Virus record (IMG/VR): IMGVR_UViG_3300017978_000297
Span: 1 to 22,512 of that record
Direction: 5' to 3' (one strand)
DNA length: 22,512 nucleotides
DNA from: a virus
Shown in pieces: positions 1-22,512 of the stretch. The translations under genes and the position numbers were made by a program. Numbering within the stretch: position 1 is the stretch's first letter; the number at the start of each line of letters is the position of its first letter. The notes under the pieces were generated by a model. That model was not told the DNA's origin. It worked only from the letters and a program-made list of their open reading frames with translations, and made no database searches.

Positions 1-46
1 ACTTGATTTTTGTTTTATAATATCCTGTTTCTACTCGTTCTAATGC
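1..46. repeat. Terminal direct repeat, copy 1 (identical to 22467..22512); circular-closure overlap or short terminal redundancy
   Basis: acttgatttttgttttataatatcctgtttctactcgttctaatgc is present 46/46 nt at both ends of the window. Confidence 0.95.
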
Positions 47-265
47 GCCTTTCATGACTAAACCGTTTAGCGTCCAGTTAATGGCCTTCCAATTTAAACC
101 AGTTACGTGCATGAGATAGTTAATGTTGGTTGTCGTGTCGACCAGTGTGTTTTTATAACACTGTTGTAGGATTATGACCTGTTCAACTGTAAGTGAGCCA
201 TCGCGCTCTAATGCGTTGGTGTGTGCAATGTAATCTTGAAGTGATGGTAATGATGCTAGTGCCAT
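1..265 (-). CDS. Small winged-helix DNA-binding protein, 88 aa. Its 3' end runs off the left window edge and the stop codon lies across the circular junction.
   Basis: Not in the ORF track. Hand translation from the ATG (rc of 263..265) gives MALASLPSLQDYIAHTNALERDGSLTVEQVIILQQCYKNTLVDTTTNINYLMHVTGLNWKAINWTLNGLVMKGALERVETGYYKTKIK. The frame stays open to position 2. The next codon is position 1 plus 22466 and 22465, which reads TAA. The C-terminal half resembles a MarR/wHTH recognition helix plus wing. The gene starts 19 nt downstream of the preceding gene. Confidence 0.6.
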   Translation of the reverse strand, partial: MALASLPSLQDYIAHTNALERDGSLTVEQVIILQQCYKNTLVDTTTNINYLMHVTGLNWKAINWTLNGLVMKGALERVETGYYKTKIK

Positions 266-283
266 GATGATTTTGATTATTTG

Positions 284-742
284 TTATTTTAAATTAGGAA
301 TTGCATTTAGGTATGCTTGATGCGCTTTTTCTGGTGTATTGTATGAACCTAAAAATCTTCGTTTACCATCAACATAAATTCTTGCGTGATATTTAGTGTT
401 GGTTGCTTTGTATACACCTGTAGGTAAATCTCTGATTTTATCTTTACTTGCATTTAATCTGTTAGTAATAATTTGCAAATTATCTAATCTATTATCTAAT
501 CTATCAGCATTAATGTGATCTACCACTAATCTATGCCCATCTGGTACGTGATCTAAATAGGTTATAGCCATTAATTGATGAATTCTAAATACTTTACATA
601 CACCATCGTTACACAAATTAACACGTAAATAATTAGTGTTTAAATATGCACGTAGCATTAGTCCTGTTTTTAGATTTTTTACTTCTCCGTTTGTTGATAT
701 ACCATAATTTTTGTAACCTGGTATTTGTTTAAAGTTTTCCAT
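284..742 (-). CDS. Free-standing HNH homing endonuclease with N-terminal NUMOD4-like motif and C-terminal AP2 DNA-binding domain
   Basis: IPGYKNYGISTNGEV is NUMOD4-like. VVDHINADRLDNRLDNLQIITNRLN is an HNH_3-type H-N-N core. TGVYKATNTKYHARIYVDGKRRFLGSYNTPEKAHQAY is an AP2-type strand-strand-strand-helix motif. Confidence 0.85.
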   Translation of the reverse strand: MENFKQIPGYKNYGISTNGEVKNLKTGLMLRAYLNTNYLRVNLCNDGVCKVFRIHQLMAITYLDHVPDGHRLVVDHINADRLDNRLDNLQIITNRLNASKDKIRDLPTGVYKATNTKYHARIYVDGKRRFLGSYNTPEKAHQAYLNAIPNLK

Positions 743-835
743 GCGTTTGTTATTTGTTTTGTTTGTTTTATTTATATATAAAAATAAATTTATGTTTCAT
801 GTCATTTTTGGAATTATATTATAATATTACATAAA

Positions 836-862
836 AAAGGCTGAACAGAACGTCCAGCCTTT
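836..862 (-). terminator. Rho-independent terminator (minus-strand sense)
   Basis: An 8-bp stem pairs aaaggctg (836..843) with cagccttt (855..862), with an 11-nt loop. On the minus strand the hairpin is followed by TTTTTTAT. It is the second hairpin of a tandem pair after the last late gene. Confidence 0.6.
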
Positions 863-954
863 AAAAAATAAAAGAAAAAATATAAAGAAAATCATCAAGA
901 TTATGATGACTGAGATATTATTTATACCAATTTTGCTAAATTAGTTTCAATAAA

Positions 955-984
955 AAAGCCGTTAGTCAAATTACCAACGGCTTT
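955..984 (-). terminator. Rho-independent terminator (minus-strand sense)
   Basis: A perfect 9-bp stem pairs aaagccgtt (955..963) with aacggcttt (976..984), with a 12-nt loop. On the minus strand it is followed by TTTTTTATT. It lies about 90 nt downstream of the stop of the 56-aa ORF. Confidence 0.7.
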
Positions 985-1075
985 AAATATAAAATAACAA
1001 AATATCATGAAACTGTACAAATTCGCAAATACAATTCTAATATATGTATCGTATTTTTTAAAATAGTTTCAAAAA

Positions 1076-1246
1076 TTAATTTGTTTTTAACGCTTGAATT
1101 TCTGCATAAATCTTTAACAATTCTGCTTCTTTTTCAGCAATTATTTGTTCTTGAGTAGGTACTTCTACTTGTACGATTTCAGAATGTACTAAAATCATTT
1201 CACCATTTTCATTCTTTTCGAAAGTTTCGTTATTAAAAGTTGTCAT
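1076..1246 (-). CDS. Small acidic coiled-coil protein, 56 aa, coupled to the tail-fibre gene; possibly a fibre assembly or accessory factor
   Basis: Not in the ORF track. Hand translation gives MTTFNNETFEKNENGEMILVHSEIVQVEVPTQEQIIAEKEAELLKIYAEIQALKTN, then TAA at 1076..1078. The ATG lies 12 nt after the fibre gene stop. The C-terminal stretch looks like a heptad-type helix. Confidence 0.5.
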   Translation of the reverse strand: MTTFNNETFEKNENGEMILVHSEIVQVEVPTQEQIIAEKEAELLKIYAEIQALKTN

Positions 1247-1258
1247 ATTGATAATTTT

Positions 1259-2506
1259 TTATGATTTAAATCCAACATATATAAATGTCGTGTTGAGTGA
1301 GTATGCAGCCCATGTTGCAGAACTAATAGTACTTGGTAATACTGTTTGACCGCCAACATTACTTTGTACTGACATAGCTCTACTCATTGTAGAACTATCT
1401 AATGCAGCATGGTATACAACTGATGACGAGTTAGTAGGTCCAAATACACCAACACCACTAGCACCACCTACTTGTAATATACCAATATAATACATATTTG
1501 TTGGTGAAGTTGGAATTGTAAAGTTAACATTTGTGATTGTTTTTCTACCAGTAGTAGATGAATCAACTGAACCAAATGTAGTTACTAATGTATCTGGATA
1601 AAAGTTACCACTTGCATCTGTTGTACATGTGTATAATCCTAAAGTAATAGTTGAACCAGCTTGTGCAGTAGCAGAAACTAATATTGCAACATCTTTAATT
1701 ATTTCACCTGCAGATAAACTTTGAACTAATACGTATCGAGGTGTTCCAACAGTCAATGTTTGTGTTGAACCAGAGAAAGTTAATGCAGGTGTATTTAATT
1801 TATAAAATGGAAATCCACCCATATTAGATGGAGATTTAATACTATTAAACATGTTTGCACTTCCACCACCGCCAGATGTACCAGATGATCCGCTTGTTCC
1901 AGCAGTTCCATCTATACCGCTTGTGCCATCAACACCAGATGTTCCGTCTTGACCAATTCCGCTTGTTCCGCTTGTACCGTTCTGACCATCTTGACCAGAA
2001 GTTCCACTTGTTCCATCTATACCAGATGTTCCAGTAATACCAGATGATCCGCTTGTTCCTGACGTACCAGGTGTACCAGGTTGTGAGATACCAGAAGTTC
2101 CACTTGTTCCATTAGTACCATTAGCACCGTTTAAACCAGAAGTTCCAGATGAGCCTGTTTGACCGCTAGTTCCACTTGTACCAGCAGATCCTTTTGTACC
2201 AGAAGTTCCAGACGTACCAGAAATACCAGCAGATCCAGAAACACCGCTTGTTCCAGATGAGCCATCAACTCCACTAGTTCCGCTTGTACCAGAAAGACCA
2301 CCTGCACCAATTATAGTGGCTGATGAAAAATCTTGCTCACCATACCATTTGATGGCTGCATCAGCACCACCTCTAACTTGCATAGGTAAATTATGACCTT
2401 CGCCGTCTTGTAAATTTTTAAAGGTTGAATCTAAAGCATTTTCATCTTCAGTTTTGATCATACCTTTGTATGTGTCCTTTAATTTTTTGTTGTGTAAACT
2501 ACCCAT
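1259..2506 (-). CDS. Collagen-like tail fibre / receptor-binding protein
   Basis: About 150 aa of Gly-X-Y triplets (GTSGTSGVDGSSGTSG...) are flanked by a globular N-terminus and a beta-rich, Ser/Thr/Gly-rich C-terminal domain of about 200 aa. It is the last large gene of the structural block. Confidence 0.8.
   Translation of the reverse strand: MGSLHNKKLKDTYKGMIKTEDENALDSTFKNLQDGEGHNLPMQVRGGADAAIKWYGEQDFSSATIIGAGGLSGTSGTSGVDGSSGTSGVSGSAGISGTSGTSGTKGSAGTSGTSGQTGSSGTSGLNGANGTNGTSGTSGISQPGTPGTSGTSGSSGITGTSGIDGTSGTSGQDGQNGTSGTSGIGQDGTSGVDGTSGIDGTAGTSGSSGTSGGGGSANMFNSIKSPSNMGGFPFYKLNTPALTFSGSTQTLTVGTPRYVLVQSLSAGEIIKDVAILVSATAQAGSTITLGLYTCTTDASGNFYPDTLVTTFGSVDSSTTGRKTITNVNFTIPTSPTNMYYIGILQVGGASGVGVFGPTNSSSVVYHAALDSSTMSRAMSVQSNVGGQTVLPSTISSATWAAYSLNTTFIYVGFKS
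1859..2308 (-). repeat. Collagen-like Gly-X-Y triplet-repeat region inside the fibre gene (aa 67-216)
   Basis: The 9-nt periodic low-complexity run (ggtacnagygga-type) is visible on the plus strand as accagaagttccacttgt-type repeats. The Gly register shifts at GIS-QPG (aa 139-144) and at GIG-QDG (aa 183-188). Confidence 0.85.
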
Positions 2507-2711
2507 TGTTGTTTGTGTTTTTTATTCCTTTTAATCGTGTGACAGCATCTATAGTGCCTTCGACACCAATATATGCAGTTGCGATGATCACCCAAGAGTC
2601 TCCGTCTAATTTACCCATAAAAAGGGCTACAGCTGATAGCATAAAAACCATCAGTTTTCGACTAATCCACTTAGAAGTTAATCTATCAATCATTTCCTTG
2701 CTCACCGCCAT
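2499..2711 (-). CDS. Small membrane protein, holin candidate
   Basis: 70 aa with two hydrophobic segments, LMVFMLSAVALFMG and WVIIATAYIGV, and a charged C-terminus. It overlaps the flanking genes by a few nt. Confidence 0.45.
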   Translation of the reverse strand: MAVSKEMIDRLTSKWISRKLMVFMLSAVALFMGKLDGDSWVIIATAYIGVEGTIDAVTRLKGIKNTNNNG

Positions 2712-2859
2712 ATAATTCTTTTTTAATCTTAATAGACGTGTATATGAAGACAGCTATACCAACAGCAATCTTAATAACCAAATCTAAATCCGTTAGACTA
2801 AAAGAAAAAGCTGCTGCGTTCCAGCCTATAACTGAGTCATCTACTATTTTTTTGATCAT
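2686..2859 (-). CDS. Small single-pass membrane protein, 57 aa; second lysis or holin-like candidate
   Basis: Not in the ORF track. Hand translation gives MIKKIVDDSVIGWNAAAFSFSLTDLDLVIKIAVGIAVFIYTSIKIKKELYGGEQGND, with TGA at 2686..2688. The hydrophobic core is LVIKIAVGIAVFIYTSI. The 3' end overlaps the start of the 2499..2711 gene by 26 nt. Confidence 0.4.
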   Translation of the reverse strand: MIKKIVDDSVIGWNAAAFSFSLTDLDLVIKIAVGIAVFIYTSIKIKKELYGGEQGND

Positions 2860-2921
2860 CTTTTTTTAAATATAATTTTAATTTTTTAATATTAGTTTTT
2901 GTCGATTCAGTCGTTAATCGA

Positions 2922-3506
2922 TTAACCCCAGGTTTGGTCGTCACCGAAACATTCATCGCACTGCCATGCTGAATTGTCTGCATCATATGATTTTTTTGAT
3001 TTTGGAATTACTAACCCAGAAAAATATGGGCTTTGTTTTTGTGGTTTAACTCCTGTTACGCCAGGTATATCATACTCTGTAAATAAACCAGGATTTTCAT
3101 ATAAAAATAATCTTAATCTTTTATCATAATATTCTGCTGTATCTAAAACAGTTTGACGTAACCATTTAACTTCATCTAACGAAGTAGAATCAGCTGTCTC
3201 AGATTTAGGTACTAAAATACTTGCATTTGTTAATTTGTACTTTAAAGCTGGAATAGCTAAATAAAGTGCATAATTCATTAACATTTGTGCTATATAAGCA
3301 TTTAATAGATCCTTTTCTTTTTGTACTAAATTATTATTAGCTACACCATCTTTTAATCTATTGTAAAATTTAGTGCCTAATGACTGTTCTAAATAAAGAT
3401 CTTGAGCATTAAATACAAATGGCACAATATCATCTACTTGCACATTATCATCTAATGCTGTCCAGTTTTTAATTTTATTTTCTGATATTAATAATACTGC
3501 TGCCAT
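2922..3506 (-). CDS. Putative head-tail adaptor / head-completion protein
   Basis: It lies directly downstream of the portal gene. The helical N-terminal pattern (LDDNVQVDDIVPFVFNAQDLYLEQSLGTKFYNRL ... AEYYDKRLRLFLYEN) resembles gp6-like connector proteins of Bacteroidota phages. This is pattern recall only. Confidence 0.45.
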   Translation of the reverse strand: MAAVLLISENKIKNWTALDDNVQVDDIVPFVFNAQDLYLEQSLGTKFYNRLKDGVANNNLVQKEKDLLNAYIAQMLMNYALYLAIPALKYKLTNASILVPKSETADSTSLDEVKWLRQTVLDTAEYYDKRLRLFLYENPGLFTEYDIPGVTGVKPQKQSPYFSGLVIPKSKKSYDADNSAWQCDECFGDDQTWG

Positions 3507-3508
3507 GT

Positions 3509-4615
3509 TTATTGTTGTGTGTTTTGTGATTGGATAGCGTCAATATAAAGTACTTTAGATTGTTCAATTTCTAAAGTAACATTTAAACCAAAAGCACGCA
3601 TGATTGGTTTGATTGATTTTAATAAAATATTCTGTTTAGGTACAATTACAGTTCCTAAAAAGTGTGCCCATGCAGTTTCAATTTCTGCTGCATTTGAACT
3701 AAAACCGCTAGAATCTTTAATACCTAAAAGTAGAGGTGAAGTAATGTGGTGTGCTGTCAGTACTCGAGACGAGATACGCTCTTCTAACGTTGTGTAATAC
3801 GTGTCATTTGCCGATTGAATTGGCTGAAATGTTGGTTCTTCACCTGGTTCTGAGAAAGTTAACCAAAAACGACCAGCATTATCTTCACCGCTAAATGTGT
3901 TTTTAATATCATTATAGATCTCAAGTCTTTCTTCTTCAGTTGGTTGACCATTTCTAAAATTAATAGCTAAAGAAGGTGAAAGTCCATTTGATATGTTAGA
4001 ATTATGAAAACGCGAGATACGAATATCTAATTCGCAGTCATTTAAAGCACCAGAATAATCAGGTAATGGATAATACTCATTGCCTGGTGTGTAGTCTTTG
4101 TAATAAAAAATCTGTGAAGCATTTTCTTTTTGGTTATCTAAACGATCAAATGCTCTATATTCTAATGGCACATACTTACGTGTATTTGACCAATCAATAG
4201 AATAAAAATATGTTTCAACTTCACCATACTCGTTACATTTACCTGAACGAACTCTTTCGAAAGGTACGTGATATATTTCAACAACAGTATCTGATCCTTT
4301 ATTCCAAATGGTATTTAATGCATATCCACCATGAATAGCATAGTCTGACGCTAATTTGTCAAAGACTTCATCTAGGGTTTCACCTTTTTGATTGATAATT
4401 TGATCTCCGTATTCAATAATACCATTTCCTACAATTGCAGCTGAAATAGCTTGAATACAGGTTCTGTGCATTGAAGAATTGTTATAAATTTCAATTAATT
4501 TACTTGGGAATAGGTTGTTTTCACCGAAATACATCCATTCTTTACCTTTAACTTCTATAATTTTAGGTAGATCGAATGCTTTAAATGTAAAACCTTTTAT
4601 GTGTTCTGCTTTCAT
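3509..4615 (-). CDS. Portal protein (HK97/SPP1-like Phage_portal pattern)
   Basis: The N-terminus reads KEWMYFGENNLFPSKLIEIYNNSSMHRTCIQAISAAIVGNG. The central part reads FHNSNISNGLSPSLAINF ... DNAGRFWLTFSEPGEEPTFQPI, and later RVLTAHHITSPLLLGI. These are typical portal wing/stem motifs. Confidence 0.75.
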   Translation of the reverse strand: MKAEHIKGFTFKAFDLPKIIEVKGKEWMYFGENNLFPSKLIEIYNNSSMHRTCIQAISAAIVGNGIIEYGDQIINQKGETLDEVFDKLASDYAIHGGYALNTIWNKGSDTVVEIYHVPFERVRSGKCNEYGEVETYFYSIDWSNTRKYVPLEYRAFDRLDNQKENASQIFYYKDYTPGNEYYPLPDYSGALNDCELDIRISRFHNSNISNGLSPSLAINFRNGQPTEEERLEIYNDIKNTFSGEDNAGRFWLTFSEPGEEPTFQPIQSANDTYYTTLEERISSRVLTAHHITSPLLLGIKDSSGFSSNAAEIETAWAHFLGTVIVPKQNILLKSIKPIMRAFGLNVTLEIEQSKVLYIDAIQSQNTQQ

Positions 4616-4623
4616 AATTTTTA

Positions 4624-4992
4624 TTAATTTTCGAAATAGACAACAGCTTCTCTGTCATCATTGTTTGAAATATATGTATTGTTTTCAGGGGCAGCTGAAA
4701 TTACTTTAATTAAACCTTGATCAATAATACTCCCAAATTCAATTGAACGCAATTGATATGAAAATATACCATTAGCTTCAGGATTATTAAACCAAAACTC
4801 TGGCAACTCTAATTGATATTGAGTATAACGATCGTTTGTTTGAAGCCAATACGCTGGAATAGGTGCAGCGCCTTCAGGGAATGATCTATTAGTAAATTTA
4901 CTAGTAATAACAAACTCAAAGCCACTTGGTATATCAAGTATTTTTTTGTTTATGTATATGTATGGAATTAAATCAATTATTTGTAGAAACAT
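4624..4992 (-). CDS. Hypothetical virion-module protein
   Basis: A 122-aa ORF in the operon just upstream of the portal gene. I recognise no motif. Confidence 0.5.
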   Translation of the reverse strand: MFLQIIDLIPYIYINKKILDIPSGFEFVITSKFTNRSFPEGAAPIPAYWLQTNDRYTQYQLELPEFWFNNPEANGIFSYQLRSIEFGSIIDQGLIKVISAAPENNTYISNNDDREAVVYFEN

Positions 4993-5052
4993 TTGTCAAC
5001 ATATTTGTTTATAGTTATAAATATAAAAAGACACGAAACTGTCAGAAACAAA

Positions 5053-5080
5053 AAAAGGAAGCCATAAAGACTTCCTTTTT
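5053..5080 (-). terminator. Rho-independent (bidirectional-looking) terminator after the capsid/tube gene pair
   Basis: The core stem pairs ggaag (5057..5061) with cttcc (5071..5075) and is extended by A:T pairs. An A-run lies upstream and a T-run downstream. In minus-strand sense the hairpin is followed by TTTTTTGTTT. Confidence 0.6.
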
Positions 5081-5101
5081 TATTCTTAATAGTTATTTCT
5101 A

Positions 5102-5626
5102 TTACTCACCAACTAATGTAGCAGCTACTTCGTATGAAGGAGCAGGCTCATAGCCAGTTAATGTAATGTTGTAGCCGTTTAGATCACCGTATGCAACACC
5201 TGTAGCAGCAGACCCAGCTGTTAATTCAGCTCCTCTGGTAATACCAGCTGACCAAAATTTACCGTTGTTGTCTTTTACCACTACCAAAAGGTTAGTCGCT
5301 TGTCCTAACAATTTGAAGATGTCTCTTTTAGCACTCTCTAATTTTCTGAAAATAATGTTAACATCTTGTTGGTAGAAGATTGAACCGTTCTCTGAAGAAG
5401 CAGTTGCAGCTTCTGTGAAGCTAGATGTTTGTTTATTTACAGCAAATTTGAAAAAATCTGCAGCGTCTACAGCACTACCGTCGTATGAAATACCAGTAAC
5501 TTTACCTGCAGTTTCAGTAATTGTAGCAGGAGCTGCTACTACTGATGCAATGTAAACGTACTCAATACCACCTTGGTTATCGCGACATCCTAAATTTTCG
5601 ATGCCAGCTGTTAAAATACATGCCAT
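5102..5626 (-). CDS. Putative major tail (tube-like) structural protein
   Basis: 174 aa, immediately after the major capsid gene and sharing its apparent codon style. The pattern NQGGIEYVYIA ... FKFAVNKQTSSFTE ... VVVKDNNGKFWSAGITRG ... GDLNGYNITLTGYE resembles tail-tube proteins of Bacteroidota phages. The function is not secure. Confidence 0.45.
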   Translation of the reverse strand: MACILTAGIENLGCRDNQGGIEYVYIASVVAAPATITETAGKVTGISYDGSAVDAADFFKFAVNKQTSSFTEAATASSENGSIFYQQDVNIIFRKLESAKRDIFKLLGQATNLLVVVKDNNGKFWSAGITRGAELTAGSAATGVAYGDLNGYNITLTGYEPAPSYEVAATLVGE

Positions 5627-5651
5627 AGTTTTAAATTTTTATTTTTTTAGA

Positions 5652-6557
5652 TTATGCTAAATCGTTTGTTGCGAATTGATCAACGTTTACCGCTAATACA
5701 CCTTCTCTGAAAGCGATTTTTACTTTAGTTACATCGTTAGAAGCATCCCAGAAGATGTTCATTGCAGATGCATCTGATTCTAAACCAGTACCAAAGATGA
5801 TATCAGCTTTACGTCCAACGAATACTCTGTTTGAACCTACTAAACCAGCAGATTTTACTACAGTTACGTTAGTTCCAGGAATGATTAGTTCTTTAGTATC
5901 TTCAGATGGAGTGTAGTGATACAAGTTTTGTGCAACTAAAGCTCTTGATAAAGTTCTAAAGTTAGCAGGAGAAACGAACATTACTAAATCTTCAGCATCA
6001 GCTGATTCAGCACCAACAGCGTCAATTAAGTCTAAAGCTTGATCGATTGCATTTGATAAAGTCCAAATTGCAGCACCTGCAGGTACGTTAGCACCGTTAG
6101 CACCAGTAATTTGCTCTTTTAAACCGTCAGCAACACCATCACCACTCATAATAAATTCAGAAATAGATTTTTGAACTTTTTTAGTGTAGATGTCAGCTAA
6201 AGCTGCTTGCAATTCGTTAGGAATTTCTTCTTGACCGTATGCAGATGGGTTCATCTTCATTGCCATGTAAACTGAACGTAAATCTTCAGCACACATTTGT
6301 GTTTTAAATTGTTTGTCTCTGATCACGATGTTGTGAGGAGTCAAAGTTACTTGTCCGTCAGAAGTCCAACCACAAGATAAATCGCCAGCTAAAAAGTCAG
6401 CGTCTAATTGTGTTACTTGAACAGTACCTGCAGCAAGACCTGTACGAACTGAAACGTAGTTTAACTCGTTAGTGTTCAATACAGATTTAGAGATTAATTC
6501 GTAGCTTAACTCATCTGTAAATGGAGTCAAAGCGTTTAAATCGAAACCGTAAGCCAT
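5652..6557 (-). CDS. Major capsid protein (HK97-fold type)
   Basis: 301 aa in the canonical protease-scaffold-capsid order. Composition is Ala/Gly/Val-rich. Upstream is an A-rich leader without an SD motif, and a terminator lies downstream of the two-gene unit. Confidence 0.75.
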   Translation of the reverse strand: MAYGFDLNALTPFTDELSYELISKSVLNTNELNYVSVRTGLAAGTVQVTQLDADFLAGDLSCGWTSDGQVTLTPHNIVIRDKQFKTQMCAEDLRSVYMAMKMNPSAYGQEEIPNELQAALADIYTKKVQKSISEFIMSGDGVADGLKEQITGANGANVPAGAAIWTLSNAIDQALDLIDAVGAESADAEDLVMFVSPANFRTLSRALVAQNLYHYTPSEDTKELIIPGTNVTVVKSAGLVGSNRVFVGRKADIIFGTGLESDASAMNIFWDASNDVTKVKIAFREGVLAVNVDQFATNDLA

Positions 6558-6581
6558 AATAATAGGGTTTTTGTTTTTAAA

Positions 6582-7106
6582 TTATTTGTTTTTCTTTCTT
6601 AAAGAAGATAAAAATTCGATTCTAGCGTTAGTGTTAGACTCTTCTACCTTTTTAAATTTGTTTTTGATTGGTTCAGCAGCTGGTTCACCTTTAAAAGCTG
6701 AAAATTCAGCCTTGTGTGATTCCAACTCTGCTTTCAATGCGTTAACTTGATCAACTAGTGGTTGAATAGCAGCAACAACGCCTTCGATTGAGAAAGTTTC
6801 TTCAGCAGAAGCTTCAACTTCTACTTCTACTTCAGTTTCAGCTGGTTCAGCCTCTGCTTCTTTTTCTTCAATCTTAACGATGATACCCGCTTCGTCTACA
6901 GTAACAATCATACCATCTTGAGTTTCGTGAATGCCAGCAGGAGCTGGAATTTCACCTTCAGATGTTACAACTACTAATGCAGCGCCTTCAACTAATTCAC
7001 CTTCTGTTTTTACAACAGTACCATCGATTAAAATGGCTTCAGCAAATTTGTCTTCAACTAAACCTAGCATCACTGATAATTTGTGATAAGCTGTTTTTGC
7101 AGTCAT
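6582..7106 (-). CDS. Scaffolding protein
   Basis: An acidic, helical 174-aa protein (EEKEAEAEPAETEVEVEVEASAEE; LVDQVNALKAELESHKAEF) with a basic C-terminal tail, sitting between the protease and the capsid gene. Confidence 0.7.
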   Translation of the reverse strand: MTAKTAYHKLSVMLGLVEDKFAEAILIDGTVVKTEGELVEGAALVVVTSEGEIPAPAGIHETQDGMIVTVDEAGIIVKIEEKEAEAEPAETEVEVEVEASAEETFSIEGVVAAIQPLVDQVNALKAELESHKAEFSAFKGEPAAEPIKNKFKKVEESNTNARIEFLSSLRKKNK

Positions 7107-7192
7107 TTGTGTTAGATTTTTTTTTAAAATTACGTAATTTGGAGTTCAACTCCGTAAAGAAGTATATCCATGTTATATATTGACAAAAGTTT

Positions 7193-8422
7193 TTAATGCA
7201 ATTCAATAAACATACCTTCTACACTTAGTCCTTTGAGCTCTCCTCTTTTGATTTTTTGCCAAGTTTGTTCATCATTGATACGATAGCTGAGCATCCACGT
7301 CCCAATAGGAAGATTAAAGCCATATTTAGCAGATTTATCAAATTTAGTGTCTTCGATAATCCAAGATTCAAGTAAAGTATTATCAGCCACGACAGCGCCA
7401 TTATGATTAACGTCAGTATTGTTCTGATATGACTTTTTGAAAAAGCGTTCAGCAATTTCTCTAATAGTTTTTTTACTAAAGTAGACATAATATAACTCAC
7501 CAGTTTCTTCATCTTTTCTTAATATAAATTTATTTGGTATCATAGCTGGTGCGATAATGATACGTTCATCTTCGTTTTCAACTGCAAAACTAGTGTGAGT
7601 AAATCTTGCATTGTCAGGTACTGCACCGTTAGGTGATGGAGCCATAGTATTGTTACTCAAACCTGCTGCACCATTTGCTGGCCCTTTATTAATATAAATT
7701 TCTTGACCATCTTGTTGTGTAATTACTTGGATTTCATTCCAATAATGGCGACAATTTACGCCTGATTTCCAATCTAATAAAGGATTTGCATCTGCTCCAT
7801 GTGCTTCAGATCTTTCACCTGTTGAAATATATTCACTCATGTTTATACTTGCCATATTACGTAATTCATCGCGCGTATAGAGTCTGTTTAGTCTCAACAT
7901 AGCTTTACAGAAGTTTCTTTCAGCTGATGGTCCAGCATATTGGTATTTAGTTACACTAGATCTGTTTTCACCAGCTAATGCATCTAAACCAGCTAATCCT
8001 TTTAAATAATCACCTAATGTAGCGAATTCTGTTTTACCTAATTCTAACCAGTGTGCTGCTGGATTTACATCTTCGCCTAATTCAGCTGCCATTTTTAGAA
8101 TGCCTTCTTCTTGTTCTTCACTTAATATGTGGTGTGAGCATTTATGTGAGCTCATTTGTTCTTCTTGCCAAGTTGCATAACAAATAGCTGCAGCTTGATC
8201 TTGTTCATAACCTTCATTGATTAATTCAGGAATACAACGTCCAATATACTCTTCTTCTGTTTCACCAGTGTTTACGTCTACAAAAGATTCTTTTTTAAAT
8301 GCAAAGAAGTCTACTTCAATAGCTGGTGAATCTACAATCGATACAACAGATACTCCAGCGTCTTCTGTATTAATTTGTTCGTGGTTGATAACTAATTCAA
8401 CGATTTTTTTGATAGGTCTCAT
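7193..8422 (-). CDS. XkdF-type (Peptidase_S78_2-like) prohead protease with a large inserted segment carrying MuF/SPP1-gp7-like head-morphogenesis motifs
   Basis: The N-terminal strand is VSVVSIVDSPAIEVDFFAFKK. The C-terminal part, IIIAPAMIPNKFILRKDEETGELYYVYFSKKTIREIAERFFK...NHNGAVV...ESWIIED...GTWMLSYRINDEQTWQKIKRGELKGLSVEG, follows the B. subtilis XkdF pattern. The insert (aa 45-283) contains CIPELINEGYEQDQAAAICYATW and AERNFCKAM...LYTRDEL...GVNCRHYW. Confidence 0.7.
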   Translation of the reverse strand: MRPIKKIVELVINHEQINTEDAGVSVVSIVDSPAIEVDFFAFKKESFVDVNTGETEEEYIGRCIPELINEGYEQDQAAAICYATWQEEQMSSHKCSHHILSEEQEEGILKMAAELGEDVNPAAHWLELGKTEFATLGDYLKGLAGLDALAGENRSSVTKYQYAGPSAERNFCKAMLRLNRLYTRDELRNMASINMSEYISTGERSEAHGADANPLLDWKSGVNCRHYWNEIQVITQQDGQEIYINKGPANGAAGLSNNTMAPSPNGAVPDNARFTHTSFAVENEDERIIIAPAMIPNKFILRKDEETGELYYVYFSKKTIREIAERFFKKSYQNNTDVNHNGAVVADNTLLESWIIEDTKFDKSAKYGFNLPIGTWMLSYRINDEQTWQKIKRGELKGLSVEGMFIELH

Positions 8423-8430
8423 ATATTTAA

Positions 8431-10497
8431 TTATAATTTTGCTAATCTGTTAATTTTAGCTGTTGCTTCTTGGCTTGATGTCATATCATCTGATACAACG
8501 TATGTTTTGATAGGCACATTTACTGAAGATTCTACAGCTGATTGTAATTCTGCAATCGATGGTACTAAACCACCATCTGCAAATTTAGGTCTTGCTACAG
8601 AATTTAACGACATAGCCATTTGTGCTACGCCTGGTTGAGCCATAGCATATTTATTAATAATAAATTCACCGCCTTCAGCCTCAATAGGTACTCCACCGCT
8701 CGAGTGTGAATTACCAACGATTAAACCACCTGTTGCAGCTTTTGGTGTTTCAACTTTTACAATGTCTCTTACTTGTTTTAAACCTGCAGCAATTTGCACA
8801 CCTGCCATAACTGGTTTTAACCAAGTTGGTATAATAGTTGGATCCTTCATAACTTGCGAAGCACCTAAATATGTGTTAATAGTCGCTTGCGCAATCGCAG
8901 CTGATTTTCCTGCTGCTGTTTCTTTACCTAAAAGTTCTGAAACTGAACCAAATAAACCAGCTGAGATAGCTAAAGATCTTTGAGCTGAAGCTTCTTTATT
9001 TTTAACACGTAAATCATCATAGAATGCTTCGATTCTTGCTCTTTCTTCTTCAGTACCTTTTAATTTATCTAATTCTGCTAATGCTTTTGTTTCTTCTTCG
9101 TCTAAACGAACAGCTTCAGCTTCAAAAACTGTTTGATCTTTGGCTATTTTATACTCTTCTAATAAAAGATCTTTGGCTTGTTGATTAGTTAAAGCTTGTT
9201 CTTTACGTTTATTAGCATAAAAACCTTCAATTACATCTACTGATTTTTCATATTCTTCTGCAGTCATTAATTTTTCATCAAGACGTGCTTTTGCAGCAGC
9301 CATTGCATCTGCTTCTTCTTTATCAGTAATAGCTTTGGTATCAGCATACGTTTTCTCAGTCATTTGGATTTTATAACCAAGTAACCATTCTTCTTGTGCT
9401 TTTACTCTGTCTTTTTCTTTTTGATTTTCTTCTTCTGCTTTTAAATTCTTTTCTTGAGTAGCTTTATCGACTGCTTGCTTTTCTAAAACAGCGTATGCAG
9501 AGTTCAATTGCTTGATTTGTTCAGCAGTTGCACCTTTTTCTTTTAACATCTTTAGATCAGCCTCTTTCTGAGCTAATACCGTGCGTCTGGCGATCTCGAT
9601 AGTGTCAGTTAATTGTTTATCTTGCAGATCCTTTAATTTATCAGCCACAGCTTCTGCATTCTCTCTACGTTTGTTTTCAGCCGCTATAGCTTTTTCGCTG
9701 GCTTCTTTACGTTTAGCAGATAACTCATCTTGCTTTTTCTTTTCAGCTTCTGCTCTTTCTTTAGATTTTTCTGCAGCTGCTTGTTGTACTTCATCAATAT
9801 TAAAAGTAGCTTCTTTGATTTTCTTTTCAGATATACCTAAAGCAGCAACCATATCACCGAAACCTTCAGCGACAAATTCAAGCACATCAGCAAAGGCATT
9901 AAAAATAGGTAGAGCTACTTTTTCTACTAAAGCTAAAATAGGGCCTATGATTTTTGAAAAGGCACTACTGATTTTATTTAATGTTGCTTGACCTTCAGCT
10001 GTTGAGCCTAAAGCCTTTTTCATTAACATAAATGCACCAACGATACCTGCAATAACTGCAAGTATTGGATTAGCCATAAAGATTTTAAAGACACCATCTA
10101 AACCTTTCATTGCATTACCAGCTGCACCAGCAGGACCTGGCAATGAGGCTAATTGATCATCAAACTGACTAGATTGAAATTTAGTCTTTTCTAAACTTTC
10201 TTCGAGATCATCTAATTGACCACGAAGTGCTTTAAACTTTACTTTATCACCTGCTGCAGCAGCTTGTTGTAATTCTACTTGAGTTTTACGAATCTGTGTT
10301 TGTAATTTAGTAAAACTATCACCAGTTTCATCATTCTGTTTGGCTTGCTTTTTACTCGAATCACTAGATTTTTTTTGGGCTTTCTGTACTTCTTCATTTT
10401 CTTGTACCAAACCACCCATGGCTTTTTGTAAATCTTCAACAGATTTTACTTCTTGATCTATACCATCTATTTTAAAGCTAATGTTAACTACCGCCAT
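8431..10497 (-). CDS. Tape-measure-like protein (coiled-coil with internal hydrophobic segments); alternatively an internal or ejection protein
   Basis: 688 aa with long Lys/Glu/Ala coiled-coil stretches. Hydrophobic blocks are ANPILAVIAGIVGAFMLM and IIGPILALVEKVALPIF. The C-terminus carries a Gly-rich motif, GGLIVGNSHSSGGVPIEAEGGEFIINKYA ... FADGGLV. Confidence 0.6.
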   Translation of the reverse strand: MAVVNISFKIDGIDQEVKSVEDLQKAMGGLVQENEEVQKAQKKSSDSSKKQAKQNDETGDSFTKLQTQIRKTQVELQQAAAAGDKVKFKALRGQLDDLEESLEKTKFQSSQFDDQLASLPGPAGAAGNAMKGLDGVFKIFMANPILAVIAGIVGAFMLMKKALGSTAEGQATLNKISSAFSKIIGPILALVEKVALPIFNAFADVLEFVAEGFGDMVAALGISEKKIKEATFNIDEVQQAAAEKSKERAEAEKKKQDELSAKRKEASEKAIAAENKRRENAEAVADKLKDLQDKQLTDTIEIARRTVLAQKEADLKMLKEKGATAEQIKQLNSAYAVLEKQAVDKATQEKNLKAEEENQKEKDRVKAQEEWLLGYKIQMTEKTYADTKAITDKEEADAMAAAKARLDEKLMTAEEYEKSVDVIEGFYANKRKEQALTNQQAKDLLLEEYKIAKDQTVFEAEAVRLDEEETKALAELDKLKGTEEERARIEAFYDDLRVKNKEASAQRSLAISAGLFGSVSELLGKETAAGKSAAIAQATINTYLGASQVMKDPTIIPTWLKPVMAGVQIAAGLKQVRDIVKVETPKAATGGLIVGNSHSSGGVPIEAEGGEFIINKYAMAQPGVAQMAMSLNSVARPKFADGGLVPSIAELQSAVESSVNVPIKTYVVSDDMTSSQEATAKINRLAKL

Positions 10498-10529
10498 ATT
10501 ATAATTGTGTTTTCTATTTAGAAATATAA

Positions 10530-10556
10530 AAGAGTGGGCTTTTGAAACCCACTCTT
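10530..10556 (-). terminator. Rho-independent terminator between the 1068-aa tail gene and the tape-measure-like gene
   Basis: A perfect 9-bp stem pairs aagagtggg (10530..10538) with cccactctt (10548..10556), with a 9-nt loop. In minus-strand sense it is followed by TTTTATATTT. Confidence 0.7.
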
Positions 10557-10566
10557 GTTTAATTTT

Positions 10567-13500
10567 TTAGCAAGTAGGTCCCCATATAACTCTATGTTCA
10601 CCTCCAAATGCTGTTAATGTTCCGTATACTACGCCTGGACAACTAATCATTGTATCAAAACCAGGATCTAAAAGAATAAAGTTATAGGTACCGTCACAAT
10701 TTTGATATTGTACTTCTACTTGGAATTCAGATTCGTTGATAACGCTAACTTCTCTACAATCACCTATTGGTATTGGGTCGCATATACCATTAGCATTTGC
10801 ATAGTTTTGTCCATCGTTATTAAAGTTTGCATCAGCTATAGCCTCTGCATCTGCTTGTGAAATAGTTGATGTGTATGTGTTACTATACGATACTGAAGTG
10901 CCAGTATAACCAGGTGCACAATCATTTTTAGTAAATGTACCAGATCTCGGTGCTGAATACGTTGTAGGTGGTGTAACTGTACATGTACCGTTGATATTTG
11001 CATAGTTTTGACCATCTGTATTAAAGTTTGCATCAGCTATAGCATTTGCATCTGCTTGTGAAATCATAGATGTGTATGTATGCTCATAAAATACTGAAGA
11101 ACCTATGTAACCAGGATCACAATTATTTCTTGTAAAATTACCAGATCTATATGCTGAATATGAAGTACAAACTGCATTAATAACTTGATATGCTGTACAA
11201 CCAGCTGCATCAGTTACAGTTAAAGAGTATGCTGCGTCTGGCACACCTGTTAAATTTGGTGTAGTTGCTCCATTAGACCATAAATAGGTAAAAGGTGCAG
11301 TACCACCAGATAAAAGAGATGTGATATCGTTTGAATTTGAACCACTACAACCAGCAGATAAATTCAATTGCATTTCTGGTGAATTTGTAATTGACCAAGC
11401 TTGAGATGCAGTTCTACCAGCAGCATCAGTGACTACCACTACATATAAACCAGCAGCAACGTTAGTTATACTAGGTCCAGTTAGAGATGGTTGGTTAACT
11501 CCATCTTTTGTCCATGCGTATGTGTATGGTGAAGTACCTCCTATTGCAGAGATTTCTATATTACCACTAGCACTACCAGCACATGATACTAAATCTGTAG
11601 AAACTGTAATAATTTCTAAAGGAGCAATTGGTGAGAAGTTTAATAATTTAATCAAATCAACTTTAACAGATGCTAATTCACCAATTGGTGCATCATAGAT
11701 TTTTTGTATACGCCAGTATGCATTTTCAACCCAAATAACATCATCAAAAGTGATAGCTGCTAAATCTGTTACATCTAACATAAAATATGCTGTTAGTTTT
11801 CTAGCATTTGGATCATATAAACTATCAATGTAATCCTTCCAATATTTTTCATATACTGAACTACCTAATAAACCATTATAACCAGTGATTGTTTCGCCAT
11901 AATATGGCGCTTCAATTTCCCAGTTTAGGTTTACATCATCAGCAAGCGGTGGCCAATTTTCATGATATGATACAATTGGTGAAACATCGATTTGTTGATT
12001 AGTTTCTAAATGCCATGACACTAGTGATGTGATTAAACCATTATAAAATAATAAACGTGGTTCAACTTCAATAGGAATATGTCTTGTAACATTATCTTTT
12101 GTTTCTTCTTTATGTAAATGTGCTATGATCCAATTATTTGCTGGATCTCCACCTTCTATTTGTTTGATTGGTGTTGAAGCAAAAGGAGATATGTTAGCTC
12201 TTTCACCATCTATTAATTCATTTTGTGAATCATAAATAAAACGACCAAATGTTTCACCAAACGTATCTTTATTTTCTGTGCTCAACACGTCTTTACCTTC
12301 AATATCTGAAAATGTAATAGTTGAAGACTGTGAATAAAAAACTGGTTCGATTGCAATGTCTTTTGTGTAATCTAATTTTGAATTCCAATCAAAAAGATCA
12401 CCTTGACCAATATAAAGATACCATGGTTCAATAGTAAATTGATTAGGTTTTATTAAATCTGGTACCATTACTAATCTAAAACGATTTAGAATAGCTTTGA
12501 TAAAATCAATTTGTTTGATTTTAGAAGACAAAAGATCTGCAACAGTTTCACCACCAGGAGCTTGTGTACAGAAAAACTGACCATTGTATGTTGTGAAATC
12601 TGGTTTTATAGTACCAGCAGCTTCGATAGAACCTCTAATATCGATTTGATCACCTGTTATTAACTGTACAGAAGTTGGTAATGAAATTGAAAGGTTTTGA
12701 TAAACATATTGACTGTTTTGTGCAAAAGTAATTACAGATGTTTGCGCAATCTGCACATTATTTTTAAAAATGTATAATTTACATGTGAAATTACCAGCAG
12801 GACCGTTGTTGGTAAAATTAAAAGTACCACTAGAACTAAAATTATAAAATCCGTTTTGAGGTGCTGTGTATTTTCCATTTTGAGGGTTGTATACGTTATT
12901 AAAATCATTTACTTCAACATCAAATTCAATAATCTCTGGTATACCTTGATTAGATACGAAAGTATTTAATGAAGTGTATGCACTCATAGTATTACCAGCA
13001 CCAACCACTTTAAGTGGAGATGCTTCATTACCAAAAGCTGACAAATAGATTTTTTTAAAAAAAGCAGAGTTTAAAAAATTAGATTGATATGTATAACCAG
13101 TTTGATTAAAAATGGCATCAAAAACAGATTTAACTCTAATCATTGGTCTCAATTGAAAAACTGATAATGGATGTGAGCCTTGTGTAAAATTTTTAGGACC
13201 ATTTAATCTAACCATAGATTGCAATGGGTTTCCGCTATTATCATACGCTACACCAAAATCTATTAAAGGATAAACGATATCACCGTTGAATATACCTGCA
13301 TTTGGATCTAATGGATCAGCATCCCATGAATCAATAATAAGTTGTCTAGATTGCAAGTGTTCATATTGTGATAAATCTAAATTACTCAAATAACCTTGAC
13401 CAACTGCTGATGCAAAGTCTCTAACTTCACCCATAAAAAGAGTTTCATAATCTACTTTGCCAATAGTTTTATCAACTATAACACGTTGTAGTCTAATCTG

Positions 13501-13773
13501 ACCATCTTTAAAGAAAGTCTGATCAACAAACAATTCTGCTTTGATTTTTTTAGTCACATCAAAGTCTATACCGTTGACATTAAACCACCATTTAAAAAAT
13601 GTGTCGTTTTTGTCTGTCGATGGCATTCTAAATGAACGTGAAAAAGCAGATTCAATTTGACCTGCTTCGGTGATTGATTCTGCTGTTAATGTAATTTTTA
13701 TAGGATCTGTTTCATACAAATCAAGTTCAAACTTGATGTCTGTTTTAGGATCGTAAACAAATAGTTGGACCAT
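10567..13773 (-). CDS. Large tail / baseplate host-recognition protein with C-terminal SprB-type repeats, DUF5977-type repeats and a Cys-rich terminal domain
   Basis: 1068 aa. Residues 722-797 and 802-868 match the SprB-repeat pattern (CAGSASGNIEISAIGGTSPYTYAW...AGLYVVVVTDAAG; CSGSNSNDITSLLSGGTAPFTYLW...YSLTVTDAAGC). Residues 871-931 and 939-998 are two copies of FT(R/K)N(N/D)C.PGY.G(S/T)SV.Y...YTS.ISQADA.AIADANFN.DGQNYAN.NG.C. Residues 1006-1068 contain 4 further Cys. Confidence 0.75.
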   Translation of the reverse strand: MVQLFVYDPKTDIKFELDLYETDPIKITLTAESITEAGQIESAFSRSFRMPSTDKNDTFFKWWFNVNGIDFDVTKKIKAELFVDQTFFKDGQIRLQRVIVDKTIGKVDYETLFMGEVRDFASAVGQGYLSNLDLSQYEHLQSRQLIIDSWDADPLDPNAGIFNGDIVYPLIDFGVAYDNSGNPLQSMVRLNGPKNFTQGSHPLSVFQLRPMIRVKSVFDAIFNQTGYTYQSNFLNSAFFKKIYLSAFGNEASPLKVVGAGNTMSAYTSLNTFVSNQGIPEIIEFDVEVNDFNNVYNPQNGKYTAPQNGFYNFSSSGTFNFTNNGPAGNFTCKLYIFKNNVQIAQTSVITFAQNSQYVYQNLSISLPTSVQLITGDQIDIRGSIEAAGTIKPDFTTYNGQFFCTQAPGGETVADLLSSKIKQIDFIKAILNRFRLVMVPDLIKPNQFTIEPWYLYIGQGDLFDWNSKLDYTKDIAIEPVFYSQSSTITFSDIEGKDVLSTENKDTFGETFGRFIYDSQNELIDGERANISPFASTPIKQIEGGDPANNWIIAHLHKEETKDNVTRHIPIEVEPRLLFYNGLITSLVSWHLETNQQIDVSPIVSYHENWPPLADDVNLNWEIEAPYYGETITGYNGLLGSSVYEKYWKDYIDSLYDPNARKLTAYFMLDVTDLAAITFDDVIWVENAYWRIQKIYDAPIGELASVKVDLIKLLNFSPIAPLEIITVSTDLVSCAGSASGNIEISAIGGTSPYTYAWTKDGVNQPSLTGPSITNVAAGLYVVVVTDAAGRTASQAWSITNSPEMQLNLSAGCSGSNSNDITSLLSGGTAPFTYLWSNGATTPNLTGVPDAAYSLTVTDAAGCTAYQVINAVCTSYSAYRSGNFTRNNCDPGYIGSSVFYEHTYTSMISQADANAIADANFNTDGQNYANINGTCTVTPPTTYSAPRSGTFTKNDCAPGYTGTSVSYSNTYTSTISQADAEAIADANFNNDGQNYANANGICDPIPIGDCREVSVINESEFQVEVQYQNCDGTYNFILLDPGFDTMISCPGVVYGTLTAFGGEHRVIWGPTC
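10780..11163 (-). repeat. Intragenic tandem duplication with a period of about 201 nt (67 aa); two DUF5977-type modules
   Basis: Compare about 10795..10880 (atttgcatagttttgtccatcgttattaaagtttgcatcagctatagcctctgcatctgcttgtgaaat) with about 10993..11080 (atttgcatagttttgaccatctgtattaaagtttgcatcagctatagcatttgcatctgcttgtgaaat). Confidence 0.85.
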
Positions 13774-13774
13774 A

Positions 13775-15331
13775 TTATGAACGTTGTGTTTTATATTTAG
13801 CGTCAGCTAAAAATTCAAAATTGTATTGATATAATTTATCAGTAGCTCTACGTTTAGGCGTAACAGATTGTGTGGTTATAACACCTTTTATACTTGCCAG
13901 AGATAATTCATCGCCCGAAACACCAGGATAAACGTTATCAAATGGCATCTGTGTTAGTAAATAAGCTGCTGGTGAAGCAAAGGCTTGTCTAATAAACGTT
14001 TCACTATAGTCATTCATATAATCTGTTGAGCAACTAAAGGTGATTGTAGATTCTGTATCGTTAACATGATTACGCGTATCGAACCAACTACCTCCATCAC
14101 TTAGATTTTCATTACGCCACATAGATTTTTTATTTGAATATGTTACTTTAACATTTTTTAAATTTATAACATCCCAACCGCCAAGTGAATTCATGAATAT
14201 TAATTGACCTGGTTTTTCTCTTGATGATGGTAAATCATTATAATTCGAATCACATGTGTCAATAAAGTTAACTCTGTATGCTGCGATAGGTACTAAACCT
14301 GAAAATTCTGCAATCGATGCTGAATCATAACAGTTTAATTGATTACCAGACCATGGTCTATTACATGCTTGAGGATCTGCGTATGAGTGTGCTGTAATCC
14401 ATGCGTGTGTTGCATTTAATTCATTACCAAAACCATAGTATTGATAGCCCATTGAAAGTGCTGAATAATCTCCTGGAATATCAACATTACCAGGCAATGC
14501 ACTTGCAGTTGATGGTCCACACGATGTTTGAGGTCCCCAACCTAATTGTGTACTATTAGAAATCCAGTTTGTGCCTATTAATGTTGTATTATTATAATAT
14601 CTAACTTGAAATGAAAATAAACCATGTAATGGTATAGATCTGTTAGTATCAAAAGGAAATTGACCAGGTGAACTCCATTGTTGCACATACATTGGCACTA
14701 CAGAACCACCACGACGATATAAATCAACTTGTGGCACTTCAAAGCCAGCATCAGCTGCAAACCACATTGTTGGATCCATTGATTTTGTAATCCAGTTAGG
14801 TTGCCATGTTAAAAGTCCTGCATTGGTCCAGTTAGGCAAACAATCTACGCAATTAGGAGGCAATTGATTATTTGTATACCATGTTAAAATATCAAAAGGT
14901 CTATCTTCAGGAAATGCAAGTCCAGTCGAACCATTATATGCCATGTCACCTGTTGTACTAACTTCAGGATCTACTGTAGATTCGCCAATAACGCCTGAAA
15001 TATACAATTGAAATTCTGAAGCCCAACCTGTTAATCTGTGTTGAATGATATTGTTAAATGATTGAATGTTTCCGACAGTTTCATCTGTTTTAACATACGC
15101 TTTAATATATGGCGCCACATCAAAATAAAGTTTACCATCTGGGTTTGCTGGTTGTTGAATCTCAGCTACTTGCACATTGTTAACAACTACTCTAACTCGA
15201 TATTTATAACCAGATTGTAGTCCTGATGCGTTTTGTCTTTCTGCAACACATATTAATTTTGAATACGCAGCGGTCCATGGATCAAAATGCGTATAATTAT
15301 TAGGTTGTTTAAAAATTTGAATTGTTGCCAT
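13775..15331 (-). CDS. Tail / baseplate structural protein, function unknown
   Basis: A 518-aa Trp/Asn/Gly-rich ORF directly upstream of the 1068-aa tail protein with a 1-nt gap. The call rests on position only. Confidence 0.5.
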   Translation of the reverse strand: MATIQIFKQPNNYTHFDPWTAAYSKLICVAERQNASGLQSGYKYRVRVVVNNVQVAEIQQPANPDGKLYFDVAPYIKAYVKTDETVGNIQSFNNIIQHRLTGWASEFQLYISGVIGESTVDPEVSTTGDMAYNGSTGLAFPEDRPFDILTWYTNNQLPPNCVDCLPNWTNAGLLTWQPNWITKSMDPTMWFAADAGFEVPQVDLYRRGGSVVPMYVQQWSSPGQFPFDTNRSIPLHGLFSFQVRYYNNTTLIGTNWISNSTQLGWGPQTSCGPSTASALPGNVDIPGDYSALSMGYQYYGFGNELNATHAWITAHSYADPQACNRPWSGNQLNCYDSASIAEFSGLVPIAAYRVNFIDTCDSNYNDLPSSREKPGQLIFMNSLGGWDVINLKNVKVTYSNKKSMWRNENLSDGGSWFDTRNHVNDTESTITFSCSTDYMNDYSETFIRQAFASPAAYLLTQMPFDNVYPGVSGDELSLASIKGVITTQSVTPKRRATDKLYQYNFEFLADAKYKTQRS

Positions 15332-15333
15332 AT

Positions 15334-15753
15334 TTAATTTATATTATTTAGGTCTTGTTGTAATAATTGATCAAGTCTTTGAGCAACTTGATTTTGTAAT
15401 GTTTCGTAGTTAAAAAACGATTGAGCTGGTATACCAAAACGTCTGGTTTCAAATTTATATTCAGAACCAGATAATGGTTGAGGTTCAATACTTTCAGGTA
15501 CTGTTAAACCAAATGAGTCTTCAGTACCAGATACACCATAGTTTTGAAACATACCATAATAAAGCATTTGAATCTTTAATGTGTTGTTATCAACTACAGC
15601 TTGTAATGATCTTTTTAAATCTCCGCTGTCTTCTGGCGCTAAAGCTCGTATTTGAGCTACTAGTTCTCCACCAATCGTTAAAAGGTGAGCATCTAAATTA
15701 TTTAGTTGCTGACCAAAAGCATTAAGAGCTGATTCGAATTGTTCTACTGTCAT
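15334..15753 (-). CDS. HK97 gp10-like head-tail joining / tail-completion protein
   Basis: ELVAQIRALAPEDSGDLKRSLQAVVDNNTLKIQMLYYGMFQNYG follows the gp10-family signature (..aP..tG.Lr.si.....yy..f.e.G). Confidence 0.6.
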   Translation of the reverse strand: MTVEQFESALNAFGQQLNNLDAHLLTIGGELVAQIRALAPEDSGDLKRSLQAVVDNNTLKIQMLYYGMFQNYGVSGTEDSFGLTVPESIEPQPLSGSEYKFETRRFGIPAQSFFNYETLQNQVAQRLDQLLQQDLNNIN

Positions 15754-15755
15754 AA

Positions 15756-16241
15756 TTAATATGGTACGTCACACGCGTTTAATCCACCTGGAACTGTTAT
15801 ATCTAAAGTTACTGTTACACCTGCAACCCAATCATCAAATCTTTCTTTAAAGGGCGTAACGTTACCTATATTTGAAACAAACCAGTCTTTGTCTTCTGAA
15901 AAATACATTTGAGCTATCAAGTCTGTAGCATAGAGCTCACAATCTGATTGTACTCTTAAGTAATTAGCCATGCCATCAATTTGTGTTTCTTTGATAGCTA
16001 GTTGATCCATAACAATCATAGAAAATGAATAGACTTTCTGATTATTCTGAAGCTTGTGGGTTTGAGGCACTAAAAAAACGTATGGATAATCGACAGCATT
16101 AGTTATGTACTGGCCAGCAGTCTCGGTTGTGTTCTGGTTAATTCTAATATCTGAAGTATAGCCATACCCAAATTGAGCCAATTGTGGATGTTGCTCCACT
16201 AAAATTTTAATCTTGTTAATAGTATCAAAGTATGTCATCAT
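15756..16241 (-). CDS. Hypothetical neck / tail-module protein
   Basis: A 161-aa ORF overlapping its upstream neighbour by 4 nt (ATGA-type coupling). The call rests on position only. Confidence 0.45.
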   Translation of the reverse strand: MMTYFDTINKIKILVEQHPQLAQFGYGYTSDIRINQNTTETAGQYITNAVDYPYVFLVPQTHKLQNNQKVYSFSMIVMDQLAIKETQIDGMANYLRVQSDCELYATDLIAQMYFSEDKDWFVSNIGNVTPFKERFDDWVAGVTVTLDITVPGGLNACDVPY

Positions 16242-16918
16242 CTTGATTTTTGTTTTAATTTATCGTATTCTCTTTGTTTACGTTGGTTATCTTCTTTGCG
16301 CCATGACATAAAGTTAAGTGCATTTCTAAAAGGTTGTTCAGCTATCTGATCTAATTTTAGCATGTCTTCATGTGCTAAATGAATTAAAACCTGATACCAA
16401 ACTCTTCGAGGATCTGCAGTTGGTTGAACTTCTTCATCATCCTCATCATCTTCATAATCTGCATCTGGTTCTCCATCTGACAGCAAACCTGCATAGATAC
16501 GATATATTTGTTTGCGCCAATTCGAGATCTGACCTAAAGCTTTGAGTGCAGCTGGCATTGGTGTTTGTAAACCACCATTAGCAAACTTTTCTAAAATTAG
16601 GTGTAACGATTTATTGACTCCATCATACATCCAAATATCTAAATCGATCCAATCACCAAAAGTCATAGCATCTAAATTTATAACTTTCAAATCTTCTGAA
16701 TCTTCGTATTCTAAAGCATATCTAATAAAAGAAACGCCTAATTCAAGCGCTTCTTCTGGTGCATCAACTAATTCACGTTCATCGATTTGTAATGCAACTG
16801 CTAATATTTTAGGCCAATATGCTTTTTCATTCATATCAAACTTGGCTATTTTTTGCCATTGCCCCACAGTCATTGCTTTTAATTCGTATGGCGTATCGTT
16901 TAATATTACTTGAATCAT
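16238..16918 (-). CDS. Hypothetical protein with an acidic central tract; the resemblance to a tail-assembly chaperone is speculative
   Basis: A 226-aa ORF following TerL. It has the acidic run DGEPDADYEDDEDDEE and a basic C-terminus. Confidence 0.4.
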   Translation of the reverse strand: MIQVILNDTPYELKAMTVGQWQKIAKFDMNEKAYWPKILAVALQIDERELVDAPEEALELGVSFIRYALEYEDSEDLKVINLDAMTFGDWIDLDIWMYDGVNKSLHLILEKFANGGLQTPMPAALKALGQISNWRKQIYRIYAGLLSDGEPDADYEDDEDDEEVQPTADPRRVWYQVLIHLAHEDMLKLDQIAEQPFRNALNFMSWRKEDNQRKQREYDKLKQKSR

Positions 16919-16957
16919 CTATATTAAATATAAAAAGTTAGAGATATGAATTATGTA

Positions 16958-18184
16958 TTATAATTTTATACCACCTACAGTATATTGACCTCTTGTACGA
17001 TTTGTTTTTCTGTTTTGGTTACAAATAGCTAAACTCATAACAGTATCATCATGTTGACCATTTGGCGCCGAATAAACAATACTTCGAGATTTAGGTGAGT
17101 ATGTGTATGTGAAGATTTCAAGCTCAAATGTTAATGGCGCAAAAAGCTGTTTAGATGGTATTGTAATAGCTCTGTTATTAAAGTCTAAAGCTAGATTTTC
17201 AATAATATCTTGCTTGCTTCTATTTGATGTGATAAACGGTTGGGTTTTAGACCATCTCTTTTTTAAAGATTCATAGACAACATCACCTAATCCATTAACT
17301 TCGACTAATAGGGATGCATCGTGTTTTTGAACTACTTGCAAGACTGCATCAATCATATATGACCAATCTCGTAGATTTTCTCTATAGATCTCAAGTACTT
17401 TGCCTTTTTCATCCATAATGGTCAAAACTGTGTAGTCATTAGCTCGACCTAAATCTAGACCAGCGTATCTTTTACCTTCAGCTTTTGGCCATGCATTAAC
17501 TGAACATTCTTCAAGGTTTTGAAATACAGTTTGACCTGAGTCTGTAAATTCTGCAAGATACTCAGCTCTAAAGATGTGTTCTGGCAGGGTTAGTTTGGCT
17601 TCTTCAATTTCTTTAATATCAACAAATGGATTTGACTCGTACGTCATTTTTACACTAGCATACGATTCATTTTCAGGATTTTGACCTAATTGAAACAAGT
17701 CATAGAATAGGTTTTTACCTCGAGGTGTTGAAATAAAAAGCACTTGTTTACCTTTAACTAATAAAATAGGTTTAATGACAGCATTCCAAACTGAATCTGG
17801 CATATATGCAAACTCATCGAGTACTGCATAGTCACATGTTAAACCACGTAAGTTATCTGGTCTTTCAACAGATCTAAATAATATCTTTGAACCATTCATG
17901 AATTTGATTTCAAAGCCAGATCTATTAACAGACTTGATCACATTCGAACCTTGCAAACCATCTGAAATCTCTTCAAGTGGTCTTTTAACTTGTGAATACG
18001 TTGGCGCTGCACAAAGTATAGTTACTCCTGGATTATTTAAAGCCCAATAAAGCATAATAGATTGAGACAAGAATGATTTACCAGTTTGTCGACTACCACA
18101 AACCACAACATATTTCTTACCTGCTTGGATCAGATCTATTACAGCTGCTTGACCTTCATGAAGTTGTGGTCCTTCTATTAACAT
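16958..18184 (-). CDS. terL: Terminase large subunit
   Basis: Walker A is VVCGSRQTGKS. The Walker B-like motif is CDYAVLDEFAYM. The C-terminal RNaseH-like nuclease motif is AGLDLGRANDYTVLTIMDE ... LLVEVNGLGD ... GQHDD. Confidence 0.9.
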   Translation of the reverse strand: MLIEGPQLHEGQAAVIDLIQAGKKYVVVCGSRQTGKSFLSQSIMLYWALNNPGVTILCAAPTYSQVKRPLEEISDGLQGSNVIKSVNRSGFEIKFMNGSKILFRSVERPDNLRGLTCDYAVLDEFAYMPDSVWNAVIKPILLVKGKQVLFISTPRGKNLFYDLFQLGQNPENESYASVKMTYESNPFVDIKEIEEAKLTLPEHIFRAEYLAEFTDSGQTVFQNLEECSVNAWPKAEGKRYAGLDLGRANDYTVLTIMDEKGKVLEIYRENLRDWSYMIDAVLQVVQKHDASLLVEVNGLGDVVYESLKKRWSKTQPFITSNRSKQDIIENLALDFNNRAITIPSKQLFAPLTFELEIFTYTYSPKSRSIVYSAPNGQHDDTVMSLAICNQNRKTNRTRGQYTVGGIKL

Positions 18185-18187
18185 ATA

Positions 18188-18526
18188 TTATTCTTGTGTA
18201 ATATCAAAGTCTTCAGATGGTTGAATCTTTTTACCAAATTCAAATTTGATATCGACCGGGCCACCTTCTGAATTAGTTAAACTGGTTTGAGTTAATTTAG
18301 GTACGAATCTCTCTGAAATTCTAACGATTAAATCAACTGCAGCTTTAGGATCATCAACTGCTATACGATCGATCATAGCACCTAAATTATCCATGCGTTC
18401 TTCTAATAGTAATGCAAAGGCTTCTTTGATTCTTGTCGTAACTTTATTTGGAGTACCTTTACTTCTACCTGGTCCAGATCCATGTTCAGCATTCCATTTT
18501 TGTATATTATTATTTGACGTGTGCAT
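18188..18526 (-). CDS. Putative terminase small subunit (DUF5681-like basic N-terminus)
   Basis: It lies immediately upstream of terL with a 3-nt gap. The motif GSGPGRSKGTPNKVT followed by a helical body is common in small-terminase-like proteins. The call is positional. Confidence 0.5.
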   Translation of the reverse strand: MHTSNNNIQKWNAEHGSGPGRSKGTPNKVTTRIKEAFALLLEERMDNLGAMIDRIAVDDPKAAVDLIVRISERFVPKLTQTSLTNSEGGPVDIKFEFGKKIQPSEDFDITQE

Positions 18527-18711
18527 TATTTAGTTGTTTTTTTAGTTCTCGGCTTTCTTTTAGGTTTAGGTTCTTCTAAAGTTGCAACTATTTTGTTTAA
18601 ACCGTCTAACCATTTTTGAATTTTAGACTCATCAATAGTTACTTTGTTTTCTGTTGGCTCTTCAGTAATTACCCAAATGCCATCTGTCTGTGTTAAATAA
18701 AATTCTTTCAT
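18526..18711 (-). CDS. Hypothetical small protein with a Lys/Pro-rich tail
   Basis: A 61-aa ORF whose stop overlaps the next start by 1 nt. The C-terminus is EPKPKRKPRTKKTTK. Confidence 0.4.
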   Translation of the reverse strand: MKEFYLTQTDGIWVITEEPTENKVTIDESKIQKWLDGLNKIVATLEEPKPKRKPRTKKTTK

Positions 18712-18729
18712 AGTAATAAATATAAATTT

Positions 18730-19260
18730 TTAATAATTTGATAGGATCCACTCTCTCATTTCATTAACTGCTGTAGAGATTGAGGTTCGAGCTATGCCTG
18801 TTTGGCGTGCTAATTCTGAATAATTTGGTGTCTCAAGATATAATTTAAACAGTTGAGCACGATACCAAAGTGCTGGATCCTTTGATGATAAACCAACGTT
18901 AAGTGCAGTTTCACATCTTTCAATTGTAATATCTAAATCATGATCGTATTGATCACGTGGAATATTATCGTGGTTACTGGTTAACCCAACCATTCTGCCT
19001 TTTTCTCTATAAATGGTATGATACTCACTTGTCGAAGATCTGTAAGCATTCATCATTGTTCTAACTATAAACCATCTAGCGCCACCGTCTTGAACTATGG
19101 CTTCTCTATTTTTATGCACCAAAAAGACCTCGATCACATAATGTGCAAGGTCTTCTGAGTTTTTAGAGCCAGCAATATTAATGGCCCATGATATTATGTC
19201 TTTATAATTCTGTTCTATCCACTGATTGGCTGTCATTAGCTTGATATGCCTCGTATGCAA
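18730..19260 (-). CDS. Sigma-70 family (ECF-like) RNA polymerase sigma factor
   Basis: Region-2-like: SEDLAHYVIEVFLVHK ... ARWFIVRTMMNAYRS. Region-4 HTH: RAQLFKLYLETPNYSELARQTGIARTSISTAVNEMREWI. The start could instead be the Met at 19236. Confidence 0.6.
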   Translation of the reverse strand: MHTRHIKLMTANQWIEQNYKDIISWAINIAGSKNSEDLAHYVIEVFLVHKNREAIVQDGGARWFIVRTMMNAYRSSTSEYHTIYREKGRMVGLTSNHDNIPRDQYDHDLDITIERCETALNVGLSSKDPALWYRAQLFKLYLETPNYSELARQTGIARTSISTAVNEMREWILSNY

Positions 19261-19438
19261 CTTTTAATCTGTCAAGCGTTGATCTTTGACAAGCGCCGCA
19301 TCCGTTTGGCTTTTTGTTTTCATTGTAAGTCTCATTATAAATTCTATATAATTCAGACCAATCTTCTCTTTTGATACTAACACGACCATACAAATATTGA
19401 TGATGATCTGCTAACCATTGATAATTTTCTGATGTCAT
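19202..19438 (-). CDS. Hypothetical small protein (CGAC motif)
   Basis: A 78-aa ORF in an operon-like array. I recognise no family. Confidence 0.4.
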   Translation of the reverse strand: MTSENYQWLADHHQYLYGRVSIKREDWSELYRIYNETYNENKKPNGCGACQRSTLDRLKVAYEAYQANDSQSVDRTEL

Positions 19439-19442
19439 AACA

Positions 19443-19724
19443 TTATGAGTTTAATTTTCTATCAATCCATTCGGCTGTAAATGATATAGTGCCTGAAATC
19501 ATGAGAGCTTCCATGGCGCTGTGAGCCATAAAACCAGATATTACTATACCAAACCAAAAACCTGTGCACATGCAGCAGCGGGTGAAGTCGGCGGTTATAC
19601 CTAAACCTTCTCTGATCCAGTTATATGGTTTAGAGTTTAATAACACAGCCCAAAAGGCCGCTAGCATGATACATTTAATTAGTAGTTCCATATTTGTTAA
19701 GATTGCGACTGTGATATAACTCAA
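19443..19724 (-). CDS. Small integral membrane protein (DUF1360-like C..C.GFW pattern)
   Basis: Hydrophobic segments are LIKCIMLAAFWAVLL, CCMCTGFWFGIVISGFMA and ALMISGTISF. The true start may be the Met at 19691, which would reduce the overlap with the upstream gene. Confidence 0.5.
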   Translation of the reverse strand: MSYITVAILTNMELLIKCIMLAAFWAVLLNSKPYNWIREGLGITADFTRCCMCTGFWFGIVISGFMAHSAMEALMISGTISFTAEWIDRKLNS

Positions 19725-19944
19725 AGTCTTTTATTATTTGTAGGTTTTCGTAGTTTTCAGTAGTTAAATATTTGGCTTTTAACCAATCTAAAAGAGCAAT
19801 CATAGGCATGCCAAAGTCAATTGAAGCATTGTTAATTAACATATACATGTAATTATAGCATTCAATCTTTTCTGAACGTTTCATGTCTTTGTATTCATCA
19901 TACGTAAACATGAATTCAAAGTCTGCGTCTTCGTTTTGAAACAT
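19675..19944 (-). CDS. Hypothetical small acidic protein, paralog of 20072..20308
   Basis: Motifs shared with the neighbour are DFEF(MF)TY(D/Q)EY..M, Y.L.NN, YE and KDF..Y. Confidence 0.5.
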   Translation of the reverse strand: MFQNEDADFEFMFTYDEYKDMKRSEKIECYNYMYMLINNASIDFGMPMIALLDWLKAKYLTTENYENLQIIKDFELYHSRNLNKYGTTN

Positions 19945-20071
19945 TATCCCCTGATTTTTTTTCGGTATATAGATCTTTTTAAATCTTCTTTAATCCTATG
20001 TATCTTTGTTTCAAAGCGTTGCCTTTTAGTTATATCTTGAGCGCTTTTAAACTCGATATTAATTATATAAT

Positions 20072-20308
20072 TTAGAAGTCGTCTTCGAAGTAATTCCTAA
20101 AATCTTTGAGTACTATAGCAAACTCATAGTGTTGATCCTCAATGGTTTGTTCAAATAACATATCATAAATCTCTCTTTGCGACATGTCATACGCTAAAGC
20201 TTCATTATTAAATAAAGCATAAAGGGCAAAGAATATTTGTTCTCTGTCCTTTATGTCCATATTTAAATATTCTTGATACGTAAATTCAAAATCAAATTGA
20301 TCTACCAT
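20072..20308 (-). CDS. Hypothetical small acidic protein, paralog of 19675..19944
   Basis: See the paralog entry. 78 aa, overlapping the upstream gene by 17 nt. Confidence 0.5.
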   Translation of the reverse strand: MVDQFDFEFTYQEYLNMDIKDREQIFFALYALFNNEALAYDMSQREIYDMLFEQTIEDQHYEFAIVLKDFRNYFEDDF

Positions 20309-20984
20309 CCTCTTTTGGTTTTATTACTTTATTATAATACCATTCTTTTTTCTTTTGTAATTGGCGCTCTCTGTTTTTTTCATACCATTCTCTGGCTTGT
20401 TGCTGTTTTAAACTTTTAGGTTTAGGTTCAGCTTTTGGTTTTTTAGGTTTATCTACCATACTGTGTGAGATATGTCGTTTTGTAAACACATCATTGTAGA
20501 TAGGTGCTAAAATATGGGTTACAGAAATCTTTGAAGACTTGTTATAACTTTTTGAATTTGCAGGTCTAATGATTGCAATCTCTGTAATTTCTTGTGTCTC
20601 ATCAACATTAGCTAATCTGCCTAGTAAATATGACCATATAAGGGCAGCTTCTTGTGATAGATCGTATTCTATACACTCAGTATAAATTGATCTTCTTCTG
20701 ACGTCTCCCATGTGTTCTGCTGCACAACGTAGAGTTACTTTGCCATCTACACCTCTAATAGTTTCAATCAAACCTAATTCTTTTAACTTCTTGGTCTCTT
20801 GAAATGCTTTGCCTTGTGGTGCATTGTAGTTAATTGTATCGATATCGTCGGTGTACATTTCAAAGTAATGATCTGGGCCATAAATAGCTGCAAACTTTGT
20901 TAATAAACCTATTAATAAAACTTGGCCTTCTTTGGGGTTGGTTGAAAGCCATTGGGAATAACTTGATGGTATGTATAGTTTCAT
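20292..20984 (-). CDS. wHTH-containing protein with a Lys/Pro-rich basic C-terminus; replication- or regulation-associated by inference
   Basis: QGKAFQETKKLKELGLIETIRGVDGKVTL looks like an HTH plus wing. The C-terminus is KPKKPKAEPKPKSLKQQQAREWYEKNRERQLQKKKEWY. It sits in the early/replication block. Confidence 0.45.
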   Translation of the reverse strand: MKLYIPSSYSQWLSTNPKEGQVLLIGLLTKFAAIYGPDHYFEMYTDDIDTINYNAPQGKAFQETKKLKELGLIETIRGVDGKVTLRCAAEHMGDVRRRSIYTECIEYDLSQEAALIWSYLLGRLANVDETQEITEIAIIRPANSKSYNKSSKISVTHILAPIYNDVFTKRHISHSMVDKPKKPKAEPKPKSLKQQQAREWYEKNRERQLQKKKEWYYNKVIKPKEDGRSI

Positions 20985-20986
20985 TT

Positions 20987-21352
20987 TTATTTATGTGTTT
21001 TAGACCAAGTTAAATTATCTACGTGATTGTTTTCTCTGTTACCGTCTATGTGTTTAACAAATCTGCAGTTATTTGGGTTTTCTAAAAAGTTTAGGGCTAC
21101 AAGACGATTAACGTATTCACCAGTTGGAATACCTAGCATTTTAGGAGATCCTGGTTTACCTTTCCAAAATTGGTTAACTTCTCTTTCACTAATCAAAGAC
21201 ATATCATCTCTGTAGTGTTTTAGGATTACTCTACCATGATCTGATATTAACCACTCTGATATCCCTACATATTCAGTCTTTGTGCCATTACTTTGTGGTA
21301 TTCTATAACCATAGGGTTTCTTTTTAAAGACTTTAAATTGTTCTGCTTTCAT
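20987..21352 (-). CDS. Free-standing HNH endonuclease
   Basis: VKHIDGNRENNHVDNLTWS is an HNH_3-type core. The upstream motif WLISDHGRV is NUMOD4-like. Confidence 0.75.
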   Translation of the reverse strand: MKAEQFKVFKKKPYGYRIPQSNGTKTEYVGISEWLISDHGRVILKHYRDDMSLISEREVNQFWKGKPGSPKMLGIPTGEYVNRLVALNFLENPNNCRFVKHIDGNRENNHVDNLTWSKTHK

Positions 21353-21491
21353 AAATTATATATTATTTCTTATTATTGTTTATTATTATCGTTTTTTTAT
21401 TTTTGGGTTTGTAGGTAGAAATTGAAGAAGAATGTGATGTGTTAGCATCATCATTTTTCTGGTTTATAATTCTTTTAGAATTATTTACCTT

Positions 21492-21558
21492 GTCCTCTGG
21501 GGATATACCTTTTTGTCCCAAAGGATATACCTTTTAGTCCCAAGGGATATACCTTTTA
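21492..21558. promoter_or_regulatory. Three tandem iterons of about 22 bp (core GGATATACCTTTT); candidate replication origin or operator array
   Basis: Copies are gtcctctggGGATATACCTTTTt (21492..21514), gtcccaaaGGATATACCTTTTa (21515..21536) and gtcccaagGGATATACCTTTTa (21537..21558). Cores start at 21501, 21523 and 21545, a 22-nt phasing. A very AT-rich tract of about 100 nt lies on the right side. Confidence 0.6.
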
Positions 21559-21689
21559 AATTTAATACCATATTCTTATTTGTTATTTTAAAGCAATTTA
21601 AAGAACTTTATTTTTTAGATAAGTATTTTTATTACTTTAATATTTGAGTTAAACCTGGTTATTCTGTGTAATTCAGGTAACGATCTAAC

Positions 21690-22385
21690 CTATAGGTCTA
21701 AAGTTTGTAACCAAGCATCTAGTTCTTCTGGCGTAGGGTCGTCTTTTAAATCAATATCGTTATTTGGTCTTTTATAATTTAAAGGTGTTAAATCATATTC
21801 AACGTCTATATCATTTAATGAAGAAAAATCAATAGACGTTTCTTCGTCTAGCTCTTTAATTCTTTCTTTATTATTTTCTTTATGTTTATTTAATTTCTTT
21901 ATATGTTTACCAGGGGTATCAGCTTTGTGCTCCCCGTTATCAGCTTTGTGCTCCCCGTTATCAGGTTTGTGCTCCCCGTTATCAGGTTTGTTGCTCTCTG
22001 TTATCAGGTTTTCATCAACTAACATGTTCTCTTGGTTATCAGCTTTGTGCTCCCCGTTATCAGGTTTGTAATCAGTAATAGCAGTAAAAGACAATGTAAA
22101 TTTATTATTTTTACTACCAGCTTTATTATTAGAATCTGGTATTATAATGCCATTTTTTGTTAATACTTTAAATTGTTTACATATTCCCATTCTACTAGCA
22201 TTCATTTTGTTTGCGTATGTTTCGTGTTTCCATGTAATAGAGCCATTCATTCTAATATCGTTCATCATTAAAGATACTAATATTTTTTGAAAATCAGATA
22301 AATTGCTTCTAGTTATAAATGGATAAAGCGGAGCATATTCTCCTTCATCCATTAGTAATTGTATAAATTCTTGATTTCGTGTCAT
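21690..22385 (-). CDS. Replication-initiator-like protein (lambda O-like layout): N-terminal wHTH, central heptapeptide repeats, acidic C-terminus
   Basis: The N-terminus, LSDFQKILVSLMMNDIRMNGSITWKHETYANKMNASRMGICKQFKVLTKNGIII, follows the Phage_rep_O-type wHTH pattern. The centre is KPDNGEHKADNQ...KPDNGEHKPDNGEHKADNGEHKAD. It is adjacent to the iteron-bearing intergenic region. Confidence 0.5.
   Translation of the reverse strand: MTRNQEFIQLLMDEGEYAPLYPFITRSNLSDFQKILVSLMMNDIRMNGSITWKHETYANKMNASRMGICKQFKVLTKNGIIIPDSNNKAGSKNNKFTLSFTAITDYKPDNGEHKADNQENMLVDENLITESNKPDNGEHKPDNGEHKADNGEHKADTPGKHIKKLNKHKENNKERIKELDEETSIDFSSLNDIDVEYDLTPLNYKRPNNDIDLKDDPTPEELDAWLQTLDL
21917..22073 (-). repeat. In-frame 21-bp tandem repeats inside the initiator-like gene
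   Basis: Exact copies of tatcagctttgtgctccccgt lie at 21917..21937, 21938..21958 and 22037..22057. A one-substitution copy is at 21959..21979 and a degenerate copy at 21980..22000. Partial copies are at 22001..22013 and 22058..22073. Confidence 0.9.
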
Positions 22386-22466
22386 TTGTTATTATGTTGT
22401 TTTTATTTCATACGCGATATTGTGTATGAATAGGATCGATTCGAATTGTTCTAATTTTGTCATGTT

Positions 22467-22512
22467 ACTTGATTTTTGTTTTATAATATCCTGTTTCTAC
22501 TCGTTCTAATGC
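22467..22512. repeat. Terminal direct repeat, copy 2 (identical to 1..46)
   Basis: 46/46 nt identity with the window start. It also duplicates the last 15 codons of the junction-spanning wHTH gene, whose TAA occupies 22465..22467. Confidence 0.95.

Follow-up and report, generated by a model that had tools for sequence, protein, structure and literature searches.

A predicted XkdF-type prohead protease split by a helical hairpin and a portal-type module in a small uncultured phage genome

The 409-aa protein encoded on the minus strand at 7193-8422 shows the signature of an XkdF-type (Peptidase_S78_2) prohead protease only in its last third, and the locus raises the question of whether the beginning of the chain belongs to the same protease and what lies between the two parts. 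The window (the whole stretch of DNA analysed, 22,512 bp) is a complete virus record with direct terminal repeats, and represents a small, tailed, uncultured phage of 22.5 kb whose host is probably a marine member of the Bacteroidota. Its structural genes are arranged on the minus strand in the order terminase large subunit, 1068-aa tail protein, tape-measure-like protein, protease, scaffold-like protein, capsid, two small genes and portal. The genes to which the text refers are:

16958-18184 (-), terminase large subunit
8431-10497 (-), tape-measure-like protein, 688 aa
7193-8422 (-), 409-aa XkdF-type prohead protease with a nested insert, from the ORF list and translation
7193-7195 (-), TAA stop codon of the protease gene
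6582-7106 (-), scaffold-like gene, separate from the protease gene, matching phrog_24921 profile positions 220-331
5652-6557 (-), major capsid gene
3509-4615 (-), portal gene, 368 aa, without the C-terminal module of related portals, matching phrog_33693 profile positions 9-352 of 560

The scaffold-like gene begins 86 nt past the protease stop. This gene and the major capsid gene are directly downstream of the protease, which is the head-assembly placement expected of the XkdF family, and the product of 7193-8422 is probably a capsid-maturation (prohead) serine protease. On the other side, the tape-measure-like gene ends 9 nt ahead of the protease start, so that the tail genes immediately precede the head genes, a tail-then-head module order that is unusual in a tailed phage of just 22.5 kb. 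The genome also contains two HNH endonuclease genes, 284-742 (-) and 20987-21352 (-), which match phrog_59 and phrog_959.

The insert flagged in the earlier note corresponds exactly to aa 45-283 of the 409-aa ORF, and the motifs quoted there are all present: CIPELINEGYEQDQAAAICYATW at aa 63-85, NFCKAM at aa 170-175, LYTRDEL at aa 181-187 and NCRHYW at aa 223-228. From the N-terminus to the C-terminus, the protein contains:

8291-8422 (-), N-terminal protease segment, aa 1-44, with strands 7-11 and 23-30 and a conserved VDxPAIExxF motif (phrog_24921, HMMs, pLDDT, co-variation)
7574-8290 (-), insert, aa 45-283
8147-8284 (-), DUF3721-like helical hairpin, aa 47-92, with conserved C63 and C81 in the pattern GRCIPxL...DQAxAICYxxW (phrog_2423, PF12518, AF2)
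7637-8131 (-), inserted alpha/beta module (MOD), aa 98-262, with invariant Y162, R169, C172, C224 and H226
7682-7951 (-), part of the module common to portal C-termini (module core), aa 158-247 (BLASTP, phrog_33693, portal-module fusions)
7586-7636 (-), Gly/Asn/Pro-rich linker leading back into the protease core, aa 263-279, of low pLDDT (below 50 at 273-277)
7196-7585 (-), XkdF catalytic core, aa 280-409 (PF14550)
7403-7405 (-), putative catalytic His340
7223-7225 (-), putative catalytic Ser400

The catalytic core is the part recognised by Pfam. The match to PF14550 (XkdF) is confined to aa 280-404 (60.7 bits, with the cut-off at 24; profile positions 6-121 of 126), and all 101 aligned homologues match the same model. 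Searches for relatives found about 1,680 homologues when clustered at 90%, and 4,169 representatives at the 50% level. H340 and S400, the putative catalytic pair, are shared by 250 of the 251 homologues, and for this reason the nested forms look catalytically intact; E352, D362 and K363 are nearly invariant. The PF14550 model does not contain the N-segment, which counts against a single protease unit; since the model begins after the split, the split also escapes domain databases. The segment and the core are set apart by about 235-240 aa. The phrog_24921 profile matches the protein in two stretches: aa 17-44 correspond to profile positions 9-36 and aa 279-405 to positions 44-170. These stretches adjoin in the profile, so the two protease parts are contiguous in that family. 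An HMM built from aa 1-44 of the nested proteins finds 13 of 13 unsplit relatives, with 26.6 to 42.7 bits, and the reciprocal HMM, built from the 13 unsplit relatives, also matches the protein in two pieces: aa 6-60 on nodes 4-54 (29.9 bits) and aa 277-407 on nodes 42-170 (178 bits). These two-piece matches are well past chance in the profile comparisons.

The unsplit relatives show the same two parts side by side. The exhaustive homologue search contains some relatives whose core starts at residue ~46-50, and in the unsplit relatives the gap between the N-segment and the core is 7-12 aa. In alignment A2 their N-termini (S[L/I]VDxPAIExxF) align with aa 1-44 and the core follows within ~10 residues, and they bear the hairpin and the module C-terminally. 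The same adjacency is found in the 13 unsplit protein relatives and in many IMG/VR loci in which both parts are detected. In P0223, P0243 and P0258 the N-segment starts at residue 48, 55 or 149 and is still 8-11 aa ahead of the core; because it stays beside the core away from the protein N-terminus, it is part of the protease and no terminal signal. It is conserved to the same degree as the core, whether the protease is split or unsplit. On these comparisons of sequence, aa 1-44 and aa 280-409 are one predicted protease unit, split by the insert.

The AF2 model is consistent with this arrangement. It shows aa 21-30 as a strand with pLDDT 94 and aa 31-40 with low pLDDT (59). Structural alignment of the model to T4 gp21 (PDB 5JBL) covers residues 17-409, and model residue 17 pairs with gp21 residue 2 in the VIA alignment. 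Sequence identity to T4 gp21 and herpesvirus assemblin is 10%, with no sequence-level match, and an inserted domain is absent from gp21. The full model had no Foldseek match in the PDB at E <= 0.001, and neither the protein nor the A2 profile, used as sequence queries, found more than chance matches there. XkdF has been called "unrelated" to the SH-clan prohead peptidases (PMC7824862); contrary to this, the modelled fold of the two-part protease appears to resemble T4 gp21 and the herpesvirus protease, which suggests a distant relationship. Co-variation was analysed by mean-field direct coupling in 251 homologues (effective number 156). The top 40 pairs include the inter-segment couplings 29-382, 37-295, 9-319, 35-371, 42-313, 24-323, 31-339 and 27-380, of which 27-380 and 29-382 line up in register as a ladder with strand 376-381. 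Inter-segment scores peak at 2.60 and seven pairs exceed 2.0, while 25 permutations of the N-segment rows gave a maximum of 1.96 and none above 2.0; as this permutation null removes shared phylogeny, it overstates significance and the support from co-variation is moderate. The gp21 alignment range, the pLDDT and the co-variation together suggest that aa 23-30 would pack against the core.

The site of the split differs widely in content among relatives. In 251 homologues the N-segment and the core are 7 to 622 aa apart (median 256), and therefore the site accepts many inserts. The sampled homologues, 266 in number, show the following architectures: N-segment, hairpin, module and core in 168; N-segment, module and core in 42; N-segment, hairpin and core in 23; and an unsplit protease, with the hairpin and/or the module C-terminal, N-terminal or absent, in 16. 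P0003 (85% identity) and P0004 (79%) do not show the DUF3721-like hairpin (~44 aa) and keep all else (alignment A1, columns 201-310); since such close relatives lost exactly the hairpin, it is dispensable and indels at the split site are recent. Searches with tblastn against INPHARED found the nested form in no cultured phage, and only the protease cores of Nonlabens, Methanobacterium and Rhodobacter phages matched. The same loop contains other cargo in P0007, P0010, P0044, P0048, P0052, P0059, P0064 and P0094 (alignment A1). This cargo includes a HAD-like segment, a CxxGYxxxGxKxxxGRxVPNC[I/V]P motif, and a domain of ~90 aa with the pattern YxDYP...GxxRAxQLAxxxxIS...RMxSF, which is probably DUF5824; P0059 shows an insert of ~190 aa ahead of the hairpin.

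In the window protein, the hairpin matches phrog_2423 on aa 60-88 (E 3.8e-4) and its helices are modelled at aa 56-69 and 74-91. PF12518 (DUF3721) is matched by five of the 101 homologues, the best at 1.5e-8, and the 409-aa protein itself shows no match at E <= 1. The literature search found no papers on DUF3721. In unsplit relatives the hairpin is placed C-terminally. The module that follows is a unit of ~165 aa with a Cys/Cys/His set, putatively zinc-binding, which folds on its own in the model: aa 98-283 folded alone give a confident single domain (pLDDT 84.6, pTM 0.80). No solved structural neighbour was found among 48,161 chains (best Z 2.9, where the usual best of the tool for unmatched models is 7-8), and the modelled fold is possibly new. 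Among the 50 matches listed by Foldseek of the module against BFVD, good scores belong only to fusions with XkdF, to a HAD-like protein and, weakly, to a portal. When the module was the sole query, a word-based search for homologues gave one fragment only, and no stand-alone copy was seen among 80 IMG/VR loci; ESM Atlas contains viral clusters of 138-266 aa that resemble the module at the level of a lead. Flexible linkers are modelled at aa 37-46, 92-97 and 273-277, and in alignment A1 the Gly/Asn/Pro-rich linker at aa 263-279 differs among relatives in both its length and its sequence. An intein or mobile intron was considered and rejected: the junctions show no splicing-type residues, the composition is the same as that of the flanks, and the insert is conserved as protein. 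A junction duplication (SFVDV... / SFAVE...) was also discarded, the apparent repeat arising from the conserved leader that belongs to the hairpin module itself.

The module core is also found in portal proteins. BLASTP aligns it with residues 438-521 of the portal gp06 of Nonlabens phage P12024L (32% identity, E 4e-11), and it matches phrog_33693 at profile positions 437-520 of 560. Portal gp06 of Nonlabens P12024L/S (phrog_33693) and the portals of 23 IMG/VR loci contain a homologous module core of ~90 aa with the motifs YxYxG, R-x-FC-K and GGxNC[KR]H[YF]W. In the portal form the module ends the chain, whereas in the protease form it is internal, with an additional N-terminal sub-domain of ~55 aa (aa 98-155) and the hairpin ahead of it. 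The 368-aa portal of the window is without the C-terminal extension of ~160 aa present in the 560-aa Nonlabens portal (L001:3405-5087), and this extension is the module that the window carries in its protease; the module HMM shows no match in the 3509-4615 portal ORF.

Placement was compared in 80 IMG/VR loci with XkdF relatives, the window and the Nonlabens phage locus, whose ORFs were scanned with HMMs of the N-segment, hairpin, module, core and portal, and it was counted in those 46 loci where a protease is accompanied by a portal ORF of 330 aa or more:

12 of 46 loci, module in the protease only; nested with a gap of 209-462 aa where the N-segment is detected (10)
24 of 46 loci, module at the portal C-terminus only; unsplit with a gap of 7-10 aa where the N-segment is detected (23)
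0 of 46 loci, module in both
10 of 46 loci, module in neither; seven with a relevant ORF cut by the contig end and three genuine

The 24 portal-module fusions include 23 from IMG/VR. Fisher's exact test of the either/or placement gives p = 1.7e-5 with counts uncorrected for phylogeny, and this value is optimistic because the loci collapse to 19 clusters at 70% core identity: five purely protease-borne, seven purely portal-borne and none with both. In these gene-content counts, the either/or placement is the strongest functional clue. It suggests that each genome needs the module roughly once, tethered to a procapsid component at or near the portal, and the insert looks like a swappable way of loading a head protein into the capsid.

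Other readings of the N-segment have to be weighed against a split protease. If the first 44 aa were unrelated to XkdF, the protein would be a simple N-terminal fusion, with cargo followed by an intact protease; the Pfam call taken alone (aa 280-404, almost the complete profile) agrees with this. It is very improbable given the reciprocal HMMs, the two-stretch phrog_24921 match, alignment A2, the 13 unsplit relatives and the IMG/VR loci, and the relationship of the N-terminal residues to XkdF, on which the earlier note had made its claim depend, came out positive in the HMMs (13 of 13 unsplit relatives and the two-piece reciprocal match). The nested architecture claimed there, with the N-strand (aa 24-44) and the XkdF remainder (aa 284-409) separated by ~240 aa, is thus borne out by phrog_24921, the HMMs, A2, the gp21 alignment and the co-variation. 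A different role is that of a pro-peptide, pseudo-substrate or docking peptide in the active-site groove, with the order pro-peptide, cargo and protease, in which activation cleavage would free the cargo. According to a review of the T4 head, the crystal structure of gp21 shows an N-terminal region that obstructs the catalytic centre, and nine residues are lost by self-cleavage (PMC9958956). The VIA alignment places model residue 17 on gp21 residue 2, the co-varying pair 31-339 adjoins His340, the low pLDDT of aa 31-40 would suit a peptide of this kind, and PF14550 leaves the segment out. However, aa 21-30 are modelled as a confident strand, the 27-380 and 29-382 ladder pairs with strand 376-381 at a distance from the catalytic residues, and the segment is conserved as strongly as the core in split and unsplit forms alike, so that as an alternative to the split protease this role is rather unlikely. 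The two are not fully exclusive: by analogy with the gp21 N-terminus, the N-segment may in part be a strand that inhibits its own enzyme, and its cleavage would then uncouple the cargo as well.

The identity of the module is a separate matter, since the earlier note had read the insert as a MuF/SPP1 gp7 segment, and this part of its claim was not borne out: only the NCR[HC] motif and the portal link are MuF-like. PF04233 gave no match in the 409-aa protein at E <= 1, none among the 101 family members at E <= 0.1, and none in a six-frame scan of the whole genome, for which SPP1 as positive control gave 3.7e-35. NCBIfam, with TIGR01641 tested, gave no match at E <= 10, the MuF family is absent from the PHROGs matches, and none of the 50 BFVD matches listed is named MuF, minor head or head-morphogenesis protein. 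Comparison by hhalign with an SPP1 gp7 profile, a narrow one of 27 SPP1-like sequences, gave a probability of 0.2% and E 0.24-0.36; its best local alignment contains 11-12 columns around NCR[HC], and alignment A4 against A5 was uninformative untrimmed and also negative trimmed. That the module is nevertheless a true, very divergent member of the MuF/SPP1 gp7 family (PF04233) is unlikely, although several observations agree with it. The pattern R169-x-x-C172...N-C224-R-H226 resembles R225-x-x-H228...N-C265-R-C267 of the SPP1 gp7 family, and the best hhalign local alignment always falls on NCR[HC]. An ESM Atlas cluster with 38% of its members in PF04233 was found with a score of 0.81, a value that the tool itself ranks as no more than a lead. 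MuF is a head-interior, portal-associated protein that is found alone, beside the portal or fused to it, and is a hub for cargo fusions (PMC5512222), so fusion of the module to portals is the classic MuF neighbourhood; canonical MuF (PF04233) is missing from both the window genome and the Nonlabens phage. Fusion to the portal, a MuF trait, is seen in the module family in 24 cases; in the window genome itself the protease carries the module, and the portal gene is ~2.6 kb away. The negative Pfam (0 of 101), NCBIfam, PHROGs, hhalign and BFVD (50 matches listed) results weigh against membership. With the similar R-x-x-[C/H]...NCR[C/H] motif and no demonstrable profile or structural similarity to MuF/SPP1 gp7 (PF04233, TIGR01641), the module would be MuF-like in role at most, or possibly a very remote relative.

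The best explanation overall, which we consider quite probable, is a gp21-like protease unit with a short loop that holds the hairpin and the portal-type module. The two protease pieces would join into one fold and the insert would project as a separate lobe. The protease would form part of the procapsid core, and because it is built into that core the module would be brought into the capsid interior. There it would do the job of the portal-tethered form, which is probably to bind either the portal or the end of the DNA; such a role would be MuF-like although MuF ancestry is not demonstrable. The linkers at aa 37-46, 92-97 and 273-277 are candidate autoproteolytic release sites; the protease activity, capsid incorporation and self-cleavage of the 409-aa protein are all predicted. 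The co-delivery of both functions into the procapsid proposed in the earlier note stands in spirit: the module is carried by the protease in some loci and by the portal C-terminus in others, and no locus has it on both. In a wider and tentative generalisation, which may well fail, the connection between the N-strand and the core of XkdF proteases would be a natural cargo slot with the protease as carrier, and the module a portal-associated head protein of unseen fold that replaces MuF in a large uncultured marine phage clade and that can be joined to the portal or placed within the protease.

The closest known system is Nonlabens (Persicivirga) phage P12024L, whose gp01-gp06 show the same order of protease, scaffold, major capsid, two small genes and portal. 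Its gp01 (349 aa, phrog_24921, PF14550) has the same catalytic core, with 41% identity over aa 279-405, and the same N-segment. In gp01 the N-segment runs straight into the core, and the C-terminal half of the chain is a fused scaffold of the same sequence family as the 6582-7106 product, whereas in the window ~235 aa of cargo split the protease and the scaffold is separate. End-to-end fusions of prohead proteases to scaffolds, capsid proteins and effectors are known. An insertion within the protease fold, which the earlier note held to be unusual, is not described in the literature searched, but it is common in metagenomes, with the split form in 235 of the 266 sampled homologues, and hence not rare.

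If true, the split site is a permissive position in a widespread phage enzyme, with inserts of 7-622 aa, and could be usable for packaging foreign proteins into capsids. The same reading places a virus-only, uncharacterised module, present in thousands of metagenomic phage proteins, in the capsid interior near the portal, and its two locations, on the portal or in the protease, are a natural experiment on what MuF-type minor head proteins need. The polyvalent and capsid-targeted fusions described by Iyer et al. in 2017 (PMC5512222) are end-to-end. The XkdF relatives are like them in that a virion-assembly domain carries the extras (HAD-like, DUF5824-like, Zeta-toxin, methyltransferase and RNA-ligase), and unlike them in that a loop within the carrier domain takes up the cargo. 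XkdF cores are also fused to Zeta-toxin-like proteins and to proteins annotated as methyltransferase and RNA ligase (BFVD A0A6J5KKZ6 and A0A6J5PIT0; phrog_1530 and phrog_14859), and these fusions suggest that the XkdF protease domain may be a general capsid-loading hub.

What the first reader, a model, noticed from the sequence alone, without database searches (positions are those of the whole stretch)
10570..11610. Tail protein C-terminus built from host-type cell-surface modules (2 x SprB-type, 2 x DUF5977-type, Cys-rich cap)
SprB repeats are characteristic of the gliding-motility adhesin and other surface proteins of Flavobacteriia. The FTKN.C.PGY.G..V.Y...YTS.ISQADA...A......GQ.YAN.NG.C module is likewise restricted to Bacteroidota, to my knowledge.

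Finding both as tandem pairs at the distal end of the largest tail protein suggests domain capture from the host, used as the receptor-binding tip.

It is also the strongest host clue in the window. The about 201-nt duplication is still recognisable at the DNA level, which indicates recent module shuffling.
Basis: partly seen in the sequence, partly recalled or inferred. Interest (0 to 1): 0.65.

Follow-up and report, generated by a model that had tools for sequence, protein, structure and literature searches.

The report
Modular tip of phage tail protein
The largest protein of this small phage is a tail-tip protein whose far end is built from small swappable modules also found in Bacteroidota surface proteins, a familiar way for phages to change what they bind, here using modules not yet described in phages.

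Summary
The 1068-aa ORF (10567-13773, minus strand) ends in two SprB-type Ig-like repeats, two DUF5977 repeats (80 and 82 bits, cutoff 25) and a 65-aa four-cysteine end module. The two DUF5977 copies form a 201-nt tandem repeat.

- The conserved first 714 aa form an unannotated phage protein family. Its predicted fold best matches the lambda gpJ tail tip, with a C1q-like domain inserted.
- More than 60 relatives keep this body but carry C-terminal tails of 3 to 497 aa.
- In one 79%-identical relative, DNA similarity stops exactly at the SprB/DUF5977 boundary and resumes at the stop codon. That is a clean cassette swap.
- DUF5977 is almost exclusively a Bacteroidota surface-protein module. The best cellular matches are Flavobacterium, at only 60-64% identity.
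- The closest units are a short-loop subtype in small metagenomic proteins, one on a phage contig. Recent capture from the present host is therefore not shown.
- The SprB pair is old in this phage family and also resembles Ig domains of T5-like coliphages, so it is a weak host clue.
- The duplication predates the split of three related phages.
- The end module is an uncatalogued family with 140 representative clusters.

Receptor binding by the tip is inferred, not shown.

The parts
10567..13773 (-). Whole gene: 1068-aa tail-tip-type protein (including stop codon)
   Evidence: Largest ORF in the window. The AF2 model has mean pLDDT 78. The Foldseek top hits are lambda gpJ.
11632..13773 (-). Conserved body, aa 1-714
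   Evidence: More than 110 homologues of 670-1241 aa. No Pfam, PHROGs or NCBIfam family matches it. pLDDT is mostly 80-95. The body ends at the conserved anchor VKVDLIKL.
12559..12987 (-). C1q/TNF-like jelly-roll domain inserted in the body, aa about 263-405
   Evidence: The family profile hits cerebellin/C1q chains in the PDB at E 2.4e-15. Foldseek target-normalised TM is about 0.6 to C1q domains. It is the most divergent part of the body in every comparison.
11374..11610 (-). SprB-type Ig-like repeat 1, aa 722-800
   Evidence: Pfam SprB 35.1 bits, cutoff 28. Modelled as a beta-sandwich with pLDDT 80-93. PHROGs 'Hoc-like' hits cover only this region.
11164..11373 (-). SprB-type Ig-like repeat 2, aa 801-870
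   Evidence: Pfam SprB 26.8 bits when scanned alone. Modelled as a beta-sandwich. DNA similarity to relative L003 ends at 11174, the 3' edge of this repeat.
10963..11163 (-). DUF5977 repeat 1, aa 871-937
   Evidence: Pfam DUF5977 80.2 bits. First unit of the 201-nt tandem repeat.
10765..10962 (-). DUF5977 repeat 2, aa 938-1003
   Evidence: Pfam DUF5977 81.9 bits. The AF2 model with a deep alignment has pLDDT above 90 and shows beta-hairpins plus one long helix.
10570..10764 (-). Terminal four-cysteine all-beta module (the four-Cys end module), aa 1004-1068
   Evidence: No Pfam hit. Four invariant Cys. Homologous modules end P0085 and P0087. 140 representative clusters in the exhaustive search. 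All-beta model with pLDDT about 74-93.
10795..11160 (.). 201-nt tandem duplication at DNA level
   Evidence: TRF score 527, 82% matches. dS between the two copies is 0.49.

Best explanation
Shown:
- The gene encodes a structural tail-tip-type protein of a small phage. The assembly is circular and about 22.5 kb, with 34% G+C, and is most likely from a phage of Bacteroidota.
- A conserved 714-aa body, with a gpJ-like fold and an inserted C1q-like jelly roll, is followed by a chain of small, independently folding modules.
- The chain is two Ig-like SprB-type repeats, two DUF5977 units (each with a conserved Cys pair), and a terminal four-Cys beta module.
- The part from the first DUF5977 to the stop codon behaves as an exchangeable cassette. 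It is replaced wholesale in a close relative.
- Its synonymous divergence from another relative is three to four times lower than that of the body.
- The modules belong to a pool shared between Bacteroidota phages and Bacteroidota surface proteins.

Inferred, by analogy with lambda gpJ and with fibrillar adhesins:
- The body anchors the protein in the tail tip, probably as a trimer.
- The Ig-like and DUF5977 units act as a stalk.
- The terminal four-Cys module, alone or with the adjacent DUF5977, contacts a host surface component. Cassette exchange would then retarget the phage.
For: Identity of modules.

Tail-tip assignment:
- Foldseek top hits are lambda gpJ chains 9e7m_Ja and 8k35_A, E 1.7e-11. 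Other hits are the phi812 central spike and an extracellular contractile injection system (eCIS) baseplate chain.
- Neighbouring genes are the large terminase, portal, an XkdF protease and a collagen-like fibre.

Variable tails on a constant body: tails of 3-497 aa in more than 12 types.

Cassette swap: window-L003 DNA similarity covers 11174-18141 and 8295-10573, with nothing in between. P0055 carries a different Cys-rich tail after the same two SprB repeats.

Recombination: dS against L001 is 0.70-1.29 in the body and 0.18-0.42 from SprB1 to the end module.

Fastest change among the closest relatives lies at the tip. Against P0054, DUF5977 repeat 2 is 86% and the end module 88% identical, versus 93-100% elsewhere.

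The four-Cys end module recurs and is usually terminal. There are 140 clusters, 1-4 copies per protein, many at the extreme C-terminus, 8 on the same body family, and only 2 with signal peptides.

DUF5977 plus an end-module-like domain also occur together in P0013/14/16, P0022/25, P0231 and P0256.

DUF5977 is classed as a stalk domain of fibrillar-adhesin-like proteins in PMC8286594.

Bacteroidota link. The G+C content of 33.8% is consistent with this.
Against: - No binding data exist, and no host is known.
- The gpJ resemblance is fold-level only. TM scores are low (0.11-0.13), there is no profile-level sequence similarity (hhalign probability 0.35%), and no gpJ Pfam domains are present.
- Gene order is atypical for a siphovirus. 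The weak tape-measure-like ORF lies downstream, not upstream.
- dN/dS is below 1 in every module, so there is no signal of diversifying selection at domain level.
- The C1q-like domain is the most divergent region at larger distances. A collagen-like fibre gene is also present. Either could be the main specificity determinant.
- The DUF5977 plus end-module model has no significant match to any solved structure (best E 0.23), so no binding function can be read from the fold.
Confidence: 0.6

Rival explanations
1. The SprB and DUF5977 modules were captured recently and directly from the present host's surface-protein genes, so they identify the donor or host lineage.
For: DUF5977 is nearly confined to Bacteroidota genomes, with Flavobacterium giving the best matches. 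The cellular carriers are secreted or surface proteins. The phage G+C content is 34%.
Against: The best cellular identity is only 60-64% over about 60 aa, and Chitinophaga reaches 60% too. The cellular units aligned have a 3-residue loop insertion that the window's units and their nearest relatives lack. One of those relatives is on a phage contig. The SprB pair is shared with relatives whose bodies are only 36-40% identical. The duplication and the full architecture are shared by three diverged phages.
Confidence: 0.12
2. The C-terminal chain is only a stalk or a weak accessory adhesin, like Ig-like domains on other virions. Host specificity would reside in the C1q-like domain of the body or in the separate collagen-like fibre (1259-2506).
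For: DUF5977 and Ig-like repeats are classed as stalk domains. The C1q-like domain is the most divergent segment against P0056, P0055 and more distant relatives. Relatives with a tail of only 3-33 aa exist, so the body can function without any C-terminal modules. The collagen-like fibre has tail-fibre PHROG hits, and its region is not conserved in L001.
Against: Against the closest relative, the changes concentrate in DUF5977 repeat 2 and the end module, not in the C1q-like domain, which is 98% identical. The cassette is exchanged as a unit. The four-Cys module is typically terminal, as receptor-binding knobs are.
Confidence: 0.25
3. The protein is a capsid decoration protein, as the only PHROGs hits ('Hoc-like head decoration') suggest.
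For: PHROGs families 2973, 3945 and 4069 match at E 1.5e-9 to 1e-3. tblastn hits fall on 'dec' or Hoc-like genes of T5-like phages.
Against: These hits cover only aa about 717-794, a single Ig-like repeat. The 714-aa body resembles tail-tip and baseplate proteins. A 1068-aa protein with a large globular body is unlike known decoration proteins (my own knowledge).
Confidence: 0.03

Closest known systems
Lambda gpJ (central tail fibre / host specificity protein; PDB 8k35, 9e7m)
   Same: It is the best fold match to the body. The overall logic is the same: a large N-terminal tail-tip body, then Ig/FN3-like domains, then a small C-terminal domain that in lambda binds the receptor LamB (the LamB role is my own knowledge).
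   Different: There is no detectable sequence or profile similarity and no gpJ Pfam domains. The TM score is low. The body carries an inserted C1q-like domain. Gene order differs. The distal modules are unrelated.
Ig-like domains displayed on phage virions (T4 Hoc, T5-like 'dec' proteins; Fraser et al. 2006, recalled from memory)
   Same: The SprB-type repeats match PHROGs Hoc-like families and T5-like dec genes at 33-39% identity. They are surface-exposed beta-sandwich spacers.
   Different: Here they sit in a tail-tip protein between the body and the distal cassette, not on the capsid.
DUF5977-bearing surface proteins of Bacteroidota (fibrillar-adhesin-like, RHS-repeat-associated)
   Same: Same Pfam family with the same conserved Cys pair and the SQADA / GQxYANxNGxC motifs. 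The units are arranged in tandem.
   Different: Cellular proteins carry 1-23 copies in proteins over 1100 aa or in lipoproteins, together with RHS repeats, fn3, beta-helix, PKD/Ig_7 or PPC domains. Their units have a 3-residue longer loop. The phage has two copies followed by the four-Cys end module.
SprB gliding-motility adhesin of Flavobacterium johnsoniae
   Same: The repeat type is the same (Pfam PF13573).
   Different: The phage has two repeats rather than the very many of SprB. No signal peptide is evident and no type IX secretion system (T9SS) C-terminal domain was found in the Pfam scan. It is not an SprB orthologue.
crAss-like phage csAssE-Sib 'carbohydrate-binding protein' (OR575929.1)
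   Same: tblastn matches aa 880-1019 (the DUF5977 pair) at 34% identity. This shows DUF5977 in another Bacteroidota-phage lineage.
   Different: The carrier protein and the phage are unrelated. I did not examine the architecture of that protein.

Membership tests
Pfam DUF5977 (PF19404) | HMM score above the curated cutoff (25 bits) | tested here: met
   80.2 and 81.9 bits for the two units. The whole-protein score is 141.5 bits, E 1.3e-41.
Pfam DUF5977 (PF19404) | Conserved Cys pair and the SQADA / GQxYANxNGxC motifs | tested here: met
   Invariant columns N13, C15, S35, Q36, Q52, A55, N56, N58, G59 and C61 in the 16-unit alignment.
   336 confirmed stretches in one genome per species. 75 of the 78 best loci are Bacteroidota. 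The three exceptions are MAGs (metagenome-assembled genomes) labelled Dadabacteria, Yersinia and Citrobacter, whose binning I could not check.
Pfam SprB repeat (PF13573) | HMM score above the curated cutoff (28 bits) | tested here: met
   Copy 1 scores 35.1 bits. Copy 2 scores 26.8 bits alone, just below the cutoff. The whole protein scores 35.3 bits with 2 stretches.
SprB-type gliding adhesin (protein-level membership) | Very long array of repeats and a T9SS C-terminal sorting domain | tested here: not met
   There are only two repeats. No T9SS C-terminal domain family appears in the Pfam scan at E up to 1.
Lambda gpJ-like central tail fibre | Fold similarity of the body to gpJ | tested here: inconclusive
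   Foldseek E 1.7e-11, probability 1.0, about 900 aligned columns. However, TM is 0.11-0.13 and identity 8%.
Lambda gpJ-like central tail fibre | Sequence or profile homology, or the gpJ Pfam domains | tested here: not met
   hhalign of the family profile against lambda J gives probability 0.35%. No such Pfam hit.
Lambda gpJ-like central tail fibre | C-terminal domain binds the host receptor | not testable with these tools
   Requires adsorption or binding experiments.
C1q/TNF-like domain | Jelly-roll domain recognisable by profile and by fold | tested here: met
   The family profile hits PDB C1q/cerebellin chains at E 2.4e-15. Foldseek target-normalised TM is about 0.6. The single-sequence Pfam C1q score is 17.5 bits, below the 23.7 cutoff.
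Hoc-like head decoration (PHROGs 2973/3945/4069) | Match over the protein rather than over one shared Ig-like domain | tested here: not met
   The matches cover only aa 717-794 of 1068.
Four-Cys end module (no named family) | About 62 aa with four invariant Cys spaced roughly 20, 19 and 23 residues apart; an all-beta module | tested here: met
   Alignments A3 and A6. jackhmmer links it to P0085 and P0087. 140 clusters at E up to 1e-3. No Pfam family covers it.

The most novel reading that the evidence does not exclude
DUF5977 plus the four-Cys end module may be a mobile cell-surface-recognition cassette used on both sides of the phage-host divide. Bacteroidota phages would place it on tail tips. 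Bacteroidota cells would place DUF5977 arrays on RHS-repeat-associated and other secreted proteins that must also engage neighbouring Bacteroidota cells. Phage and bacterial contact systems would then target the same surface structure with the same module.
Probability: 0.15. Interest if true: 0.65.

Novelty: new member of a known kind. Interest (0 to 1): 0.42.

Why it matters
Tail-tip proteins with exchangeable ends decide which bacteria a phage can infect. Almost nothing is known about receptor recognition in the abundant small phages of aquatic Bacteroidota.

This locus gives a defined, cleanly bounded cassette (aa 868-1068) and natural swap variants. It also gives two unannotated building blocks that could be tested directly for binding: the 714-aa body family and the four-Cys end module, which has 140 clusters.

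The work also shows that a 'host-type' domain in a phage is a phylum-level host clue at best. It is not evidence of recent capture.

Tried and rejected
- Megablast of the gene against GenBank phages found no match.
- NCBIfam gave nothing for this gene.
- A word-indexed homology search with the end-module alignment returned nothing at E up to 0.01. The exhaustive search was needed instead.
It was redone with units from search-returned proteins only.
- In the full-length model, DUF5977 and the end module had pLDDT 28-61 because the alignment was shallow there, so that part was not used.
- Foldseek of the confident DUF5977 plus end-module model against the PDB found no significant match (best E 0.23).
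- hhalign of the family profile against lambda J found no similarity.
- PHROGs scans of carriers of the end module and of short-loop DUF5977 proteins gave no informative hits.
- I tested whether the 686-aa ORF upstream of P0016 is a split-off 'body'. It is not homologous, so the viral origin of P0013, P0014 and P0016 stays unproven.
- There are no tRNA genes to use as host clues.
- The Hoc-like capsid-decoration reading was rejected because only one Ig-like repeat matches.
- DNA for the contigs of P0001 and P0010 was not available.

Full report
OBSERVATION

The window's largest ORF is 10567-13773 on the minus strand and encodes 1068 aa. The finding's coordinates 10570-11610 correspond to aa 722-1068.

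- SprB repeat PF13573 at aa 722-800 scores 35.1 bits (cutoff 28).
- A second SprB repeat at aa 801-870 scores 26.8 bits when scanned alone.
- DUF5977 PF19404 at aa 871-937 and 938-1003 scores 80.2 and 81.9 bits (cutoff 25).

The last 65 aa match no Pfam family. They contain four Cys that are invariant across related modules. I call this the four-Cys end module.

Tandem Repeats Finder reports the two DUF5977 copies as a 201-nt repeat at 10795-11160, with 82% matches and score 527.

WHAT THE CARRIER IS

The window is a closed circular assembly. Its first 46 nt equal its last 46 nt, giving a genome of about 22.47 kb. G+C is 33.8%. All ORFs of 139 aa or more are on the minus strand. They include the large terminase, portal, an XkdF-type protease, a collagen-like fibre and two HNH endonucleases. 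There is no near DNA match in GenBank phages.

The first 714 aa of the target match no Pfam, PHROGs or NCBIfam family. They do have more than 110 metagenomic homologues.

An AlphaFold2 model built with 69 family sequences is confident over the body and the SprB repeats, with pLDDT mostly 80-95. Foldseek against the PDB ranks lambda gpJ in the tail tip complex first (9e7m_Ja and 8k35_A, E about 2e-11). Next come many C1q-type domains, and further down the phi812 central spike and an extracellular contractile injection system (eCIS) baseplate chain. BFVD returns hundreds of uncharacterised proteins of uncultured phages.

The gpJ resemblance is structural only:
- TM scores are low (0.11-0.13).
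- hhalign of the family profile against lambda J finds nothing.

I therefore call the protein tail-tip-type, not a gpJ family member.

A C1q/TNF-like jelly roll is inserted at aa about 263-405. The family profile hits PDB C1q and cerebellin chains at E 2.4e-15, and Foldseek target-normalised TM is about 0.6.

The PHROGs 'Hoc-like head decoration' hits cover only one Ig-like repeat, aa 717-794. They do not make this a capsid protein.

MODULE SWAPPING

I anchored all relatives at the conserved end of the body (VKVDLIKL). Their C-terminal tails range from 3 to 497 aa and fall into a dozen or more unrelated types.
- P0054 (96% identical body) and P0056 (77%) have exactly the window's architecture.
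- P0055 (79%) has the two SprB repeats followed by a different Cys-rich tail.

At the DNA level, window-L003 similarity covers 11174-18141 and 8295-10573, with nothing in between. The replaced segment therefore runs from the SprB2/DUF5977 boundary to the stop codon. The unit 'DUF5977 x2 plus end module' behaves as one cassette.

Against L001 (P0056), synonymous divergence is 0.70-1.29 in the body but 0.18-0.42 from SprB1 to the end module. The distal part therefore shares a more recent ancestor than the body does, which is the signature of recombination.

Against the closest relative (P0054), differences concentrate in DUF5977 repeat 2 (86% identity) and the end module (88%), versus 93-100% elsewhere. 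dN/dS is below 1 everywhere.

THE DUPLICATION

Orthologous copies are closer than paralogous ones:
- Repeat 1 to repeat 1 is 87.6% nt identical, and repeat 2 to repeat 2 is 89.4%.
- The two copies within the window are 75.8% identical.

dS between the window's two copies is 0.49, against 0.20-0.41 between orthologous copies.

The duplication therefore predates the split of the three phages. It is 'recent' only relative to the deep divergence of the family. In L001 the two copies share an identical central stretch, which suggests gene conversion.

WHERE THE MODULES COME FROM

DUF5977. A scan of one genome per species found 336 confirmed stretches. 75 of the 78 best loci are Bacteroidota: Flavobacterium, Chitinophaga and Chitinophagaceae, Pedobacter, Niastella and Bacteroidales. 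The three exceptions are oddly labelled MAGs (metagenome-assembled genomes).

In cells DUF5977 occurs as 1-23 tandem copies. The carriers are proteins over 1100 aa or lipoproteins. They also carry RHS repeats, fn3, beta-helix, PKD/Ig_7 or PPC domains. One hit lies just upstream of a DUF6443-RHS-toxin gene. PMC8286594 lists DUF5977 as a stalk domain of fibrillar-adhesin-like proteins. So 'host-type cell-surface module, restricted to Bacteroidota' holds.

Identity to the best cellular units is only 60-64%. The cellular units aligned carry a 3-residue loop insertion that the window's units lack.

The nearest units (P0013/14/16, P0003, P0021/24, P0023) share the short loop.
- P0023 lies on a 50-kb phage contig beside a holin.
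- A crAss-like phage protein also matches.
- The context of P0013/14/16 could not be shown to be viral.

Direction and date of transfer therefore remain open. Recent capture from the present host is not supported.

SprB repeats. Many relatives with bodies only 36-40% identical have the same pair directly after the body. The repeats also match Ig-like domains of T5-like coliphages at 33-39% identity. They are an old feature of the family and a weak host clue.

The four-Cys end module. jackhmmer links it to the C-termini of P0085 and P0087. An exhaustive profile search of 1.84 billion representatives finds 140 clusters at E up to 1e-3.
- These proteins carry 1-4 copies, often at the extreme C-terminus.
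- No Pfam family covers the module.
- 8 of 137 carriers have the same body family, and only 2 have signal peptides.
- DUF5977 immediately followed by such a module recurs in P0013/14/16, P0022/25, P0231 and P0256.

STRUCTURE OF THE TIP

With a 72-row alignment, repeat 2 plus the end module models at pLDDT 90.5.
- DUF5977 is a pair of beta-hairpins followed by one long helix and a short strand.
- The end module is all-beta.

Foldseek finds no significant solved relative (best E 0.23). No function can be read from the fold.

MECHANISM

Shown: module identities, the constant body with variable tails, the cassette boundary, the recombination signal, and the Bacteroidota link.

Inferred: the body sits in the tail tip, the Ig-like and DUF5977 units form a stalk, and the terminal four-Cys module (perhaps with DUF5977) contacts the host surface. 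Cassette exchange would then retarget the phage. I give this about 0.6.

The main rival, at about 0.25, is that the chain is only a stalk or accessory adhesin. Specificity would then lie in the C1q-like domain or in the collagen-like fibre at 1259-2506.
- The C1q-like domain is the most divergent body segment at larger distances.
- Relatives with almost no C-terminal tail exist, which favours this rival.
- The concentration of changes at the tip among closest relatives, and the unit-wise exchange, favour the tip.

NOVELTY

Modular, recombining receptor-binding proteins carrying Ig-like and host-like domains are well known. This is a new member of that kind. The new elements are descriptive:
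- DUF5977 in phage tail proteins. Only one work in the library mentions the domain, held as a preprint and its published version, and not in a phage context.
- An unannotated four-Cys terminal module family.
- An unannotated body family with an inserted C1q-like domain.

Interest is moderate.

Noticed in passing
window 1-46 and 22467-22512: The first 46 nt are identical to the last 46 nt. The window is therefore a circularly closed assembly of a complete genome of about 22.47 kb, very small for a tailed phage. Related contigs are 22.7-24.1 kb.
   Followed up: partly
window 12559-12987 (-), aa about 263-405 of the target: A C1q/TNF-like jelly-roll domain is inserted in the conserved body. It is the most divergent body segment (59% identity against 80-82% for the rest versus P0056) and is a second candidate specificity determinant.
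   Followed up: partly
window 1259-2506 (-): A 415-aa collagen-repeat protein with tail-fibre PHROGs hits. DNA similarity to relative L001 stops near 2172, so part of this fibre gene is also variable between relatives.
   Followed up: no
window 8431-10497 (-): The 688-aa ORF directly downstream of the tail-tip gene has only weak tape-measure-like PHROGs hits (E 9e-7). Its position after, rather than before, the tip gene is unusual for a siphovirus layout.
   Followed up: no
window 7193-8422 (-): A 409-aa protein with a C-terminal XkdF-type serine protease domain. Its middle stretch (aa 157-246) matches the C-terminal part of a portal PHROG family, suggesting a fused or rearranged head-maturation gene. 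In L001 the homologue is 371 aa.
   Followed up: no
window 284-742 (-) and 20987-21352 (-); L003 2301-2720: There are two HNH endonuclease genes in the window. Relative L003 instead has a GIY-YIG endonuclease inserted just upstream of the terminase gene. This suggests mobile homing-endonuclease traffic in this phage group.
   Followed up: no
L001 11913-12295 (DUF5977 repeats of P0056): The two DUF5977 copies of L001 share an identical central stretch of about 60 nt and are 84.8% identical overall, against 75.8% in the window. This suggests gene conversion between the copies in that lineage. The window's repeat 2 is also closer to L001's (dS 0.20) than to that of the otherwise closest phage L086 (dS 0.41).
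   Followed up: partly
L014, L018, L066, L069 and other genome loci: Cellular DUF5977 arrays reach 14-23 tandem copies at the C-terminal part of very large proteins that carry weak RHS-repeat matches. One metagenomic DUF5977 protein (P0010) lies directly upstream of a DUF6443-RHS-Ntox23 toxin gene.
   Followed up: partly
proteins P0178, P0195, P0215, P0259, P0013/14/16: Several small proteins carrying the four-Cys end module begin with a similar N-terminal motif (roughly ITLT..G.NTGPF.LYSN.D). This may be a shared attachment domain for a family of small fibre-like proteins.
   Followed up: no
L024, L033, L064: Three MAG contigs labelled Candidatus Dadabacteria, Yersinia and Citrobacter freundii carry typical DUF5977 proteins of over 1100 aa. 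They are probably mis-binned Bacteroidota contigs, but I did not check this.
   Followed up: no

Follow-up and report, generated by a model that had tools for sequence, protein, structure and literature searches.

The 22-nt repeats found in a 337-nt non-coding gap of the window, the 22,512-nt stretch of viral DNA that was analysed here as a whole, form part of a longer conserved cassette of about 130 nt, as judged from its alignment with copies in other phages, and this cassette consists of three iterons, an A+T-rich spacer and a small covarying hairpin. The window array is probably an orphan copy of a foreign origin cassette, one that comes from another replication module. The cassette would then be an inert remnant, at a module boundary, of recombination between phages exchanging such modules, and we give this reading a probability of roughly 0.6.

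The first and the last 46 nt of the window (1..46 and 22467..22512) are identical, and the window is therefore a complete genome, assembled as a circle of 22,466 bp, in which all genes are on the minus strand and the ORF at 1..265 runs on across the junction. On the plus strand, three exact copies of GGATATACCTTTT are located at 21501-21513, 21523-21535 and 21545-21557, at a step of 22 nt, in the gap 21353..21689 between a gene designated gene A and an HNH gene (20987..21352, minus strand; PHROG HNH, E 5e-13). Tandem Repeats Finder reported 2.6 copies with a period of 22 at 21501..21558 (94% matches, score 102), and a separate repeat search returned the same three copies of GGATATACCTTTT with spacing 22/22. 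When up to two mismatches are allowed, GGATATACCTTTT has five matches in the window against 0.76 expected, a count reached in none of 100 shuffles, and all three exact matches of the window fall in the array. There is no convincing ORF in the gap, the sole one being a low-complexity ORF of 52 aa with a TTG start. Read in the direction of the genes, that is on the minus strand, core 1 (AAAAGGTATATCC, 21545..21557, in the unit 21536..21557) is an exact match that lines up in register with those of seven other copies, and core 2 (21523..21535, in the unit 21514..21535) and core 3 (21501..21513, followed by a degenerate palindrome, CCCCAGAGG) are likewise exact and in register with the other copies. 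Moreover, the 22-nt units each carry a short palindrome, CCC-N2-3-GGG, and the 13-nt core is pseudo-symmetric (GG-ATATA-CC). With three exact cores 22 nt apart, the array has the iteron feature of at least three direct repeats of about 17-22 bp in helical phase, and the claim of the earlier note that three head-to-tail repeats phased at 22 nt lie in this 337-nt gap is borne out, with exact copies at 21501, 21523 and 21545.

Other copies of the array were collected in several ways. The exact two-core pattern gave four contigs in IMG/VR (L009-L012), which have only about 95 nt in common with the window (21464..21558, 81% identity); a relaxed pattern gave L131, L133 and L134 in metagenomes together with duplicates of L011; L142 came from a protein-guided scan, and L145-L148 came from a protein search. 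A loose pattern of two cores, ATACCTTT-N14-ATACCTTT, was rejected, as its matches were almost all due to chance and, among the matches listed, only L009-L012 passed filtering. Two other candidates, L137 (a Treponema MAG) and L130 (a high-G+C integrative element), have only pattern-forced bases in common with the array and are unrelated or at most analogous. In L137, 22-nt units with four copies of AAAGGTTATACCTTTGCACCCT are present at about 2400..2520, and in L130 four copies of GGGTATACCTTTGCAACCGAAC are present at 8363..8440, by an integrase gene and a primase/DnaB-like gene.

The whole cassette, at about 21420..21558 on the minus strand (from the iterons to the hairpin about 21432..21557), is the only stretch that the window has in common with L009-L012, L131, L133, L134 and L142, to which it aligns by blastn with 81-84% identity over 95-128 nt, the nearest sampled copy having only 83% identity. 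In every copy found there are exactly three cores, exactly 22 nt apart. The conserved extension of the array runs to the side opposite the AT tract that the earlier note had pointed out, and it contains first the spacer and then the hairpin. The spacer (21455..21491, minus strand; about 82% A+T by hand count) is kept in all copies and holds a 13-nt imperfect palindrome (inverted repeat 21461-21473/21477-21489); it is the A+T-rich tract within the conserved unit, and is presumed to be the unwinding element of the cassette. The small hairpin, ATGATGATG-CTAACA-CATCACAT, is located at the distal end of the cassette (21432..21454, minus strand), and its DNA fold has an energy of -4.8 kcal/mol (z -2.6) in the window and of -4.8 to -7.4 kcal/mol (z -1.9 to -4.2) in five L134-like copies, the fold being weaker in both L011 copies. 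In addition, four of its pairs have changed on both sides among the copies, of which there are only seven sequences, and in the same seven sequences 79% of the cells are paired as against at most 52% in slid-partner controls. The homology to the copies inside initiator genes ends just after the hairpin in the window and in a second, non-coding copy of L011, and about 15 nt further in L142. Because the homology ends near the hairpin in these non-coding copies, the cassette of about 130 nt behaves as a unit.

The copies that lie in coding sequence all have the same gene context. The array is within a gene for a protein of 158-171 aa in L011 (982..1467), L133 (1402..1878), L134 (676..1191) and L145 (8001..8513), and these proteins match the PHROG family 'DnaD-like helicase loader' (E 6.5e-8) and, weakly, 'replication initiation O-like'. 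On its 5' side, the initiator gene has a primase-like gene for about 300 aa (PHROG DNA primase, E 1e-7) as neighbour, and on its 3' side a DnaB-type helicase gene for about 430 aa (Pfam DnaB_C, E 5.6e-17; PHROG, E 8e-25). Since 22 is not a multiple of 3, each core falls in a frame of its own in these resident genes, and the peptides encoded are RYIP, KVYP and KGIS; therefore, the repeat is kept as DNA and not as peptide, and the non-coding copies, too, keep the unit. The assignment of the array as iterons of the replication-origin type is supported by these results and by analogy, and every copy is labelled 'origin' because of its gene context and this analogy. Hence, in the claim of the earlier note that iterons and an unwinding AT tract make up an origin layout, the part on the iterons stands, given that the same array is present in DnaD/O-like initiator genes by DnaB-type helicase genes. 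The 158-171-aa initiator family and its origin cassette in uncultured phages are previously undescribed, and tblastn of the L134-type initiator against cultured phages gave no match.

A flanking palindrome is also known from ori-lambda. Its iterons, and then an AT-rich tract, are located in the linker-coding middle of gene O (PMC7466680). The resident copies are similar to this system in having iterons, then the AT spacer and then the hairpin, all in the linker part of an initiator gene of the wHTH type. The differences are that the cassette has three iterons with a period of 22 nt, whereas lambda has four to six of about 19 bp, that no relation of its initiator to lambda O was detectable in sequence apart from the weak PHROG 'O-like' matches, and that the helicase is encoded by the phage; in the window, moreover, the cassette is outside any initiator gene and the initiator is absent. 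The gene contexts place the home of the cassette in a sister group of uncultured phages, namely in the middle part, coding for the linker, of the gene for the DnaD/lambda-O-like initiator of 158-171 aa. There, the N-terminal domain of the initiator would bind the three iterons, in analogy to lambda O at ori-lambda and to gp38 at oriL of phage SPP1, the AT spacer would then melt, and the helicase encoded next to it would be loaded.

The window itself encodes no such initiator. Its minus-strand frame through the array matches residues 95-140 of the L134 initiator (tblastn, 54% identity, E 3e-9), and the initiator-family HMM has a match in the window at the cassette (6e-11). This frame, which is open in the resident initiator genes, contains a TAA stop at 21534..21536 (minus strand), as seen in the frame translation and in the tblastn alignment of KRYIPWD*KVYPLGQKGIS with ERYIPKGAKVYPLGRKGIS of L134, and due to this in-frame stop the cassette is non-coding in the window. 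Neither the N-terminal domain of the initiator nor the primase-like protein nor the helicase was detected by tblastn and family HMMs in all six-frame ORFs of the circularised genome, and the PHROG annotation of the large window genes gave structural, packaging and HNH functions only. The cognate initiator is encoded in the same genome as the array in L011, L133, L134 and L145, as indicated by their co-location, and this is not the case in the window. We also considered whether the stretch is a pseudogene that corresponds to the 3' half of an initiator gene. Although the match in frame is genuine, the homology ends at the hairpin as it does in the non-coding copy of L011, and an ectopic cassette fits better. 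Among the other genes of the window, a gene for a 1068-aa protein with a Hoc-like Ig domain contains a 201-nt tandem duplication (10795..11160; 1.8 copies, 82% matches).

The nearest relatives of this phage do not have the cassette. No match was obtained when the whole window was compared by megablast with 50,697 phage records, and the large terminase showed 31.5% identity at best in tblastn, which indicates that there is no cultured relative. Eight relatives were found in IMG/VR via the conserved 230-aa protein (20292..20984). They are collinear with the window on both sides, and the stretch between the small wHTH gene and the HNH gene is variable: L001 and L006 have a gene for a primase/DUF5906-type protein of 594 aa and, after it, a non-coding gap with repeats of its own; L005 has genes for a 240-aa replication initiator, a DnaC-like loader and a protein of 84 aa; L002 and L003 have a 177-aa initiator and a 115-aa gene; and L004 has a gene-A-like 189-aa initiator and the same 115-aa gene as L002 and L003. 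This stretch of L001-L006 holds four other, unrelated replication modules, and from its variable contents it follows that it is the exchangeable replication-module slot of this phage group. The motif GGATATACC was found at none of the eight loci of the IMG/VR relatives. In the gap between the 594-aa primase/DUF5906 gene and the HNH gene of L001 (5369..5404 and 5556..5580; also L006, 1798..1833), CAGCTTTGTCCA occurs three times and GGCTTTGTCCATC twice, and these repeats are a candidate for the origin of the alternative replication module. This 22-kb genome has two HNH genes, at 284..742 and 20987..21352, one on either side of the stretch that comprises the replication slot and the small wHTH gene.

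The closest relatives, L140 and L141, are 99.5% identical to the window over 21551..22512 (about 99-99.5% for the DNA of gene A) and 93.7% identical over 19600..21362. They retain gene A, the HNH gene and the 230-aa gene, and they have no core motif; the window segment 21363..21550 is replaced in the alignment by 294 nt with a gene for 85 aa, and the cassette is absent. Relatives that keep the flanking genes without the array had been named beforehand in the earlier note as evidence against its reading, and L140 and L141 are such relatives. As for conservation of the motif in related phages, which it had also brought up, the motif is absent from the nearest relatives and from the eight slot loci, and it is conserved, as the cassette, in another phage group. 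A conserved junction upstream of genes, ACGATAATAATAAACAATAATAAGAA.TAATATATAATTT (21353..21395, minus strand), stands before two different genes in the alignment, the HNH gene in the window and, in L141 (3812..3856), the 85-aa gene. This AT-rich junction of about 45 nt may be a gene-boundary recombination joint, and neither a target-site duplication nor any other transposon-like sign of insertion was seen by eye at the junctions. On the reading preferred here, the window contains an ectopic, initiator-less copy of the cassette at the downstream boundary of the exchangeable replication-module slot, which would be dispensable and would fire only with the foreign initiator supplied in trans.

Besides the window, non-coding copies are present in L011 and L142. 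The second copy of L011 (11091..11232) is in a divergent intergenic region on the same contig as the initiator gene with the resident copy (1257..1398), and the copy of L142 (3099..3240) lies between a 53-aa gene and scaffold- and capsid-like genes. Both are the same unit, from the iterons through the hairpin. All three orphan copies hold the whole cassette and start at the first iteron, which hints at selection or a site-specific mechanism. Furthermore, perfect cores make up nine of nine in the orphan copies and seven of 12 in the resident copies (one-sided Fisher p 0.04, calculated from seven copies that are not independent). All three cores of the window are perfect, and one palindrome of the window copy is degenerate; perfect cores are not expected of an inert relic, except in the case of a recent acquisition. 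One more element of the window has a counterpart in L011, which is a distantly related phage: a 176-aa protein with a C-terminal HTH (18730..19260) shows 38% identity to a protein encoded at the same position upstream of the terminase genes, and it may be a sigma-like or late regulator.

In SPP1, oriL is located in gene 38 by a DnaB-family helicase gene and oriR is located in non-coding DNA among late genes, and both are bound by gp38 (PMC6316719). The two-copy layout of L011, with one copy in the initiator gene and the other in non-coding DNA, is similar to this, and so is the position of the L142 copy among head genes. A second copy like oriR beside an encoded initiator is therefore seen in L011 and not in the window, which differs from SPP1 in having the non-coding copy only and no cognate binding protein, and there is no sequence similarity to the SPP1 origins. 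It is also known that an origin separated from its initiator acts only in trans, by titrating the cognate initiator, as in lambda ori plasmids and in lactococcal 'phage-encoded resistance' (PMC4488673). Those are laboratory constructs or fragments borne by the host, whereas the orphan of the window is carried by another phage genome and is known here from sequence.

Considering these systems, it is conceivable, though clearly less probable than a recombination leftover, that the cassette is under selection and acts in trans, by origin piracy in a co-infection with a phage that has an L134/L011-type initiator, by serving as a decoy for the initiator, or as a fork-stalling site similar to SPP1 oriR. 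The completeness of the orphan copies and their unbroken cores are consistent with such a role, as are three independent non-coding insertions, in the window, L011 and L142. The carriers are related phages with exchangeable modules, so that co-infection is plausible, and ectopic origin copies arrest lambda (PMC4488673), while gp38 at oriR of SPP1 was proposed to stall forks (PMC6316719). However, only one contig of its lineage has the cassette, the nearest relatives being without it, one palindrome of the window copy is degenerate, and the core statistics come from only seven non-independent copies. The more specific proposal that phages trade the origin cassette of about 130 nt and that some of them keep an initiator-less copy in order to exploit or sabotage a co-infecting relative, so that piracy or decoy would be carried out by a phage and not by a host or a satellite, is somewhat more doubtful still. 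The inert leftover of recombination is the reading that we retain.

The phage's own initiator-origin pair is likelier to be gene A (21690..22385, minus strand) with its internal 21-nt array and AT stretch, because of its in-gene iterons, its family profiles and its wHTH. According to family profiles, AlphaFold2 and Foldseek, the 231-aa product of gene A is an initiator from another family, in which a wHTH at the N-terminus is joined by a linker of repeats to a helix at the C-terminus. The second repeat family that the earlier note had placed in the neighbouring gene is indeed there: the repeat search found five copies of AAACCTGATAACGGGGAGCAC with a period of 21 nt (21927..22067, minus strand), and matching arrays are present in homologues. 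Just downstream of these iterons, an AT-rich stretch (21849..21908, minus strand) is the 8th least stable 60-bp stretch of the genome. In the gene A family, seven of 14 members match PHROG 'replication initiation O-like' and six of 14 match 'replication initiation protein', gene A itself being below threshold. In the fifteen homologues of gene A, the N-terminal domain is conserved and is accompanied by 7-aa repeats in varying number (21-nt repeats in the DNA), an AT-rich 'HIKKLKETNKE' segment and an acidic C-terminal helix. All gene A homologues examined carry in-gene 21-nt arrays, which differ in sequence and copy number, and the DNA repeats are kept in L138 and L139 as AAACCTGATAACGGGGTGCAC and CAAAGCTGATAACGAGGAGCA; no member of the family has a GGTATATCC array. 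In L004, a 22-nt repeat, AGACCTGTAACCTGGAGGAACC, is present in 3.8 copies in the coding sequence of the gene-A-like initiator (475..558), and since this period is not a multiple of 3, successive copies shift frame, pointing to a function at the DNA level.

The AlphaFold2 model of gene A shows a confident wHTH at residues 1-110 (pLDDT about 90), followed by a linker that is disordered and by a helix at the C-terminus. In RepA_N plasmids, iterons are found inside the rep gene. The best Foldseek matches of the gene A wHTH are the N-domain of staphylococcal plasmid RepA (pSK41/pTZ2162; PDB 4pql, 4pt7, 5kbj) and the N-terminal domain of DnaD (2v79); these matches are weak (E 7e-3 to 4e-2, target TM about 0.5, 14-17% identity), and they concern gene A, which is not the expected binder of the 22-nt array. 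Gene A combines a wHTH, a linker with in-gene iterons and a family-level match to initiators, features that are DnaD- and lambda-O-like. A sequence-profile search of the PDB with the gene A family gave nothing useful, and a search of IMG/VR with gene A for related loci gave no relative. The comparison of the gene A family with the L134-type family by hhalign gave a probability of 1.5%, i.e. no homology.

The AT-rich tract downstream of gene A (21559..21689, minus strand) lies outside the cassette in the alignment. It is common to L141, L140 and L139, being identical in L141 and recognisable in L139, which are both without the array, and therefore the tract belongs to the module of gene A and not to the cassette. 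In L139, it is the upstream region and the first codons of a DUF5675 gene, of which the window keeps the first six codons (ATG at 21569..21571). The G+C content at 21550..21649 is 15%, and 21583..21642 is the 5th least stable 60-bp stretch of the genome in a nearest-neighbour scan, where it ranks alongside ordinary intergenic regions. The part of the proposed origin layout that concerned an unwinding tract at 21560..21650 thus falls away, since this tract is not in the cassette and is common to the array-less L141 and L139.

It is unlikely that one of the phage's own wHTH proteins, namely the product of gene A, the protein of 230 aa or that of 88 aa whose ORF wraps around 1..265, uses the array as a working origin or as an operator- or partition-like site, although three phased repeats in the largest non-coding gap, by AT-rich DNA and just downstream of an initiator gene, would suit such a site, and in L001 and L006 the matching gap after the primase-type gene also bears repeats. 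L140 and L141 have all three wHTH genes without the array, six other relatives (L001-L006) have the 230-aa gene without GGATATACC, so that in these close relatives the wHTH genes are kept and the site is not, and the gene A homologues L138 and L139 have no such array downstream. Moreover, the array is native to an unrelated initiator family and the AT tract is not linked to it. The idea in the earlier note that one of the three wHTH proteins serves the array finds no support, given the unrelatedness of the gene A family and the finding of no homologue of the cognate DNA-binding domain, in sequence searches that may miss a very divergent binder encoded in the window. Nor does host DnaA, which it had named as another possible binder, find sites here, as the gap 21353..21689 contains no DnaA boxes (TTATCCACA-like), and the window has four with one mismatch against 7.8 expected.

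Least probable of all is that the cassette is no origin but a transcriptional element, a structured RNA, a packaging site or another protein-binding site that overlaps the initiator gene: a conserved hairpin could act in RNA and the non-coding copies of L011 and L142 are upstream of structural genes, but four independent loci have the cassette inside the initiator gene of a primase-initiator-helicase module, the terminase genes are about 3 kb away, the Rfam 15 covariance models gave nothing at E up to 1 in 21353..21689, no terminator-like site was found at the hairpin or the cassette, and promoter-like sites are at the level of chance (11 against 8.7 expected for a sigma-70 consensus, which may not be of the host's type).

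The cassette joins the in-gene iteron origins of the lambda and SPP1 type, and its orphan state is the sole unusual aspect. As to which of the two arrays is the origin, gene A is paired with the 21-nt array in its own coding sequence, and the 22-nt array is paired with an initiator family that is absent from this genome. The results give a view, at the level of base pairs, of replication modules, and even bare origins, moving between related phage genomes. Should the orphan copies turn out to be under selection, one phage would here, in nature, exploit or jam the replication initiator of another.

Follow-up and report, generated by a model that had tools for sequence, protein, structure and literature searches.

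Lambdoid phages and the RepA_N plasmids of Gram-positive bacteria share a design in which the replication origin lies inside the gene of its own initiator. In pSK41 Rep and pTZ2162 RepA, an N-terminal winged helix of ~110-120 aa binds Rep boxes located centrally in its own gene; the central part of RepA_N proteins, encoded by the origin, is a linker, and the host-specific C-terminal part recruits DnaG (PMC5703833). The N-terminal domain and the origin can be exchanged together as a module, as in pPR9 (PMC5703833). In lambda, iterons followed by an AT-rich tract occupy the middle of the initiator gene, and the six iterons of Stx phages, compared with four in lambda, amount to 13 extra aa in the initiator (PMC7466680).

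Here we describe a phage locus of comparable layout. Its 21-nt repeats are probably the iterons of a phage origin that lies inside the gene of the initiator binding them, a reading drawn from sequence comparison and structure prediction. The initiator family appears to be previously undescribed, of the known origin-in-initiator design.

Results

A putative initiator gene in a small marine phage genome

The window, the whole stretch of 22,512 nucleotides analysed, is the complete circular genome of a small uncultured marine phage (~22.5 kb; 22,466 bp, 46-nt terminal overlap), whose host is probably a member of the Bacteroidota. On the basis of its ORF, homologs and structure models, a gene at 21690-22385 on the minus strand encodes a putative replication initiator of 231 aa. 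From its N-terminal end, the protein consists of a winged helix, a disordered linker whose DNA contains the candidate origin, and an acidic tail that ends in a helix. The complete 22.5-kb genome yielded no polymerase, helicase or primase, and no other replication gene was recognised in it. A P-like helicase loader was not identified in the genome either; none can be named because the neighbouring 230-aa and 176-aa proteins have no informative matches. GC skew falls monotonically across the genome and cannot locate an origin, since all genes lie on one strand.

Megablast and tblastn searches with the 231-aa gene against 50,697 phage records returned no match, and no relatives were found among IMG/VR viral contigs or in 185,579 bacterial and archaeal genomes. 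The TerL encoded in the window is at most ~31% identical to that of any cultured phage. Searches of the 231-aa protein against Pfam and PHROGs gave sub-threshold matches only, the best PHROG match being phrog_4617 'replication initiation protein' (E = 0.12, below threshold). The protein has 15 close homologs, and a search of 1.84 billion representatives yielded 61 clusters; the comparison set consisted of 25 related metagenomic loci, 14 of which are close.

The N-terminal domain is predicted to resemble replication initiators

AlphaFold2, Foldseek and invariant columns together predict a winged-helix DNA-binding domain at aa 1-110 (22056-22385, minus strand), in agreement with the winged helix proposed by the first-pass annotation. 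The domain is modelled with high confidence (pLDDT 91.6, pTM 0.81) and comprises helices at 31-47, 54-60 and 65-77 followed by a beta-wing at 81-98, in which N87, K88, G90, K92 and N94 are invariant; the helix at 65-77 is the recognition helix. All residues after aa 112 are predicted to be disordered apart from a short helix at 219-228. This amphipathic helix (EELDAWLQTL; 21702-21731, minus strand) has a pLDDT above that of the surrounding acidic disordered tail, and the protein ending across the family follows the pattern (F/W)L..LDI; the helix may serve as a docking site for one of the host's replication proteins.

The top Foldseek matches in the PDB are replication initiators, namely 5kbj, 4pql and 4pt7 for the RepA_N N-terminal domain and 2v79 for that of DnaD (TMq 0.60); one of the RepA_N entries is a complex with iteron DNA. 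These alignments span 113-115 columns with TMq 0.56-0.60 and rmsd 3.6-4.0 Å, at 14-16% identity and an E of only ~3e-3; for MarR regulators the values are TMq ~0.45 and rmsd 7-8 Å. Generic winged-helix regulators were also matched in Foldseek, which counts against an initiator assignment, and a profile search of PDB sequences gave weak generic winged-helix matches only.

Of the two profile families suggested beforehand, Phage_rep_O and DnaD, the latter was matched above threshold among distant relatives. Relatives reached through the N-domain profile score above the Pfam cut-offs for HTH_36 (best 1.7e-28), DnaD_N (2.3e-12) and RepL (2.5e-8), but Phage_rep_O was matched by 4 of 31 and at best with 1.4e-5 and 25.9 bits, under its 28.7-bit cut-off. 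Phage_rep_O (PF04492) gave no match at E<=1 to the window protein and did not rank among the 25 families matched most often by the 28 close members. HTH_36 was weakly matched by five of these 28 (best E 0.0024), with the window protein itself below threshold. Pfam scans of the window protein, of its 28 close members and of 31 distant ones gave no match to RepA_N (PF06970).

Small terminase subunits carry an N-terminal helix-turn-helix and often have their pac sites inside their own gene. The N-terminal helix-turn-helix encoded here, the site within the gene and the confinement of the repeats to a single place in the genome match that pattern, so that the protein might be a small terminase subunit and the repeats its pac site. 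However, the gene lies 3.5 kb and eight ORFs from terL, which in the window, L012, L017 and L025 is immediately preceded by a different small gene (18188-18526, 112 aa) whose homologs match DUF5681. No oligomerisation domain is predicted, the chain being disordered after aa 112, and the short relatives described below are paired with dnaB rather than terL. On synteny and predicted structure we reject a terminase, which we regard as highly improbable.

Seven direct repeats form an iteron-like array in the linker

Repeat searches and the family-wide AACCTG core delimit an array of seven direct repeats, the putative iterons, at 21915-22073 (minus strand). On the plus strand, GTTATCAG starts at 21936, 21957, 21978, 22000, 22035 and 22056, and the seventh, a variant core GGTATCAG, starts at 21915 (21915-22). 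The coding-strand core reads (A)A(C/G)CTGATA(A/C)C. All seven cores have the same orientation, their spacings are 21, 21, 21, 22, 35 and 21 nt, and an inverted-repeat search found no dyad inside the units. The six copies of GTTATCAG in the 22.5-kb window, compared with 0.79 expected, all fall inside 21936-22063; the core 8-mer is absent from the rest of the genome. Tandem Repeats Finder reported 21917-22011 with a period of 21, 4.5 copies and 94% matches. Iteron origins have at least three helix-phased direct repeats of ~17-23 bp, and this array has seven copies, mostly 21 nt apart.

The individual units listed in the first-pass annotation were all recovered: an exact 21-mer three times (TATCAGCTTTGTGCTCCCCGT at 21917, 21938 and 22037), a single-substitution copy at 21959 (C to G; 0 expected in shuffles), a degenerate copy at 21980-22001 that one inserted base lengthens to 22 nt, and two partial copies at 22002-22011 and 22058-22073. 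The well-kept units differ solely in CCT versus GCT (Pro/Ala), as had also been noted. The proposed period of seven codons holds for the in-frame repeats, which encode KPDNGEH or KADNGEH units within aa 107-160 of the 231, a linker with pLDDT < 50. It fails for one copy at gene nt 375-386, where AAC CTG ATA ACA is translated as N-L-I-T, out of frame with the rest; the array is therefore more than a heptapeptide repeat. In three of its seven copies the window has AAGCTG instead of the family-wide AACCTG, which counts against the origin reading.

Phased direct-repeat arrays are also bound by centromere-binding proteins. The array could accordingly be a centromere-like site for partition or genome maintenance, of the kind found in plasmid prophages, with the winged-helix protein as its binder. 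We consider this very doubtful: no ParA- or ParM-type ATPase, integrase or lysogeny gene was found in the complete genome, and the lack of relatives among the bacterial and archaeal genomes searched gives no hint that these phages live as plasmids or prophages. An adjoining AT-rich tract and a linkage to dnaB, both presented below, fit an origin better.

An AT-rich tract adjoins the array at a fixed distance

A CATATAA box (TTATATG on the plus strand; 21899-21905, minus strand) was recognised by its family-wide fixed distance, lying 18 nt past the CTG-containing core of the last iteron throughout the family. The box is read in two frames, as His-Ile-Lys or as Thr-Tyr-Asn, and 14/14 loci use the codons CAT, ATA, AAG and AAA without variation. 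The ~45 nt downstream of it are 76-87% AT across the family and 87% AT in the window.

By AT content and stability, the surrounding low-stability tract (21853-21909, minus strand) is a candidate DNA-unwinding element, and an AT-rich region, as the first-pass comparison with lambdoid phages implied, does adjoin the array. It encodes the Lys/Asn/Glu-rich peptide HIKKLNKHKENNKERIKE. Its 40-mer at 21869-21909 is 90% AT, the least stable of the gene and at the 99.8th percentile genome-wide. Synonymous sites of the tract are invariant among the 14 close loci, an apparent conservation of the AT box that is inflated because some loci share recombined halves and are not independent.

Directly after the AT-rich tract, the sequence contains a small palindrome, TAGACGTTTCTTCGTCTA (21833-21850, no strand assigned), whose membership in the origin is uncertain. 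DnaA boxes gave four matches compared with 7.8 expected, none near the array. A second set of repeats, with a 22-nt unit, occupies the neighbouring intergenic region at 21500-21557 and could be an alternative or additional origin. As the true origin these were rejected, being absent from all 26 related loci and hence not the conserved element.

DNA rather than peptide is conserved across the family

Comparison of the loci supports the constraint at the DNA level that the first-pass annotation had proposed. AACCTG is invariant in the unit consensus of the 14 close loci, including two third-codon positions. CCT encodes the core proline in 14/14 loci; the preceding residue varies (K/Q/E) while its third base is always A. 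In the region of the iterons and AT box, 11/11 invariant-residue columns use one codon in 14/14 loci; in the N-terminal domain, taken as a control, 25/30 such columns vary synonymously. The N-terminal domains of these loci are only 45-70% identical, and the core synonymous sites are still invariant.

The motif is also kept in other reading frames. In L012, an out-of-frame core gives an N-L-K copy, and 'TCK' peptides are AACCTGTAAA in another frame. L018 has AAACCTGTATCAC four times at 22 nt, across all three frames, and L015 has four copies at 23 nt, both without a peptide repeat. L014 and L025 carry ACCTGTAAA four times with spacings of 22, 23 and 22 nt. A relative of the L006 type has AACCTGTAAAG. 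Each locus holds 4-9 iterons, all direct, 21-26 nt apart and restricted to the linker region.

The opposite outcome, a conserved heptapeptide with freely varying synonymous sites, had been named as grounds for abandoning the proposal. The heptapeptide instead changes completely among relatives (DNGEHKA, VTGESKP, ETSRPKP, VKIETKP, GNGETQH and others) while the DNA core persists. P0064, P0070, P0075 and P0079 have yet other heptads. Copy number shifts by whole units between near-identical proteins, which answers the suggested check for such variation. In these alignments it is the DNA and not the peptide that is conserved in the repeat region, and the heptapeptide DNGEHK(A/P) is best understood as a by-product of reading through the origin.

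Recent replication slippage could in principle homogenise a purely protein-level, low-complexity linker whose DNA has no cis role. It would account for units that are near-identical within one genome, for whole-unit copy changes between close relatives and for the predicted disorder of the region. It does not account for core synonymous sites held invariant at such divergence of the N-terminal domains, for relatives that keep the DNA core in place of the peptide, or for L018 and L015. We find a pure peptide repeat scarcely credible, the out-of-frame copies and the non-coding equivalents in L021 and L023, described next, ruling it out.

Short relatives carry equivalent repeats outside the gene, next to dnaB

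Two homologs that consist of the N-terminal domain only, P0041 and P0043, are encoded just upstream of DnaB_C helicase genes. They are accompanied by five and ~3.7 copies, respectively, of 22-nt repeats that begin from the stop codon or right after it. The repeats of the short relatives are non-coding and are followed by 76-81% AT DNA. In L021 and L023, the equivalent repeats are non-coding and lie upstream of dnaB. In the family, the N-terminal domain and the iterons are co-inherited as one module, recombination breakpoints fall at the junction of iterons and AT box, and the sequence of the recognition helix tracks the iteron variant.

The position upstream of dnaB would also suit sites of a transcription regulator, with the winged-helix protein repressing its own gene or, in the short relatives, binding an operator of the helicase gene. 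In sequence, the N-terminal domain indeed matches only the generic families HTH_Crp_2, HTH_11, MarR_2 and CodY. We nevertheless judge this unlikely. The sites in the window family are 300-470 nt within the gene with no gene start after them, and a sigma-70-type promoter scan of the region stayed at chance level, although the host may use promoters of another type. The arrangement, four to nine phased direct repeats ahead of a conserved AT-rich tract, is that of a typical origin rather than an operator, and both the best structural matches and the distant relatives belong to replication initiators.

The non-coding arrays raise the possibility, which we hold tentatively and at somewhat less than even odds, that coding over the origin is secondary: iterons and an AT tract were ancestrally non-coding beside a phage dnaB, and the frame was later extended to a docking helix. 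If so, the extended frame would reach a short helix for recruiting the helicase or primase of the host, and a tailed phage of 22.5 kb could replicate with a single replication gene. The free drift of the linker peptide, even across frames, would be explained, as would the role of the origin as a recombination junction, which would shuffle DNA-specificity modules (N-terminal domain and iterons) against host-recruitment modules (tail).

Discussion

The linker DNA presents, in order, seven direct repeats spaced by about two helical turns, the CATATAA box and ~50 nt of AT-rich sequence. As an origin, it might work as follows. Copies of the N-terminal domain would line up along one face of the DNA, bound to the phased iterons, with the conserved helix-turn-helix and wing residues reading the AACCTG half of each iteron and the variable start of the recognition helix reading the lineage-specific half, GATAAC in the window. 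The resulting nucleoprotein complex would strain and open the adjacent AT-rich tract, and the acidic tail and C-terminal helix may recruit a host helicase, loader or primase. We infer such recruitment of host replication proteins because the 22.5-kb genome encodes none.

These results provide a candidate origin and initiator for very small uncultured marine phages without cultured relatives or recognisable replication genes. A cis element that occurs in one, two or three frames, or outside the gene, separates selection on DNA from selection on protein unusually cleanly. The 'origin inside the initiator gene' design would extend to a new marine family, including the modular exchange of the DNA-binding domain and iterons. 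For annotation, an origin can be flagged by a heptad or low-complexity linker that follows the winged helix of a phage protein.

The layout first likened to lambda O/ori is upheld for the origin-type elements inside the initiator gene, but not for membership of the lambda O family or for the symmetry of the iterons. As in lambda O, iterons and an AT-rich tract lie mid-gene, the N-terminal domain is the (here putative) iteron binder, iteron number varies among relatives and lengthens the protein, and the phage seems to rely on the host replisome. Unlike lambda O, the window protein and its close homologs lack a Phage_rep_O match, and the C-terminal part forms a tail in place of a folded domain. 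In lambda, dimers bind iterons that have dyad symmetry, whereas those of the phage are asymmetric direct repeats without an internal dyad.

A tentative likeness to the DnaD/HTH_36 replication proteins of phages and plasmids lies in the fold match to 2v79 and in the distant relatives that pass the HTH_36, DnaD_N and RepL thresholds; DnaD, in contrast, is a host primosome protein without an iteron array of its own. With the plasmids pPS10, RK2, F and R6K, the phage shares ~20-bp helix-phased direct repeats that adjoin an AT-rich unwinding element, and a nearby gene for a cognate winged-helix Rep, whose binding, like the unwinding, is putative in the phage. The iterons of these plasmids are normally outside the rep gene, however, their Rep has two winged-helix domains, and DnaA boxes are common there while none is near the phage array.

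RepA_N plasmids such as pSK41 are an analogue at least as close as lambda. The phage differs from them in its C-terminal part, a disordered acidic tail with one short helix instead of a five-helix globular domain, in having seven iterons rather than four, and in being a tailed phage from marine metagenomes rather than a Firmicute plasmid. It resembles them in the direct repeats placed centrally in the initiator gene, where they encode a linker, and in the mosaic exchange of the N-terminal domain together with the iterons within the phage family.

Direct repeats within a putative replication initiator gene

The repeat array is part of a 231-aa minus-strand ORF (21690-22385) that encodes a putative winged-helix replication initiator. 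Exact copies of the 21-mer start at 21917, 21938 and 22037; a further copy with a single substitution starts at 21959 (chance expectation, none). Tandem Repeats Finder reported a period of 21 with 4.5 copies and 94% matches across 21917-22011, and the rest of the array consists of one degenerate 22-nt copy and two partial copies; the inventory drawn up in the first-pass annotation was thereby recovered in full. The window contains six copies of the 8-mer core GTTATCAG against 0.79 expected, all of them inside 21936-22063, and a seventh core variant, GGTATCAG, is located at 21915. The iterons are asymmetric. Coding-strand units read AAA CCT GAT AAC GGG GAG CAC (KPDNGEH) or AAA GCT ... (KADNGEH), in agreement with the in-frame heptapeptide array described earlier, but one copy that the earlier description had missed, AAC CTG ATA ACA (N-L-I-T), lies in a different frame.

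A CATATAA box begins exactly 18 nt past the CCTG of the last iteron and encodes His-Ile-Lys in the 21-nt subfamily versus Thr-Tyr-Asn in the 22/23-nt subfamily. The 45 nt beyond this box are 76-87% AT, and, by nearest-neighbour free energy, the 40-mer at 21869-21909 is less stable than any other in the gene and ranks at the 99.8th percentile genome-wide. No DnaA boxes were found. A small palindrome, TAGACGTTTCTTCGTCTA (21833-21850), directly past the AT-rich tract recalls the one located after the AT-rich region in ori-lambda.

The repeat is conserved as DNA

The array could be read as a pure peptide repeat, and tandem heptads do occupy the same position in 15/15 close homologs. The heptads themselves are wholly different (DNGEHKA, DNQEHKA, DNGVHKP, VTGESKP, GNGETQH, VTSQSKP, VNSKPKP and ETSRPKP). 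In the unit consensus of 14 full loci, positions 2-7 (AACCTG) and position 10 are invariant, two third-codon positions among them. The core proline codon is CCT throughout these loci, other unit prolines being mostly CCA, and the preceding residue is K, Q or E with the third base constantly A. As a control, 25 of the 30 invariant-residue columns of the N-terminal domain vary synonymously (P19, for example, is encoded by CCC, CCT, CCA and CCG). Across the iteron and AT-box region, 11/11 such columns use a single codon in 14/14 loci, among them ATA for Ile and AAG for Lys, both minority codons.

Reading frames point in the same direction. In four related metagenomic loci (L005, L006, L009 and L011), the in-frame units are preceded by 'TCK' peptides; their DNA is AA ACC TGT AAA, again AACCTGTAAA but in another frame. 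Locus L018 carries four copies of AAACCTGTATCAC, which are read in all three frames because their spacing is 22 nt; the encoded peptides are ETCIT, TNLYH, EPVSP and QTCIT, and a peptide repeat is absent. L014 and L025 have four copies of ACCTGTAAA at spacings of 22, 23 and 22 nt, and L015 has four copies at 23-nt spacing. All copies share one orientation, and none lies outside the segment that encodes the linker. Judged from these comparisons, the repeat is a DNA element and not a peptide element, a case made unusually clear by the multi-frame copies, and a pure peptide repeat is the less likely explanation. The DNA-level constraint proposed in the first-pass annotation is borne out: the synonymous sites of AACCTG stay invariant in 14 loci while the heptapeptide changes between homologs, the opposite of a conserved heptapeptide with freely varying synonymous sites.

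Copy number, which the annotation had suggested comparing among relatives, varies by whole units between near-identical proteins (P0005 versus P0007; P0006 versus P0008), and the window protein differs from its 99% relative P0001 at just two positions, both within the array. Slippage or gene conversion thus acts on top of the constraint.

A winged-helix domain with replication relatives

AlphaFold2 confidently modeled aa 1-110 as a winged helix-turn-helix (pLDDT 91.6, pTM 0.81), matching the N-terminal fold assigned at first pass. Residues 112-211, comprising the repeats, a Lys-rich stretch and the acidic tail, are disordered in the model, and a helix is found at residues 219-228. In the PDB, the N-terminal domain is best matched by the same part of staphylococcal RepA_N initiators (5kbj, 4pql and 4pt7, one complexed with iteron DNA) and of DnaD (2v79), with TMq 0.56-0.60, rmsd 3.6-4.0 Å over ~113 columns and modest E-values (~3e-3). 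MarR-type regulators aligned more poorly (TMq ~0.45, rmsd 7-8 Å), and regulator operator sites are a less likely identity for the repeats.

A profile search of 1.84 billion representatives returned just 61 clusters. Among the 31 distant clusters, 11 matched HTH_36 (best 1.7e-28), seven RepL, six DnaD_N (best 2.3e-12), four Phage_rep_O and three RP-C. Replication families are nearest in structure and among the distant clusters, as anticipated earlier, but the close family itself matches generic winged-helix models only. Mid-distance members have the same layout with other heptads (QTCSSEP, TDNDCRN, TGLAGTK and KKFETTx) and retain the HI(K/D) box and the ...LDI ending.

The N-terminal domain makes up the whole of two short relatives, P0041 (113 aa) and P0043 (117 aa), and a DnaB-type helicase gene lies directly downstream of both. 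Locus L023 has five direct repeats of 22 nt, (T/A)A(A/C)CTATGACACCGATGG, which start at the stop codon and are followed by ~150 nt of 76% AT DNA and then dnaB; in L021, ~3.7 copies of a 22-nt GGTTATACC... repeat precede 81% AT DNA and dnaB. Both loci show the classical order, an initiator followed by iterons, an AT-rich region and a helicase gene. The domain is that of the window protein and the core is a related one, here in non-coding DNA. The short relatives provide independent support for an origin, and a pac site or a partition site is less likely.

The DNA-binding domain and iterons move jointly

L010 is 97-100% identical to L005 over the N-terminal domain and iterons and 63-83% identical beyond; compared with L008, L011 or L002, it shows 40-90% identity upstream and 97-100% from the CATATAA box on. 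These switches indicate that the DNA-binding domain and iterons move jointly, with the breakpoint at the iteron/AT-box junction. Mosaic recombination is apparent in the initiator genes of all five loci, which pair differing N-terminal domain/iteron modules with C-terminal halves and downstream sequence of 97-100% identity.

Those residues of the helix-turn-helix and wing that do not vary go with the invariant AACCTG. The first turn of the recognition helix tracks the variable half of the iteron (RMGICKQ with GATAAC, RQVIMKL with GAAACA, RQSIFNN with GTAAAG), an association confounded by phylogeny.

Genome setting

Positions 1-46 are identical to 22467-22512, and the contig is therefore circular, a complete genome of ~22,466 bp. 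For a tailed phage, such a genome is very small. The minus strand carries all of the genes. They include tailed-phage genes for the large terminase, portal, protease, tape measure and a collagen-like fibre, as well as one for a 1068-aa protein with SprB/DUF5977 repeats, which suggests a Bacteroidota host. Searches of the genome for a polymerase, helicase, primase or integrase turned up none. The initiator gene is absent from cultured phages, and TerL has at most ~31% identity to that of any cultured phage. Marine metagenomes were the only source of relatives; IMG/VR and bacterial and archaeal genomes yielded none.

Ahead of the initiator gene, in the window as in L012, is an 88-aa ORF (265 to 1, with its stop codon across the junction). 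On the other side, a 337-nt AT-rich intergenic region between the initiator and HNH genes holds three copies of GGGATATACCTTTT at exact 22-nt spacing (21500-21557). GGATATACC has no other exact occurrence in the genome, and the intergenic repeat is missing from 26/26 related loci; it may serve as an operator or may have arrived with the HNH gene. That HNH endonuclease gene (20987-21352), which has PHROG HNH matches, is directly downstream of the initiator gene, with a homolog at the same position in L019; a second HNH endonuclease gene, matching NUMOD4 and HNH_3, lies at 284-742. The two genes, close to the origin, are probably mobile and of the homing type.

Two conserved proteins are encoded in the stretch from terL to the initiator gene, one of 230 aa (20292-20984; weak Rrf2-like helix-turn-helix match, homolog in L019) and one of 176 aa (18730-19260; weak C-terminal HTH match, homologs in L012, L017, L019 and L025); either could be a regulator or helicase-loading partner. 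The 112-aa gene directly upstream of terL (18188-18526), kept there in L012, L017 and L025, likely encodes the small terminase subunit; its L019 and L025 homologs match DUF5681. The 1068-aa gene contains a 201-nt tandem duplication (10795-11160; 1.8 copies, 82% matches), and its repeat-domain product probably acts in host recognition or as a decoration protein. Within the collagen-like tail fibre gene (1259-2506), several repeats with periods of 9 and 18 nt (1957-2240) correspond to Gly-X-Y triplet repeats.

Comparison with known origins

The architecture, DNA-level selection, fold and dnaB linkage are direct results of the analysis, and the array is best explained as an iteron-type origin embedded in its own initiator gene, the interpretation of the first-pass annotation, now backed by comparative evidence. 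N-terminal domains would bind the phased repeats, the neighbouring AT-rich tract would melt, and the acidic tail and terminal helix may recruit host replication proteins.

RepA_N plasmids and lambda are the closest known systems. The pSK41 initiator uses its N-terminal domain to bind four Rep boxes in the middle of the rep gene, the linker encoded by the origin is dispensable and the C-terminal domain binds host DnaG; in pPR9, the N-terminal domain and origin are exchanged as a module (PMC5703833). In Stx phages, two extra iterons add 13 residues (PMC7466680). The window protein belongs by sequence to neither the RepA_N nor the lambda O family. Its iterons are asymmetric, unlike those of lambda, and its C-terminal part is a tail and not a domain, unlike in either system. 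It represents a new family of known design; what it offers is a solid candidate origin with clear limits, not a new principle.
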